Shown here one piece after another: positions 1-64,000 of a stretch of DNA of 64,000 nt (position 1 is its first letter; each line of letters opens with the position of its first letter). The translations under genes and the position numbers were made by a program. This stretch comes from an uncultured Methanoregulaceae archaeon (GTDB lineage: Archaea; Halobacteriota; Methanomicrobia; Methanomicrobiales; Methanospirillaceae): positions 992,001-1,056,000 of the forward strand of contig OY970343.1 of NCBI GenBank assembly GCA_963717525.1. The letters are read 5' to 3'. The notes below the pieces were generated by a model. That model saw only the letters and a program-made list of their open reading frames with translations, was not told where the DNA came from and made no database searches.

Positions 1-2000
1 GGTAGATGACGTAGTCGGCGATGACCGACCGGGTCAGTTTCACGAGATCGATCTCGTCTTTGAGTTCCGTAACCTGCTTCTGCAGGAGGGCGATCTGCCC
101 TGCGGTGCATTGATAATCGGCAATCTTCTCTTCGGCAAATTTCTTGTCCCGTGCTGCATTAGCAATTGCGACATCGGCATCCCGTAGAGCCGCATAGGTC
201 TCTCTTTGCCGGGTTTCGGCTGCGTCGATCTCTGCCGGGTTGAACGGCGCTTTAAGGATTTCCTGTTCCAGCTTTACGAGGTCGGCATTCCGTTGATTTA
301 TCCGTTCCACGAGACCGGCGATCTGCTGTTTTAAGGAGACAGCCTGCCCGATCTTCTTCCCAAGTTCAGAAAACCGGGCCTGCACCTTCCGGACCGCGAC
401 CTCTTCCTGCCCGGCTGCACTGAAGGCCGATGGATCGAACGCGAGCTGTGCAAGGGCATCGGCACAGGCCTGTTCCTCCCGCAGCTTTGCGGCATGCTGG
501 GCGGTGAGTTCTGCGATCGTGTTCTCAAACTCCGCCCGGCGTTTCAGTTCTGCCGCGAGGGTCCGGAGCTCGCCCGTGACCGGTCGCAGTGCTTCGACTG
601 CCGCCTTTTCCTTCTCAACGATCTCCTGCTCTGCGAGATCGGCAACCGCCTTGTCTTCCAGCTCACGGAGTTTTGCATTAAACTCCTGCTCCAGGTTGCC
701 GAAATGGGTACCCAGTTTCTGCCCGGCAGAGTGGGCAGGTCCCGTCAGGCCCGGCCTTAACAATCGTCGCCCGGTCGGCTTCGATCTTCTCCCGCTCTTC
801 TTTGTACTGCTTCTGCTGTGCCAGAAGAGTGCTGGTCCGCTTTATGAGTTCTGCAAGCCGGAAGCTCACCGCGGTTTCGAGCCGGTCGTCCGCAATCTCC
901 GGGCCGGCGCCAAGACTCTGCCTGACCGAGGCAGCACGCCGGGCGTACTCCTCTGCTTCTTGTGCAAGATCGGCAAGCCGGCCTTTTTCCTTCTCGATCC
1001 TTGCTGTTATCTCCGCGGCCTGTGTTTTGCAGAACCCGAGTTCACCGGTGACCCGCTGGTGTTCGGCTTTCTGCCGGGTGAGCGTATCAAGCCGGGCCCG
1101 GATCTCCGCATACGACCCGGCAGTCTTTTCAAGCCCGTGATACTCGGCCTCGTCGTTTTTGAGCAGGGCAAGGGCCGATTCGATCGCCTGCTGCTGTGTC
1201 GTTTCGGTGGCGATCTCCTTTTTTATTGCCTGCTGCTGCTGCACGAGCCGGTCGTGTGCGGCTTTTTTCTCCGCGAGGACTTTAAGCCCCGTGTCGATCT
1301 CCGCCCGCTGCTTTGTGAGAAAATCTTTTTGCTTTTCGTGCCCTGCAATTGCGGCGGTGAAGGTGACGAGCGAATCTTTGAGGCGTGCGAGCTCGTCTTC
1401 GCTCTGCTGCCCGGCAAGAGCTTCAAGACGGCCGGTCAGGTTCCGGAGTTCGTCAGTCTTCTCGTCGCCCCGCTCCTTTAAGATCTTCTGGCTCTCCACG
1501 CTGAGGTAATCGATCCCGAGTGCTTTCAGGAACCACTCCTTCCTCTTCCCCGGGGTATTTTCAAGGAGGGTGAGGAGGTCTTTCTGCGCTGCGTAGATCG
1601 TGTTTTTGAAATCCACCGGGCCCATGCCCAGAGTCCGGCGCACCTCCGCCTCCACCTGGCTGACGCCGCTTGCGCGGAGCTTCCCATCCTTGTAGAAGTT
1701 CGCGTCGTGCTGGACGGTCTTTCCTTTCTTGAACGTCCTCACGACCGAGTACGCTTCACCGCCCACGGAAAAGTCGAGCCTGACCTCGCACTTGGCCTTT
1801 GGCGACGCAAAACCTGAAACAATGTAGTCGGCGGCAATACCGGTTGCCTGCACGCCGTACAGCGCAAAGAAGATCGCCTGCACGAGGCTCGATTTGCCCG
1901 TGCCGTTGTTCCCGAGGATGCCGGTGATGCCGTCCGAGAATTCGATCCTCTCGTCCCGGAACCGCTTAAAATTCTTCAGGACGAGCCGGTCAATGATCAT
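1..2000 (-). CDS. rad50: Rad50/SbcC SMC-family ATPase (runs off window start; 1-nt frameshift near 722)
   Basis: Starts MIIDRLVLKNFKRF; Walker A GNNGTGKS; Q-loop YAAQ; coiled coil; zinc hook CPLC. Removing one base near 722 restores CRQKLGTHFGNLEQEF. Overlaps mre11. Confidence 0.9.
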
Positions 2001-3138
2001 CGCCCACCTCCCGGTGCTCTTCCATGACCGCGGCGAGCACCTCGCGGCCGGTGGCGGCGACAAACGCCTTCTGCTTCGCGGAGAGCTGCTGCTTGTCGAG
2101 GAACGTCGAAAACTCCGCGAGGTAATCGATCGCCCGGACGTCCTGCTGGAGGGGTACGGCCATCTCTTCACCAGCGGCAACGACCCGGATCTTGAGGTCG
2201 AGGAGCAGCTCCCGCACCGGGGCAAGGGCCCGCATATCAATCCCCTTCCCGTGTTCCCGGGACATTCCGTCGAGCGTGACCTGCGCAAGCGAGAACTTTT
2301 CGGGCCGTTTCTGTTCCACCCGCCCGATGATCTCGTTAGTGATCTCTGCCATGTGCCGGCCGGCGCAGGCGATCGTGCCGCAGTCGTACATCGGCGTCCT
2401 GGGCAGGTCGAGGTGGTCGACCGTGTGCCTCGCGGGATCGACCACGAGGCCCCCCTTCTCATCCCGGATCTCGCCGTACGTCAGGTACTCGGTGGAGCCC
2501 GAGTACCATGCGTTCGTGGTGATCTGCGACTGGTTATGGTAATGGCCGAGCGCGATGTAATCGAATCTGTCGGACAGGATCGTGCTGTCGAGCTCGTGCT
2601 CCGCGACGGTCGCAAGCCGCTTGTCCTTTATCGCCGTCGCAAGCCCGTGGGTCACGAGCACGTTGTTCCTGCCGGGCGCGAGTTCGATTTTATCGTAGGC
2701 CGTGCGGTAATCCTCCACCCGGAGCATGTTCGGGATCAGGTGGAAGACCGTATCCCCGATCTCCACCCGCTCGTATTTGAACGAGTACGCGGCGTGGATC
2801 TCCGAGGGGTGGTAGTCGAGGACCGCGAGCGGCGACGTGGTGTACCGGGTCTTCACCATGCTGTGGTTGCCGGTCACGATCACGAGCGGGATGCCCGCCT
2901 CGTGAAGCCGCGTGAGCGCGTCGAGCACGGTGGTATAAGCCCGGGTCTTGGGCTTGACCGTATCGAAAAGATCGCCCGCGTGGACGAGGACATCCGGCTT
3001 TTCCCGGATGATAACGTCAATCGCAGCAAGGAAGTTATCGTAGATCTGCTTCTCGCGCAGGTTCATCCCCGAGTCCGGGTCGAGCCGGGAAAATGCGGCG
3101 AGGCCGAGGTGCGTGTCTGCGATGTGGACGAGCTTCAT
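1990..3138 (-). CDS. mre11: Mre11/SbcD metallophosphoesterase nuclease
   Basis: Motifs ADTHLG, AGDLFD, GNHS, ALGHYH, YSGS; coupled to rad50. Confidence 0.93.
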   Translation of the reverse strand: MKLVHIADTHLGLAAFSRLDPDSGMNLREKQIYDNFLAAIDVIIREKPDVLVHAGDLFDTVKPKTRAYTTVLDALTRLHEAGIPLVIVTGNHSMVKTRYTTSPLAVLDYHPSEIHAAYSFKYERVEIGDTVFHLIPNMLRVEDYRTAYDKIELAPGRNNVLVTHGLATAIKDKRLATVAEHELDSTILSDRFDYIALGHYHNQSQITTNAWYSGSTEYLTYGEIRDEKGGLVVDPARHTVDHLDLPRTPMYDCGTIACAGRHMAEITNEIIGRVEQKRPEKFSLAQVTLDGMSREHGKGIDMRALAPVRELLLDLKIRVVAAGEEMAVPLQQDVRAIDYLAEFSTFLDKQQLSAKQKAFVAATGREVLAAVMEEHREVGDDH

Positions 3139-3290
3139 TGTGTCTGATTTTTATTTGGGCGGTGGTGGGATATAAGGAGGAGGGGAGCGGGGGGAAAATG
3201 AGAGGGTTATGTAGTCCCTTTTTAATATGCCTTAAGAAAAATTTAACAACTTTTATCATTTGAAACTCTGATTTGTTGTTGTGAAGTCAT

Positions 3291-3503
3291 ATGCTTCGAC
3301 AAGCCGTTCAATCGAGTAATCTAAAATCGGTTGGGTATGACTATCAACAAAATCTTCTTGAAATTGAATTTATTAGCGGTGGGATTTATCAGTATAGTAG
3401 TGTGCCAAAGGATATGTACTCTGGTTTAATGGATGCACCCTCCCATGGAAAATTCTTTGCCCGATTCATTAAAGATCGTTTCCCCACAAAAAGAGTGCGT
3501 TAA
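3291..3503 (+). CDS. KTSC domain protein
   Basis: V.SSNLKSVGYD...LEIEF..GGIYQY..VP..Y..LM.A.SHGKFF..FIK is the KTSC pattern. Confidence 0.9.
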   Translation: MLRQAVQSSNLKSVGYDYQQNLLEIEFISGGIYQYSSVPKDMYSGLMDAPSHGKFFARFIKDRFPTKRVR

Positions 3504-3514
3504 CCCTTGATACC

Positions 3515-5540
3515 ATGATAATCGAATCGCTTCATGTGAAAAATTTTCGTTCGATCTATGATGAAAACATTTCTTGTGAGCGACTTACGGCTTTAGTTGG
3601 AGCAAATGGTTCCGGGAAATCATCATTTTTACATGCATTAAGGTTATTTTATTCAAAATCTCCAAAGATCGACTTTGAGGATTTTTACAATCGGAACATT
3701 GACGTTGAGATATCCATTGCTATAACCTTTAAAGATCTATCAGATAACGCGAAAACGCGTTTTTCCACTTACCTTCAAAATGAAAACCTAACTGTAGAAC
3801 GAGTTTTTTACTATCGTGAAGGAAATAGACTTGTAAACGCATATCATGGATCAACCCTCCAAAATCCGGATTTCAATAAAATTAAAGAAACTATAGGTAT
3901 TGGAGATAAGGGAAAAACGGCCCAAAGTCATTATTATGCTTTAAAAGAAAATTTGAAGTATCGAGTATTACCCGAATGGAGTAGACGCCTCCAAGATAAT
4001 ATTGTTAATTTAGAAAAATGGGAATCTGACCATTCGGATGACTGTGTCAGAATACGTGATAACGGTCAATTTTTTGGTTTTACAGAAGTGGCGCAAGGAT
4101 ATTTGGGAGAATTCACTCAATTTTTATTTATCCCTGCAGTGAAGGAAGCTACTGAAGAGGCTTATGAAATCAAAAGACTCCGTTTTGTCGAAATTAATGT
4201 ATTTTGTTGTCCGGAGTGTACTCGAAGAAAAAAAAGAAGTAATCAAGCTTCGAGAAACAACTCAAACAAATTATCAAAAAATAATGAATCCTGAAAAAAT
4301 TACTGAGCTTAAAGAATTATCGACTCAATTGACAACAACTCTAAAGCAATATGTTCCTGATGCACAAATTGAATTAGCATGGTTGCCATTAGGACAAATT
4401 GAAATCCCGTTACCCTCTGCCGAAGTAAAATTGTGGGAAGATGGGTATTCATCAACAGTTGATCGTACCGGACATGGTCTACAGCGAGTCTTTATTCTCA
4501 CCATATTGCAACATCTTTCAGTAATTCAAATTCGTTATGCGCAATTGCGTAAAGACGAAGCCAAAAATGAGAGTGATGGCGAAAAAGGGGCAACAATAGT
4601 TGAAAGTCCCGATCTTATTTTAGCGATTGAAGAACCTGAATTATTTCAACATCCAAATCGACAACGCCATTTTGCTAAAGTCCTTTTGCAGTTAGCTGAA
4701 GGGACATTACCCGGTGTTGCAGAAAAAACTCAGATTATATATTGTACTCATTCGCCACTTTTCGTGGGCATAGACCGAATTAATGAGATTCGGCTTTTAA
4801 AAAAGGTGAATAATTCCCAACTTCCTAAAATCACCAAAGTTGTTTGTACAGACTTAAAAAGAATTGCTGAAAAAATGTGTGTCATTTATGAAGTGGGGGC
4901 CGGGCATTTTACTGAAGATAACATCGTGCCACGGTTAAAATCAATAATGACTCCTTGGATGAATGAAGGATTTTTTGCAGATGTTGTTGTCCTTGTTGAA
5001 GGAGAAGATGATCGTGCAGCATTACTAGGTGCTGCAAATTCAATAAATATCGATTTTGAATCAAAAGGCTTCGCAATTATTCCTTGCGGTGGAAAATCAA
5101 ATATTGATCGACCATATCTTATTTTTACAGAATTAGGAATTTCAGCATATATTTTGTGGGACGGGGATTCCGGATTAGGTGAAACGGAAGGTAATTGCGT
5201 ATCTTGTGGAAGACCATTAGACAAAAAACCAAAGCCCGAAGAAAATCGAAGATTATTACGATTAATCGGTTCTGATGTTGTAGATTGGCCAAAATTTATT
5301 AATCAAAAGGGGGGCTGTTTCGAAAAAAACTTGGAAACAACATTAAAAGAAGAACTGGGGCCAGAATTGTATGAGTCATTAATTCTAAAGTATCAAATAG
5401 AATTCTCAATTCCCGAAAAGAAAAATGCTCAAAAAAATCCTGTCGTCCTTATGAATGTGATAAAATCAGCTAGAGAACAAGGAAAATCTTCAGCTTCACT
5501 TGAACGGATTATCCAAAACATAAATGAATTGAAAAAATAG
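3515..5540 (+). CDS. OLD-family ATP-dependent endonuclease (ABC ATPase + TOPRIM), split by a frameshift at ~4165-4176
   Basis: Walker A GANGSGKS; signature GHGLQR; Walker B/D-loop IEEPELFQHP; H-switch CTHS; TOPRIM LVEGEDD and WDGD. Confidence 0.88.
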
Positions 5541-6633
5541 TGGTTTGTATTCTTATGTTACCAGATTGGATCTCCCCAGGAAATTTTGTCATTACTCAAG
5601 AAGTTATCACTCTTTTTGAAAATAAACGAGAAATATTAGTTAAAATTGTTGATTATCTCTCTAAACTAGAGACCAAACCATTATTTATTACTATAGATTC
5701 GTTAAAGATGATCAAAGACAAAAATTTACGGGACCTAATTAATCCAATAATATCGACCCACAATTCGAAATTTGTTCAAAAGTCATTATGCAATCAAAAA
5801 AGAAATAATTGTACTGTTGGAATTATTCAGATGAATTTTGAAAATGAGAATAAATTTCCATTTAAATTAAAAGACGAGAAAGAAATCACCAAAAAAATTG
5901 AAAAAATTTTGAATTATTTAGAACCTTATAATATTGATATACTCTGTTTCCCGGAACTGAGTACCTCGAAAAAAATCATTGATGAGATTTTTTTAAAACA
6001 AGATAAAAAAATTCCGATTATAATTGGAGGCTCATTTTATAATGGTAATTTCAATTCATGTCCGATCATAATTGATTATCTTGGTAGAAACGAGATAGTA
6101 ATTCAAGAAAAAATTAATCTTTCAAAATGGGAAGATTCGTGTTTCCCTCAGAAAGCGATGTGCAAAGGTCGCACAATTAACATACCGATTTTGGCAATAT
6201 ATCTGTGTTACTTTGTTTAGATGGATTAGTGGAATCAAATAACTTACTTCAATTTTGTTCTGATAATGCCATAGATCTTGATTTGATCTTTATTATCTCT
6301 AAAACGAAGGACGTTTCGGAGTTTCACAATAAGATGCATGAACTTTCGACAAGGAATCGAAAATACTGCATATTTGTAAATTCTGCAACATTTGGACATT
6401 CGGGTTTGTACACCCCTTTGGAACGTGACTTTCATGACGAAAAATTAAATGCCTATCAATATCCATCTTGCACTGATGATAAATCGAAATGTATAATATT
6501 GAAACCAACCGAAGAAAGAATAATGATAATTAATCTTGAAGTTCGAGAAAAAGCCGAATATCATCCAACAAAAATTGTTAACCAATATTCAAATATAAAA
6601 TTGGTTTTAGATAAAAAATGGGAGGCCGGTTAA
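5540..6633 (+). CDS. Nitrilase/carbon-nitrogen hydrolase-fold protein with N-terminal extension (frameshift at ~6180)
   Basis: VGIIQMN, DILCFPELS (Glu), IIIGGS, QEKINLS (Lys); in the shifted frame TDFGNISVLLCLD (Cys) and IFVNSA. Confidence 0.75.
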
Positions 6634-6634
6634 T

Positions 6635-7510
6635 ATGGATGCGAATGATTGGACAACCCAAGCGTATGAAATTCACGTCACAGTCATGGGGCAAGACAAA
6701 GATGCATTCGTTGATATATTTCAATTGATGAAAAAATTAATTATTAATGAAAGTCAGCAAATTAAACCGGAAAGTGATTTTATTGAAGTATGCAGAGAGG
6801 TTACTGCTTCAGAAGATCATGATTTTGAGTATCTTTGTGGTGAAATAAAAAATTATAAAAAAACTATTGTGCCCCAGTATGACGATAAAACTGGCGGAGA
6901 AATCGTCGATAAAATTGAAGAACCCTTACGTCATGGACGTATTCGTTTTTTATTGGCTTCGAAAAAAGATAACCGCAGAGATCGAATCCAAAAAATTTAC
7001 GCCATTTTTTCAAAAAAAGGATATTACAATATTGAAAGATCATTTAACTATATAGTAAAAAAAATTCTTGATGAATATCCCTTAATTGCAAACTTTCGGT
7101 TGGGATACCCTGTCCCATTGATCGATACAAACATTCAAGAATTTTTTGGCTCACTTGATACAATTTCAAAAATCGATGTTGCAGATGTGAGATTGCCGAA
7201 TCCTAGGACCATTTCTGACTACATGAAATCTCTAATCACATTGAACTATCCCAATAGGATTTTATTTGAGGGCCAACCTCTCAAAAAGGACGGCCCAATT
7301 ATAGTCGATTTGATTAATATGTCTTACGATGAAAAATATGGAAAGACTTTGGAAATAATCGGTGAAAAAAATCATGAGAAACTTCGATATTCAAGAAGTG
7401 AATTAGCAACGTTTCCGATACCGTTTTCTGATATTGAATCTAGTAAAAACATTTTTGAAAAATTATTGCCTTTATTGAAAAAATTAGTTGCCAAACAAAA
7501 ATTAAAATAA
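6635..7510 (+). CDS. Hypothetical protein, last gene of the AT-rich operon
   Basis: 291-aa ORF starting 2 nt after the upstream stop; same AT-rich composition; T-tract follows the stop. Confidence 0.75.
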   Translation: MDANDWTTQAYEIHVTVMGQDKDAFVDIFQLMKKLIINESQQIKPESDFIEVCREVTASEDHDFEYLCGEIKNYKKTIVPQYDDKTGGEIVDKIEEPLRHGRIRFLLASKKDNRRDRIQKIYAIFSKKGYYNIERSFNYIVKKILDEYPLIANFRLGYPVPLIDTNIQEFFGSLDTISKIDVADVRLPNPRTISDYMKSLITLNYPNRILFEGQPLKKDGPIIVDLINMSYDEKYGKTLEIIGEKNHEKLRYSRSELATFPIPFSDIESSKNIFEKLLPLLKKLVAKQKLK

Positions 7511-7547
7511 TTTTTTTATGCACCGTTTAAGTTTAAGACGATTATCC

Positions 7548-8837
7548 TTACTCCATACTCGCGACCATCCATTTCAACCAGTTTATAATTGTGGATGCAC
7601 GCCGTCGTGCTGTCGTATCATTTAACTCCACGTGTTTCTGAATAATCGGTGCAAGGCGATCTGCACTCAACATTGTCAAATCACGGTTTTTACTTTCAAA
7701 TAGACCGATAATCTCGTTGAAAGATGGCCGTTTCAGCATCTGCTTCAGCAGCAACAGATTCCTCCGGGACCGGTTTTCCGATTTCGCAATAAACTCCCCT
7801 TCCCGCGTTAGTTCAAATTCTGTTGAATGGGGAATCCGCTTCAGCAATCCGAGATAATATCCGGCATTCAGGTAATAATCACCCTGCCGCTCATCGAAAT
7901 CAAAAAATTCCGCAATGGCCGGCTTATTGGTAAGACTCGCAGAATGGAAGTTAGTGACGATATCTATCACCTTATCAAGATCGTTTGCCTGAGGATATGG
8001 GATATCGGGCTCCGGCTCAATTTGTGATTCCGCCAATAATAATTTCAAGTTCACCGGTTGCTTTGCGGGTTCATTCACCGTGAAGCATTTACTCTTGACG
8101 CAGCGCAGTTCTCCGTATTCTTCACCGAACGCGAACTGCAAGATATAGAAAAGCCCGTTGGTATAGATGAAGAACAGAGGAATGATCTCTTTTGTGGATT
8201 TGCATGACCAGTCTTTGAAGGGATAATACAACTGGCGGATATTGAAATCTTCAACACGGCCGAGTTTGGCTTCGAAAATGTAGATTTTTTCAGGACTCTC
8301 GTATCCAGCATCGACTTCTATCTGTACACCATCGACTTCAACTGCATGATGATTGCCGGGTATTACCACACGAAATTTTTCAGACCGTTGTCTTCCGCGA
8401 ATAGTTAGATTGAGTTCCTTCTCATTGGTGAAGGTCTTGAGTAAGGAGACAAGATTTGCAAAATCAATTGCCTGTGATTCAGAAGATAGATTTCTCACAT
8501 CAAGACTTTGATATTCCCGATAATCCTTGGCTGGTTGGTATTCTTCGAGAGGAACTTCAGCGAGGATTTGTTCGAGGGAGTAATACGTATTAACAGGCTC
8601 ATCCCGAAAAATGATATATTTCCCATTCTCTACGGGGAGAATTGACAAATTGTTATGTTTAAAAACTTCAGGGCGGGAATTTTTTGTATCCTGCTTAGCA
8701 AGGAGCCGGGGTTCCCGTTTATCACTTGCTTCTTTGATATCATCCGCACTGACATAGGCGTAACCCTGCCGTTCGATTTCCGGCATGAGAGGAAGGCGCT
8801 CAAATATTTTCCCCCAGGCTACGTCATTTTGTGTCAT
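7548..8837 (-). CDS. Putative type II restriction endonuclease (DUF6996/DUF6997-like, PD-(D/E)XK core + C-terminal wHTH)
   Basis: ND.AW.KIFE start; REPRL.AK.D; QIEVDAGYE...IFEAK...FNIRQLYYPF; QANDLDK; directly downstream of a Dam MTase. Confidence 0.75.
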   Translation of the reverse strand: MTQNDVAWGKIFERLPLMPEIERQGYAYVSADDIKEASDKREPRLLAKQDTKNSRPEVFKHNNLSILPVENGKYIIFRDEPVNTYYSLEQILAEVPLEEYQPAKDYREYQSLDVRNLSSESQAIDFANLVSLLKTFTNEKELNLTIRGRQRSEKFRVVIPGNHHAVEVDGVQIEVDAGYESPEKIYIFEAKLGRVEDFNIRQLYYPFKDWSCKSTKEIIPLFFIYTNGLFYILQFAFGEEYGELRCVKSKCFTVNEPAKQPVNLKLLLAESQIEPEPDIPYPQANDLDKVIDIVTNFHSASLTNKPAIAEFFDFDERQGDYYLNAGYYLGLLKRIPHSTEFELTREGEFIAKSENRSRRNLLLLKQMLKRPSFNEIIGLFESKNRDLTMLSADRLAPIIQKHVELNDTTARRRASTIINWLKWMVASME

Positions 8838-8849
8838 ACGTGATCTCGA

Positions 8850-9794
8850 TTACGTTTTCTTTACTCGATAATTCGTAATTATCAACTCGTTAATATCTCC
8901 ACGTCGTGCGCCATTGCAGTTGATCATGCGCTTTGCAGGGACACGCTCGATGTAATATTCCGCGAAGAGATCATCAAAGAACGAATCGTCAGGATTCTCA
9001 TTCTTCGGATCAGAATTACTGAGCATAATCTTTGCGCCTTTTCCATCGAGTTCTTTGAAAAACTCAACCAGACGCATCTGATCATCCTCAAAAAAACCGT
9101 TTTTTGAATAAGATGTGAACGACGAGGTTTCGTTAAGTGGACGATAGGGCGGATCGAAGTATACGAATGTGTGTTTGTCCACAAATTTCTGGCATTGGGT
9201 GAAATCTCCCAGAATGATTTTCGTGGATTTCAATAATGTAGAAACATCCTTCAGATTATCTTCGTTCAGGATTTCCGGATTTTTGTATCTTCCGAACGGA
9301 ACGTTGAATTCTCCTTTTCGATTTACCCGGAACAAGCCGTTGTAACAGGTACGATTCAAAAAAATAATCTGGGCCACCCGTTCAATCCTTGTGGTGTGAT
9401 CTTTTTTAGATTTTATTTCTGGCAATTTCTGGTTAAACGCATCCCGAATTTCATAATAGAATGCTTCTCTCTTCTTGTCACTCTTGGAAAGATAACCTGA
9501 TTCCAAACTTTCTAACTCAGAAATCAATTTTTTTACGGATTGTTTAATCACGCGATAGGAAAGAATCAGTTCTTCGTTGATATCGCAAATGTAGCACTCT
9601 TCAAAAGAAAATCTCTGGTTGAGATAAAAGAAAACCGCTCCTCCGCCAATGAACGGCTCGACATATTTTGTAATTTTTTCTTTCCTGAATTCTCCCGGCA
9701 AACGTTTGCTAAACTCGTTGAGTAACTGGGTTTTGCCTCCGGCCCATTTGAGAAAAGGTCGTGCTGCTGGAACAAGTTTGGTTTGTTTTGCCAT
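8850..9794 (-). CDS. dam: Dam-family DNA N6-adenine methyltransferase (cognate to the REase)
   Basis: FLKWAGGK, YVEPFIGGG, YNGLFRVN, NVPFG, DPPY, SNS, ELIITNY. Confidence 0.93.
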   Translation of the reverse strand: MAKQTKLVPAARPFLKWAGGKTQLLNEFSKRLPGEFRKEKITKYVEPFIGGGAVFFYLNQRFSFEECYICDINEELILSYRVIKQSVKKLISELESLESGYLSKSDKKREAFYYEIRDAFNQKLPEIKSKKDHTTRIERVAQIIFLNRTCYNGLFRVNRKGEFNVPFGRYKNPEILNEDNLKDVSTLLKSTKIILGDFTQCQKFVDKHTFVYFDPPYRPLNETSSFTSYSKNGFFEDDQMRLVEFFKELDGKGAKIMLSNSDPKNENPDDSFFDDLFAEYYIERVPAKRMINCNGARRGDINELIITNYRVKKT

Positions 9795-10145
9795 TTTCGG
9801 GAGAACACCCTATCGGTATGAATGTCTTGTCTACAATGTTATCTTTCTACCATTATAGGATATTGAATTGAACCAAGGAGAGTGAAACTGATATCATGGT
9901 TTTCAAATTCCCTGAAAGTGATCCATAAAACCGCCCTGATTTCCGGAGCCATCCGGAATCCCTTCTGCCACCAAGGTACCACCCCTTCATGCACAAAAGA
10001 GGGGTGGGGGGTACCCCCTACCCTCCCTCCCCCCCTCCGGCCGTTTCCGGCACACCCGCTCCGGCGAAGGCTCCACACGAAATGCAGGATCATGGCGTTG
10101 GAACCATGAGGGGGTACCCCCACCTTCGCGGACAAAGGGGCAGGG

Positions 10146-10482
10146 GGATCACCCCTCCCCCACCCCCAAAATACGCCCTGTACGGCCCCGGATTCCCCCC
10201 AACCAGCTCCGGAAAACCCCGTAAAATGCCCGGATTTGGGGGCCATCCGGAAGTCGGTTATACGGGGTCATTTTGGAAAAATACCGCGTAATTGCCCCCT
10301 GATTTTGATCCCCAAAAAGGCCTTTTTTTCAATTCCGGCATACTTTGGGCCGTTCAAAGGGAGATCGGCCACCGGAGACGCGATAGCGGCCGATTCTCGC
10401 GGTGTCGGAATCCGGCGGTTTTAAGGGCGTATTTTGGCGGGAAAACGGTGATTTGAGGGGGGTTTTCTACGACGGTAAAGGA
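10146..10482 (+). repeat. ~340-bp dispersed non-coding element, copy 1
   Basis: Shares GGCCATCCGGAAGTCGGTTATACGG, CCGGCATACTTTGG, GAGATCGGCCACCGGA, GTCGGAATCCGGCGGTT and GTGATTTGAGG with copies at 14952 and 27478; inverted arms CCAAAATACGCCCT / AGGGCGTATTTTGG. Confidence 0.9.
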
Positions 10483-10512
10483 TTCCCGAAGGGAAGAGTG
10501 CTGCCATACCAG

Positions 10513-10602
10513 TGTGTAAGGTTATAACCCTACAGAAATGCGGGTTTGTGAAGGATCATAATCTGACACTTTTCTGAAAATGTGAGGGATTATAACCCGA
10601 CA
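10513..10602. repeat. Three imperfect 20-bp palindromes at an exact 34-bp period
   Basis: TGTAAGGTTATAACCCTACA (10515), TGAAGGATCATAATCTGACA (10549), TGAGGGATTATAACCCGACA (10583), each preceded by TG. Confidence 0.8.
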
Positions 10603-10670
10603 CAACCGGGTAGTAGTTCCATCCCAAACCATCATCCCCAAATACCCTCCCCCCCCAAAAATTAAAACTA

Positions 10671-11246
10671 ATGCTCCTCTTCCTCGACACCGAAACCACC
10701 GGTCTCCCCAAATCCGCAACTGACCCCGTAGAAAAATGGCCGCGGATCGTCCAGCTGGCGTGGTCCTTATACGACAATGACGGGACCTGTGAAAGCCGGA
10801 ACAGTTTTATTATTTACCCGACGGACTTTTCCATTCCCATTGACTCTGCAAGGATTCACGGGATCACGACCGAGCGGGCAAAAGCAGAGGGCGTGTCGCT
10901 CTATAAGGTGCTCCCGCAGTTCAATGCCGATGTGGAAAAAGCGGAAACGGTCGTTGCCCACAATCTCGATTTTGACCTGCCGATTGTCACGACCGAATTT
11001 TTGCGATGCAGCCTTGAGACAGGTCTTGCAGAAAAACAAAAATTCTGCACCATGAAAACCCCGCAGGTTGTCTCCTGGTGCAAACTTCCTTCAAAGTCCG
11101 GTCGGGGATACAAGTGGCCGACCTTAAACGAATTACATCTCCGGTTATTCGAAACAGAATTTGTGGACTGCCATGATGCCGGCGATGATGTGGAAGCCTG
11201 TGTGAGATGTTATTTTGAGTTACAAAAGCGGGGGATTATCGGATAA
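10671..11246 (+). CDS. DEDDh 3'-5' exonuclease (DnaQ-like)
   Basis: FLDTETTGL, IHGIT, VAHNLDFD, HDAGDDV. Confidence 0.9.
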   Translation: MLLFLDTETTGLPKSATDPVEKWPRIVQLAWSLYDNDGTCESRNSFIIYPTDFSIPIDSARIHGITTERAKAEGVSLYKVLPQFNADVEKAETVVAHNLDFDLPIVTTEFLRCSLETGLAEKQKFCTMKTPQVVSWCKLPSKSGRGYKWPTLNELHLRLFETEFVDCHDAGDDVEACVRCYFELQKRGIIG

Positions 11247-11293
11247 GAGTATCCTAAAAAAAAGAAATTGTGAATGTGCACTCTTTATGATCC

Positions 11294-11701
11294 TTAAATA
11301 ATCTCTTCAATCTTCCGGATAAGGTGTTCTGCATGACCGACCGCCGATTCCGCTTCGGTTTCTGAAATTGATCCTGCCGTATCATAGACCGAACTGTGCC
11401 GCTTGCGTCGCATCCGGTCAAAGATAATCGCATCATGCGGCTCAACAAACAGTTCGACAAATTTTACAACCGCGATATGCTGGCTGGCTCCATCCGGCCG
11501 GTAGCCTTTCGCAAACATCAGCGCCCGGCCTGCCTGGAGTACCGCGTTATACGCGATAGTATATGCCCAGTCCCGATCCGTTGGAAGGATCGTACGTGAG
11601 GTACGGAGGTCCCGGTACGCAAGCGCCAGGGAATCATCGACTTTTTTCTTATCGTAAGGGAGTCGCTTGATCAGTCCTTCCCGTTCGAGATCCTCAATCA
11701 T
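11294..11701 (-). CDS. HEPN domain toxin
   Basis: AY.A..QA.RAL...GYRP...H and RRKRH.S.YD (Rx4-6H); overlaps the MNT gene. Confidence 0.85.
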   Translation of the reverse strand: MIEDLEREGLIKRLPYDKKKVDDSLALAYRDLRTSRTILPTDRDWAYTIAYNAVLQAGRALMFAKGYRPDGASQHIAVVKFVELFVEPHDAIIFDRMRRKRHSSVYDTAGSISETEAESAVGHAEHLIRKIEEII

Positions 11702-12257
11702 CGCAGGTACCGCTGATTACGATCTTCTCTTCTTTCATTACATTCTTTACGAAAGGATCGTGCTGTTTCTTTTTCTGTGCAAATTCCGCAAGCGTCATGA
11801 GCGTGTAGTTGATCTCACGGCCGGTCTCCTGTTCACACGAATGGATGATCGGAATAAGCCGGTCCTCATCGATTGCTCCCACGATAAAGAGGTCGATGTC
11901 GCTTTTTGCCCCGGCAGACCCGCGGGCAAACGATCCGTAGATAAACATGCACGAGATCTTTTCATCGGCAAGGGCACGCTTCAGGATGCCGGAAATTCCT
12001 TCGGTTTTTAATACAATCTTCTGGAGCTCGGCAAAAAGGAAATGGCCGGTGTTCACCGTGTAATACTGCTGGTTTCCTTTCTTTTGCCCGACAAGAAGAC
12101 CAAAGGATTCAAGGTTGCTGAGTTCCCGGCGTACTGCATTGATATTCTCACCGGTTGTCCGGACAATCTCGCGGATATAGAACTCGCTCCCCGGATTGAG
12201 CAGGAAGAGCGTAAGGAGCTTCACCCGGGTCTTTGAAGAGATAAGCGCTTCCAGCAT
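11694..12257 (-). CDS. wHTH + minimal nucleotidyltransferase (MNT) antitoxin
   Basis: N-terminal HTH (FYIREI.R...NAVRREL); YGSFARG...SDIDLFIVG. Confidence 0.88.
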   Translation of the reverse strand: MLEALISSKTRVKLLTLFLLNPGSEFYIREIVRTTGENINAVRRELSNLESFGLLVGQKKGNQQYYTVNTGHFLFAELQKIVLKTEGISGILKRALADEKISCMFIYGSFARGSAGAKSDIDLFIVGAIDEDRLIPIIHSCEQETGREINYTLMTLAEFAQKKKQHDPFVKNVMKEEKIVISGTCDD

Positions 12258-12332
12258 GAATACATAATGTATTCAATTGAGTAAAAAATGTATTCATTGT
12301 CCGGGCCGCGTAAAAATTAAAAAAAAAAGTTC

Positions 12333-13199
12333 TCACGGTCTGCCGGTCGCTGCCTCCGGACACACTTTCGCAAACTTGCAGCTCATACACTCCCTCTGCG
12401 AAGGCCTCGCAGGAAAATCCGGGAACTCATAACTCGCGTTCATCGTCGAAAACTCCCGTGTTATCATCTCCTGAATTTCGCATAAGCGCTCGACAAAAAA
12501 AGGATATGTCTTTGTCTCCTCGGTCTTCAAAAAGACGAGTTCGCTCTTGATCATATCGGGGCCCAGCTTATAGTACTGCATCGCCCAGAGCACGTAGGCC
12601 GCCATCTGGAGCTCGGTCTCGTACTCGTTGTCGTCCCTGCCGGTCTTCCAGTCAGAAAGGACGATTGTACCATTGGGAAGTCGGCTTGCAAAATCCACCT
12701 TGACCGTTACTTCTACATCGCCGATCCGGAACCGGTCGAACTCTTCATGCCGCAGGCATTCCCGGTTCGCGTATTCAGGCCAGACCATGCCAAAGAATGT
12801 GTCCAGACAGGTTTTCCCGCTCTCTTCCATCCCCTCAAAGAACGATCCGCCGAACTGCTCACCGTTCCGGTATTCAGTCAGGAGTTCGGTTGCCATGTCC
12901 TTATACCGGGCGACTTTTCGCAGGTAGGTACTCATGGCCTCGGCCGGATTCATCGGTTTATTCTCGCAATGGAGCTGGATCTGCTGGTCGATGATATCGT
13001 GGATGAGCTGCCCTTGGACGACAAACTTGGAATCAAAATTCTTGAAATACCGTATTTTTTCGGGATCAACAATCGCCCCGCTCTTCACGTACGGTGCGAT
13101 GTACTCGTAATAGTACTGCCGCTGGCACCGGTTCCAGACCCGGTGTTTGGTAAACGACCACGTATTGATCGTGAAGAAAAAGGGATCCAGCTCAGGCAC
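12333..13199 (-). CDS. PD-(D/E)XK nuclease, RecB/AddB/Cas4-like with Fe-S Cys set
   Basis: WSF...C.RQYYY; G..IH; VDF...DWKTG; QMAAY; CMSCKFAKVC. Confidence 0.82.
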   Translation of the reverse strand: MPELDPFFFTINTWSFTKHRVWNRCQRQYYYEYIAPYVKSGAIVDPEKIRYFKNFDSKFVVQGQLIHDIIDQQIQLHCENKPMNPAEAMSTYLRKVARYKDMATELLTEYRNGEQFGGSFFEGMEESGKTCLDTFFGMVWPEYANRECLRHEEFDRFRIGDVEVTVKVDFASRLPNGTIVLSDWKTGRDDNEYETELQMAAYVLWAMQYYKLGPDMIKSELVFLKTEETKTYPFFVERLCEIQEMITREFSTMNASYEFPDFPARPSQRECMSCKFAKVCPEAATGRP

Positions 13200-13370
13200 A
13201 GGGTTCTGTTGGGAGCGGTAAGGAAATAATTTTGCATTTCTTTTTTGGAGTGATATTGGAGGTCATCCAGAAGCCGGTGATACGGATCCATTTCACCACT
13301 AGTGGGTGGGGGGTGGCCCCCCTCGGAAAAAAGATGAGGGAGGGGGTACCCCTACCCTCCCGACCCCCGG

Positions 13371-14228
13371 TTACTCCTCCTCCAGCACTTCCTCGAGACG
13401 ATCTGCTGTTAAGTCAGCGTGGATGGTCCTGGCTATGAATGGCAGAGCGGCTGCCGGGGGAAGCCCAAGTTCGGCGAGAACCCAGCCAGCGAGAGCCTGC
13501 GGGTCCGGGGTCTCAGGGTATTCTGACGCTGCTTTCCTGACTGCGGCGTGAACGCGCCGGATATAGTTGATGCAATCTTCAAAACGCCAGTATGCCACTT
13601 CTCCACCAGGCAGGTCGTGTGAAGGGAGGTAGTGCATGAGACCCTGAATTTTCTCCAGCCTCCGGATCGACCGTACCAATGCTACCGGGTCTGTGTAGAT
13701 GGGTGCGCGCCCGGGTACCTGGACCGTGTCGCCCGTGAAAAGGGCCATTTCCTCCCGGAGGAGGAGGGAGATGGACCCGGGTGAGTGTCCGGGTGTATGA
13801 AGCACCTCAACAGTGAGTCCTTTTCCAAGGCTGATGGTATCCTTATCCTGAAGGAGACGCCCAACCGGAACCGGCCCGCCAACCATGGGCGGGACACCGG
13901 GTGCCGGGCTTTTCAGCAGCATATGGCTGATGTTCTCGATCGCTGGGGCATCCAGCGGGTGAGCGGCAACCCGGCAACCGGTCAGGTCACGGATTGCCTT
14001 TGCGGCCCCGATATGGTCAGGATGCGAATGGGTCAGGATGATCAGTTCAATTTCGGAAAGTTCCCGTCCGCTCGAGCGAATATCTTCATAGATAAGTTTC
14101 TCAGACCCGTTGAACCCGGTATCGATCACGGTGATGCCGTTACCGTACACAAGGTAAACATTAACAAACCGGCCCGGCGCTGGCCCCAGCGGGGTTTCGA
14201 TAGCATGGATGTGTGGTGTAATCTCCAT
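13371..14228 (-). CDS. MBL-fold metallo-hydrolase
   Basis: IDTG, THSHPDHIG, HTPGHSPGS, FTGD. Confidence 0.9.
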   Translation of the reverse strand: MEITPHIHAIETPLGPAPGRFVNVYLVYGNGITVIDTGFNGSEKLIYEDIRSSGRELSEIELIILTHSHPDHIGAAKAIRDLTGCRVAAHPLDAPAIENISHMLLKSPAPGVPPMVGGPVPVGRLLQDKDTISLGKGLTVEVLHTPGHSPGSISLLLREEMALFTGDTVQVPGRAPIYTDPVALVRSIRRLEKIQGLMHYLPSHDLPGGEVAYWRFEDCINYIRRVHAAVRKAASEYPETPDPQALAGWVLAELGLPPAAALPFIARTIHADLTADRLEEVLEEE

Positions 14229-14434
14229 TCAAGCACCTATATCGATCTCAACCAATCACCTTTAAAAAATAAACCGGGGGATACAGCACCGGGTGCCAGG
14301 CACAGGAACTCCGGATCACCTCTCCCCTCACCCCCGACCCAACCGCACGGTCAGGTGCGGACAGGTGCCTGTACCCTGCACACAAAAAGCGGTTATATCA
14401 TAACAGAAAACAAACACGTAATGAAGGAAATCCC

Positions 14435-14608
14435 ATGAGCGCCGCTGAACAGTATATCACCGATGAGAAAGGGAACAAGATCGCCGTCATTCTCCCGCTC
14501 ACCGAGTACCAGCACCTCAAAGAAGATCTCCACGATCTTGCGATGGTAGCAGAACGGCGGGACGAAGGTATCATAAGCCTTGTCGAATTAAAAAAGCGGG
14601 TGATGTGA
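14435..14608 (+). CDS. RelB-like antitoxin (57 aa, not in ORF track)
   Basis: Own translation MSAAEQYITDEKGNKIAVILPLTEYQHLKEDLHDLAMVAERRDE..., directly upstream of RelE. Confidence 0.8.
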   Translation: MSAAEQYITDEKGNKIAVILPLTEYQHLKEDLHDLAMVAERRDEGIISLVELKKRVM

Positions 14609-14619
14609 GCGGAACCCCG

Positions 14620-14886
14620 ATGAGTTCCTACACGCTCTCTTTTAAAAACAGCGTGGAGAAAGATTGCCGGAAAATTCCAAAAGACCTGCTCCTGAATATT
14701 TTTGAGCATGTGGAAAATCTTTCAGTAAATCCCCTCCCGCACGATGCGATCAAACTGGCCGGTGCGGAATCGCTGTACCGGATCCGGGTGGGAGAGTACC
14801 GGATCATTTACCTGGTGCTGCACGAATCCTGCGAAGTGATCGTGTATTATATCCGGCACCGGAGCGTTGCATACCGGGGCATGTAA
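14620..14886 (+). CDS. relE: RelE/ParE family toxin
   Basis: L..NP.P....KL.G....YRIRVGEYRIIY...I.HR..AY. Confidence 0.9.
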   Translation: MSSYTLSFKNSVEKDCRKIPKDLLLNIFEHVENLSVNPLPHDAIKLAGAESLYRIRVGEYRIIYLVLHESCEVIVYYIRHRSVAYRGM

Positions 14887-14951
14887 CTCTCCCGTTTCCT
14901 ATCGGTACCCACGGAAAGAGAATAACCCGTTTCAACCCCAAAACTGGTCCT

Positions 14952-15290
14952 GGATTGCCCCTTCCCCACCCCCAAAATACGCCCTATACGGCCCCGGATT
15001 CTCCATTTCCCCGCCCGGAAAACCCCGTAAAATGCCCGGATTCGGGGGCCATCCGGAAGTCGGTTATACGGGGACATTTTGCAAAAATACAGCGTATTTA
15101 CCCCCTGATTCCGATCCCCAAAATGGCCGTTTTTTTCATTTCCGGCATACTTTGGCCTGATCGAAGTGAGATCGGCCACCGGAAGGCCATAGCGGCCGTT
15201 TCTCAAGGGGGTCGGAATCCGGCGGTTTTCAGGGCGTATTCTGGCGGGAAAACCGTGATTTGAGGAGGGTTTCTTACGACGAAAAGAGAG
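14952..15290 (+). repeat. ~340-bp dispersed non-coding element, copy 2
   Basis: Colinear with copies 1 and 3; a long block is essentially identical to copy 3. Confidence 0.9.
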
Positions 15291-15311
15291 AATATGGGAA
15301 GTCCTATCGTC

Positions 15312-15656
15312 TCACGATATCCGGTGCCTTTTTACGGGATCTGCGGGCGCCTTACCGGAAAAACTGATCTTTTTCAGGATCGTCTCTCGTTTGATCCGTG
15401 CCTCCGTATGGTTTGGGTCGATCTCGATGAGCTTGTCAAATTTCCTCACTGCCTCATCGTACCGTTCCAGCTCATCAAGACAGTTTCCCATCGCGTTCAA
15501 TGCCTCGCAGAACCGGGGAGCGATTACTATTGCCCGCTGGAAGTCATTCAGCGCTTCTTCTTTTCTCCCTAGCATCGAAAGGTACAGCGCATGGTGATAC
15601 ATATACTGCGCCTCAAGCGGAATTCCGCCGTTTTTAATAATCTGCGTCATGTTCAT
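15312..15656 (-). CDS. Small TPR protein
   Basis: EEALNDFQRAIVIAPRFCEALNAMGNCLDELERYDEAVRKFDKLIEIDPN. Confidence 0.8.
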   Translation of the reverse strand: MNMTQIIKNGGIPLEAQYMYHHALYLSMLGRKEEALNDFQRAIVIAPRFCEALNAMGNCLDELERYDEAVRKFDKLIEIDPNHTEARIKRETILKKISFSGKAPADPVKRHRIS

Positions 15657-15809
15657 CTCCCCAATGCCTTGGCATAGCCAGCAGCGACGCACGTGCCCTG
15701 ATTGCAGGCAACGCGGTATCCTCGGTAATGCGGGTTTTGCAGATGCAACAGAACCCAAAAAGAGGATTATGGGCCTGCCGGTATTCGTCAGGACCAGGCA
15801 TACGAGACC

Positions 15810-17912
15810 TTACACCCCCATGAGCATGAGCAGCATATCGATAATTTTTATCCCGATGAACGGTGCGATGAGCCCGCCAACCCCGTAGATGAGAATGTTG
15901 TTCCGCAGGGATTCTTCAGCCGACATGGCCCGGTACTTCACGCCATGAAGGGCAAGCGGGATGAGAATGACGATAATGATCGCGTTGAAGATGACTGCAG
16001 ACAGGATGCCATTGTGGAGCCTGAGGATGTTCATTGCCCCAAGAGCCGGGTAGGTTGAGGCAAACGCAACCGGGATGATGGCGAAATATTTCGCGATATC
16101 GTTTGCTATCGAGAACGTGGTCAGCGCCCCCCGGGTCATAAGGAGCTGCTTTCCGATCTCGACAATATCGATCAGTTTTGTCGGGTTGGAATCGAGATCA
16201 ACCATGTTTGCCGCTTCGCGGGCCGGCTGCGTACCGGTGTTCATGGCAACCGCGACATCTGCCTGCGCAAGCGCCGGGGCGTCGTTCGTCCCGTCACCGG
16301 TCATGGCTACCATTCTGCCGCCGGTCTGGTATTCACGGATCAGCTTCAGTTTGCTTTCGGGAGTTGCTTCCGCAAGGAAATCATCGACACCGGCTTCTGC
16401 GGCAATAGTTGCTGCAGTGAGATGGTTGTCTCCCGTGATCATCACCGTTTTGATCCCCATCTTCCGCAGCTGGGCAAACCGTTCCTTTATTCCGCCTTTC
16501 ACAATATCTTTTAAGTGGATAACACCGAGGGCTTTCCCGTTTTTTGCAACAACGAGCGGTGTCCCCCCGGCCCGTGAGATCATATCCACAACCAGTTTCA
16601 GGTTTTCTGATACTATTTCGCCGCTCGTCTCGATGTATCTGTACATCGCATCAGCTGCACCCTTCCGGACACGGATATCGCCGTAATCGACGCCACTCAT
16701 CCGGGTCTGGCTGGTAAATGGGATGAACACCATTTCGGGACCGGATTCCGTTTCTCCCACGGTCCTTCCCCGGAGGTCGTACTTCTCTTTGGCGAGGACC
16801 ACGATACTGCGGCCTTCGGGCGTTTCATCGGCAAGAGAAGCAAGCTGGGCATTTTCCGCAAGATCGGCAACATCCATTCCGTCAACCGGTATGAATTCCA
16901 CGGCCTGCCGGTTCCCGAGCGTGATGGTTCCGGTCTTATCCAGCAGGAGGACATCGACATCCCCCGCAGCCTCGATGGCTCTCCCGGACGTTGTAATCAC
17001 GTTCCTGCGGATCAGCCGGTCCATGCCCGCAATGCCGATTGCAGAGAGGAGCCCGCCAATCGTGGTCGGTGCGAGGCAGACAAAGAGGGCGACAAGAACC
17101 GTGATAGTGACCGTAGTCCCGGCCCCGGCTGACTGGACACTGTACGCCGAGAATGCATAGAGGGTCGCGGATACGACAACAAAGATGGCGGTCAGCCCGA
17201 CAAGGAGGATATTGAGCGCGATCTCGTTGGGGGTCTTCTGCCGTTTGGCACCTTCGATAAGGCAGATCATGCGATCGAGGAAGCCTTCTCCGGGGTCCGC
17301 ACTCACCCTGACAACCAGCCAGTCCGAGAGTATCGCGGTGCCTCCCGTGACTGCACTGCGATCACCGCCGGATTCACGGATAACCGGTGCACTTTCGCCG
17401 GTGATCGCGCTCTCGTTGATGGATGCGATGCCTTCAATCACTTCACCATCCACCGGGATCGTGTCACCGGCTTTGACGTAGAAGACATCACTTTTGTGCA
17501 GGGTGGACGAGGAAACGACCGAATAATCCGAAGGCCCCGGCTCTTTTCCCTTCTCGACACTGTACCCGGGATTCAGTTTCTTTCCCGCGGTATCCTGCCG
17601 CATCTTGCGCAGGGCTTCGGCCTGTGCCTTGCCCCTGCCTTCCGCGAGTGCTTCGGCAAAGTTTGCAAAGAGGACCGTGAACCAGAGCCAGATTGAAACG
17701 GCGCCGATGAACCCTGCCGGTGCTTCTCCGTGCCCCAGGAGCGCCTGGATCCAGAGCAGGGTGGTGAGCACACTGCCGATCTCAACGGTAAACATCACCA
17801 CGTTGTGGTACAGCGTCCTGGGGTCGAGTTTGATGAACGAATCGATAATTGCGCGCCTGTAGAGTGCGTACTGGTCCGCTGCCGGGACTTTCGGGCCGGA
17901 ATGTTCAGACAT
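15810..17912 (-). CDS. kdpB: K+-transporting P-type ATPase subunit B
   Basis: [38 protein letters not shown]. Confidence 0.97.
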
Positions 17913-20343
17913 GGATAACACCCCTTCCAACCTGGATCAGGAATTCAACGACGGGGCCCAGGGAGAGCGCGGGCAGGAAGCTGAGCGCCCCGATGATGAG
18001 GATGGTAAAAACCACCCAGATGATAAAGAGCGGCCGGTGGTCCTGGAGCGTCCCTTCGCTCGCCGGCACGATCTTCTTTGTCACGAATGCCCCGGCCAGT
18101 GCGAGCGTGATAATAGCGATGGCATAGCGCCCGACAAACATGCAGACTGTTGTTGCGAGGTTGTAGAACAGGTTCGATGACAACCCGGCAAAGGCACTGC
18201 CATTGTTCTGGGAGACCGAGGAAAACGCGTACAGGATCTCGGAGAAACCATGCGGCCCCGGGTTGAAGACCGCAGCTGTTCCCGGGGCGATCGAAACCGC
18301 GATCGCGGTCCCGATCAAAATCAAAAAGATCGGAATGAGGATGTGGATTGTGGAGAGTTTCATTTCGTACGGCTCGATCTTCTTTCCGTACAATTCAGGG
18401 GTCCTCCCTACCATCAGCCCGGCAATAAACATCGCGATGATTATGAACACGAGCATGCAGTACAGGCCAGAGCCGACACCGCCGTAGACGATCTCGCCTA
18501 ACTGGATGTCGAATATCTGGACAAGACCGCCGAGCGGCATAAACGAGTCGTGCATCGAATTAACCGCACCACAGCTGGTAACGGTGGTGATGACCGAGAA
18601 GGCCGCCGACGGGACGATGCCAAAGCGTACCTCCTTTCCCTCCATGTTGCCCCCGGCCTGGAGATGGGATGGTGCCTGGTCGATCCCGAGGGGGGTAAAG
18701 GCCGGGTTGCCCCCCATTTCCGACCAGATGCCAAGGCCAAGGAGCGGCACAAAGAGCAGGGTCATCGCGACAAGGATGGCCAGCCCCTTTTTAACTGATC
18801 CGATCATCTTCCCGAACATGAAGCACAGGGATACCGGTATCAGGAGAATGGCTATTATCTCGATAAGATTCGACAACCACGTCGGGTTTTCATAGGGATG
18901 CGCCGAGTTGGCATTAAAGAACCCGCCCCCGTTTGTCCCCAGCATTTTTATGGCAATCTGCGAAGCCGCGGGGCCAAGGGAGATCGACTGCGTCGTAACG
19001 AGGTTGCCATTCGAGTCGTTTGTCGGGTTGAGGAGAGGCACGGTTACCGGCCCGCCAAATGTCTGGGGAGTTCCCTGCGAGACAAGGACAAGCGCTATGA
19101 CAAAACTTATCGGGAGAAGGATCCAAATGCCGCGGACAAGCAGTACCCAGAAGTTACCGATGGTGAGGGTTGATCTGCGCGAGAAACCGTAAATGAACGC
19201 TACCAGCACTGCCATACCCACCGCTGCGGACATAAAGTTCTGCACGGCGAGCCCCACCATCTGCGTCAGGTAGCTGACGGTGGTTTCCGGGACGTAGAAC
19301 TGCCAGTTGGTGTTCGTGGCAAAACTGACCGCGGTATTAAGCGAGAGGTCCCAGGGGACCGGGCCGGCTCCCACCGGATTGAGCGGGAGGAACTGCTGGA
19401 TCTCCTGGATGAAGAAGACAAACGCGATCCCGATGACGGAAAAGATCATCATCGCGGCGGCAAACTGCTTCCAGTCCATCTCCTCCTCGCTCCCGGCACC
19501 GCACGTCCGGAGGATCCACCCTTCCACCGGCATGATGACCGGTGACAGGAACGTCTGTTTGCCGGTGTAAACCCGGAACATGAACTCCCCCATGGGAACG
19601 AGGAGAAGTGCGAGGATAACTCCGAGCAGGATAAGGAAGACCCAGTCATTGACGGTTATCCCGAACAGGGTGTTCGCGGGCTGGCTCCTGGGCATTGCTG
19701 CCGGATTAACCGGGATCTTATGGGCACTCAGGTCATCGAGTGCCAGGTTCAGGGAGAGGACATTTACTGCAGGTTCGCCAAAGATCCCAAGCACCGGGTT
19801 TGCGGTATTGGCCGCGACCAGTGCAGAAACATCGTTTTCGGAGAGGTTCCGCACCCGTGCAATCCGTGGGACCTGGTAATAGGCGGCAGCCGGACTGATA
19901 TCCGGATCAAGACCGCTCCCTGAAGAGGTCACAAGATCAACAGGGATTGGCTGCGTATTGTCCGGGTCGACTGCGTGGAGGGCATCTGTCCGGGTCTGGA
20001 CCTCAGTAATGAGAGCCGGGTTCTGTGGGCCGTAATTTGAACCGCCGGAAGCTTCGGCATCGTAGGGCACCGGCGATGTTGCAGAGAGCCGGCCCCAGAA
20101 ATAATCCGGGGATGAAAAGGGCTGGCCTATGAGAGAAGATCCCGCAACATTTCCATCATGAACGATAAGATCCCCGTTTGCCTGTACGGGGAAGATCACC
20201 TGGGCAATACCTGTTACAACCAGGGGGTAAACAATGCCCACGAGAATCGTGAGTAAAAGAAACATCACTACGGCTGGTTTGATCTGTTTTTTGATCATCG
20301 ACCAAAGAGCTGACGACGCCCCAATGGAATCCACCTTCATCAT
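17905..20343 (-). CDS. kdpA: Fused KdpC-KdpA potassium-transporting ATPase subunit (start may be 20298)
   Basis: N-part is KdpC ([44 protein letters not shown]). C-part is KdpA ([42 protein letters not shown]). One uninterrupted frame. Confidence 0.93.
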
Positions 20344-20410
20344 GAGCTGCTTTTGAGGTTCTCGAAAGCATTCACATTAGCTGCGTGCCATTTGTTGTTA
20401 TAAAAGCCTT

Positions 20411-20423
20411 ATGGAAAGAATAT
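20411..20423. promoter_or_regulatory. Operator-like half-site in the kdp promoter region
   Basis: ATGGAAAGAATAT matches 12/13 the arm of the palindrome at 21838; lies between two TATA-like AT tracts upstream of kdpCA. Confidence 0.45.
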
Positions 20424-20678
20424 GCGACCTACCTAATATAATATTAACTACTCTGACGGAGAAAACAGAATCAATTCAGCACCTGGATTTTGTTTCAGCA
20501 CACCCACGCGCCGCGAAAGTCAGTGTCCGGCCCGGGGGGTACTGTCATGACATGCGAAAACACAAACTGACCCGCCTCAACCTCTCAAGGTGATTGTGTG
20601 CACTCCGGTAAAAGAGCCCGGAGATTCTGGTGGGTGAGAATAAAAGTTTCAAAGACGGTGAATTTCTGCCAGGCTGGT

Positions 20679-21641
20679 TCACGTGCAGGAGCACTTCTCA
20701 TCGATGGGTTCAACCGGCTCAAGGCGCTTCACTACTTTTACCATCACGGGAGATGATATCATCTGGACGACCGCATAAAAAGCCGAAGGTATAACGATAG
20801 CCCGGTTTAATTCCATCGTATCCATGGCAGCAGGAGCGATCCCGAACTCCTTAGTGCTGGCTATGAACAAGAGTGGGAGAAACGTCGCTTTTGTCTGTTT
20901 AAAGACAATCTTTGTCAGACAGGCAAGACCATAGCCGAAGAGATTAAGCGATAATTCCACAATAATGATCACGACAGCAAATTCTTTCAATGAGATGATG
21001 GACACAGCGTTGGATGATACAACCACAAACAGGAGCAGGATATAGCACAGAGCGGCAAAACCCGGCCATGCATCCCTGTTTTCCCGGACTTTTGCCGAGT
21101 AGTGGTTTAAGAGAAGACCAATAACCAGGGGAATTATGATAATTCCCACTAATTCAGCTTCCAGGTACACGGTTGGAACCTGCAATGTTATGCCGCCAAA
21201 CAACGTGAGCACGTTGGGCAGGACAAAGGGTGTAAGAACCATGGCAGTCACCAGCATCGTCATTCCCAGTGCTGTGTTGCCCCCCACAAGAGAGATCATA
21301 AGGGGAGCGGAGATATCAGCCGGGAGTGACCCCAGAAGTATTTGCCCGGTGTTTAAATCCGGCATGTGGGAGAAAAATATTTTTCCAAGCATTATCGAGA
21401 AAAGTGCCATAACCACGAATTGCAGGATTATGCTCCAGATAATAATGAGCGGATACCGGCTTGCCTGAATTAAATCCGTGACATTAATGGTCATGCTTAC
21501 AGAAAGGACCATCAGCGCCAGGACTGGTGTAACAATCCATCCTAACAGGGAACCTGGCCCCGGAAAAAGAAGGGAGAATGCCCCGATAACAAATACCAGG
21601 TAAACAAGGTGATCCGTGATCCAGGCCAGTATTTTTATCAT
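20679..21641 (-). CDS. Bile acid:Na+ symporter (BASS) family transporter
   Basis: Multi-TM protein; ILQFVVM, LP...SA......GGN.AL, LTPFVLP. Confidence 0.8.
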   Translation of the reverse strand: MIKILAWITDHLVYLVFVIGAFSLLFPGPGSLLGWIVTPVLALMVLSVSMTINVTDLIQASRYPLIIIWSIILQFVVMALFSIMLGKIFFSHMPDLNTGQILLGSLPADISAPLMISLVGGNTALGMTMLVTAMVLTPFVLPNVLTLFGGITLQVPTVYLEAELVGIIIIPLVIGLLLNHYSAKVRENRDAWPGFAALCYILLLFVVVSSNAVSIISLKEFAVVIIIVELSLNLFGYGLACLTKIVFKQTKATFLPLLFIASTKEFGIAPAAMDTMELNRAIVIPSAFYAVVQMISSPVMVKVVKRLEPVEPIDEKCSCT

Positions 21642-21828
21642 AGATTATTTTTCCTTGGATCCCGTCACGGGGCCCTGTTACGATCTTTGTTGTGCAGGAA
21701 CCGGTTTTGTCAGCATGGCTGATAAAGTTAGATCCTGATGCAATTGCAGCTCTGAACCTGAAGAGAATTCCGGCATATACCTGACGTGATCTCAATGCGT
21801 AGGGCACAAATACGTCGGAATAGAAATA

Positions 21829-21861
21829 TTTATAATACATGGAAGGAATATACTTTCCATG
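21829..21861 (+). promoter_or_regulatory. TATA box followed by a palindromic operator containing the NrpR consensus GGAA-N6-TTCC
   Basis: TTTATAA at 21829, then CATGGAAGGAATATACTTTCCATG (21838-21861) with GGAA-TATACT-TTCC at 21845-21858. Confidence 0.65.
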
Positions 21862-21952
21862 GTGACTCAGAGCGGGCGATCGTTCTCTCCCTCCTGAAAA
21901 GCCATTACCAACAGTTTCCATTGAAAATCTCTATCAAGGGAGATACATTAAG

Positions 21953-23536
21953 ATGCCACCATCACAGGAAGGAAATCAGGCAACGATTCCCAAAACGGGA
22001 ACAATGAAACGTACGCTGAACCTAACCTCGCTCCTGGTCAACGCCATGGCGCTGATTGCGCCGGGGGCCTTTCTCTGGACTACGTTCCAGGTACAGGCTG
22101 CGCAGACCAACGGCGGTCTAACGACGGCAGGTGAGATGTGGACCGGCCTTTTGGCCGCGCTCGTTCTTGCGTTTTTGACGGCTATATCTTACGCAGAACT
22201 GGCTAACATCTATCCCAAAGCCGGCGCTGGCTCTTCCTATTATTACGCGGAAGCCTCGTTTCTTGAGAAAGAAAAAACAGGACATAGGCAATGGGCGCGG
22301 GTCGCCAAATTCCTCGTAGGCTGGATATCGCACTTGTATTACTGGATTTACCCGGGTATCATGGTGGCCTTTTCGGCTATCCTGATTGTGTATATCTTCG
22401 GCCTCTTTGGGATTGCCCTGTCAGTCCCGGAACAGATCCTTGTCGCCGTGTTGTTCGCCCTGCTTAATGGCTATATCGCATACCGCGGAATAACCGGTTC
22501 GACCATGACTGCGATCGTCATCAACACCATCCAGTTAGTGGCACTTATCGGTTTTTCGATACTGGCAATCCTGTACCGGGAGACCCACCCCAGCCTGGTA
22601 TATGCCACATCCGTTTCAACAATCCTTATACCCCATAACTTCACAAACCTGTTGTTCCAGTCAACTATCGCCATCCTGCTGCTGGTGGGGTTCGAATCGG
22701 TGACGTCGCTGGGCTCCGAGGCGCTCCGGCCAAAACAGGACATTAAAAAAGCAATCCTCCTCTCCCTCATCATTCAGGGAGCATTCGCTTATTTGTTCGA
22801 GTATTTCGCTGCCAATTATTTTGTCGGCCCCCAGCTGATCGGCACCGATCCCACCGGGGCCGCAGTCTCGGGCTATGCGGCAGCAGCGGCATCCGGCGCT
22901 CCCATTGGCGATATGATCCGGGTAATCGGCGACCAGATGCTGGGAGGCACAGGTTTTGTCCTCGTATTAATCATGGCTGCAACGGTGGTACTCGCACTTA
23001 TCGGGACAACTCTTGCCTGCTTTAACACTGGTGTAAGGATAACCTACGCCATGGGCAAAGACAAAGAGATGCCAACGCTGCTTGGTCTCCTGCATGGAAA
23101 ATATGATACCCCGCATTACGGTATCTGGATCCTTGTCGGAATATCTGCAGCGTTAGGTGCGTATGGCGTCCTGAACATCGATAACCTGACCCAGATTACG
23201 CTCGCGTCCAATACCGGCACGTTCCTTCTCTACGGCTTGACAAACCTCATTGCGCTTTGGGCCTTCTTCCACCGTCCCGATGCCAGTTTCCTGAAACACC
23301 GGGTAGTACCGTTGCTGGGTTTCCTTGCAAATTTCGTCATGCTCGGGGCGGTCGTCTGGCTTGGCATTAGTTCAGGGGGCAGTTCGGCAACTGACGCTCT
23401 GATTGCGATTGCCATGGTCATAGTCTGGCTGGTGGCTGGCGCAGTCTGGTTTATCTCCAACACGAAAAAACAGGGCCGCCCGGTCATGACCCGAAACCTG
23501 CCACAGGCGACCGGACTGGAACAGGATGATGCATAA
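21953..23536 (+). CDS. APC-superfamily permease
   Basis: SYAELA..YPKAG.GS.YYY, LLVGFES...LG.E, RITYAMGKD..P; ~12 TM. Confidence 0.88.
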   Translation: MPPSQEGNQATIPKTGTMKRTLNLTSLLVNAMALIAPGAFLWTTFQVQAAQTNGGLTTAGEMWTGLLAALVLAFLTAISYAELANIYPKAGAGSSYYYAEASFLEKEKTGHRQWARVAKFLVGWISHLYYWIYPGIMVAFSAILIVYIFGLFGIALSVPEQILVAVLFALLNGYIAYRGITGSTMTAIVINTIQLVALIGFSILAILYRETHPSLVYATSVSTILIPHNFTNLLFQSTIAILLLVGFESVTSLGSEALRPKQDIKKAILLSLIIQGAFAYLFEYFAANYFVGPQLIGTDPTGAAVSGYAAAAASGAPIGDMIRVIGDQMLGGTGFVLVLIMAATVVLALIGTTLACFNTGVRITYAMGKDKEMPTLLGLLHGKYDTPHYGIWILVGISAALGAYGVLNIDNLTQITLASNTGTFLLYGLTNLIALWAFFHRPDASFLKHRVVPLLGFLANFVMLGAVVWLGISSGGSSATDALIAIAMVIVWLVAGAVWFISNTKKQGRPVMTRNLPQATGLEQDDA

Positions 23537-23671
23537 CCGTTGGTATGGATAATGAACGACAAAAAAAGCCGGGAGGCAGTGTAAAAAAGGATACCGGTTT
23601 AATGCCTGACAGAATATGTGCAGGACCCGGCATTCTTATCTTTTCATCGAAAAAGAAATGGGGTGATCATC

Positions 23672-24532
23672 ATGGGAGAAAATTCCATAACCATGCCCGC
23701 AGACAAGGCGCCAAATCTGGTGGGTGTAATCGTGACATGGCGGGCTATCACCCATCAGGGCCTGACGCGATCGCAGAACGAGGATGCCCACTGGGTTACC
23801 CATGTTGTTGAAAGTAAAACCGATACCGAATCGTCATCACGGTATATCTTCGCCGTGGCTGACGGCCTTGGCGGACACCGTGGCGGGGCAATAGCAAGCA
23901 GGATGGCCCTCAAAGCCATAAAAGAGGAATTCCACACCTGGCACGGAGGGGAGGCGGATCGCATGATCAGCCGGGCAATGCAGAACGCAAACCAGAATAT
24001 TTTCTGCGTGGCCCAGTCAGACCCGGAATTATTCCAGAAAATGCAGACTACCTTAACCATCGTCGCTTTGGACAACGACTCACTGGTTGTCGGCCATGTC
24101 GGCGACTGCCGTCTCTACCGGATGAGAGATGACCGTATCGATCAGCTGACCCGGGATCACACGATGGCAAGCGACATGCTCCAGATGCACCTGATTACCT
24201 CTCAACAGGCCTCGGCGCATCCGGGCCGTCACCAGCTCACCCGTTCTGTTGGCGGGGACCCTTTCATGAATGCCGATATTACCCGCCATGAAACGCAGGC
24301 AGGCGACACCTATCTTCTCTGCAGCGACGGATTGTGGTCAGAACTTACGGAGGAGGAGATCCGGTCCGCCCTGCAGGAGCACGATACCAGCCAGGAATGT
24401 GAAAAACTGGTCAGGCTTGCATTGAGCCGGGGAGCACCGGATAACATCACCGGCATTATGTTTCACATTGACATTGTCGGAAAACAAGCTGCCCTTCCGT
24501 TTTCATGGCGGTCACTCCTTGGGAAAGGGTAA
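23672..24532 (+). CDS. PP2C-family Ser/Thr protein phosphatase
   Basis: R..NEDA, VADGLGGH, HVGDCRLY, LTRDH, LCSDGL, DNIT. Confidence 0.93.
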   Translation: MGENSITMPADKAPNLVGVIVTWRAITHQGLTRSQNEDAHWVTHVVESKTDTESSSRYIFAVADGLGGHRGGAIASRMALKAIKEEFHTWHGGEADRMISRAMQNANQNIFCVAQSDPELFQKMQTTLTIVALDNDSLVVGHVGDCRLYRMRDDRIDQLTRDHTMASDMLQMHLITSQQASAHPGRHQLTRSVGGDPFMNADITRHETQAGDTYLLCSDGLWSELTEEEIRSALQEHDTSQECEKLVRLALSRGAPDNITGIMFHIDIVGKQAALPFSWRSLLGKG

Positions 24533-24677
24533 TCGGGTACTGTATGACCGGTAAACGCAGCCATCCGCGAGAAGATAAGAAACAAGTCAAAAGAGCCACC
24601 CGCGATTCGCGACAGTGCAGCCCGGCAACGAGGAGACAGAAGCCCGACGGGAACCTGAACAGACGCGTGATGTCTCC

Positions 24678-25049
24678 ATGAAGATGATCTGGGCGATTAT
24701 CCGGCCGGAATATTCGCAAAAAGTGATTGATGCACTGGAGAAGACCGGCATTTCAGCGATGACACGCCTCCATGTCACCGGTCACGGTGCTGAGATAGGG
24801 ATTACGGCAGGGCATGTAAATTATTCGGAGATCCCAAAAGAGATGCTCATGCTCGTGCTCCCGGACATCGATGTCGCACATGCCGTAAAAATCATCAGTA
24901 CCACGGCAAAGACCTGGCAGAAGGAGAATCCCGGGCACGGGTCTGTCGGGGATGGCAAGATCTTTGTGACCTATGTTGAGGATGCGTACACGATCAGGAC
25001 ATCTGAAAACCGCAAGGACCGGTTCGGATCCTCCGGGAAAGACCGGTAA
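24678..25049 (+). CDS. PII-family regulator, NifI1-like
   Basis: MKMIWAIIRPE...ALEK.G..AMT...V.G.G...Y.EIPK.MLM...GDGKIFV..VE.AYTIRT. Confidence 0.85.
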   Translation: MKMIWAIIRPEYSQKVIDALEKTGISAMTRLHVTGHGAEIGITAGHVNYSEIPKEMLMLVLPDIDVAHAVKIISTTAKTWQKENPGHGSVGDGKIFVTYVEDAYTIRTSENRKDRFGSSGKDR

Positions 25050-25055
25050 TACCGT

Positions 25056-25490
25056 ATGAAAAAGATCATCGCCATCATCAGGAATGAAAAAGTGGAAGAG
25101 ACCAAGTCCAACTTAGAGAAGATTGGCGTAACCGGGGTTACATACCTGTATGTCACGGGAAAAGGCCTGCGGGATGGAATGGTCCCGTCCCGGTTCCTAG
25201 GATCAGAGTATCACCCATACGGCGGCAGACACCAGCTCAGGCAGCTGGATGATGCACCTGTGTCGGCAGACCCGGTTTGTCTGCCGGCTGAAAAGGAGCG
25301 AGAACCCGGGTTCCGGCCACAAAGAATGCTTGTCATTGTGGCAAACGACAGCGATGTCAGGCCAATCATCGCGACGCTTATTGCAACAAACTATACCGGG
25401 CACCATGGTGACGGGGCAATCTTTGTCTGCCCCATGATCAGCGCGATCCGGGTGAGAAACGGGGAACAGGGCGACAGTGCACTGGTATAA
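25056..25490 (+). CDS. PII-family regulator, NifI2-like with long T-loop
   Basis: MKKIIAIIR..K...TK..L..IG...P.R.L.IV..D.DV..II..LI..N.TG..GDG.IFV.P...AIRVR.GE.G..AL. Confidence 0.85.
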   Translation: MKKIIAIIRNEKVEETKSNLEKIGVTGVTYLYVTGKGLRDGMVPSRFLGSEYHPYGGRHQLRQLDDAPVSADPVCLPAEKEREPGFRPQRMLVIVANDSDVRPIIATLIATNYTGHHGDGAIFVCPMISAIRVRNGEQGDSALV

Positions 25491-25663
25491 GATGCTGTTG
25501 CATTGGCGTAGATTTGATAAAATTAACGAGATGAAGAACAGGTGATCAACCGTACACACAGCAGCACCACCTGTCAATAATATTATATAAATCAACATCA
25601 CCAGAGGGTTAGAACGAGAAAAAATCAAAAAATAAGTGTTCGCACAACAAAGGAGGGAACTTC

Positions 25664-25993
25664 ATGAAGATGGTTCAGGCAATAATCCGGTCCGAGAAGC
25701 TGGACAGCGTAAAAAAGGCGCTCGAAGAGAAAGGCTTCATCTCCATGAGTATCATGGAAATTACCGGAAGGGGAGAACAAAAGGGCATCACACTTGAATA
25801 CCGGGGGGCGATGGTGGAAGTGGACACCCTCCCCAAGATCATGATTCAGATGGCTGTCAATGACGAGGACGTCGATCCAATCATCGCGATCGTCCGGGCT
25901 GCAGGAAGGACGGGGAATTTTGGTGATGGGAAGATCTTTGTCTGGCCGCTCGACCTGATGGCCAAGGTCCGGACTGATGAAGTCTGGAGATGA
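25664..25993 (+). CDS. glnK: PII nitrogen regulator (GlnK/GlnB-like)
   Basis: MKMVQAIIR, GRGEQKG, LPK, RTG.FGDGKIFV; own TATA (TTATATAA at ~25584) and GGAGG RBS. Confidence 0.88.
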   Translation: MKMVQAIIRSEKLDSVKKALEEKGFISMSIMEITGRGEQKGITLEYRGAMVEVDTLPKIMIQMAVNDEDVDPIIAIVRAAGRTGNFGDGKIFVWPLDLMAKVRTDEVWR

Positions 25994-26070
25994 AATTCAG
26001 GATCTGCAACAGACTTAATGAAATAAAGCAATAAAGGAAATTTCTGATAGTCCCATACAGTTTTGGTAAG

Positions 26071-27057
26071 GTGCCGGTGATGCTTAAATCAGGTGACATG
26101 GTCTGCGATTATAAGATTATAGGGTTACTTGGCCAGGGTGGGTTCAGCCAGATCTACAAGGCATATGCTCCTGACGGCACACTGGTGATCCTGAAGTTTC
26201 CCGATGTATCCCTGCTTGGGGACCAGGCAACGTACAAACGTTTCCGCCGGGAGGTTGCTATCGGACAGAAACTGGACCATTCCGCAATTCCGCGGGCAAT
26301 CAGATTTGTGGAAGGACCTGATTCTGTTTTTCTCGTCTTGGAATATATCGAAGGCTCGTCCCTCCGCACGTACATCAGCGAAAAAGCACCCCTCCCACTC
26401 AGTGAAGGACTTTCTCTTGCCGACCAACTCGCTGAGGCGATCGACTACATGCATTCTCACGGTGTCTGTCACCGGGATCTCAAACCGGAGAATATTATTG
26501 TCGGGCCTGATGGCAGGATCCATATTCTTGATTTCGGGAGTGCGCTGCTTGAAGGTTCCCGCCGCGTGACCTGGAGGTGGGCGTCGAATGCCTTTGGAAC
26601 ACCGGATTATATGGCGCCTGAGCAGATCCAGGGAAAACGGGGAGACGTACGTACCGATGTGTATGCACTCGGGATGATCGTCTATGAAATGCTGACCGGG
26701 ACCCTGCCCTTTGAAGGAGATAATGCTCTTGCGGTCATGAACCAGCACCTGACGGGAGTCCCGGTTTCTCCCCGCAGGCACGAGCCCTCAATCCCCGCCG
26801 GAGTCGAGGCTGTGATACTGAAATCAATTCGCCGCGATCCCGATGAACGTTACCGGTCTGCGAGCGCCTTCCGGAAAGATCTTAATAATTATGCGGATCT
26901 CGATCTCTCGCAATTTCCTTCGGATCCCGAGGCAATCGCCGGTGGTGGAGTGCTCACCACCCGCCAAATCTGGGTGCGGACCATTCTGGTTTTTGTCGGT
27001 TTCCTGTTACTTGCAGCACTGATCATCCTCGCTGCATACCTGATGCACCATCGCTAA
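26071..27057 (+). CDS. Hanks-type Ser/Thr protein kinase with C-terminal TM anchor
   Basis: LGQGGFS, K, RF.RE, HRDLKPEN, DFG, GTPDYMAPEQ, DVYALG; hydrophobic C-terminus. Confidence 0.95.
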   Translation: MPVMLKSGDMVCDYKIIGLLGQGGFSQIYKAYAPDGTLVILKFPDVSLLGDQATYKRFRREVAIGQKLDHSAIPRAIRFVEGPDSVFLVLEYIEGSSLRTYISEKAPLPLSEGLSLADQLAEAIDYMHSHGVCHRDLKPENIIVGPDGRIHILDFGSALLEGSRRVTWRWASNAFGTPDYMAPEQIQGKRGDVRTDVYALGMIVYEMLTGTLPFEGDNALAVMNQHLTGVPVSPRRHEPSIPAGVEAVILKSIRRDPDERYRSASAFRKDLNNYADLDLSQFPSDPEAIAGGGVLTTRQIWVRTILVFVGFLLLAALIILAAYLMHHR

Positions 27058-27154
27058 AAACAAATTTCATGGGGTACTGTTTCGTTTACGGTTGATTGCC
27101 AATTCTTCACTTCGTAAATGTTATCAAATCAACCGCCAACGCAACAGAACCAGT

Positions 27155-27374
27155 TCAACCATTCAGATCCGCCAGAAGATCTTTTGCCGTCCCGGTCCGG
27201 CTCTTATTTTTGCGCACGCTGTTTTTTGCCTGTTTTGCCCGGTCTACAATTTCCGAACGCTTTTTCTCGATAAGCCTGCTAGAGGATAATCTCCTGAACG
27301 TACTGCTGGTCTTCGGCATCGAGCTTATCGACGTACTCAAGAACAGTGTTGAGCGATACCGCTTCGCTTCCCAT
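27155..27374 (-). pseudogene. Antitoxin-like small gene (frameshift at ~27285) followed by a truncated toxin start
   Basis: MGSEAVSLNTVLEYVDKLDAEDQQYVQEII / SRLIEKKRSEI...GTAKDLLADLNG; overlapping ATG GTT GAA CTG GTT closes after a few codons. Confidence 0.5.
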
Positions 27375-27477
27375 AGGGTGCACCTGTACCGTAATTGGTG
27401 TTTCCCTACAAAGTTATTGTGCTAAAAAAAGGAATTCAACCTTATGACAGGAGAGCAGCTATCCAGGAATCAACTCC

Positions 27478-27820
27478 GGATCGCCCCTCCCCCACCTCCA
27501 AAAGACGCCCGTTACGGCCCCGGATTGCCCACGATCCCTTCCGGAAAACCCCGCAAAATGCCCGGATTCGGGGGCCATCCGGAAGTCGGTTATACGGAGT
27601 TATTTTAGAGAAATACCGCGTATCTGCCCCCTGATTTTGATCGCCAAAAAGGCCGTTTTTTTCATTTCCGGCATACTTTGGCCTGATCGAAGTGAGATCG
27701 GCCACCGGAAGGCCATAGCGGCCGTTTCTCAAGGGGGTCGGAATCCGGCGGTTATATAGGCGTATTTCGGCGGAAAAACGGTGATTTGAGGGGGAATTTC
27801 TTCGGCGGCAGGAAAAGAGG
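27478..27820 (+). repeat. ~340-bp dispersed non-coding element, copy 3
   Basis: Same conserved blocks and orientation as copies 1 and 2. Confidence 0.9.
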
Positions 27821-27838
27821 AGGGAGCTCCCAGCCCCA

Positions 27839-28261
27839 TTATGTCGTAAATATGGTCAGTTTTGCAATGGCGTCTTTCAGGTCGCCGTTGCAGTACTCCA
27901 TTCCCCCCACAAGGGATGTCACCCACCGGGAATCAAAATTTCCTTGTGTATAACTGCAGGTCATGTTCGTTCCTTCAAGCATCGTCTTCATTCCCTGCAT
28001 TTCGCTGTCATTGAGATGAATGAGGGTTTTTGTAAAAACACAGCCCTGGGACGACGTCAGGTAAAATGTCCCGATATCCTCATTGTCGGTAAGATTCATA
28101 TCTTTGCAGTCGTTTGCTGCAGCGATGAACGCGGCCTGTTCCGGGCCCGGGTTTCCGGACGCAGGAGACGCCCCGGTAGTTGATGAACAGCCGGCAGTCA
28201 GGAGCAGGAGGACTATTCCTGACAGGAAAACTGCGGAAATTATCAATTGTTTTTTTCTCAT
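27839..28261 (-). CDS. Putative lipoprotein
   Basis: Basic N-terminus, hydrophobic stretch and lipobox TAGC; paired Cys residues. Confidence 0.7.
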   Translation of the reverse strand: MRKKQLIISAVFLSGIVLLLLTAGCSSTTGASPASGNPGPEQAAFIAAANDCKDMNLTDNEDIGTFYLTSSQGCVFTKTLIHLNDSEMQGMKTMLEGTNMTCSYTQGNFDSRWVTSLVGGMEYCNGDLKDAIAKLTIFTT

Positions 28262-28273
28262 GATGCACCCCGT

Positions 28274-29368
28274 CTATTGATACGCCAGTTTTTTGAATAC
28301 ATCAGTAAAAGCATCAGCTACACTTTTTCCGCTGCCAAAGGTAAGAAATGCTTTCAGCGAGAGCGTATCTGAAGAGGACGTTCCTGTTGATGTACTCTGG
28401 ATGTTCGTGCCATGGACATCCTGGTCATTATGGACATCCCGATCAAGCCTGTCCATAAATGCACTGTCACTCGGGTCAGGCCATTGGGCCAGGTTATACT
28501 GTGCGACAATATTGTCCCGTATCGTTTTTGCGGTATCTGCGGCTATGTTTGTGTTGCTCAGTGCTTTGTCCATATAGGCAAAATACCCGTCATTTCCGTC
28601 CCAGATCCCCTGGCTCTTCCTCAGTTCGGCCATATCGCTGTTTGCCCAGAAATTGGTTGGATCTTTACCGAGGATTGCCTGGTATTCTCCTTCGACTTTT
28701 GGCTCTATTGCATTGATCGTGGCGGTATCACCGGCAATGATCGGGTCTGCAGTGTCTTTTCGAATCCATCCGTTGTCGAGCATTGAGGTCACCACATCTC
28801 TATCTAGGCGCGATCCGAGATCGGTAGTGAGATCCTCATGGGCTGAAGCAATTTCTGATGTAAGATATTCTCCTGAAGCAGGAGCGACCGTGGGAATAAG
28901 CGTAGCTGCACCTGAGGCCGGACATGAATCGCTGGCTATCCTCCCGGACAGCGATGTTGAACCATCGCAATTACCGTCAGAGCCTGTATAAGCCCAGGTA
29001 TACTTTGCGGTGAAAGCAGAACAATCTGGGCTGAATTGTACATCATACGGGGATAATGCCGATTCTCCCGGGGGATCAGCTACCGTCCTGCCATCGATAT
29101 GCAGGATATTATCTGAAGTGAACATCCCCCCGGCGGATCCGTGACCTACATCCCCCATCACGGCACTCCCGGCATTGAACTGGATCGGGACAGAATACCG
29201 GTTTGTCAGAACCGGCCCACTGCACGCTGACTGATCTTCCGTGACGGTTACCCACCACGTAACCGTTCCGGTGTAGGTATTCCAGCTCCATGGTTGCGAA
29301 GAGTAATCTGCCACAACAGGAACGATGAGAGCGAGGAGTATAACAATGCACAAAGCACCCCGTATCAT
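28274..29368 (-). CDS. Secreted hypothetical protein
   Basis: Signal peptide ending VVA-D; S/T/D-rich beta-type N-domain and TPR-like C-region. Confidence 0.7.
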   Translation of the reverse strand: MIRGALCIVILLALIVPVVADYSSQPWSWNTYTGTVTWWVTVTEDQSACSGPVLTNRYSVPIQFNAGSAVMGDVGHGSAGGMFTSDNILHIDGRTVADPPGESALSPYDVQFSPDCSAFTAKYTWAYTGSDGNCDGSTSLSGRIASDSCPASGAATLIPTVAPASGEYLTSEIASAHEDLTTDLGSRLDRDVVTSMLDNGWIRKDTADPIIAGDTATINAIEPKVEGEYQAILGKDPTNFWANSDMAELRKSQGIWDGNDGYFAYMDKALSNTNIAADTAKTIRDNIVAQYNLAQWPDPSDSAFMDRLDRDVHNDQDVHGTNIQSTSTGTSSSDTLSLKAFLTFGSGKSVADAFTDVFKKLAYQ

Positions 29369-29565
29369 AGCGATCAGTTCGAGGATGCGATGTCATGGGA
29401 TATAAAGGTATATCTGCGAAAGGTTTTGCGAAAGACCCCACCGGTAGAGATGAATTAAAAAAGTATATGCGGTGAGCTGGTCAAATGAAGATTCCGCGTG
29501 CCTGTTTTCCGCACGCACTCCCGCTTCCAGCGGTCACCGGAAAGACCGGGTAACGTCCCGTCTCC

Positions 29566-29808
29566 CTAGTGCCTGTCGCAGAAGTGGCCGATCACAAGGC
29601 TGTTCTTGTCAAAGATCTCGCAGGCCGGGCAGAAGCAGCGATCTTCTCTCACCTGCGAAGCATCCGAAATCCCGCGTGCGCAGAAGAGGATGTCAGGCTG
29701 ATGCTGTCCAAGGTTGTTCTTCCGGTAGGTTGGGCATGCGCCGCAGTACTTCATGCAGATCTGCCGGTTCTCCTCGGTGTCCGCAACGGTAACCGTGCTG
29801 CTTTTCAT
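29566..29808 (-). CDS. DUF2769-like Cys-rich protein
   Basis: C..YC..CPTY...LFCARG...C.CP.C.......FC. Confidence 0.75.
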   Translation of the reverse strand: MKSSTVTVADTEENRQICMKYCGACPTYRKNNLGQHQPDILFCARGISDASQVREDRCFCPACEIFDKNSLVIGHFCDRH

Positions 29809-29902
29809 GATGAGTGGATAGTGCTATCGGGAATAATAGGTTTCCCTCTACGGCCCGGCAGGAGTATTCCCGGTGGCCCCGTCCTGCCGCGGCGGCAGAA
29901 AA

Positions 29903-30793
29903 TTACCGGAGCAGATCGTGGAGATTGATCCGGTGCTGCCCGAGTTTCCCGTCGAAATTTGACGCGCCGATGTACATGACCGTCCCGGTCTCTGTCGCTG
30001 CGAGGATCCCGGCCCTTAGTGCGGCCTTCACCGCGGCCTCATCGACACCGTTCAGGACAATCTCGTACACAGAGCCCACGCCATCAGGCACGAGCGAGTC
30101 GCCGATACGGTCCTTTAATGTCGGGCACCAGCGGTGGCTGGTGCTGGCCGGCATCGGGAACCGGTAATTTTTGCACCCGACCTTTGAGCCACTCCTGACA
30201 ATCCCCCCGGGAAAGCTGGTGATCACGCCCTGCATCCCGGATATTTTTTCTATCGCCGCTTCGACTCCGGCAAGGGCCGCCTCCCGGTCTTTTCCCATAA
30301 CAAGGAAGTTCCCGCCGGCAATCCCTTTGACGGTCCCGAACCGCTCCTCGCCTACGTACTCCCCTTCCATAACCGGGATCTTCCAGCACTTCCTGCCGCC
30401 GACCACGCACCGCTCTTCATAGGTATCACCGAAGTAGTGCATCCGGGTATAAAACCGGGCTTCTGCATCGGGAAAACCGTCGAATGCAGACGCGGTCGGT
30501 GTCGGGAGAACACACTGGGAGATCCTCGCGGCTACATTGGACTTCATCAGCTTCTTTTCAGCACAGATCAGAATCGCGAACCCGGCCCGGCCGTCCGGGG
30601 TCTCGTGCGGGCCAAGGGCCCGTTCGATCCCGGCCTCGCAGGGACAGAAAATTTTCGAGGTCGCAAACCCCGTTGCTTCAACAGCGGCCCTGTACGCCCA
30701 TTCCGCGGTATCCCCCGTGATAATGACCCTCGATATCCATGTCGGGAATGCCTCGGCAAAGGTGTCAAGTACCCGGGTCCCGTTGATCTCCAT
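29903..30793 (-). CDS. ftr: Formylmethanofuran:H4MPT formyltransferase (divergent paralogue)
   Basis: MEING...DTFAEAF, ATGFATS...CPCEAGIE, TPDGR.G, GIAGGNF, FPGGIVRSGSKVG, YEIV.NG, N..GKLG. Confidence 0.9.
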   Translation of the reverse strand: MEINGTRVLDTFAEAFPTWISRVIITGDTAEWAYRAAVEATGFATSKIFCPCEAGIERALGPHETPDGRAGFAILICAEKKLMKSNVAARISQCVLPTPTASAFDGFPDAEARFYTRMHYFGDTYEERCVVGGRKCWKIPVMEGEYVGEERFGTVKGIAGGNFLVMGKDREAALAGVEAAIEKISGMQGVITSFPGGIVRSGSKVGCKNYRFPMPASTSHRWCPTLKDRIGDSLVPDGVGSVYEIVLNGVDEAAVKAALRAGILAATETGTVMYIGASNFDGKLGQHRINLHDLLR

Positions 30794-31364
30794 GGCATCC
30801 TCCGTTCCGGTAGACAATACCCTCCTCGGTTATGATGCAGTCCATCCGGATATCGTTCTCATCGACCGGCAGGCCATCAAATTCCTGGCAGGCAAACGCA
30901 ATACCGATCTTCCTGATGCCCGGGTTCTTTGATAAGAACCGGTCATAATAGCCGGCCCCGTACCCGATCCGCCCTCCCGTGCGGTCGAAACCGAGCATCG
31001 GGAGGATGATCGTATCGACATCCTTCGCATCTGCCGGGATCTCGCTGCCGATAGGTTCGGGGACGCCAAACGTGCTGGGGACGAGATGGGAAAAATCCCG
31101 GAGATACGAGAGGCGGAGGCTGACGTCTTCCCGGACAATAATCGGGACAACTACCGGGTTTCCCGCTTTAAAGAGGGCGAGGATCAGCGGTTTTGTATTG
31201 ACCTCTTTTTCTTTTGAAGTAAAGACCATGACCGTCTCACCCTTTTTGATCAGGTTCATGAGATGGCGGGTGATGCGGGCACTGAAGCGGAGCCGGTCTT
31301 CGGGAATCATGGCATTTTTTCTGGCGCGCAGGATATCCCGCACCCGGGCCTTTTCTTCGCTCAT
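30765..31364 (-). CDS. 5-formyltetrahydrofolate cyclo-ligase
   Basis: FGVPEP, P.LGFDR.GGRIGYGAGYYDRFL, DIRMD.IITE. Confidence 0.92.
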   Translation of the reverse strand: MSEEKARVRDILRARKNAMIPEDRLRFSARITRHLMNLIKKGETVMVFTSKEKEVNTKPLILALFKAGNPVVVPIIVREDVSLRLSYLRDFSHLVPSTFGVPEPIGSEIPADAKDVDTIILPMLGFDRTGGRIGYGAGYYDRFLSKNPGIRKIGIAFACQEFDGLPVDENDIRMDCIITEEGIVYRNGGCHGDQRDPGT

Positions 31365-31609
31365 GGGCAGTAGTAGAGCGCAGGCATATTTATGATTTTA
31401 GATATTTTGCGGTCCTCTCCATTCTCGTTATGATTAAAAAAACCGGGTGGGTTGAAATGACCGGAAACTTCCAGAAGCGCGGCTCTCCCCTGTTTTCTGG
31501 CACAAAATATCCCCGTACACGTCCCTGGCCGCAGGATGCGATAAGCAGGGGCAGGATCGGATAGTGCAATACCGGATCCGGTGCCTGAAAAGAGAATGAA
31601 AAAAATTGT

Positions 31610-31858
31610 CTACATCCTGACGCAGTAGTAGCCGCCACGGAGATGGTGCTTTGTGAAGAGCGGGCAGGCCGGGCAGAAGCAGCCGATCTCTTTCATGTTC
31701 TGGGCACTGGACGGGCCGCAGCCGCAGAAGAGCTCGGTCGGCTGGTATTTTTCGAGCGTATGGCGCTTGTAGTTCTGGCAGATGTTACAGTATTTCCTGC
31801 AGGTCTGCCGGTTCTCTTCCGTATCTTCTACAACAGGTGGTTTGCCTGATTCAAACAT
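31610..31858 (-). CDS. DUF2769-like Cys-rich protein (paralogue of 29566)
   Basis: V.DTEENRQ.C.KYC..C..Y...LFC...CFCPAC; clearly homologous to 29566..29808. Confidence 0.75.
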   Translation of the reverse strand: MFESGKPPVVEDTEENRQTCRKYCNICQNYKRHTLEKYQPTELFCGCGPSSAQNMKEIGCFCPACPLFTKHHLRGGYYCVRM

Positions 31859-31913
31859 GCACAACAAGGTTTGTGATAATAATTAATAGATCTTATTGAG
31901 GAAGTGTGGTTGT

Positions 31914-32315
31914 ATGCGGGTGTCCGAATTTCCCGGGCTCACCCGGGCACAGGAGAGAAAGGTCAAGCTCGCCGTTGAGGGGACCTGCGAACTCTGCAGA
32001 GAATACTTTGCCCTCCCGTTGCTTGAGATCCACCGGATCTCCCGGCGCGTGTACCGGGAGATGGGGCGGGATCCTTCGAAACGTATCCTCGTGGTCTGCG
32101 GTCCCTGCCACGAGCATATCCACCGGCTGCCCGTGCGGGTAAAGGACCAGCGTGCGATGGTTGCCCATCGTCGTTATTTTGTCCGGCAGGATATCCGTAA
32201 AGCTCTCGGTTACATGCCAAAACCGTATTCACCCCCAAAGACCACGGCTCTTTCCGAGATGTACGAGGAGTATTTCTACCACTTCCCACCCGGTTCGTTC
32301 CGGCTGGGCGGGTGA
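31914..32315 (+). CDS. Hypothetical protein with HNH-like Zn-binding pattern
   Basis: CELC...EIHRI...LVVCGPCHEHIH. Confidence 0.6.
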   Translation: MRVSEFPGLTRAQERKVKLAVEGTCELCREYFALPLLEIHRISRRVYREMGRDPSKRILVVCGPCHEHIHRLPVRVKDQRAMVAHRRYFVRQDIRKALGYMPKPYSPPKTTALSEMYEEYFYHFPPGSFRLGG

Positions 32316-32436
32316 AGCGGCAGGATCCTCATCGCGGGTGCGGGCAGACCCCGCTCCCCGCCTCTTCATCAGGAAAAAGCTGGTGAGATCTGATTATCCG
32401 TAAGGGAACGCGAAAACCTCCCCGGAATAAGGAACA

Positions 32437-32997
32437 TTATTCCCGGCAGAGAGCACAGAACTGTTCCACCACGAGATCGTTCCTGACCTCGGGATGGAAC
32501 ATGACCCCGTAGAGCGGCCGGTCCGGGTGGCGGACGGCCTGCACGCACCGGTCCGAGACTGCCGTCACCTCCCAGCCGGGCGGCGGGTCGCAGGCAAAAG
32601 AGTGCAGTTCATAGGCCTCGAAGGCTGGCCCGTCAGGAAGGAGCGGGTCCGGTTGCGTGACCCGGACCGTGGTCATGCCGATCTCGCATGCCGGCCGGAG
32701 GGTGCCCCCGTGTACGAGGCAGAGGGCCTGCATCCCGGCGCAGATCCCAAGGACCGGGACGCGTACCTCCCGGAGCCACAAAAACTCCTGCACCTTTTCG
32801 GAAAAGAGGTTGTCCTTTAACGCCGTCCCGCAGAGGATAATCCCGTCCGCACCCTCGAGATCAACTCCCGTTATCCCGGAAAAGTGCGCTTCGCCCCATG
32901 CCTGCCCGGCACCGGAAACGATCCGTGCCACAGGGCCCACGAACTCGTCCCGGGAGAGTGAGCCCGGCTTCCATGAGAGGTCCACGAGAAGGATCAT
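32437..32997 (-). CDS. Class I glutamine amidotransferase (stand-alone glutaminase subunit)
   Basis: PVLGICAGMQ, YGVMFHPEV. Confidence 0.88.
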   Translation of the reverse strand: MILLVDLSWKPGSLSRDEFVGPVARIVSGAGQAWGEAHFSGITGVDLEGADGIILCGTALKDNLFSEKVQEFLWLREVRVPVLGICAGMQALCLVHGGTLRPACEIGMTTVRVTQPDPLLPDGPAFEAYELHSFACDPPPGWEVTAVSDRCVQAVRHPDRPLYGVMFHPEVRNDLVVEQFCALCRE

Positions 32998-33674
32998 TTT
33001 TCCTCCAGCACCGCACGTCTGACCCGCAGGAATCCCCGGAAATTCGCATACTCTTTTTCCGATTCCTGGATCACGATCTTTTTTGTAAAGACGGGCGCGT
33101 CCAGGACGAGCGTCTCGTACTCCCCGCCTTCACCGGTGAGGGTGATCCGGTGCGATCGCACGTACTGCTGCAGGCCGGAAAGTGCCTCCCGGTCGATCTC
33201 CCTTCCCAGCCAGTCACGAGAGAATGGAGCGGCAAAGACGCCAGTGATAATAGCCCTGAACCCGGAGGTTATCAGCTCTTTCATGTAGATCTCAGGGTCA
33301 GTGTACCAGAGCGGGTTGAAACACCAGAGATCGAGGTCCCGGCAGATGCGCTGGACCCGGGTGGCCTGGTACACGGAAAGGAGGGCACCGGTCACCACGC
33401 CTTCAATGCCATACTGTTCCACGGCATGGCTGATGGCACGCGAAAGATCACCAAGCTCGGCCTCCTCGATCCCCTCGGTCTCCACCGTGACAAGCGGGAG
33501 CCCCGCAGCCTCTGCCTGTAGCGGCACGAGCTGGGTAGTGGGGGTGTGGAACATGTAGCTCTCTTCGTTCCGGGACCGGACAGAGATGAGGCAGGCGACC
33601 TCCTCTTTCTGCATGGCGAGATAGCAGGCAAACCATGAGTCCTTGCCCCCGGAACAGAGAACGCCGAGTTTCAT
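32994..33674 (-). CDS. Diphthine-ammonia ligase / PP-loop ATP pyrophosphatase (Dph6 family)
   Basis: SGGKDS, SYMFH, GA..SVYQ..R, PLW, GEGGEYETLV. Confidence 0.88.
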   Translation of the reverse strand: MKLGVLCSGGKDSWFACYLAMQKEEVACLISVRSRNEESYMFHTPTTQLVPLQAEAAGLPLVTVETEGIEEAELGDLSRAISHAVEQYGIEGVVTGALLSVYQATRVQRICRDLDLWCFNPLWYTDPEIYMKELITSGFRAIITGVFAAPFSRDWLGREIDREALSGLQQYVRSHRITLTGEGGEYETLVLDAPVFTKKIVIQESEKEYANFRGFLRVRRAVLEEK

Positions 33675-33729
33675 TCCAGATGTACTCGTCTTTGCGGCCT
33701 CTTGAATCTCTCCCTTTCAAAAAATTTTG

Positions 33730-33903
33730 GGGTCGCGGATCATACCGGGCAGTACACATCATCAGGAGGTTGCAGTCCATCCCGGTAAAAATCCGGCTCA
33801 GAACCGCCTTTCGCGGTCGGCCATGAGTCGACACCACCGGCCCGGCTTAGAGTAAGACCTCTTAGGCGGTTGCGGGGGGCACCGTAAACCCAAGGGCCTG
33901 AGG
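33730..33903 (-). ncRNA. Candidate structured RNA (three tandem hairpins)
   Basis: Minus strand: GGCCC..GGGCC; CCGG..CTCA..ACCGC-GAAAG-GCGGT..TGAG.CCGG; TACCGGG..CTGATGA..CCCGGTA; followed by a T-tract. Confidence 0.4.
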
Positions 33904-33916
33904 GATGTGTTCATCG

Positions 33917-34423
33917 TTACAAGAAGACCGCGGCAAAAAGCCCGCTAAAACCCCACTGGACAATAAGACATACGGACAGGATCATACTTGCGACGACGAG
34001 TGCCATTGCGGTATTGCCGTATTTGATCTCCCGGAGTACATCAACAGAGGAGCTCACCTGGGCAATGATATACATGGCAAGGTAGATCGAACCGACCGCG
34101 AGAAGAATACTCAGGCCCAGCCCGACAACGATGAATATCACGTGAAGGGCACTTCCTGCGGTGAACATTCCCTCGAAGGCAATACTGTTCAGGCCTGCGA
34201 GGATCGCCTGGATGCCGGCGTACGCAGGAAGAGAGATGCCGATAAAAATGGAAGCGATGAGAAGGCCAACGGCGACATTCCCTTTTTTGATCTCACCCGG
34301 GGCATCAAAACCACCGGTAAGATGGTTGAAGGTTAATAATCCTGCATAGAGTGCAATGACAGAAAAAATAATGGCAATGATCAGCTGGATCAATCCTGTA
34401 ACCAATTCAGCGACCAGGGACAT
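33917..34423 (-). CDS. DUF350-like membrane protein
   Basis: Two repeats of EIK.GN.A..L; 4 TM. Confidence 0.75.
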   Translation of the reverse strand: MSLVAELVTGLIQLIIAIIFSVIALYAGLLTFNHLTGGFDAPGEIKKGNVAVGLLIASIFIGISLPAYAGIQAILAGLNSIAFEGMFTAGSALHVIFIVVGLGLSILLAVGSIYLAMYIIAQVSSSVDVLREIKYGNTAMALVVASMILSVCLIVQWGFSGLFAAVFL

Positions 34424-34524
34424 AGTGAGAGATCTCCTTATTTTTATTGCCGTGCAGTGCTATTGTATTTGCGGTTGACAGGATCGTGCAAATGGGATGA
34501 CACCCTACCCGCCATGAAGAACCT

Positions 34525-35193
34525 TCACTCCTTCTTCTCTGCAGTCATCAGGAAAACGGTAAACGTCCGCATCTCCCCGGACGGCCCGGGCTTTTGTATA
34601 ATCGCGGCAGTCCGGTTCCGTACCGAAGAAAAACCGGCGGCCTCGAATGACTTCATCATCACACACCGGTCAAACCCGGGATGGAACACGCCCTCGTCTG
34701 AGTCGTGGAATTTTCCCTCATCGGAATCGAGATCGGCGACGGCGATCCTTCCTGCGGGTTTGAGGACGCCGGCGATACGATCGAGGAGCATTCCCACATC
34801 CCGGATGTGGTGGAAGGTCATACTGCTGACCGCGAGGTCGAACGGTCCCGGAAGCTCGTCACCCCTGTCCAGGTCCACGAGCCGGGTCCGGACATTGGTG
34901 AGCGATCGTGCCCTGATCTTCGCGTCGAGGACATCGAGCATGCCCTGCGAGCTGTCAACCGCGGTGATCGTGCGGACATGGGGCTGGAGCGCAAGGGTCA
35001 GAAGGCCTGTCCCGCACCCGAAGTCCAGCACGTCCATATCAGGTCCCGGCTGTACCGTCCCAAGGATCGCCCGCGCCACGTCATGCGCCATCCTTACCCG
35101 GCCCGGGTTCTCGTCCCATGTTGCCGCATCTGCATTAAAATCGCGTTTTTGATGAGAGGGACTGGGGGTATGTTCAGTCAGGAGGAAAAACAT
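34525..35193 (-). CDS. Class I SAM-dependent methyltransferase (start uncertain)
   Basis: VLDFGCGTG, VDSS.GML, FDL.VSSMTFHH. Confidence 0.9.
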   Translation of the reverse strand: MFFLLTEHTPSPSHQKRDFNADAATWDENPGRVRMAHDVARAILGTVQPGPDMDVLDFGCGTGLLTLALQPHVRTITAVDSSQGMLDVLDAKIRARSLTNVRTRLVDLDRGDELPGPFDLAVSSMTFHHIRDVGMLLDRIAGVLKPAGRIAVADLDSDEGKFHDSDEGVFHPGFDRCVMMKSFEAAGFSSVRNRTAAIIQKPGPSGEMRTFTVFLMTAEKKE

Positions 35194-35334
35194 CTGAAAA
35201 ATATGTGGGATGTGTGCCCTGAAATAAGATTCTTTTATTCAGGGACTATGCAGGTATTGCGATATCCCGAATTCATTTCACTACGTGTTGGCCGGGTAAA
35301 ACCACATCTGGTGCATCAAAATTTTCGAATTACG

Positions 35335-35400
35335 AGGGTGACCCCCTCTCTCCCCCGGAGGTGGAGGCAGCCCAAGGGGAGCGCCCCATTGAACCCAGAT
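35335..35400. repeat. Short GC-rich intergenic repeat (family 2)
   Basis: GGCAGCCCAAGGGGAGCG at 35366 vs GGCAGCCCAAGGAGAGCG at 63799. Confidence 0.5.
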
Positions 35401-35764
35401 TAAAATTAAGTGTTCAAACGGCATTCCTGCCCGAGAAGAGGCTCCGACGAGGCGGCCGGGCGACCCATGGAGGGTGTGGGCTTGCTCATTTTATTGAAAA
35501 TTTTGTGAAATTATTTCGGGACAGGACAGGGACTATGCACCTTTGCATAAAATCCGCATACCTGTACAAAAAAGCATTAATGCCGATAACATGGATTCTT
35601 CATAAAAACAGTTTCCCGGAAGCGGTTTTGTCTGATTTCAGTACTTCCTCCTGTGACAAGGGAAAAAATCTGCAATGCATCGGTAAGATGTACCCCGGAT
35701 GTGCCGAAAATGCAAGGGACGGGATGTCAGTTTCATGATTGATGGTTAAGAAGGACGGGAACGT

Positions 35765-37243
35765 TTGATGTTTGAACGGTTTGACCTGACAAAAAAGACA
35801 CCTGACAAGGTGTTTTTGAAGGATATTGAGGAGATGCAAAAAGAGCTGGGAATGCTCCAGCGGGAGCTCCGGGATAAAAAGATCCCGGTGATCATCCTCG
35901 TGGAAGGCTGGCATGCCTCCGGCATCACGATGGTAATGAACGAACTTATCAAGTTGCTGGATCCCCGTGGTTTTTCCTTGTACTCGATCGGTTCTCCCAC
36001 CGATGATGAAAGGGCACGGCCATTATTATGGCGGTTCTGGGAACAGATCCCTCCACGCGGCCGCATCGCCCTCTTTGCCCGGAGCTGGTACAGCAGGTCA
36101 CTTGCCGAGATAATTTCCGGAATCGGGTGGAAACAGGGAGTAAAACGATCCCTGTCGCAGATCAACCAGTTTGAACGCCAGCTTGCCGACGATGGGACCA
36201 TTATCTTGAAATTTTTTCTGCATATCAGCAAGGAGGAACAGAAAAAACGCCTGGAAGAGCGTGAACAAAACCTTTTGACGTCGTGGATGATCAACAAAGG
36301 GGACTGGGATCTCCATAACCAGTATGAAAGCTATCTTCCTGTCATCGAAGAATATATTGAAGAAACAGACCATTCTTACGCCCCGTGGATGATTATCGAG
36401 GCCACCGACAGGAATTATACAATCCTGAAAGTCTTTTCAGCGGTGATAAAGATACTGGAAAAAAACTTGGCTGTATCAGATGAAAATGCCCGGGGAAAGA
36501 CCGTACATTACGAGATCACACGGCCGAAGAAAGGAGAGGTCAGGAGAAAATGCCTTCCCGCGGTCACCCTTGGCAGGCACGAATATGAACAAAAGTTACT
36601 CGCCTGCCAGGAGCAGGTCCGGGAAATCCAGTACCGGTTGTTTAAACGGAAAATCCCCCTGATTATTGTCTACGAAGGATGGGACGCAGCAGGGAAAGGG
36701 GGCAACATCATGCGCCTTGTCCGGCAGATGAACCCGCGGGGGTACGATGTCATTCCCATATCCAAACCAAACGACACAGAAAACGTGTACAACTATCTCT
36801 GGAGGTTTGTCCACAAGTACCCGAAAGCGGGACATATCACCATCTTTGACCGGAGTTGGTACGGTCGTGTCCTTGTTGAGCGTGTCGAAGGGTTCTGTTC
36901 AGAGACCGAGTGGAAACGTGCATACATCGAGATCAATGAGATGGAAGAGACCTACGTGGAAAACGGGGGAGGAATTATAAAATTCTGGCTCGAGATCGAT
37001 AAAGATGAGCAGGGCCGGCGGTTCAGCCAGCGGCAGACAGACCAGCTCAAAAAATGGAAGATTACCGATGAGGACTGGAGGAACCGTGAAAAATGGGATC
37101 TCTATGAACTGGCAGTCGATGAAATGCTCGCCCGCACAAATACCCGGGCCGCTCCATGGACCGTCGTTGAATCAAACGATAAGTGGTATGCACGGCTGAA
37201 AACCCTGCAGACCGTCATCTCCTACGGTGAACAGATTTTGTGA
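35765..37243 (+). CDS. pap: Two-domain PPK2 polyphosphate:AMP phosphotransferase
   Basis: Duplicated PPK2 domains: EGWHASG / EGWDAAGKGG, LDPRG / MNPRG, FDRSWYGRVLVERVEG, WKITDEDWRNR. Confidence 0.92.
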   Translation: MMFERFDLTKKTPDKVFLKDIEEMQKELGMLQRELRDKKIPVIILVEGWHASGITMVMNELIKLLDPRGFSLYSIGSPTDDERARPLLWRFWEQIPPRGRIALFARSWYSRSLAEIISGIGWKQGVKRSLSQINQFERQLADDGTIILKFFLHISKEEQKKRLEEREQNLLTSWMINKGDWDLHNQYESYLPVIEEYIEETDHSYAPWMIIEATDRNYTILKVFSAVIKILEKNLAVSDENARGKTVHYEITRPKKGEVRRKCLPAVTLGRHEYEQKLLACQEQVREIQYRLFKRKIPLIIVYEGWDAAGKGGNIMRLVRQMNPRGYDVIPISKPNDTENVYNYLWRFVHKYPKAGHITIFDRSWYGRVLVERVEGFCSETEWKRAYIEINEMEETYVENGGGIIKFWLEIDKDEQGRRFSQRQTDQLKKWKITDEDWRNREKWDLYELAVDEMLARTNTRAAPWTVVESNDKWYARLKTLQTVISYGEQIL

Positions 37244-37323
37244 TCGTACCGTGTCAGGTACCGGACGGTATTAAAAACGGGGCGGTTCTTTACTCCCTCC
37301 CCCACAGTTCCCCGTTCATCCGG

Positions 37324-37833
37324 TTATTGAAGCATCTTGAGCGATTCCCGGACAAACGCCGGGATATCTGACGGTTTCCGGCTCGAAACGAGGTTCCCGT
37401 CAACGACGACTTCTTCATCCACGTATTCAGCGCCGGCATTTTTTATGTCCTGCACGAGCGATTTCCAGCCGGTTACGCGCCGGCCCTCCAGTACCTGGGC
37501 CGTGATAAGGAGCTGTGCCGCGTGGCAGATTGCAAATACCGGCTTTTTCTTCGTGAAGAAATCCCGGGTGAACCGGATCGCGTTGTCATCGATACGAAGT
37601 TTGTCGGGGGAGTACCCGCCCGGGATGAAGAGCGCGTCAAAATCATCTGTCGCAACATCACGAACCGGCTTGTCGATCTGGACGAGGGTCCCGTACTCCC
37701 CCTTCACGATCGATCCTGCGCTGACGATCCCCACGTTGACAAGCTCGTGACCCGCCTTCCGGAATGCATCCGCGGGCTGACTGTATTCCACATCCTGGAA
37801 CATGTCCGTAATGATCACTGCAATCCTTTTCAT
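37324..37833 (-). CDS. PfpI/DJ-1 family protein
   Basis: FDALFIPGGYSPD.LR, AICHA.Q.L, VVVDGNLVSSR.P.D. Confidence 0.9.
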   Translation of the reverse strand: MKRIAVIITDMFQDVEYSQPADAFRKAGHELVNVGIVSAGSIVKGEYGTLVQIDKPVRDVATDDFDALFIPGGYSPDKLRIDDNAIRFTRDFFTKKKPVFAICHAAQLLITAQVLEGRRVTGWKSLVQDIKNAGAEYVDEEVVVDGNLVSSRKPSDIPAFVRESLKMLQ

Positions 37834-38042
37834 TCTTTCACCTCACCCGCACCGGGCAGGTTTCCGGCCCGGATCACGTGAACAAATGCTCTTTTCTGTA
37901 GATAAAGACACGGATCGTGCTTACATTTTTTCGCGCCGCCATGCTTTTGCCAGGGTCAATGGGTTTTTTACCTTTTAGGATTAGTATCATCCACCGGATC
38001 CGGGCTTTGAGCGGATGCAAGGAGGCCGGGACAGGAGGAACC

Positions 38043-38447
38043 ATGGTTGAAAATCTGCGTATTGAACAGGATCTCATAGAAGACCTGCTGGTCCGCCTCT
38101 CCAAAGGCAAAAAAGGCAGGGAGGCAGCAATAGAAGCACTGGCAGTGAGCACTGAAGACGACACCTGGAGGCCGGACGAACTCATACAACAGGGCGGGAT
38201 AAAGATTGTCAGGGACCTGCTGATGGAAAAAAACCTGCATATTGTCCTTTCGGCCCTGAATATTATCATCGCCATTGCGGCATCCGGGCAGGAAGAAGCG
38301 CTTATCGGCGAAGGAGTGATTGCCTGTCTCGATACGATGCAGGAGAGTAAAAACCCCGCGATCCGGGAGAAGGTCCGGGAAGCGCTCGCGCTCCTCCAGC
38401 CCGAAGTGGATGAGGCCGTCACTTCAAAACCTGATGACGACTATTAA
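38043..38447 (+). CDS. HEAT/ARM-repeat hypothetical protein
   Basis: Amphipathic helical repeats; GGAGG RBS upstream. Confidence 0.65.
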   Translation: MVENLRIEQDLIEDLLVRLSKGKKGREAAIEALAVSTEDDTWRPDELIQQGGIKIVRDLLMEKNLHIVLSALNIIIAIAASGQEEALIGEGVIACLDTMQESKNPAIREKVREALALLQPEVDEAVTSKPDDDY

Positions 38448-38699
38448 CGCTCGTTCCGGCAGGGAACCGGCCCGGGATTCATCTCCGCGGTGAGGTATAC
38501 CGGCAGGAAGCCAAAAGGATAAAAAAATCATCCGGGCCTGAAGGGAAGGCCCGGCCAGATACTTTTTTTCCGGATATAAATGTCATCACCCTGTTTTTCA
38601 GATCCGGGCCCGGACCGGCATAACCCCGGGGTTATCCCTTCTACCGTCCCGGGTCACGGATGTAACCCCGCCTATTGTGCCAATTCATAGGGAAACCGG

Positions 38700-38909
38700 G
38701 TGAAGGATGGATCAAAGTGCAGGGATACCAACAGCATCCTGCACGAAAGGAGGGATGATCGTTTGAGAATTTTCAGATGCGAACGCTGTAAAAAACCCTG
38801 TATGCTGACCACACTTGACAATGAGGATATGAAATTCTGTCCTGTCGACAGCAAACCCGTGGAATGGAAACAGGTCAACAGGGACGAGAGGGCAGGATGT
38901 GCGACCTGA
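38700..38909 (+). CDS. Small Cys-rich hypothetical protein
   Basis: CERCKKPC...FCP zinc-ribbon-like. Confidence 0.45.
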   Translation: MKDGSKCRDTNSILHERRDDRLRIFRCERCKKPCMLTTLDNEDMKFCPVDSKPVEWKQVNRDERAGCAT

Positions 38910-38935
38910 ATACAAAAAGTGAGGGGATGATTTTC

Positions 38936-39397
38936 TTATTTCCCCGCCAGGGCCTTCAGATCATCGACCTCCAGGCCGTGATGGGGCTTCCGTCCCCGCT
39001 CCTTTGTCCCCCGCATCACCGCAGGCTGGATCGTCCCGGCCATGCGGAGGGTGAGGCAGGCGCAGCAGGGTTTGCACCGGTGCTGCCAGAGCGGCCGGCC
39101 CTGTTCAATCACTTTGTTTTTTACCGGGCAGACCTCCGCACAGGTGCCGCATGAGATACAGGCACCAGAGACCGAGAACGTTCTGTCGATCTCATGCACG
39201 CTCCTTGAGAACGGACCGGAGAACACCCTCCTTATCAGGGTGGATACGGGGACGGGCCAAGGCGGGACATCAGCCCCCTTTCCGGTAATGCCGGCAATCT
39301 CCGCAAGGCGTGCACCGGCGGCGGCAAGGATCCGGTCCCGGGCTTCACCCGCAGGAGGCCGGCTGACCGGCGGGGAATTTCCTGGCATCTTCACCAC
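38936..39397 (-). pseudogene. C-terminal remnant of an EFR1-type flavodoxin-ferredoxin
   Basis: CISCGTCAEVCPVKN...P.WQHRC..C.AC; second cluster lacks the final CP; N-terminal flavodoxin part absent. Confidence 0.6.
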
Positions 39398-39424
39398 AAA
39401 AGCGGCGCCGGGGCCCCGGCCCGA

Positions 39425-39736
39425 TCAGTGGCCGAGAGTGATCGATTGTGATCCAACGACCTCGTAGATGGTCAGTTCTGTCGGGGCAGCATGCCATGGC
39501 GAGGTCTTTGCAAAATACTCCTGCATATGAGGTTGCCCAAGATGTTTATCGAGATGGTCCTGGCTCTCCCATTCTTCGATAAAATGGAATACCCCGGCAT
39601 CACTGGCATCGGCTAACAGTTCGTACCGGGTGCACCCAGCCTCTTCCTGCACGATCGTTTTGATCTTCCGGGCTTCCCGGACGAAATATTCCTGCCTCCC
39701 GGGCAGGATCATACATCTGGCATCGACAAGTATCAC
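39425..39736 (-). CDS. ABM / putative quinol monooxygenase
   Basis: E.GC..YEL...F.FIEEWES..HL.KH...PH. Confidence 0.85.
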   Translation of the reverse strand: MILVDARCMILPGRQEYFVREARKIKTIVQEEAGCTRYELLADASDAGVFHFIEEWESQDHLDKHLGQPHMQEYFAKTSPWHAAPTELTIYEVVGSQSITLGH

Positions 39737-39964
39737 ACGAATCCCCCCACCTCGCCGGCCCGGCTTCATCTGCGGCGGTCCGGGGCTGACCGGTTCTCAC
39801 GAGATAGCCGGTGATAAGGTTATCCCTGAAGGATAATTATTCCTGCCTTTACCGGCCGGGGTCTGTCACTATCGCTGGTCCCCGCCGGGTCCGTAAAACA
39901 TGCGGACAACCGGAACTGGTACTGGTCGCAATGCTTATGTTCCTGAAAATCGAGAGCACCGCAT

Positions 39965-40642
39965 ATGGGTGAGATCATTGACAATCCCCGGTTGCGGGAA
40001 CGGCGTTTTGTCTTTTCTTCCCGCCACGATGCCGGGAGACAACTGGGAGCGTTTTTAAAAACGCTTCCTGCCCTCAATGACCCGTATGTCCTTGCCATCC
40101 CGGCGGGAGGTGTGCCCATCGGAAAGGAAGTCGCCCGGGCACTGTCTGCCCCCTTGTCGCTTGCGATAGTACGGAAGATCCGTATCCCCGGCACCACGGA
40201 GTCGGGGTTCGGGGCGGTCACCTGGGACGGACAGGTGCTGATCAATGAAGAGCTCCGTGCCGCCCTCGGTCTTGAGGCGCCAGCGGTCGATCGGGCTATC
40301 GCTGAAACGAGGGAAAATGTCAGCGAGCGTATGACACGGTTTACGGGGAATAGGACCTTCCCCGGACTTGTAGGAAAGACCGTAATCCTGACGGACGACG
40401 GGCTCGCATCAGGCTTCACGATGCTCGCCGCACTACAGAGCATCCGGCAAAAGAAACCAGCCCGGGTCATCGTCGCCGTCCCCACAGCCTCCCTGGACGC
40501 TGCAAAACGTGTCTCTGTCCACGCGGACCTCGTGGCCTGCCTGAATATCCGGAGCAGCCGGATGTTTGCCGTTGCCGATGCCTATGCAGAGTGGTATGAC
40601 CTTGACGACCACGAGGTGCTCAAAGAGCTGGAGGATGCTTGA
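39965..40642 (+). CDS. Phosphoribosyltransferase family protein
   Basis: F..R.DAG..L, LAIP.GGVP, VRKI..P, VILTDDGLASG.T. Confidence 0.9.
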   Translation: MGEIIDNPRLRERRFVFSSRHDAGRQLGAFLKTLPALNDPYVLAIPAGGVPIGKEVARALSAPLSLAIVRKIRIPGTTESGFGAVTWDGQVLINEELRAALGLEAPAVDRAIAETRENVSERMTRFTGNRTFPGLVGKTVILTDDGLASGFTMLAALQSIRQKKPARVIVAVPTASLDAAKRVSVHADLVACLNIRSSRMFAVADAYAEWYDLDDHEVLKELEDA

Positions 40643-40689
40643 TGAAGCCTGCACCCGGCATCCTTTTCCGGCAGGAAGGGGCCTGAAAA

Positions 40690-41233
40690 ATGGATGTCCG
40701 GTACGACCAGATCCCGGCAGAACTGACCGGCTTGACCGCTGGGTTACCTGGCGGTACGAGAAGCGGAATGACAAGCTGACCAAGCCGCCCTATGTCCCGG
40801 ACCAGAAAAAGAAGCGTTATGCACTCGTCAACGTTCCTTCCACGTGGGGGAGCTTCGACCAGGCAAAAGCCGCCATGCAGGCCGGGGGATTTGACGGGAT
40901 CGGTTTTGTGTTAGGAGAAGGGATTTTTGGGATCGATTTCGATCACGCGACCGGCGAGATGGTAAAAGAAGCCCTGTCGCTTGGTACCTATACGGAATGG
41001 AGCCCGTCCGGCCACGGGGTGCACGTGATCGGGCGTTCCGGCTCCGGCTCAGGGGCCGGAAGAAAGGCCCTGTTGAACTCTACATGGAGGGGAGGTACTT
41101 CACGGTCACCGGTGCGGTGGTGGCCGGGTCGCCGCCGGGTATCCGGGAAATTCCCGATCCGCTGCTGAAACAGTTTTTCCGGCAGCATTTTGAAGAGGAA
41201 CAAGAACCCGACCGTAAAAAGGATGCGGTCTGA
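40690..41233 (+). pseudogene. Phage/plasmid primase-polymerase (NrS-1-like AEP) N-terminal fragment, two frameshifts
   Basis: IPAEL / RWVTW...KLTKPPY...STWGSF..A...DGIGFVLG...GIDFDH...YTEWSPSG.GVH / VELY..GRYFTVTG. Confidence 0.75.
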
Positions 41234-41392
41234 ACCGATCCCGCTGTGCCCCGGAGGGTCCATGTGGGATATGAATCCCTGCACATTTTTTCGGATCCCA
41301 TCGCTCCGTGGCGTAACCGGTTCACGCCCGGTGTTATTAATTCTGAAACATGACGGAATTTTTATCCCTGTTCCATCGTATCTACAGAACTG

Positions 41393-42568
41393 ATGAACCG
41401 GAATACTGCCATTGCGCAGGTCCAGGAACTCATGCAGGACTTTGCCAGGCTGACCGGACTTGATCCGGTTGGTGCCAGCCCACGACGTTACCTCTGGACA
41501 GATGCGTTTGCGGTCTGCAATTATCTCGGGCTCTTTGAAAAGACCGGAGACACCGCATTCCATGAACTGGCCCTGCGCCTTGTCGGCCAGGTACACGATA
41601 CGCTGGGCCGGCACCGTGCAGATGATACGCGGATCGGCTGGATCAGTGGTCTTTCCCTGCAGGAAGGAGAACAGCACCCGACAGCCGGGGGCCTGCGGAT
41701 AGGAAAAACCCTGTCCGAGCGCGGCATAAACGAACCGTTCGACGACCAGCGGGAATGGGACCGCGACGGGCAGTATTTCCATTACCTGACAAAGTGGATG
41801 CATGCACTTAGCCGGGTGAGCAGGGTCACCGGCAACCCGGACTATCTCGGCTGGGCAATAGACCTTGCACGCATTGCCCATGCCCGGTTCACATACCTCC
41901 CCAAAGGCAGCAGTAAAAAAATGATGTACTGGAAGATGAGCATCGACCTTTCCCGCCCGCTTGTGCTCTCCATGGGCCAGCACGACCCGCTCGATGGCTT
42001 CGTCACCTATAATGAGCTGCAGCTCGTCGCGTCCCAGGACTTCGGCCTCACGACAGAGTCCTGCCTTACCGGGGAGATCGCGGACATAACCGGCATCTGC
42101 CGGGGCATGGGCATGGCAACTGACGATCCTCTCGGCATCGGGGGCCTCCTGTGCGACGCATTACGGATCACCAATCTTGCGACCCGGGACGGGCCGGTGT
42201 ATGCCAGCCTGCTGGAGACCGTTCTTGGTTCAGCACTTGCCGGCCTTCGTTCCTATACCGGATCCGGATCTTTCAGGATCCCTGCCCGGTACCGTCTCGC
42301 ATTCCGCGAGCTTGGCCTGTCAATCGGGCTTGCCGGGATCGAAACGTTGCCGGACCGGCTGGGGAAAAACCGGCACCTGTACGGAAACTATGATACCCTG
42401 AACCAACAGGTCCGGGCCATCCATGAGTATATGCCGCTCCGCGAACAGATCGAAGGGTTCTGGCTGGAGGGGAAAAACAGGGAGGCCGGCACCTGGACTG
42501 AACACCGGGAGATTAATATGGTGATGCTTGCCACCAGCCTCGCCCCTGAGGGGTTTTTGGGAATTTAA
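41393..42568 (+). CDS. Conserved hypothetical protein
   Basis: 391-aa ORF with RYLWTDAFAV, DGQYFHYLTKW, WKMS.DLSRPLV.SMGQHDPLDG. Confidence 0.75.
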   Translation: MNRNTAIAQVQELMQDFARLTGLDPVGASPRRYLWTDAFAVCNYLGLFEKTGDTAFHELALRLVGQVHDTLGRHRADDTRIGWISGLSLQEGEQHPTAGGLRIGKTLSERGINEPFDDQREWDRDGQYFHYLTKWMHALSRVSRVTGNPDYLGWAIDLARIAHARFTYLPKGSSKKMMYWKMSIDLSRPLVLSMGQHDPLDGFVTYNELQLVASQDFGLTTESCLTGEIADITGICRGMGMATDDPLGIGGLLCDALRITNLATRDGPVYASLLETVLGSALAGLRSYTGSGSFRIPARYRLAFRELGLSIGLAGIETLPDRLGKNRHLYGNYDTLNQQVRAIHEYMPLREQIEGFWLEGKNREAGTWTEHREINMVMLATSLAPEGFLGI

Positions 42569-42594
42569 AAAAAGATTCAGCCGCTCGTCCTGGA

Positions 42595-43014
42595 TCAGAT
42601 ATTTGCTTTTGACCGGTTCTTTTTGAGGCTTTTGCACCGGTTGAAGTACGTCTCGCCCCAGATCCACGGCTGGTACGTGCAGCACATCTCGGGTTTTACC
42701 GCATGGATCCCGCAGAGGTACCGCTCTTTTGCCACCCGGCGCAGGAACGGGCAGACAGACATGTACCCGCCGGTCGAGTGGTCACGCATCTCGAAGACTA
42801 CGACACCGCCGAGATCGTCCACCGCGAGATCGAGGCAGCTGACCGGTATGCTCCCGTTCTCGACAAACGCGACAAACCAGCGCAGGATATCGGTCCGCCC
42901 CTGCTCCATCCAGGTGTACACGTTTGCCGCAGTCGGTGCAATGCCGGGGCCGAAGATCCGGCAGCAGAGCCCGCACTGCTCGCAGGGCTCCTCCTCAGGA
43001 ACAGGGTCGTCCAT
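42595..43014 (-). CDS. YkgJ family cysteine-cluster protein
   Basis: C.QCGLCC, CPFL, C.IH..KP..C..Y. Confidence 0.82.
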   Translation of the reverse strand: MDDPVPEEEPCEQCGLCCRIFGPGIAPTAANVYTWMEQGRTDILRWFVAFVENGSIPVSCLDLAVDDLGGVVVFEMRDHSTGGYMSVCPFLRRVAKERYLCGIHAVKPEMCCTYQPWIWGETYFNRCKSLKKNRSKANI

Positions 43015-43196
43015 CGCGCTTCCTTCCACTATTCATCCGGCTGGGCGATAAGGGTTTGCCGGCAGGCGGGAGCGGTGATCCGGAGATCTCGCAAACGAAG
43101 CCTGTGCATGATGAAGCGACCGCCATGTGAGACCGCGACAGGGAGGAAGAAAGGGGACAGAAAGGTTCATCACGAGGCACGCGAAGAAGCGTCCAT

Positions 43197-45413
43197 ATGA
43201 CCGACGCGCTCACCTGGTACCTCTCAGGGATGCGCCTCCAGGAAGAGGAACGGCACGAGCAGGCACTCGACGCGTTCGGACAGTCTGTTGCCCTTGATCC
43301 GGGGAATGCCGGGGCATGGGTAGGAAAGGGCATGGCAGAGGCCCGTCTCGGGGAGTACCAGGAAGCAATCCAGTCGTTTGACCGGGCGCTTGCCCTCGGC
43401 GACCTGAATCCCTTTGTCTGGAACAGCCGCGGTCTCGCATTCCATCTTCTCGGACAGGATGACGAAGCGGTCGTTTCCTACAACCGGGCGCTTGCCACCG
43501 ATACCACAAATCCCCTGACATGGACCGGCCTTGGCGATGCCCTGCGCACGATGGAGCGGTACGACAGCGCACGGGAAGCGTACGGGACAGCCCTCATGCA
43601 CGCACCGGGAACAGTCGCCGCCCTCCTGGGCATGGGCATGGTTGCGTTCGAGCTTGCGGAGTACCCGCAGGCAGAGGAATACTGCGGGAAAGTCCTTGCC
43701 CTTGAACCGGCTCACGCAATCGCGCTCACCCTGCTTGGTACATCCCTGATGGAGGAGAAGCACTACCAGCGGGCCGTGGCGGCTTTCGACCGCGCCCTTG
43801 ATACCGACAGGGATTTTGCCCCGGCTCTTTCCGGCAAGGCAACAGCACTCTGCAACCTGGGCAGCTTTTCCGACGCGCTCCCGCTCTTTGTCCGGTCCCT
43901 CGATCTCGATCCCGCGCTCCTTGACGCATGGAGCGGAAAAGGCATGGCACTTGGAGCACTCGGCAGGCACGAGGCTGCACTGCTCGCATTTGACCAGGCG
44001 CTTGCCCTTGAACCGGACTGTGCAGTGATCTGGTACTCCGAAGGGCAGATCTGCCGGTTTTCAAGCCGGCTGGAAGGACGGGATCCGAGGATCTCGCGCC
44101 TGGCCCCGCCCGTAAAAGGTGTTGTCGCGGCCGGCAGTAGTCCGGGGGCAGACCTGATGCGATCGGAATGCTACGAGGACGCGGTCCGATCATTCGACCG
44201 GGAGATAGAAGAGGACCGGCATTCTGCGGTTCTCTGGTGTAACCGGGGCATCGCACTCGATGCGATGGGGCGGCACTATGAGGCGGCCATCTCGTACACG
44301 AACGCGATCAACATCGATCCCCGTATGGCGGCCGCGTGGTATAACCGGGGGCTCGCGGAAAGCGATCTCGATCAAAATGAGGCAGTAATTGCATCCTTCA
44401 ACCACGCAGCCGGGCTCGATCCTGATGCCGCAATGGTCTGGATGGCAAAGGCACACACATACCATAAAATGTACCTCTTTGAGGAGGAACTTGCGGCCTG
44501 CGATGCGGCGATAGCACGGGAACCCAACCTTGCCATGGCCTGGCACAATCGGGGCGTCATCCTCCAGCAGATGAACCGGACGAAGGATGCGCTCGAATCG
44601 TTCGATCAGGCAGTCTCCATCGACAGAGGGTATGCCGCTGCATGGTATAACAAGGCGGTCCTGCAGTGCCGGGACGGCGGGTACGAAACCGCGCTGCAGG
44701 CTTTCGATATCGCGCTCTCCCTCAACCCCCGGCACATGCTCTCGTGGTTCTGCGAAAGTCTTGCCCTCATCAACCTGGGACGGACAAGCCTTGGAAAGAA
44801 GGCATTTATCCGGGCCACCCGGCTTGCGCCCGGCCTCTCGCTCCAGCGGCGCACACACGGGGGATCGGTCTTCCTTTCTTCAAAGAACCGGATCTACGCA
44901 CGCCGGCTTGACCGGAGGACCCCGCTTTTCATGGACCCGGCCCGGTTCTGGTTCCGGGCAGGAACCGACCTGTACCAGGCACAGAAAAACACCGAAGCCG
45001 TCGCCGCGCTCCGCCGTGCGCTCGCTCTCAACCCGGAGAACGCCCGGGGCTGGTCGCACTTAGCGCAGGCATACACCCGGCTCGGCAGGTTTCCGCCGGC
45101 ACTCGAGGCCTACGGCCATGCACTTGCGATTAACCCTCTGAATGTACCGGTCTGGAACAATAAGGGGCTCATCCACCGGCGGCTGCGACAGGAGAACGCA
45201 GCCATAGCCTCGTTCCAGCGCGCCCTCGCAATCGACCCGGCCCACTTCAACGGGTGGTACAACCTCGGCCTCATCTTCCTTGACGGCCAGAAGTACGAAA
45301 AGGCCGGCGAGGCGTTCGACCGGGCTCTTGCCCTGCGGCCCGGTGATCCCCGGGCGCTCGACCGAAAGAAGTTCGCCCTGCAGGGAGCAGGTTCGCCGGA
45401 AAAGACACCGTAA
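43197..45413 (+). CDS. Large TPR-repeat protein
   Basis: Many 34-aa repeats of the type AW..KG..L..LG.Y.EA...FD.AL.LDP. Confidence 0.92.
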   Translation: MTDALTWYLSGMRLQEEERHEQALDAFGQSVALDPGNAGAWVGKGMAEARLGEYQEAIQSFDRALALGDLNPFVWNSRGLAFHLLGQDDEAVVSYNRALATDTTNPLTWTGLGDALRTMERYDSAREAYGTALMHAPGTVAALLGMGMVAFELAEYPQAEEYCGKVLALEPAHAIALTLLGTSLMEEKHYQRAVAAFDRALDTDRDFAPALSGKATALCNLGSFSDALPLFVRSLDLDPALLDAWSGKGMALGALGRHEAALLAFDQALALEPDCAVIWYSEGQICRFSSRLEGRDPRISRLAPPVKGVVAAGSSPGADLMRSECYEDAVRSFDREIEEDRHSAVLWCNRGIALDAMGRHYEAAISYTNAINIDPRMAAAWYNRGLAESDLDQNEAVIASFNHAAGLDPDAAMVWMAKAHTYHKMYLFEEELAACDAAIAREPNLAMAWHNRGVILQQMNRTKDALESFDQAVSIDRGYAAAWYNKAVLQCRDGGYETALQAFDIALSLNPRHMLSWFCESLALINLGRTSLGKKAFIRATRLAPGLSLQRRTHGGSVFLSSKNRIYARRLDRRTPLFMDPARFWFRAGTDLYQAQKNTEAVAALRRALALNPENARGWSHLAQAYTRLGRFPPALEAYGHALAINPLNVPVWNNKGLIHRRLRQENAAIASFQRALAIDPAHFNGWYNLGLIFLDGQKYEKAGEAFDRALALRPGDPRALDRKKFALQGAGSPEKTP

Positions 45414-45457
45414 GGCCGGAACCGGAACGCACCGTCCGGATCCCCGGCATATCAGGA

Positions 45458-46393
45458 CTACGCGTCGTAATTAGTGATCAAAAGTTCGTTTACCACGCCG
45501 CGCCGGGCGCCGTTGCAGTTGATCATCCGTTTTGCCGGCACCCGCCGGATGGTGAAACCGTCGTACAACTCGTCAAAGTAGGAATCGCCCGGGTTCTCGC
45601 TCGCGGGATCGGAGTTGCTCAGCATGACGAGCGCACCTTTCCGGTCCAGTTCCCGGAAAAATTTTGCCAGGCGCACCTGGTCGGCATCGGAAAAACCGAC
45701 CTGCGAGTAGGAAGTAAAGGAGGAGGTCGCGTTCAGCGGCCGGTAGGGCGGATCGAGGTACACGAAGGTCCGGTTGTCAACGGTACTCCTGCACCGGGTA
45801 AAATCGCCACAGAGGATACGGGTGTGTGCAAGCAACAAAGCGACACCCTGCAGGTTCTGGTAATTAAGGATCTCCGGGTTTTTGTACCGACCGAACGGGA
45901 CATTGAACCCGCCGCTTTTGTTCACCCGGAAGAGTCCGTTATAACAGGTGTGGTTGAGGAAGATGATCTGCGCTGCCCGCCGGATCCACCGGGAATTATA
46001 GCGGCTGAAATCGGTCGCAGCACGCTCCCGGTTAAAAGTCTCCCGGACATCGTAATAGTACGCTTCCTGCTGCGGGCCGCTTTTCACCCGGTATTCGGAC
46101 TCGATTGCCGCGAGTTCGCTTGTGAGTTTCAATAGAGACGTCCGGATCACCCGGTACGTAAGGACCAGTTCCTCGTTGATATCGCAGACCGTGGACTTCT
46201 CGAACGGGAAGCACCGGGAAAGGGAGAAGAATACTGCACCGCCACCGATGAACGGCTCGATGTACCGGGTGATCACCCGGTCCCTGAATGCGGCAAGTGG
46301 CAGGTATTGGGCAAACTCGCCGAGTAACTGCGATTTCCCCCCGGCCCATTTCAGGAATGGCCGCACCCCGGAAGTTCGTCCCTGTCGTGCCAT
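45458..46393 (-). CDS. dam: Orphan Dam-family DNA adenine methyltransferase
   Basis: FLKWAGGK, EPFIGGG, DPPY, ELLITNY; no adjacent REase. Confidence 0.93.
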   Translation of the reverse strand: MARQGRTSGVRPFLKWAGGKSQLLGEFAQYLPLAAFRDRVITRYIEPFIGGGAVFFSLSRCFPFEKSTVCDINEELVLTYRVIRTSLLKLTSELAAIESEYRVKSGPQQEAYYYDVRETFNRERAATDFSRYNSRWIRRAAQIIFLNHTCYNGLFRVNKSGGFNVPFGRYKNPEILNYQNLQGVALLLAHTRILCGDFTRCRSTVDNRTFVYLDPPYRPLNATSSFTSYSQVGFSDADQVRLAKFFRELDRKGALVMLSNSDPASENPGDSYFDELYDGFTIRRVPAKRMINCNGARRGVVNELLITNYDA

Positions 46394-46611
46394 AGGAATA
46401 ACGCGGGCAGTCCGCACCTATCAGGTATCGCATTACTCGGTTATCATAGCTGGGATGCAGATCGGCAGGTCCTTTTTTTGTAGCATTCATGGTCCCCGGG
46501 ACGAGATATTTTCCCGGCCCATTCCCCGATGTGACAAATACAGTGCGGGGTCGATTTTATACCCCTACCCCCCCCACAACTCCCTATGCGGTTGTCGCGG
46601 GTGAAGGAAGC

Positions 46612-47609
46612 ATGGTGAGCGAAAAGGCCGGTCCTGTCCTGCCAGGCAGAGAGTCCATTGCACGAAGGGACAGGAAAATACTCTCGGGCCTTCTCCTTTT
46701 TGTCATTGCCGTTGCCCTCATCCTCATCCCGGTTGCTGCTGACAGCGGAAGCGGAACGATGACATCTGCTCCCGTTCCCGGCCCCCAGGTTGTATACATT
46801 GGGGTGTATGTCGTCGACTTAAAGCAGTTCAGCGTCGCGGACGGGACCTACGAGACCAATTTTTACCTCAGCCTCCGTTCGGATGCGAATGTCTCGATCA
46901 ACGACCTCGAGTTCATGAACGGGCGGGCAACATCTGTTACCACCATCACGGACACACCGCAGGAGAAGGATTACCGGGTCTACGCGACGATGACCGCAAA
47001 TCCCGACCTGCGCCTCTACCCCTTCGACAACCACACGCTCCCGATCATCGTTGAGCCGACGGTTTTCGCCGAGAAGGAAATGGTCTTTGTTATTGACGAA
47101 AATAACACAGGCCTCGATTCGGAGGCGGACCTTCCGGGGTGGACGCTGACCGGCATGTCCGCGGAGGTCACCAACCAGACCTACGTGGCAGGAGAGGTCC
47201 CCTACTCCCGGGCAGTCTTCAACAACGGGATCCAGCGGGATACCGCCTCGACCCTTTTGAAGTTCTTCCTCCCCATCATGCTCATCATCATCGTCTCCCT
47301 CGCGTCGCTCCTGATGAAGGTCTCCTCACGGCTGGGACTGAACGGATCGATGTTCCTGGCCGCTGTGCTCATCCACTGGCGTATCGCGGATGCCATCCCG
47401 CTTGTTGCCTACGCTACCTTCCTGGACTTCTTTATGATCATCACCTACGCAACGCTGGTAATGGTCATCGTCTCCGGGATCCTGATCATCAGTACACCGA
47501 AGACAAGAATGCCCGGCGGGTTGAACAGGTCAATTACTGGTCGCTCCGTCTCGTCCCGGCAGTCTCGATCTCGCTGTACATCCTGCTTTTCCTTATACTC
47601 ATGCTCTAG
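46612..47609 (+). CDS. Pentameric ligand-gated ion channel (GLIC/ELIC-like); frameshift at ~47490 before M4
   Basis: Pro-loop DLRLYPFD, GW, R..LLKFFLP (pre-M1/M1), M2 SRLGL, IP.VAYATFLD (M2-M3); M4 in the shifted frame. Confidence 0.8.
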
Positions 47610-48084
47610 GGATCAGAGCCCGGAAATACAGGGGGAAACCCCTCCTTTTATCCCCCGGTAAGGAAGCGGACGATAAAATTTTGGCCGGTTACACGGCGAA
47701 GGCGGCGCATAAGGAAGGCAAACGCGCACATCCCGGCAAGAAAGATGCAGGTGCACAAAAGAAATTACGGGTGGGGGAGCCGGAAGCCGGCAGGCCCGAT
47801 GATAGAATCGGGAAAGTGCTTGTGCTTAATGTTCCTTGATGACAAGTGATTACCGGGAAAATTCTCCCTTACCAAAAGACAAAAACCGGAAGATGGGGAA
47901 TATGATTGTCTAACTGAACATTCCCTGGGGATGTGCGATGTGTGCCGTCGCCCCCGAAGGGGCGCCCCCGCGGCGGATCAGGAAGGTTAGCCGCACTTGT
48001 CCCGCCGTACCCCGGAGGGGCCCTGAGGCGGGAAACCCTCGTCTTTTACTTATACACAGTATCTGGGATGTGGATCTCAATTGC

Positions 48085-49023
48085 TTACTCCAGCACCGCA
48101 CCGATCAGGTTCCCGGCGATCTGGAGCGCCTCCATCTCGCTCTCCGTCCAGTCGCGGGAGACTGTGTCGGAGAAGCCCACGAATCCCCAGAGCGCATCGT
48201 TCCTGAAGAGCGGGAGCACCGCAATCGATGAAATTCCCCGCTCCTCGAAGAACCGGCGCTCGCCGCCGGGCAGCTTCTGCACATCGCCTGCGATCGAATT
48301 GCCACTCCCGAGAAGCGAACGCCACAGGAGAGTCGTAAACGTGAGTGACTCGGTCTTTGTGATCGAGACCTTTCCCCCGCCCGTCACCCCGGGGTCGACC
48401 CAGAGGTACTGGACGGTTGCGCCGTCCTTTCCCTCCCGTCCCGGGTTCATCCGGAAGATGCAGACGCTTGCGGCATGCACGGCAAACCCGATATGTTCAA
48501 GGATCTCCATGATCCCGGCCGAGAGGTTCTTCTCGTACCGGGTATCATGGGACGGGACCGACGCATGCCTGCGCAGGAACCATTCGATGGCAAAGCTAAT
48601 GGCCAGGAGCAGGGTGTCATGCTTTTTTATCTCCTTGTCGAGCCGGGACCGGTGGAGGGCGAGTTCGATCGCAAATGCAAGTTCCCGCTCGTTGAACGGC
48701 TTGAGGATATAGGCATACGGTTCGGTGCCTTTCACCCGTGCAAGGGTCTTTTTATCGGAATACGCGGTGACAAAGATAACCGGGACATCCATGATCTGCC
48801 CGAGTTTCCGTGCGGTTTCTATCCCGTCCATAGGCGAGCCTTCCAGCACGATGTCCATCAGGACCAGATCAGGGCTGAGTGCAGCGGCACGTTCCAGCGC
48901 CTCACTGCTGCCACCTGCGGGCTCCGGGACTTCGTATCCCATCCCGGTGAGCACGAGTCGCAGGTTCTCGGCAACGATCAGTTCATCCTCGACTATCAGT
49001 ATCGATGGCATTTTTTCGTCCAT
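48085..49023 (-). CDS. Response regulator receiver + GAF domain
   Basis: ILIVEDE, PDLVLMDI, TAY, YILKPF; C-terminal GAF (SIAVLPLF...WGFVGF.D...R.W...E). Confidence 0.9.
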   Translation of the reverse strand: MDEKMPSILIVEDELIVAENLRLVLTGMGYEVPEPAGGSSEALERAAALSPDLVLMDIVLEGSPMDGIETARKLGQIMDVPVIFVTAYSDKKTLARVKGTEPYAYILKPFNERELAFAIELALHRSRLDKEIKKHDTLLLAISFAIEWFLRRHASVPSHDTRYEKNLSAGIMEILEHIGFAVHAASVCIFRMNPGREGKDGATVQYLWVDPGVTGGGKVSITKTESLTFTTLLWRSLLGSGNSIAGDVQKLPGGERRFFEERGISSIAVLPLFRNDALWGFVGFSDTVSRDWTESEMEALQIAGNLIGAVLE

Positions 49024-49027
49024 ATAT

Positions 49028-50059
49028 TCACCCCGCATACGGGAGGGTTATGACAAACTGCGTCCCGCCGGTGCGATCGAGCCTGACCGTCCCTTTCAGC
49101 TGCCGCACCAGCATCCGGACAAGGTTGAAGCCGAGGGATTCCGCGTTCTCCCAGTCGAGATCCTCAGGTATCCCCCGGCCGTTGTCTTTGACGATGAGTG
49201 TTATCTGCGACGCATCCTTTTCCCCGGCGAGCGTTATCTCTCCGCCGTCCCTCCCGGTAAACGCGTACTTGAGGGCGTTTGCGATCAGTTCATTTGCGAT
49301 CAGCCCCAGCGGAATGGCGGTCGTGAGACTGACGTTTAAGTCCCGCACATCAGTGATCACCCGGATACCGGCGCGATCGACGCCATAGGCCACCCTGAGA
49401 TTGCCGGCCAGGTTCCGGAGGTACCGGTCAAAATCGATAGAGGCCAGGTCGCCGGACTGGTACAGGTTCTCGTGGATGAGTGCCATGGACTTAACCCGCG
49501 TCTGGCTGTCGAGAAGCGCAGCTGCACAGGCAGGATCCCCGGTCTTTCTCGACTGGAGGTAGAGAAGGCTCACGATGACCTGCAGGTTGTTTTTTACCCG
49601 GTGGTGGATCTCTTTGATAAGCACATCCTTTTCGTGCAGGGACTGCCGGAGGCGCTCTTCGGCGATGGCACGCTGGCAGACTTCGGTGATGAGCGCATCG
49701 TTTGCCTGCGCAAGTTCTGCCGTCCGCTCAAGGACGCGTTCCTCCAGCCGGCCGGTGAGCCGGGCGAGGTCCGCCTCGGCCTCGGTTTTCCGAATAATAT
49801 CCCTGAGGATCGCAAAGAGCCCGATCACCACAAAGGCATACCCGGTAGTCCTGAGGACAAAAAATTCCGGACCGGGAGGATTTTCACCCCCGTTGAGAAG
49901 AAGGAAGTGGGAGATGGCAAAGAGGGTGTAGGCACATCCGAAATACAGCGGGGTGATCTTCCTGATCCGGTAATAACCCCATACGCTGACAAGGACGATG
50001 CCGACGCACATGAGCAGGTTGACTGCTACCGAAATATCAATACTGTTCACGGTTGTCAT
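49028..50059 (-). CDS. Membrane sensor histidine kinase (HisKA_2)
   Basis: KEIHHRVKNNLQ, NEL..NALKYAF, DNG.G, SLG..LV; 3 N-terminal TM. Confidence 0.92.
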   Translation of the reverse strand: MTTVNSIDISVAVNLLMCVGIVLVSVWGYYRIRKITPLYFGCAYTLFAISHFLLLNGGENPPGPEFFVLRTTGYAFVVIGLFAILRDIIRKTEAEADLARLTGRLEERVLERTAELAQANDALITEVCQRAIAEERLRQSLHEKDVLIKEIHHRVKNNLQVIVSLLYLQSRKTGDPACAAALLDSQTRVKSMALIHENLYQSGDLASIDFDRYLRNLAGNLRVAYGVDRAGIRVITDVRDLNVSLTTAIPLGLIANELIANALKYAFTGRDGGEITLAGEKDASQITLIVKDNGRGIPEDLDWENAESLGFNLVRMLVRQLKGTVRLDRTGGTQFVITLPYAG

Positions 50060-50480
50060 CCTGAACCGCTCCTCCTGTGCGGTGCCTGCACCTGCACTGC
50101 GCTGAAATCCTTCACGTACTCCTTTTTCGCAGAAGCACCGCATAAACACGTCGTTGAGTGAAAAATTCACTGCGGTTAAGGGGCCGGATTTGCCATGCGG
50201 GAGACCCGCATACATGAAAATAAGAAAATGCCAGCCCCCCCGGGGCGGGCCAGCGTCCGGTTCTCATCCTCATCTCTCTACGCGACATCTCATACTTCTG
50301 GTATGGGCGGACTATTATCCCCTGAATTTTGCTTGTTTTCAAAATCCGGGCGATTATAAACGAAATAATTTTTTCACTTATCAGTTTCTTTATAAAAAGC
50401 CGGAACGGAAAGGAAAGTACAGCAGACCGGGCGTTCTCTGCTGGTGTAATTGAGATAACTTCGTGCAAACGGGGCGGTAC

Positions 50481-52023
50481 ATGAATAAGAGCACATTCCT
50501 TGACCATGCCATGTTCAAAAAAAAGCAGATCGACCGGGAGATGCCCGATTCCAACAGCAGCAGATCCCTTTCCCGCACCTTAAGCACGTTTGACCTGGTC
50601 ATGCTCGGTATCGGGGGCATCATCGGTATGGGCATATTTGTCCTGTCCGGCCTTGTCGCCGGGTTGCATGCGGGTAATGCCCTCCCCCTCTCGTTTGTCT
50701 TTGCCGGTGTAGCCTGCCTCTTTGCCGCTCTCTGCTATGCAGAATTTTCCGCCATGATCCCGCTTGCCGGAAGCGCCTACACGTACTGCTACATGACGCT
50801 CGGCGAGATCTGGGCGTGGATCATCGGCTGGGATCTCATTCTCGAATACGGCCTTGCGGTCTCAGCGGTGGCAATCGGCTGGTCCGGGTATCTCGGTGCG
50901 CTCCTCCGTTCCATCGGGTTGTACCTTCCTCCCGCCTTTCTCAACCCTCCGGGGACAGAAGGAGGGATAATCAATCTTCCCGCCGTGGGCATTGTCCTGT
51001 GCCTCTCCCTGCTTCTCGTACGGGGGACAAAAAAGAGCGCACGAACCAATGCGGCTATTGTGGCGATCAAGATTGCAGTCATCATCTTTTTCATTGTACC
51101 TGGGCCTCTTCTCTCTCAATCCGGCGAACTGGATCCCCTTTATGCCACCCAGAGGATGGCTTGGGATCTTCTCGGGAGCTGCGATCATCTTCTTTGCCTT
51201 CACCGGGTTTGACGCGGTGGTCACGGCTGCGGAGGAAACCAAAGATCCCAGAAAAAGCCTGCCTCTCGGCCTCATCGGTTCGCTTGCGATCTGCATCATC
51301 CTCTATATCGTGCTCGGCATCGTTCTCACCGGCATCGTACCGTTTGCAGAACTTCCCGGGGACAATGCTATCAATGCGCCGATCGCCTTTGCGCTGGGGA
51401 GGATCGGTATTCCCTGGGGAGCATTTATCGTCTCGATCGGTGCGCTCTGCGGCATGACCTCGGTGATCCTTGTCATGCTCTTCGGGCAGAGCCGGATCTT
51501 CTTTGCCATGTCCCGGGACGGCCTCCTGCCGGCATTTTTCTCGGACGTCAACGAGAAGACCCGGACCCCGGTAAAGGTCATCCTCGTCACCGGGATACTT
51601 ACGGCCTGCGTTGCCGGCTTCTTCCCCCTCGCCATCGTGGCGGAGCTCGTGAACATGGGCACGCTCATGGCGTTTGCGATCGTTGCGATCGGTATCCTCC
51701 TCCTGCGGGTCCAGAGGCCGGATCTTGTCCGGTCGTTCCGCTGTCCCTGCGTCCCTCTCATCCCTCTGCTCTGCGTGGGCACATGTACGTTTTTGATCCT
51801 AAATCTCAGTTCCCATGCCCACCTCATGTTTATTCTCTGGCTCGCCCTTGGCCTTGGGTTGTATTTCCTCTACGGCGTGCACAACGGTACCGCCCGGACC
51901 ATGAAGGGTACGTGTACCGATGGTGCAGTTGCCGGGGTTTCCGGCAATCCCCCACTCGTAACCGGCCCGGAGTTCCTGGTCCCCGATACCCCGAGGAATC
52001 CCGGGCAGCAGCAGGGGCCGTAA
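50481..52023 (+). CDS. Amino-acid permease (APC/CAT-like); frameshift at ~51095
   Basis: LGIGGIIG.GIFV, CYAEF..MIP.AGSAYTY, IGWDLILEY / FFAF.GFD.V.TAAEE.K.P, RIFFAMSRDGLLP. Confidence 0.9.
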
Positions 52024-52084
52024 ACCCGCCGGGGCGCACACGACTGCCCTGCCCTCCCGACCCGACCGCAAGCCTCTATACTCC

Positions 52085-52933
52085 ATGACTCGCACCGGTA
52101 GATCGATGGACGATGACCCCCGGCCCGCCCCGGCTCCCGCAAAATCCCAGATCCCCATGTGGGCGAAGTACCTGCTCTGGGCCATCGTCGCGCTCACCGT
52201 GATATTCGGTGCGCTGATCGCGGTGACACCGCTCGCGCTGTACCGCTTTGCCGGCCACTGTTTTGAGGCCGCGGCTGCCCTCATCTGCATGGCTATGTGT
52301 GCGTACGTGTACCTGCGCTGGTCCCGACGCCGGATCATCCTCCTGCTCGCAGCGTTTGCCTTCGGGGAGTATGCGCTCGCGACGATCTTCTGGTACTTTT
52401 TTTCCCTCCTGCCCGTAACGGAGAACCTTGGCCGGCCGTTTGTGTTTACCACCGTCGCCGAACTCTCGTTTCTTGGCTTCATGGTCTTTTTTATTGCGGC
52501 TTTCCAGATCGAGCAGGAAAAAGAGCCCACGCACCCGCTTCTCCCGTGGCTCTTCCTTGCGCTCTTCCTTGCCATCCCGTTGATCGTGATCGGCGAATAC
52601 GGCTTCACGCTCCGGATCGTGATGCTGCTTGTCCGGTTCCTTGTAGTGGAGCAGCTGATCGTGGTGACGATCGACCACGGGTTCTTCCGGTATTCCCTGC
52701 TCTGGACCGGGATCTGCGTGCGGTGCCTTGCCGCGATGCTGTACGGCCTGCGCGAAACGCTCCTTGTCTACTACACCTCCTGGACCATTCCCCTGCCCGG
52801 GGCCGGGGCGGCGATCTCCGTATATGACCTCGCGAGCCTTATCGGGCCCCTGATCATCGCTTCGTTTTCCCTGATCGTGTTGGGGCTCTTCGACTATGTG
52901 GCATTACAGGAGATGACCGGTTCACCAGCCTGA
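52085..52933 (+). CDS. Hypothetical multi-pass membrane protein
   Basis: ~8 hydrophobic segments; typical codon usage. Confidence 0.7.
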   Translation: MTRTGRSMDDDPRPAPAPAKSQIPMWAKYLLWAIVALTVIFGALIAVTPLALYRFAGHCFEAAAALICMAMCAYVYLRWSRRRIILLLAAFAFGEYALATIFWYFFSLLPVTENLGRPFVFTTVAELSFLGFMVFFIAAFQIEQEKEPTHPLLPWLFLALFLAIPLIVIGEYGFTLRIVMLLVRFLVVEQLIVVTIDHGFFRYSLLWTGICVRCLAAMLYGLRETLLVYYTSWTIPLPGAGAAISVYDLASLIGPLIIASFSLIVLGLFDYVALQEMTGSPA

Positions 52934-52957
52934 AGAGCCGGCGCAGCCGGTTTTTCA

Positions 52958-53608
52958 TCAGCTGACGGTGTGCCGGGAGAAGAGGGTAAAAAGATCGATC
53001 TGGTAGCACACGAGCAGGGCAAAGAATAAAAGGGCCGGGAAGACAAGGTCGATACAGATCCCGGCGAGCCCGAAGAATACCGTGCCAAGGGTATTATAGA
53101 TTGCATGGACCGTAACCGCGAGCGTGAAAAACCCGAAGATGAGGGCGGGAAACGCCCGCCGGTCAAAGTGACCTGCAACAACGATCCCGTATCCGATGAT
53201 ACCGCACGTGCAGCCGTGCATGAGGGCGGTCGAGAACGAATGGATAAGGATAACCAGGGGATCCGGTGAGACCAGCAGGCCGGTCTCGATGATAGCAAAC
53301 CCGATTCCCGATGCCATCGCGTACAGGAAGATGTCCCGGTCCTGCTGACGGCGTGCGGCAAGGGCAATGATGATGAGGGGGAGGGCTTTAAAGAATTCCT
53401 CAACAACCGGGGATATGGTCAGGGAGGCAAGCATCCCCGGGATTTCGTTTTGGGCTGCAGAGAAGAGGAACTGTTCGAGAAAATATGCCGGGACTGCAGC
53501 GATAAAACCCCAGAGGATAAAAAGGACGAACCGGGTATTGATCCTCCCGATAAAGACCGCGAGGAACAGGAACGGGAAGAGATACGCTGCAACGAGGACC
53601 AGATCCAT
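52958..53608 (-). CDS. PrsW-family intramembrane metalloprotease
   Basis: P.VEEFFK, GIGFAIIE, MHG, HAIYN. Confidence 0.85.
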   Translation of the reverse strand: MDLVLVAAYLFPFLFLAVFIGRINTRFVLFILWGFIAAVPAYFLEQFLFSAAQNEIPGMLASLTISPVVEEFFKALPLIIIALAARRQQDRDIFLYAMASGIGFAIIETGLLVSPDPLVILIHSFSTALMHGCTCGIIGYGIVVAGHFDRRAFPALIFGFFTLAVTVHAIYNTLGTVFFGLAGICIDLVFPALLFFALLVCYQIDLFTLFSRHTVS

Positions 53609-54352
53609 CTTCCGCCGCCTTTCCGCCTTTCTCCGGTACACGCCAGTGCGCCGGCTTTACCGGTTATGTACGCGTACCGGATGTTTAGTCCTTTGATACG
53701 CACCCTGCACACGTTTAAACTGTCATGCATGGGAGGCCGGGATGGCAGGATGCCTCCCGACCCCCTGCAGGCGATCAGTGAAAATATTTTTTTCGTTAAC
53801 GGGGTCTTTAACAGGCGCGTAGCACCATGCTCATATGCCAGATTCTGGCACGTTGGGAGAAAATCTCTGCACAAAGGTACAATGCTGGATGGAGCATGAC
53901 AGGCAACGGCCGGCGGATCAGATAATGCATAACCGGATCACCCTGGTGTCATGATGCCGGATCTCCCGGGACCGGAATAGGGTCACGGGACCTGCATATA
54001 TCCCCCACGGACAAACAACGCTGCCGGCCGTCCTGCACAGGATCTCATAGACTAGTGCTCCATTCACTCCCTCCCAATGATACGGAGAAGCGGTGCGCCA
54101 AGCACCGGACGGATCGCTGCTGTTGGGCCGGGTTATTCATGCCCAAAAAGGATCTCCCGCGGTGAGTGAAGAATTTTTTTCAGTTATGCATGCGTTTATA
54201 GCATGATATTGACTACCGGGATCATGTGAGTGGAACACGAGACCCAGGAAACGCCATCTCCTGTATGCCTGCCGGATCCGGCTCCCTGTTGTACAGAATT
54301 CAGACGCATCAGATGGCCCTGTGCACCGTGCGAACCATAAAACGGGGGATAT

Positions 54353-55018
54353 ATGGACGGGGATAACCTGGGCACGAGTGTGCAGGGGCCGGTCGCTGCC
54401 GAGGAGGAGATCATCTTCCTTGAACCGGGCCAGGAAAAAGCACAAAGCATCGTAAAAGCAATATCACACCAGAATGCAGGCGAGATTATGGCGCTCCTCT
54501 CGGCCGAGGGGCCGATGAAGCTCTCGGATATTGCGTCCCGGATGGATCTCTCCACCAATGCCGCAAAATACCACGTGGAAAACCTCAGGAATGCCGGGCT
54601 CATCGAGATAGCAAATACACGGTACAGCGTCAAGGGCAAGAAGATGAAAGTCTACCGGCTCAAGAACCAGGTCTTCATCGTTGCGCCGGGCGTGAGTCCG
54701 GGGCCGGCGCTCCGGGCGGTCCTTTTGAAATACGCAACGCTCTGCGGGCTTTTCATTGCAACCGTTGCCGTGCTCATGGTCCAGCCGTTTGTCACCTTCT
54801 CGCCCGGGCCGGTCAGCGCACTCTCCGGCTCCCTCCAGCAGGGCACAACAATCCCTGCAGTGTACTCGTCAACGCTGATCCCGGTGCTGGTCCTTGCCGT
54901 GATTGTCACTGTGCTCGTGTATGCTGGTTTTGAGATGCTCCAGGTACTGGAAAGACCGGAGCGAAAAAGCCTCATAGTCCCCATTCTTGAGAGATTCTGC
55001 CCATCCCTTTTTTTTTAA
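54353..55018 (+). CDS. ArsR-type wHTH regulator with C-terminal TM helices
   Basis: LSDIA..M.......KYHVENL..AGLIE....YS.KG..MKVY; two hydrophobic segments. Confidence 0.82.
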   Translation: MDGDNLGTSVQGPVAAEEEIIFLEPGQEKAQSIVKAISHQNAGEIMALLSAEGPMKLSDIASRMDLSTNAAKYHVENLRNAGLIEIANTRYSVKGKKMKVYRLKNQVFIVAPGVSPGPALRAVLLKYATLCGLFIATVAVLMVQPFVTFSPGPVSALSGSLQQGTTIPAVYSSTLIPVLVLAVIVTVLVYAGFEMLQVLERPERKSLIVPILERFCPSLFF

Positions 55019-55118
55019 TCCCTGATACCGGCCAGTAAATCCGATTGGAAAATAAAAATTGGTTGGAAAAACAAGTTCGTATCTTTATCCAAAACAATTA
55101 AAAAAAGGAATTTTGTTA

Positions 55119-55662
55119 TCACCGGTAAACCGTTGGTTTCCCGTAAACCGGCCTGTTGGCAGTCGTTACTGTCGGTGAAGCTCCATAATACCTCTGGTAG
55201 TGGTACGGGTACTGGGCCCAGAACTCATTCGCGTACTCCGGAGCGTAGAGCAGTACAGGATTGACGATGATATTATAGCCGTTCGCCATACCGGATATCT
55301 GGGCAGTATAGGGTACTGCCGGGGGTAATCGTGTTCCAGACATAATAGTCGGTCACGTAGAGAAGCTGCCCGGAATAGGTGAAAACCTGGTACAATCCGT
55401 TAAAACCCATGCTGGTGCTGGAGACGGTGAAGGTTATCGTTTGCGGCACCACGGGAGCAGGTGTTGGTGGTGCAGGGGTCGGCGCTGGCACGGGAGTTGG
55501 TATCGGTGTCGGTTCCGACACCTGTGCGGTAGCCGTTACCTGGTCTACGTGACCAGATACGATAGAGACCCCGATGACGAACAACGAAACAATCCCCACA
55601 ATGGCGAAGAAGTAGAGCCCCACACTCTTAATCAATTCGGTATCAATAACAATCTGGGACAT
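55119..55662 (-). CDS. Membrane-anchored PT-rich hypothetical protein (frameshift at ~55325)
   Basis: N-terminal TM, PTPIPTPVPAPTP linker; reading continues in the 55119..55343 frame. Confidence 0.6.
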
Positions 55663-55748
55663 ACTGGTTGCTTTGTAAACAAAGTTTAAAAAGGTATCCA
55701 AGTTAACTAACATACTTATTTATGGGCCTGAATGTAAACAATCAAGAA

Positions 55749-55889
55749 ATGGCGACGGAACCTCCGAAGATGGTCAAGATATCGCAGCGAAATTATGAGA
55801 GACTACAAAAATTCGGTTTCGCCGGCGAATCAATAAACACAGCCCTGGATCGTGCCCTCGATCTCGCAGAGACAACCAAGAAAAAGTAA
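55749..55889 (+). CDS. Small ribbon-helix-helix-like protein (46 aa, not in ORF track)
   Basis: MATEPPKMVKISQRNYERLQKFGFAGESINTALDRALDLAE; beta-alpha-GES-alpha pattern; divergent from 55662 across an AT-rich promoter. Confidence 0.6.
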   Translation: MATEPPKMVKISQRNYERLQKFGFAGESINTALDRALDLAETTKKK

Positions 55890-56204
55890 AAAGACCGCTC
55901 TTCATTCCGCACAACTACGAATAATAAACCCATAGATTGCATAGAGCAGGCAATCCCGGTGCCTCATCAGGGGCGCATGCACCCCCCAGTGTATCTCTAA
56001 TCCGGATGCCCGTGCTTCTGCCGGGCTGCTTCCCGGGAAGCACGGAGGCAGCATATACTATGGTCGTTGAAATCATTCTGGCTTGCATACAAGCGGTTAC
56101 ACCCGGGATTGCCTCATAAAATGTTCCGGGACCGGACCGTGAACCTTCTCTTTTTATGCCGGCATAACCGATGTACAGGGAAAGCACACGATCGGCTGCC
56201 AACC

Positions 56205-57104
56205 ATGAGCCTACTTACCGGGATCAGGAATGCCCTCTCAACGATAAACATCCGGCTCTTTTCTTTTTACCTCGCGATTGTGCTCATCATCCCTGCCATC
56301 TCGACCATCATTGAGTACATGGTCACGGTCTCGCCGGGGCTGCGCTCCAGCCTCCAGATCGACATGCAGAACTTCCACATCTACCAGCTTTTCACGTCGT
56401 CATTTGTCCATCTCAACTTCGACCAATACCTGGGAAACGTGACCGCCTACCTGCTGATCGCCGTGTACGGCCTCGTGCTTGCCACGCTCGTGAACAGGAA
56501 ACGGCTGTACCTGGTGATCAGCAAGATCATCGTCGTGATCTTCCTTGTTTTTGGGGCGTCCTTTGCCATCTTCAACGCGACCACGACCTACTATGTTGGC
56601 CTCTCGGGAATCGACTCGGCCCTTGCCGGGCTCCTCCTCCTCTTCTGGCTGCTCTATCTTGAGCACACATCCCGGCAGAGGATGCGCCACTATTACGGGC
56701 TCGTACTCTCCTGCATCCTTGCCCTCTCCGCAGGTATCATCGCGCGGTACATCCTCCTGTACCATGCAGAACGAAGCGCCCTGCTCCTTACCCTCCTTGC
56801 TGTTGTTATCCTCCTCTGTGCGCTCGCCATCATCCTGTTCCGGCAGCAGTTCTTCGACCTGTACCGCGTCCTTGTGGGATTCTCATGGTCATCCCGGCTC
56901 ATCACGCTTGCGATTGTCGCCATCTTCGCGTACTTTGTCTGGAACCTCTTTCCTGAGCGGCTCGCGAACTCGACCCGGACCGTGAGCATCTCCCTGCACC
57001 TTGCCGGCATCGTGATCGGTATTCTCGCCGGCTATCTCTTCCTGATGTACCTCGAACAGATCGCCTATTTCAACGGGGAAAAAGAGGTGATCTCCCGGCA
57101 GTGA
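56205..57104 (+). CDS. Rhomboid-like intramembrane serine protease
   Basis: QLFTSSFVH....LGN, GLSG, HLAG...G. Confidence 0.72.
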   Translation: MSLLTGIRNALSTINIRLFSFYLAIVLIIPAISTIIEYMVTVSPGLRSSLQIDMQNFHIYQLFTSSFVHLNFDQYLGNVTAYLLIAVYGLVLATLVNRKRLYLVISKIIVVIFLVFGASFAIFNATTTYYVGLSGIDSALAGLLLLFWLLYLEHTSRQRMRHYYGLVLSCILALSAGIIARYILLYHAERSALLLTLLAVVILLCALAIILFRQQFFDLYRVLVGFSWSSRLITLAIVAIFAYFVWNLFPERLANSTRTVSISLHLAGIVIGILAGYLFLMYLEQIAYFNGEKEVISRQ

Positions 57105-57157
57105 CGGGAGATCGGGCACACCACTGCAGCAAAGCGGGGGACGTGGTGCGGTGTTCT

Positions 57158-57730
57158 TTATCCTATGGCGGCAAGGATCTCGTCGGTTGTCCGGACCCTG
57201 CCCATCCTTTTGAAGATGAAATTTATTGCAGCATGGTGCTGCTCTGCTGACATCGAGGCCATCGCGTCCTCGGCAAAAACCTGCTGGAAGCCATACTCGT
57301 AGGCAAACCGGGCCGTGCTCTCGACGCCGAAATCGGTCGCGATCCCGCACAGGACGATCGTGTCCATTCCCCTTCTCCGAAGCTGCAGTTCGAGATCGGT
57401 GCCGTAGAACGCCCCCCATTGCTTCTTTCCTATCACGACATCGGTTGCAACGGGTGCGATCTCCGGGATAAACTCAGACCAGTCCGGGGGCATGGGCCCG
57501 GTGCGGGAGAATGTCGAATCGCTTTTTATCTTAAGCATCGTCTCAGGGGTCGAGACGACATGAACAAGAAAGACCGGCATCGCGTTCTTCCTGAACGCCG
57601 TGACGAGACGAGCTGCATTCCTGATAACCTCGTGTGAGGCATGCGGCTGTGTGGGCTGGGCCGCTATTCCTTTCTGGAGGTCGATGACCACAAGGGCTGT
57701 TGTTGCTTTGTTCATATCCAGTTCCGGCAT
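57158..57730 (-). CDS. Isochorismatase-family hydrolase
   Basis: ALVVIDLQKGI, K.QWGAF.GT.L, GIATDFGVESTAR. Confidence 0.9.
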   Translation of the reverse strand: MPELDMNKATTALVVIDLQKGIAAQPTQPHASHEVIRNAARLVTAFRKNAMPVFLVHVVSTPETMLKIKSDSTFSRTGPMPPDWSEFIPEIAPVATDVVIGKKQWGAFYGTDLELQLRRRGMDTIVLCGIATDFGVESTARFAYEYGFQQVFAEDAMASMSAEQHHAAINFIFKRMGRVRTTDEILAAIG

Positions 57731-57838
57731 ACGTTCACCATGGGAACTAGGGTACCGGCCGCTATTTATGCGCTGCGGTGGCGTCCGTGGGGTACAAGAA
57801 CGCACTGATCGTCACGGGCAGTTTTTTGTGATTTTTCC

Positions 57839-59333
57839 CTAGATCATGGCGTCCGGGGGGAGCAGTTCCGGCGCCGGGCTGTACTCAGAATCCGGCACTT
57901 CCCGGGTCATGCGGATGATGATGATGACGATGATGCAGAGCGCAAACGAGACCAGGAAGACCGCCTGGTAACCGAGCACCGAGAGCGCTGGTGTCAGTTT
58001 CGAAACAAGCGGCGTCCCGTTCCGGGGGATGCCGGCCATGTACATACGGATGGCAAAGACACTCTGGAAAAAGGCGATCCCGGCGACCATGCCCACGTGC
58101 CGGACGGTCATCATGACTCCGGAGCCATCGCCAACTGACCCGGGGGGCAGTGGCCCATGATCAGCCGGGCGTTGGGGCCGAAGAACGCGGCAGTCGAGAC
58201 CCTTGTGATCAGCAGCCCGGCGACGATGATCAGCACCAGCGTGAGGGGGTTGAACGTAAAGAAGATCAAAAAGCCTGCAGCCGCAAGCCCGACAGCAATC
58301 ATGGAGATGCGGATACTCCCGTGCCGGTCGGCAAAGCTCCCGGACGCAGGAGCAACGAGAATCGAGAGAAGCGCGGGGATGGTCATGATCAGCCCGGCAA
58401 GGGTCGGGTCGAGGTGGCGGGAGTTGATCAGGTACAGGGGCATCAGATAGGTGACCCCGGAAAAGAGCGTCGTTATGATCAGGCAGGCAAGGATCCCGAG
58501 CTTGAAATCCCGGTTCCGTACAAGGGCCAAACTGATAAGGGGATCGGGATTGTGTCGTTCCCGAAAGGCAAAGAACCCGGCAATGATTACACCCCCAAAA
58601 AAGAGGAGCAGGAGAACCGCATCCGGTGTGCCCGGGACCTGGTAGAACGTGAAGGCAGAAAGAAGGAGGATCAGTGCAGCGACAAAGAGTGCCGGCCCGG
58701 TAAAGTTCAGGGGTTTTTGTTCCACCTTCTTTGAAGCGGGGGGAAGGCAGTACCCAGCTCATCAAAAGTGCGAGAATGACGATTGGGATATTGAGGAAGA
58801 AGACCCACCGCCAGCCGGCGTACTGCGAGACAAACCCTCCGATGCCGGGGCCGAGCGCATAACCGGCCGCAGACATGGCAATGAGAAAACCAAGTGACCT
58901 GCCCCGGGCCGAGGGGGGCAGGTACGTGGTGATGACCGCCGGCCCGATGGCAGAGAACATCGCCGCACCGGCTCCCTGGAGCACCCGGAACACGATCAGG
59001 CTGGTGATGTCGGCGGCCATACCGCATAATAATGAACCCAGGCCAAAGAGCACGAGGCCGAGGATGAAGAGCAGGCGGAAGCCGTACCGGTCACCCAGTT
59101 TTCCCATAAAGAGGATCAGGCCGGTGATGGTGAGCATATAGGAGATAATGATCAACGACCCGACACCGATCGGGATCTGCCATGACTTTATGATCGTGGG
59201 AACGGTGATATTGACAATGCTCATGTCGAGCGCACCAATCAGGGACGCGAGAGATACCGTAGCAACGATGATGCGCTGGCCGGTTATGCTGCCGGGGTCG
59301 GAAAGTTTGGGAAAGACCGGTATGGAAAGACAC
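57839..59333 (-). CDS. MFS drug-resistance transporter (DHA2-like), frameshifts at ~58730 and ~58140; start uncertain
   Basis: LD.SIVNI, GKLGDRYG, RVLQG.G, GP.IGG, WRWVFFLN.P; middle part in the 58111..58725 frame. Confidence 0.85.
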
Positions 59334-59434
59334 CTTTTATAATTTACACATTTTCTGTAATGGCAGATAAAAACGGCAGGTTTGGTGTATGCCTGGACCG
59401 GAGATTTTCGATTTACCTGTACGAGGGGAGGCTT

Positions 59435-61060
59435 TTATGCCCGTCCGGCCCGTCTCAGTTTTTCCCCAAGCCACGGCAGGAAGTCTTTCTTCCGTGACAT
59501 CACACCGGGGAGCCGGGCCGGTTGGGGTTCACCGAAGAGCTGGTGCAGGAGCGTTGTGTCCCCGGCACCGTAGAGATCGCTTGCGTTCTCCAGGACATTT
59601 GTAAAGAGCGCGAGTGAGAGGGTGGCTCCTGCCTCAGTTCGTGCTTTTTCCAGTGCCGTGGTGATCGCCTCGTCCCGGGCCCTGTTCCACGTAAATGCCG
59701 GCACCATCACCTGCGCGATCTGCACGCACTTTTCCGAGAGCGTGAAGATCTTGGTGTCGCGGGAAAGGAGAAGGTCAAGCGGCACGCCGGAAAGGTCCAT
59801 GCCCTGTTCGAGAAGCGTAACACCCAGTTTTTCCGGGTCTTCACCGGCGATCCCTGCGAGATACTTCACTGCCTTCGTATCCTGGTGGGTGGTCGTGGAC
59901 ATCCGCAGCGAAAGCGTATCAGAAAGGATGCCACAGAGGAGGATGCCTGCGATCTCCCGGGAAGGGGCAAGACCGGCCTGTCGGTATTTCATGGCGATGA
60001 TGGTGGAGGTCGCGCCGACCGGATCGTTGAAGAACCGGATCGGCCGCAGCGTCGTGATTGCCCCAAGCCGGTGGTGGTCGATGATCTCGACCACGTCAGC
60101 CTCCTCGATCCCGGGGACGGCCTGCGACGCCTCGTTGTGATCGAGCAGGACAACCTGCCGGCGCACGTCATCGAGCAGCGTCGTCCGCGTCAGGATCCCC
60201 CGGAGTTTTCCTTCCGGTGAGACCACGCAGGCAGCCCGGAACATCGACCCTGCCACGACCTGCCGGGCATGGGCGATCGTCTCGGTGCACGCGAGGACCG
60301 GGACATTGGCCTCCATCACCTCCCGGGCGGGGAGCGAGAGGTTGATCATCCTGCCGACCCCGAACGCATCCAGTTTCGTGGAGAGGACCGAGACCCTGCG
60401 CTGCTGTGCGGCCGCAATAACCCGGCTGCCCACCGGCGCCCCTTCCGCGATGATCAGGGCGGCGATCCCGGCCGAGACGAGCTCGAGCTGGGCCGGCTCG
60501 TTATCCCCGACGACCGCGATATCCTTCTCGGTCATTTTCGCGAGCGTGACATGCAGCGCGTCGATCGCAATATAAACCCTCCCTTCAAGGATCGGATGGG
60601 CAGAGACAAGGACGTCTGCGCAGAGTACGCGGGCAAACGTCCCGATCGGTACCGGTGTCACCGAGAGGGCTGCACGGTGAAGGGTCCCGATACAGGCAAT
60701 GGCAAGCGCATGTTCGCCGATCATCCCGGCGGGTTTTCCCTCCGCGTCCGTGATGACGACATTACGGATCCCTTCTTTTGCCATGAGGGTGGCGACATCC
60801 ACGGTGGGAACATCCTCAGGAACGGCAAAGACCGGCTTGTAGGCGATGTCGGAGAGAGTCGGTTCGACTGTGGGTACAAAGACCGGCGCTGCAACGCCAT
60901 ACCGTTCCAGCATGAACCGGGATTCGGCGTTGATCTCCCCGCACCGGGCCGGGACGTACCTTCCCGGCTCGGAGCGGTTTTTAAAGTCAGCGTACCCGAT
61001 CACGCTCGCAATGCTGTCGGTATCGGGCTGGCGGTGGCCGAAGCAATAGATTTGGTTCAT
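59435..61060 (-). CDS. ppaC: Mn-dependent family II pyrophosphatase with CBS-DRTGG insert
   Basis: GH.QPDTDS, DRTGG/CBS region, LLDHNE, IIDHH, ILSDT, SRKK. Confidence 0.92.
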   Translation of the reverse strand: MNQIYCFGHRQPDTDSIASVIGYADFKNRSEPGRYVPARCGEINAESRFMLERYGVAAPVFVPTVEPTLSDIAYKPVFAVPEDVPTVDVATLMAKEGIRNVVITDAEGKPAGMIGEHALAIACIGTLHRAALSVTPVPIGTFARVLCADVLVSAHPILEGRVYIAIDALHVTLAKMTEKDIAVVGDNEPAQLELVSAGIAALIIAEGAPVGSRVIAAAQQRRVSVLSTKLDAFGVGRMINLSLPAREVMEANVPVLACTETIAHARQVVAGSMFRAACVVSPEGKLRGILTRTTLLDDVRRQVVLLDHNEASQAVPGIEEADVVEIIDHHRLGAITTLRPIRFFNDPVGATSTIIAMKYRQAGLAPSREIAGILLCGILSDTLSLRMSTTTHQDTKAVKYLAGIAGEDPEKLGVTLLEQGMDLSGVPLDLLLSRDTKIFTLSEKCVQIAQVMVPAFTWNRARDEAITTALEKARTEAGATLSLALFTNVLENASDLYGAGDTTLLHQLFGEPQPARLPGVMSRKKDFLPWLGEKLRRAGRA

Positions 61061-61364
61061 AATAGACCACGGAATGGATCTTTCGGATTTTCCTGTATCC
61101 ATTTACCTGCACAAGCTCATAAGGTACGAGCACACCGGGCCATTTTCTCCTGCACGTTTTCCGGGCCCGGCAATGCCTGTACAACCAGCTTCCCGGCATG
61201 GCAAAACAAGGGGGGTCACACCAGTTTAAGGTGAGTACATTTACCCTCCCGGATCCGTTCCGCCAGCCTGGCCGGTCTTTTGGCCCGGAACAATCCCCCG
61301 CCACCACAAACCATTTTACCCGTACCGCCCAACCGGATCAATAGTTCGGAACCGAACTATCAAT

Positions 61365-61844
61365 ATGACCAGCCTGTTCAAATTTTCGTCACAGTGCGGA
61401 AAATCAAGGAGTTTACTTGCGCTGTACATCCTCCATACGCTCAAGCAGCGGCAGAAATCCGGGTACGACATCCTCCGGGAGATCGAAGAGATGACCGGAG
61501 GAGAATGGATCCCCAGCAAAGGCACCCTCTACCCCCTGCTCCACCAGCTGGAATCCGAGGGGCTCATCGCTGCCGCCCTGACCGGGTCCCGGGCACGGAC
61601 CGGGTTTGCGCTGACACCGGAGGGCCGGGAATTTCTTGAAAAGATCATAACGATGAGCGGGGAGTCACACAAGAAGATGGCCCACCTCCGGCACCTTGTC
61701 CTCGCGATCTTCGGGACCGGGACCTGCCCGGTCAAGGGCCTCCTCTTCGAGATAAAGATGCTCGTCGATGACATGCCCCCGGGAAACGAGCGGAGGGTCG
61801 GGGCGATCCTTGAACACTGCCGCGATAAACTAAAAAAAATGTGA
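61365..61844 (+). CDS. PadR-family transcriptional regulator
   Basis: GYDI..EI....W.PS.GTLYP.L..LE.EGLI...LTPEG. Confidence 0.9.
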   Translation: MTSLFKFSSQCGKSRSLLALYILHTLKQRQKSGYDILREIEEMTGGEWIPSKGTLYPLLHQLESEGLIAAALTGSRARTGFALTPEGREFLEKIITMSGESHKKMAHLRHLVLAIFGTGTCPVKGLLFEIKMLVDDMPPGNERRVGAILEHCRDKLKKM

Positions 61845-61850
61845 TCTGAC

Positions 61851-62838
61851 ATGACTACCGCAATCCATGCAGCGGACCTGACCCGGCGCTTCGGCGACCT
61901 CGTGGCCGTGGACCGTATCAGTTTCGATATCGAGCAGGGCGAGATCTTTGGCCTCCTGGGCCCAAACGGCGCCGGTAAGACGACCACGCTCTCGATGCTC
62001 TCGACCATGCTCGAACCCACCTCAGGGTACCGCCACGGTCATGGGGATCGATGTAACCAAAGACCAGGACGGTGTTCGCAAAGCGATCGGGATCGTCTTC
62101 CAGGACCAGAGCCTCGACGAGGAGCTCACGGCACTGGAGAACATGGACTTCCACGGCCGTCTCTACCGGATCCCAAAAGAGATACGGGAGCAGCGGACCG
62201 AAGAACTCCTCAAACTCGTTGAACTCTTCGACCGGAGGAACGATATCGTCAAGACGTTTTCTGGCGGGATGCGGCGGCGCCTCGAGATCGCCCGGGGGCT
62301 CCTGCACCACCCGACGGTCCTTTTCCTCGACGAGCCCACGCTCGGCCTCGACCCGCAAACCAGAAACCACCTCTGGAAGTACATCGAGACTCTCGCAAAA
62401 GAGAAGAACATCACGATCATCCTCACTACGCACTACATGGAGGAAGCCGACCGGCTCTGCAACCGGATCGCGATCATCGATCACGGGAAGATTATTGCGC
62501 TTGACACGCCTGACCGGCTCAAGGATTCGATCGGCGGCGACGTGGTGACCATCCGGTCGCCGGATACGTCAAAAATCACCACAGCGCTTGCTGTCCCGTG
62601 GATCAACCGGGCAGAGACCCATGATGGCGAGGTGATTCTCACGCTCAAAAATGCCGAACAGTACCTCAGCACGATCGTGACCCTCATGAATGAAGAGAAA
62701 ATCCCTATCACCTCGATCTCGGTCCACAAGCCGACGCTTGAGGATGTCTTCCTCTCGTTTACCGGTAAGACCATCCGCGAGGAAGACGTGAGCAGGAAGG
62801 ACGCAATGCGGATGCATTTCAGGATGATGAGGCACTAA
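61851..62838 (+). CDS. DrrA-type ABC exporter ATP-binding subunit (frameshift at ~62028)
   Basis: GPNGAGKTT / FSGGMRRR, LDEPT.GLD, TTHYM. Confidence 0.92.
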
Positions 62839-62841
62839 ATC

Positions 62842-63591
62842 ATGGATATCGTTTACACCATCTGGCTGCGGAGCATGAAGAGGTATGTCCGGTCAAAGAG
62901 CAGGATCGTGGGGAGCATCGCGATGCCGCTCTTCCTGCTGGTCTTTCTGGGCTTTGGCCTTAACTCGGTGGTCAGCGCCACGTCGCTCGGGCAGCAGTAC
63001 GTGATGTTTCTTGTGCCCGGCATGGTCGCGATGAGCGTGCTGTTTACCTCTGTCTTCTCCGGCATCCAGATCATCTGGGACAAGCAGTTCGGGTTTTTGA
63101 AAGAGACACTTGTAGCGCCGGTCACACGGATCGAGATCATGTTCGGCATGACTGTCGGGGGCGCGACCACGGCGGTGATCCAGGGAATCATCCTCATGGT
63201 GCTTGCCGTGTTCCTGGGCCTGCGGATCGAAAACCCGGCAGGTTTCCTTATCGCTCTCGGTTTCATGATCCTTGTCGGGATCTCGTTTACCGCGTTTGGA
63301 ATTGCAATTGCCTCGCGGATGGAGGACATGACCGGCTTCCAGCTGATCATGAATTTTGTCGTCTTTCCCCTCTTCGGGCTCTCGGGAGCACTCTTCCCCA
63401 TCAGCTCCCTGCCTGCATGGCTTGAGCCGGTCACCCTTGTCGACCCGCTCACGTACGGGGTGGAGGGGATCCGGTACGGCCTGACCGGGGCCTCGCAGAT
63501 CAACCCGCTCATCAGCGTCGTGGTGATTGCCGGGTTTGCGGTCGCGATGACCGTGGCCGGGGCATACCTCTTCCGGAAAGTCTCGGTGTGA
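62842..63591 (+). CDS. ABC-2 type permease
   Basis: FLVPG, D...GFLKE.LVAP, SGALFP...LP.WL, PLTY.V. Confidence 0.92.
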   Translation: MDIVYTIWLRSMKRYVRSKSRIVGSIAMPLFLLVFLGFGLNSVVSATSLGQQYVMFLVPGMVAMSVLFTSVFSGIQIIWDKQFGFLKETLVAPVTRIEIMFGMTVGGATTAVIQGIILMVLAVFLGLRIENPAGFLIALGFMILVGISFTAFGIAIASRMEDMTGFQLIMNFVVFPLFGLSGALFPISSLPAWLEPVTLVDPLTYGVEGIRYGLTGASQINPLISVVVIAGFAVAMTVAGAYLFRKVSV

Positions 63592-63654
63592 AAAAGCCGG
63601 GATACCACTCTGATTTTTTTGCTCTGCTGAAAACATTTTTTTCAACTATCCCGT

Positions 63655-63820
63655 CCCCCTCACTCCAGCCATGCCCCCAAAGGGGTCGGAGGCGTATGCG
63701 ATGCATCAGTATTGCCAGGAGGCAAGCATGCGAGCGAATCTGTGTACAGATAATACGGCATCAAGAGCAAACGGGGGATGCCTCTAGCGTGCGGGTGCGG
63801 CAGCCCAAGGAGAGCGTTTA
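63655..63820. repeat. GC-rich intergenic repeat (family 2)
   Basis: Contains GGCAGCCCAAGGAGAGCG and CCCCCTC.CTCC as at 35342-35383, plus a CCCC-CAAA-GGGG hairpin. Confidence 0.45.
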
Positions 63821-63911
63821 TAATCCATTTTGGAATTTTTACAGTGCAGTTTTTTTTGGCAAATGGATCACCTTTTGGCATTTCCCGTCCTATACAGGAA
63901 CGGTGAAACCA

Positions 63912-64000
63912 ATGAATGAAGACGTCATTGTTGTCAGCACGCCGTACCTGCCGGGTCATAAGATCACAAAGACACTGGGGTTCACATGGGGCCTGATTGT
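63912..64000 (+). CDS. YbjQ/UPF0145 family protein (partial)
   Basis: MNEDVIVVSTPYLPGHKITKTLGFTWGLI. Confidence 0.75.
   Translation, partial: MNEDVIVVSTPYLPGHKITKTLGFTWGLI

Follow-up and report, generated by a model that had tools for sequence, protein, structure and literature searches.

Four tightly packed, co-directional genes upstream of mre11 had been proposed to act as a single antiviral module. The question raised by this locus is whether the four genes belong to one defence system or to more than one. We analysed them within a window of 64,000 nt, and all coordinates are 1-based positions within that window.

Layout of the locus

1990..3138, minus strand: mre11 (PF00149), the conserved anchor of a variable defence slot, outside the cassettes
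3291..3503, plus strand: KTSC-domain protein, 70 aa, intact (PF13619, E 1.5e-24)
3515..5540, plus strand: OLD-family ABC ATPase-TOPRIM nuclease, class-1-like, in two frames (3515-4294 and 4164-5540; AAA_15 and PF20469)
5540..6633, plus strand: divergent nitrilase (C-N hydrolase), in two frames (5540-6220 and 6184/6205-6633)
6635..7510, plus strand: orphan protein, 291 aa, soluble, intact
7548..9794, minus strand: type II R-M pair, REase (7548-8837; PADLOC REase_II 5.8e-62) and Dam-type MTase (8850-9794; MTase_II 1.2e-97)

We could confirm the spacing of the four genes (11-nt gap, 1-nt overlap, 1-nt gap) as well as their placement, divergent from mre11 and convergent on the REase_II and Dam pair. 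An alternative nitrilase start at ATG 5555 would leave a 14-nt gap after the OLD gene; it coincides with the first Met of gene-called copies in the database and with the point where similarity to the relative P0004 sets in. No further gene lies between the orphan and the R-M pair in the window. The four genes are AT-rich, as had been noted, with a GC content of 33.6% versus 54.5% genome-wide, below that of all 542 genome tiles of 4.2 kb (lowest tile 34.8%). Scans for promoters (bacterial-type), terminators and repeats gave chance-level results.

The slot beside mre11 is a defence hotspot. The mre11 gene has a match at E<=1e-100 in 52 of 108 genomes of the genus, and the upstream cargo differs among 42 loci. 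A PADLOC match at E<=1e-40 was obtained in 18 of 38 slot loci, five of them Gabija pairs (107 of 205 ORFs submitted). The defence context suggested for the four genes is supported by this hotspot, by an OLD protein with all catalytic motifs and by a nitrilase of a defence-effector branch.

KTSC is the conserved partner of the OLD nuclease

The ATPase motifs of the OLD protein (Walker A, signature, Walker B and H-loop) share one chain with the TOPRIM Glu and DxD; in the window copy this chain is spread over two frames. Residues K35, G320/G322/Q324, E373, H412, E495, D549 and D551 do not vary among the 43 aligned relatives. One of these is L050, which carries intact OLD, nitrilase, KTSC and orphan genes at the same locus. 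A CxxC insert in the TOPRIM region is found in the Methanoregula copies and is missing from most of the 43 aligned relatives (gaps in 36-39 rows). The PADLOC model Old matches the two window pieces with E 5.5e-17 and 2.1e-34 and is the best model for the intact protein (8.6e-53). The closest structure is 6p74 (E 2e-42), and GajA, Eco8 and PtuA follow at 1e-8 or weaker.

Class 1 OLD is described in PMC12392090 as a single-gene system with P2 Old, Thermus scotoductus OLD (6p74) and Vibrio cholerae Vc OLD as members. The protein studied here likewise has an N-terminal ABC ATPase, with TOPRIM at the C-terminal end, in one chain and needs no UvrD or retron; it is a candidate for an anti-phage nuclease of the class 1 type. 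However, in the clade of this OLD the gene is not alone: a KTSC gene adjoins it in 55 of 80 loci, directly upstream in 53 (53 of the 75 with enough flank) and downstream in two; plain blastp counts 52 of 80. No separate KTSC gene was found elsewhere in 894 kb. The tight linkage spans 19 phylum labels; the FastTree tree, which has long outgroup branches, served only to show the spread of KTSC. Distances of OLD and KTSC correlate over 43 pairs with a rho of 0.51 that is inflated by relatedness and that 0 of 5000 permutations reach. The robust conserved unit is KTSC plus class-1-like OLD, a widespread and unnamed pair. KTSC is optional, because 25 of the 80 relatives are without it (five of these are cut off upstream); two OLD relatives on viral contigs also lack it. 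A seeming KTSC-OLD fusion in L103 was rejected, since its KTSC part is an in-frame remnant of a decayed gene lying upstream of the OLD start. The first-pass annotation had missed that this OLD keeps KTSC as its conserved partner rather than the nitrilase. We found no paper on the pair, though candidate tables in supplements could list it.

The ATPase-TOPRIM chemistry is shared with Gabija (class 2), the retron Eco8 type (class 3) and PARIS (class 4). Gabija occupies the same mre11 slot in five congeners, but UvrD or GajB was found beside the OLD in none of the 80 clade loci (blastp with three GajBs; 66 loci with at least 1500 nt downstream). An adjacent RT with ncRNA marks the retron OLDs, whereas only one of the 80 clade loci has an RT; there is none in the window, in L050 or in the strain's own genome, and no Rfam match in L050 or L007. 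This agrees with the earlier statement that no partner helicase or RT is present, since neither a GajB-like helicase nor a retron RT was found in the own genome (four queries; genome 87% complete). In PARIS, the ATPase and the TOPRIM domain are encoded by separate genes, AriA and AriB. The window split does not fall at the AriA/AriB boundary but is a one-base insertion inside the ATPase, and the OLD chain is continuous in L050 and L007.

The KTSC protein matches PDB 7x8c (E 4e-25) and the C-terminus of HerA in 8wiv (E 2e-12). KTSC domains are mentioned for HerA systems, with reference to unpublished observations, in PMC9503650; the word KTSC is absent from PMC11472057. The HerA of Sir2-HerA (8wiv) ends in a KTSC domain and offers a parallel for KTSC as accessory of a defence ATPase-nuclease, except that the ATPase is HerA and not OLD. 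KTSC-OLD is probably a two-gene variant of class 1 OLD, in which the OLD ATPase would gate the TOPRIM nuclease, and the latter may nick viral replication intermediates or cut host nucleic acid, so that the infection is ended. As a small accessory that binds nucleic acid, KTSC would deliver single-stranded DNA or RNA to the nuclease or adjust how it is triggered. A complex prediction of intact OLD with KTSC from 43-row alignments scored 0.00 with its controls not folded, and it counts neither for nor against binding.

A divergent nitrilase and its orphan neighbour

The Glu/Lys/Cys triad read from the nitrilase sequence proved correct: E139, K191 and C228 are kept in P0004 (62%), and E198 is conserved as well. 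A predicted model (pLDDT 71) superimposes on CN-hydrolases with residues 88-344 (Z 19.4, rmsd 2.8 over 215 residues), and its alpha-beta-beta-alpha fold together with the triad places the protein, as modelled, in the nitrilase superfamily; its Pfam score of 18.4 lies under the cut-off of 23.2. The N-terminal part of about 85 aa matches no Pfam family. An intact relative of 366 aa hits the PADLOC models CARF_nitrilase (E 1e-33, covering only model positions 177-440 of 457, with no RT nearby) and RT_UG5-nitrilase (1e-8). The nitrilase falls in the branch of CARF- or RT-fused effectors. It shares its fold and the Glu-Lys-Glu-Cys residues with the CARF-nitrilase model and with DRT1 and DRT11, the RT-nitrilases of PMC13275509 and PMC13436386. 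In contrast to DRT1/UG5 and CARF-nitrilase, it is fused to neither RT nor CARF, has a short N-terminal part and is neighboured by the orphan. Only three distant family members occur in 400 order or class genomes (largely the same genomes), and none was found in viral contigs.

The orphan has a single other cluster, P0002, at 58%, and is 99% identical in L050 (dN/dS 0.03). We found no matches in phages, in plasmids or, with exact patterns, in genome contigs; a match at E 7e-4 in 400 genomes of the phylum was taken as chance. PDC-M04B is matched at E 0.02-0.04 only, and this match is absent for P0002. The predicted structure is unusable (pLDDT 37), and Foldseek returned nothing at E<=0.001. No TM segment was detected (maximum 19-residue hydropathy 0.61, compared with 1.48 for the nitrilase). 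The language-model features of this soluble protein of about 290 aa are nearest to clusters named DUF4747 or DUF6731 (Atlas feature score 0.95, 207-212 shared features), but HMM matches to either family are zero. A kinship to RexA/DUF4747-like proteins is a weak lead. RexA/RexB-like pairs with DUF4747 are reported for lambda, Sbash, CarolAnn and Butters in PMC7542560, in which the partner is normally a four-helix membrane protein; there is none here.

One system or two cassettes

The genes had been proposed to form one module of OLD, C-N hydrolase and accessory protein. This proposal is not supported across relatives, as the OLD clade keeps KTSC and never this nitrilase or orphan: a co-directional nitrilase occurs in 0 of 80 loci and the orphan in 0 of 80. 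The nitrilase profile gave one match in these loci, on the opposite strand and to a canonical PF00795 member. Among 42 other mre11-slot loci, neither the nitrilase nor the orphan was found, and KTSC-OLD was found once. Of the conserved synteny expected for a single system there remains one intact four-gene copy elsewhere, in L050; the finding that had been named as refuting it, a lack of co-occurrence of the homologues elsewhere, is largely what we observed. Synonymous differences between window and L050 amount to 224 of 503 (45% of shared-residue codons) in KTSC plus OLD codons 1-600 versus 54 of 680 (8%) in the OLD end, nitrilase and orphan. KTSC-OLD and nitrilase-orphan therefore have different histories. 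For comparison, mre11 differs at 3 of 34, and most of the R-M pair at 157 of 571; the latter diverges differently from nitrilase-orphan and is thus a separate cargo of the same slot.

We consider it likely that the four genes are two independent cassettes, KTSC-OLD and nitrilase-orphan, side by side as cargo in the variable slot upstream of mre11-rad50. The nitrilase-orphan pair is very rare and most likely distinct from the widespread KTSC-OLD. The only two known copies both lie directly behind KTSC-OLD with near-zero gaps, and none has been seen without OLD, which speaks against two cassettes; the allele swap kept an OLD in place and is therefore compatible with a loose link.

If, instead, the OLD nuclease is regulated or assisted by nitrilase and orphan, these two would be a rare, recently assembled extension of KTSC-OLD. 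The window and L050 agree in gene order and tight spacing, the final ~75 codons of OLD are as little diverged as the nitrilase, and both enzymes broke in one strain, as expected if loss of one frees the other. We judge this clearly unlikely in view of the missing pairing in all 80 clade and 42 slot loci and of the five-fold greater difference in KTSC plus OLD 1-600. Moreover, in the congener L007 a 67% identical KTSC-OLD precedes a retron-type RT instead of a nitrilase, and the three other nitrilase family members (400 order genomes) have no OLD within ~1.5 kb on each side.

Nitrilase and orphan might also be two unrelated single-gene passengers beside KTSC-OLD, the nitrilase a stand-alone effector or metabolic amidase, the orphan a solo or widowed RexA-like gene. 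This rather unlikely scenario would fit the relatives of the nitrilase, which are mostly single fusion genes (with TPR, nSTAND3 or other N-terminal domains), the lack of a membrane partner for a DUF4747-like protein and the restriction of the known pair to two close strains. It sits less well with the 1-nt spacing, the same low divergence across both genes and one relative each at similar distance (62% and 58%); a nitrilase without a large fused sensor domain also leaves room for a separate sensor. The evidence for the pairing comes from just two strains, with 95-97% identity.

With two cassettes, nitrilase-orphan is most likely an effector with its controller, and the orphan a putative regulator or sensor of the nitrilase. 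The nitrilase may act on an essential metabolite, hydrolysing an amide or amine in it, and so abort infection, as proposed for DRT1, and the soluble orphan would replace the sensor domain (CARF, RT, TPR, STAND) fused to such nitrilases elsewhere. In a bolder reading, for which we see a rather small chance, KTSC-OLD would be a fifth OLD class, with KTSC as a single-stranded nucleic-acid sensor that switches on the nuclease and is reused on HerA, and nitrilase-orphan would be the first defence system with a stand-alone nitrilase, in which a RexA-like sensor controls an amide-hydrolysing effector and not a membrane channel. For the triggering of class 1 OLD nucleases, a question discussed in PMC12392090, the 70-residue KTSC partner conserved in bacteria and archaea is an easy handle. 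The substrate of defence nitrilases, a question discussed in PMC13275509, could be sought with a small two-gene system of unfused nitrilase and separable controller. The mre11-rad50 slot of this methanogen genus can readily supply candidates for defence in archaea.

Both enzymes are broken in the window strain

The two frameshifts had been regarded as repairable from reads, yet they are present in the DNA itself. In 4 of 4 runs, contigs extend across both breaks unchanged and with 0 gaps, and sequencing error was rejected as their cause; run contigs drop rare alleles, and the assembly may itself derive from runs X1, X5 and X9. By comparison, all 3 runs that cover a rad50 shift at 722 contradict it. 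The OLD break is one extra base near 4167, inside the ATPase, as seen against two relatives; in L050 and L007 the OLD is continuous, with 674-678 aa (674 aa in L050). The nitrilase has lost 7 nt near 6182, just ahead of the catalytic Cys, which is thereby moved to another frame. Since the breaks are genuine and an intact copy sits at the same locus in L050, the window strain is the carrier of a decayed four-gene copy, and L050 holds the intact version of interest. As dN/dS values are 0.03-0.28, the genes were under selection until recently. Both enzymes are probably inactive in this strain through recent frame-breaking mutations, and the two small partners are intact. The breakage of both enzymes had escaped the first-pass annotation.

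It is very improbable that the two interrupted genes are still functional as split proteins, whether through re-initiation (ATG 4164, GTG 6205) or through frameshifting. The extra base does place an ATG in the reading frame of the OLD C-terminal part, a GAGG stands a few bases upstream of it, and identical breaks are fixed in all four runs; the broken N-terminal nitrilase piece is present on 23 contigs, and with just 8 derived changes against 5 the nitrilase shows no excess decay. However, the deletion in the nitrilase takes residues out of a conserved strand and separates the Cys from the Glu and the Lys, both N-terminal pieces acquire a tail read out of frame, and the genes are continuous in all other relatives examined at the break positions. 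Elsewhere in the clade, 7 of the 80 OLDs also have an internal stop.

A decayed gene set beside mre11

Upstream of mre11 the window carries four co-directional genes, assigned by a family search of its open reading frames (ORFs):

1990-3138, minus strand: mre11
3291-3503, plus strand: KTSC gene (PF13619)
3515-5540, plus strand: OLD ATPase-TOPRIM nuclease, split over two frames
5540-6633, plus strand: nitrilase, split over two frames
6635-7510, plus strand: orphan, a 291-aa ORF without family assignment
7548-9794, minus strand: type II restriction endonuclease and Dam-type methylase (R-M pair)

Our ORF reading reproduced the positions and spacing of the first-pass annotation and found mre11 and the R-M pair where it had placed them; the four genes diverge from the former and converge on the latter. 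Their reported AT-richness was likewise borne out: at 33.6% GC, versus 54.5% for the 2.29-Mb genome, the stretch lies below every one of 542 same-size genome tiles.

The two frameshifts had been regarded as repairable from reads. They are real, however: in four public runs, each of a different study, the contigs cross both breaks unchanged (0 gaps, 0 mismatches), with the proviso that three of these runs are possibly the assembly source and that rare alleles are hidden in contigs. A metagenome contig (L050) carries all four genes intact in the same mre11 slot (70, 674, 366 and 291 aa). Aligned with L050, the window shows a single additional base in OLD, near 4167, and a 7-nt deletion near 6182, just ahead of the catalytic Cys of the nitrilase. 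The window thus holds a decayed copy of the set, and both enzymes are probably dead in this strain. As dN/dS between the two copies is 0.03-0.28 across genes and derived nitrilase changes number 8 versus 5 (10 unpolarised), the breaks are recent. In rad50 (678-1993), a frameshift at position 722 is an assembly error; one base is missing there in 3/3 covering runs. Further downstream, 17905-20343 encodes an 812-aa KdpC-KdpA fusion.

KTSC is a conserved partner of OLD

The catalytic residues of OLD are invariant in 43/43 aligned sequences, and a structure search returned the class 1 enzyme TsOLD as the closest structure. Linkage was scanned from OLD alone, taking the best 80 of 130 relatives, among which the closest with a title comes from Methanoregula. 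In these 80 loci KTSC lies directly upstream of OLD in 53 and downstream in 2, three of the linkages being detected by profile only and a few being decayed; it is absent next to OLD in the other 25, five of which are cut off upstream. The linkage extends over both bacteria and archaea, with 19 phylum labels. As controls, KTSC is present in 100 of 107 genus genomes, and 28 of the 30 best-scoring genus KTSC loci have no OLD inside 1.5 kb. KTSC is the conserved partner of this OLD clade.

The same 80 loci do not support the proposal that the four genes form one conserved unit: a co-directional nitrilase and the orphan are each found in 0/80, the single nitrilase-profile match being a canonical family member on the opposite strand. 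GajB accompanies OLD in 0/80 and a reverse transcriptase (RT) in one, the sequence of a congener's mre11 locus, L007. Beyond KTSC the neighbourhood is variable; downstream, the most frequent group (12 loci) consists of a DUF1156 methylase (7/8 scanned). KTSC-OLD stands directly 5' of this methylase in L065, L067-L069, L077, L079, L082, L086, L111 and L131, several of which have RmuC or an SNF2 helicase ahead of the pair. A CxxC insert follows the TOPRIM DxD in Methanoregula OLDs (C-terminal piece in the window; residues 558-569 in L050) and is missing in most aligned relatives.

A putative, very rare nitrilase-orphan pair

The Glu-Lys-Cys triad ascribed to the nitrilase is conserved (E139, K191, C228), as is E198, and the model of the intact protein (pLDDT 71) matches CN-hydrolase structures (Z 19). 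Its best PADLOC score is to the nitrilase part of a CARF-nitrilase model, followed by UG5 RT-nitrilase. Apart from one protein at 62%, whose context could not be read, its relatives are distant; several of these are fusions with TPR, nSTAND3 or other domains. The orphan, soluble by hydropathy and strongly selected, has a single relative among 1.84 billion representatives. Its likeness to DUF4747/DUF6731 clusters comes from language-model features only, and the HMMs of both families gave no match to it. The two genes make a putative pair, and a very rare one. Two further proteins fall in the same nitrilase branch: one of 753 aa (L053, 40-2301), in its C-terminal part, with a front end that looks PfkB-type kinase-like by eye, and one of 581 aa (L002, 601-2346), adjoining a type I R-M specificity-like gene.

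Separate histories of the two halves

When codons for residues shared by the window and L050 are compared, the differing share changes in sharp steps: 224/503 for KTSC and OLD 1-600, 54/680 for the final OLD block together with nitrilase and orphan, 157/571 for most of the R-M pair and 3/34 for mre11. Either the nitrilase-orphan pair moved between lineages or other alleles took the place of KTSC-OLD and the R-M pair; the second option is the simpler in view of the low mre11 divergence. Such a mosaic demonstrates separate inheritance but not that a functional link is absent, given that both known nitrilase-orphan copies still adjoin OLD, behind it. A second Dam-type methylase (45458-46417) is 66% identical in DNA to that of L050. 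At 10163-10440 a 34-nt imperfect inverted repeat surrounds a multi-copy stretch, and one public run (X5) has 4,557 additional letters between copies, which suggests an insertion site.

Possible function

KTSC-OLD is well supported as an OLD variant, with a putative defence function. It would work like a class 1 OLD, KTSC serving as an optional nucleic-acid-binding accessory; the nitrilase may be an abortive-infection amidase, as in DRT1, and might be controlled by the orphan. KTSC matches the protein of PDB 7x8c, which presumably binds ssDNA. The HerA of Sir2-HerA likewise carries a KTSC domain at its C-terminus (PDB 8wiv chain A, residues 628-696; E 6.5e-27), not named in the accessible text of PMC11472057. 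KTSC is called DNA-binding in PMC9503650, which mentions its occurrence with HerA as unpublished, and RNA-binding in PMC7824862. According to PMC13275509, the DRT1 nitrilase's substrate is not known. The variant is apparently unpublished: the word KTSC has 0 occurrences in the accessible text of PMC12392090, which defines OLD classes 1-4, and literature searches (KTSC with archaea, TOPRIM or defense; KTSC alone from 2021), which covered main texts, few of them from subscription journals, gave no paper describing KTSC-OLD as a pair among the matches listed (16 of 18 for KTSC alone).

The mre11 slot is a hotspot

A strong mre11 match was obtained in 52 of 108 genus genomes, and 42 upstream loci were compared, five of them <5 kb. 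Nitrilase and orphan occur in 0/42, KTSC-OLD in one (L007, OLD 67% identical to that of L050, with a retron-type RT next to it). A PADLOC scan of 38 slot loci (107/205 ORFs) gave matches at E<=1e-40 in 18, five Gabija pairs among them. The slot beside mre11 is a hotspot. In L007 (7861-12016), KTSC-OLD is followed after ~160 nt by a 576-aa RT (PADLOC RT_III-A, 2e-97); its C-terminal 229 aa are without a Pfam match, and Rfam gave no match either. This is possibly a retron with a fused effector lacking a Pfam match.

Other slot contents were also seen. In the window, 10671-13199 encodes a DEDD exonuclease, an MNT-HEPN pair and a PD-(D/E)XK nuclease, which recur in shuffled order in the congeners' slot. 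L008 (4590-14918) has a 182-aa ORF, a 33% OLD and, after it, four genes of 1483, 252, 519 and 361 aa, which by their sizes look Wadjet-like. L013 (6549-13728) contains five tightly packed AT-rich genes, one with a strong triple-CARF match (3e-105) and four without a PADLOC match at 1e-40. L022 (4904-7867) encodes a 988-aa protein with a SEFIR match at its N-terminus.
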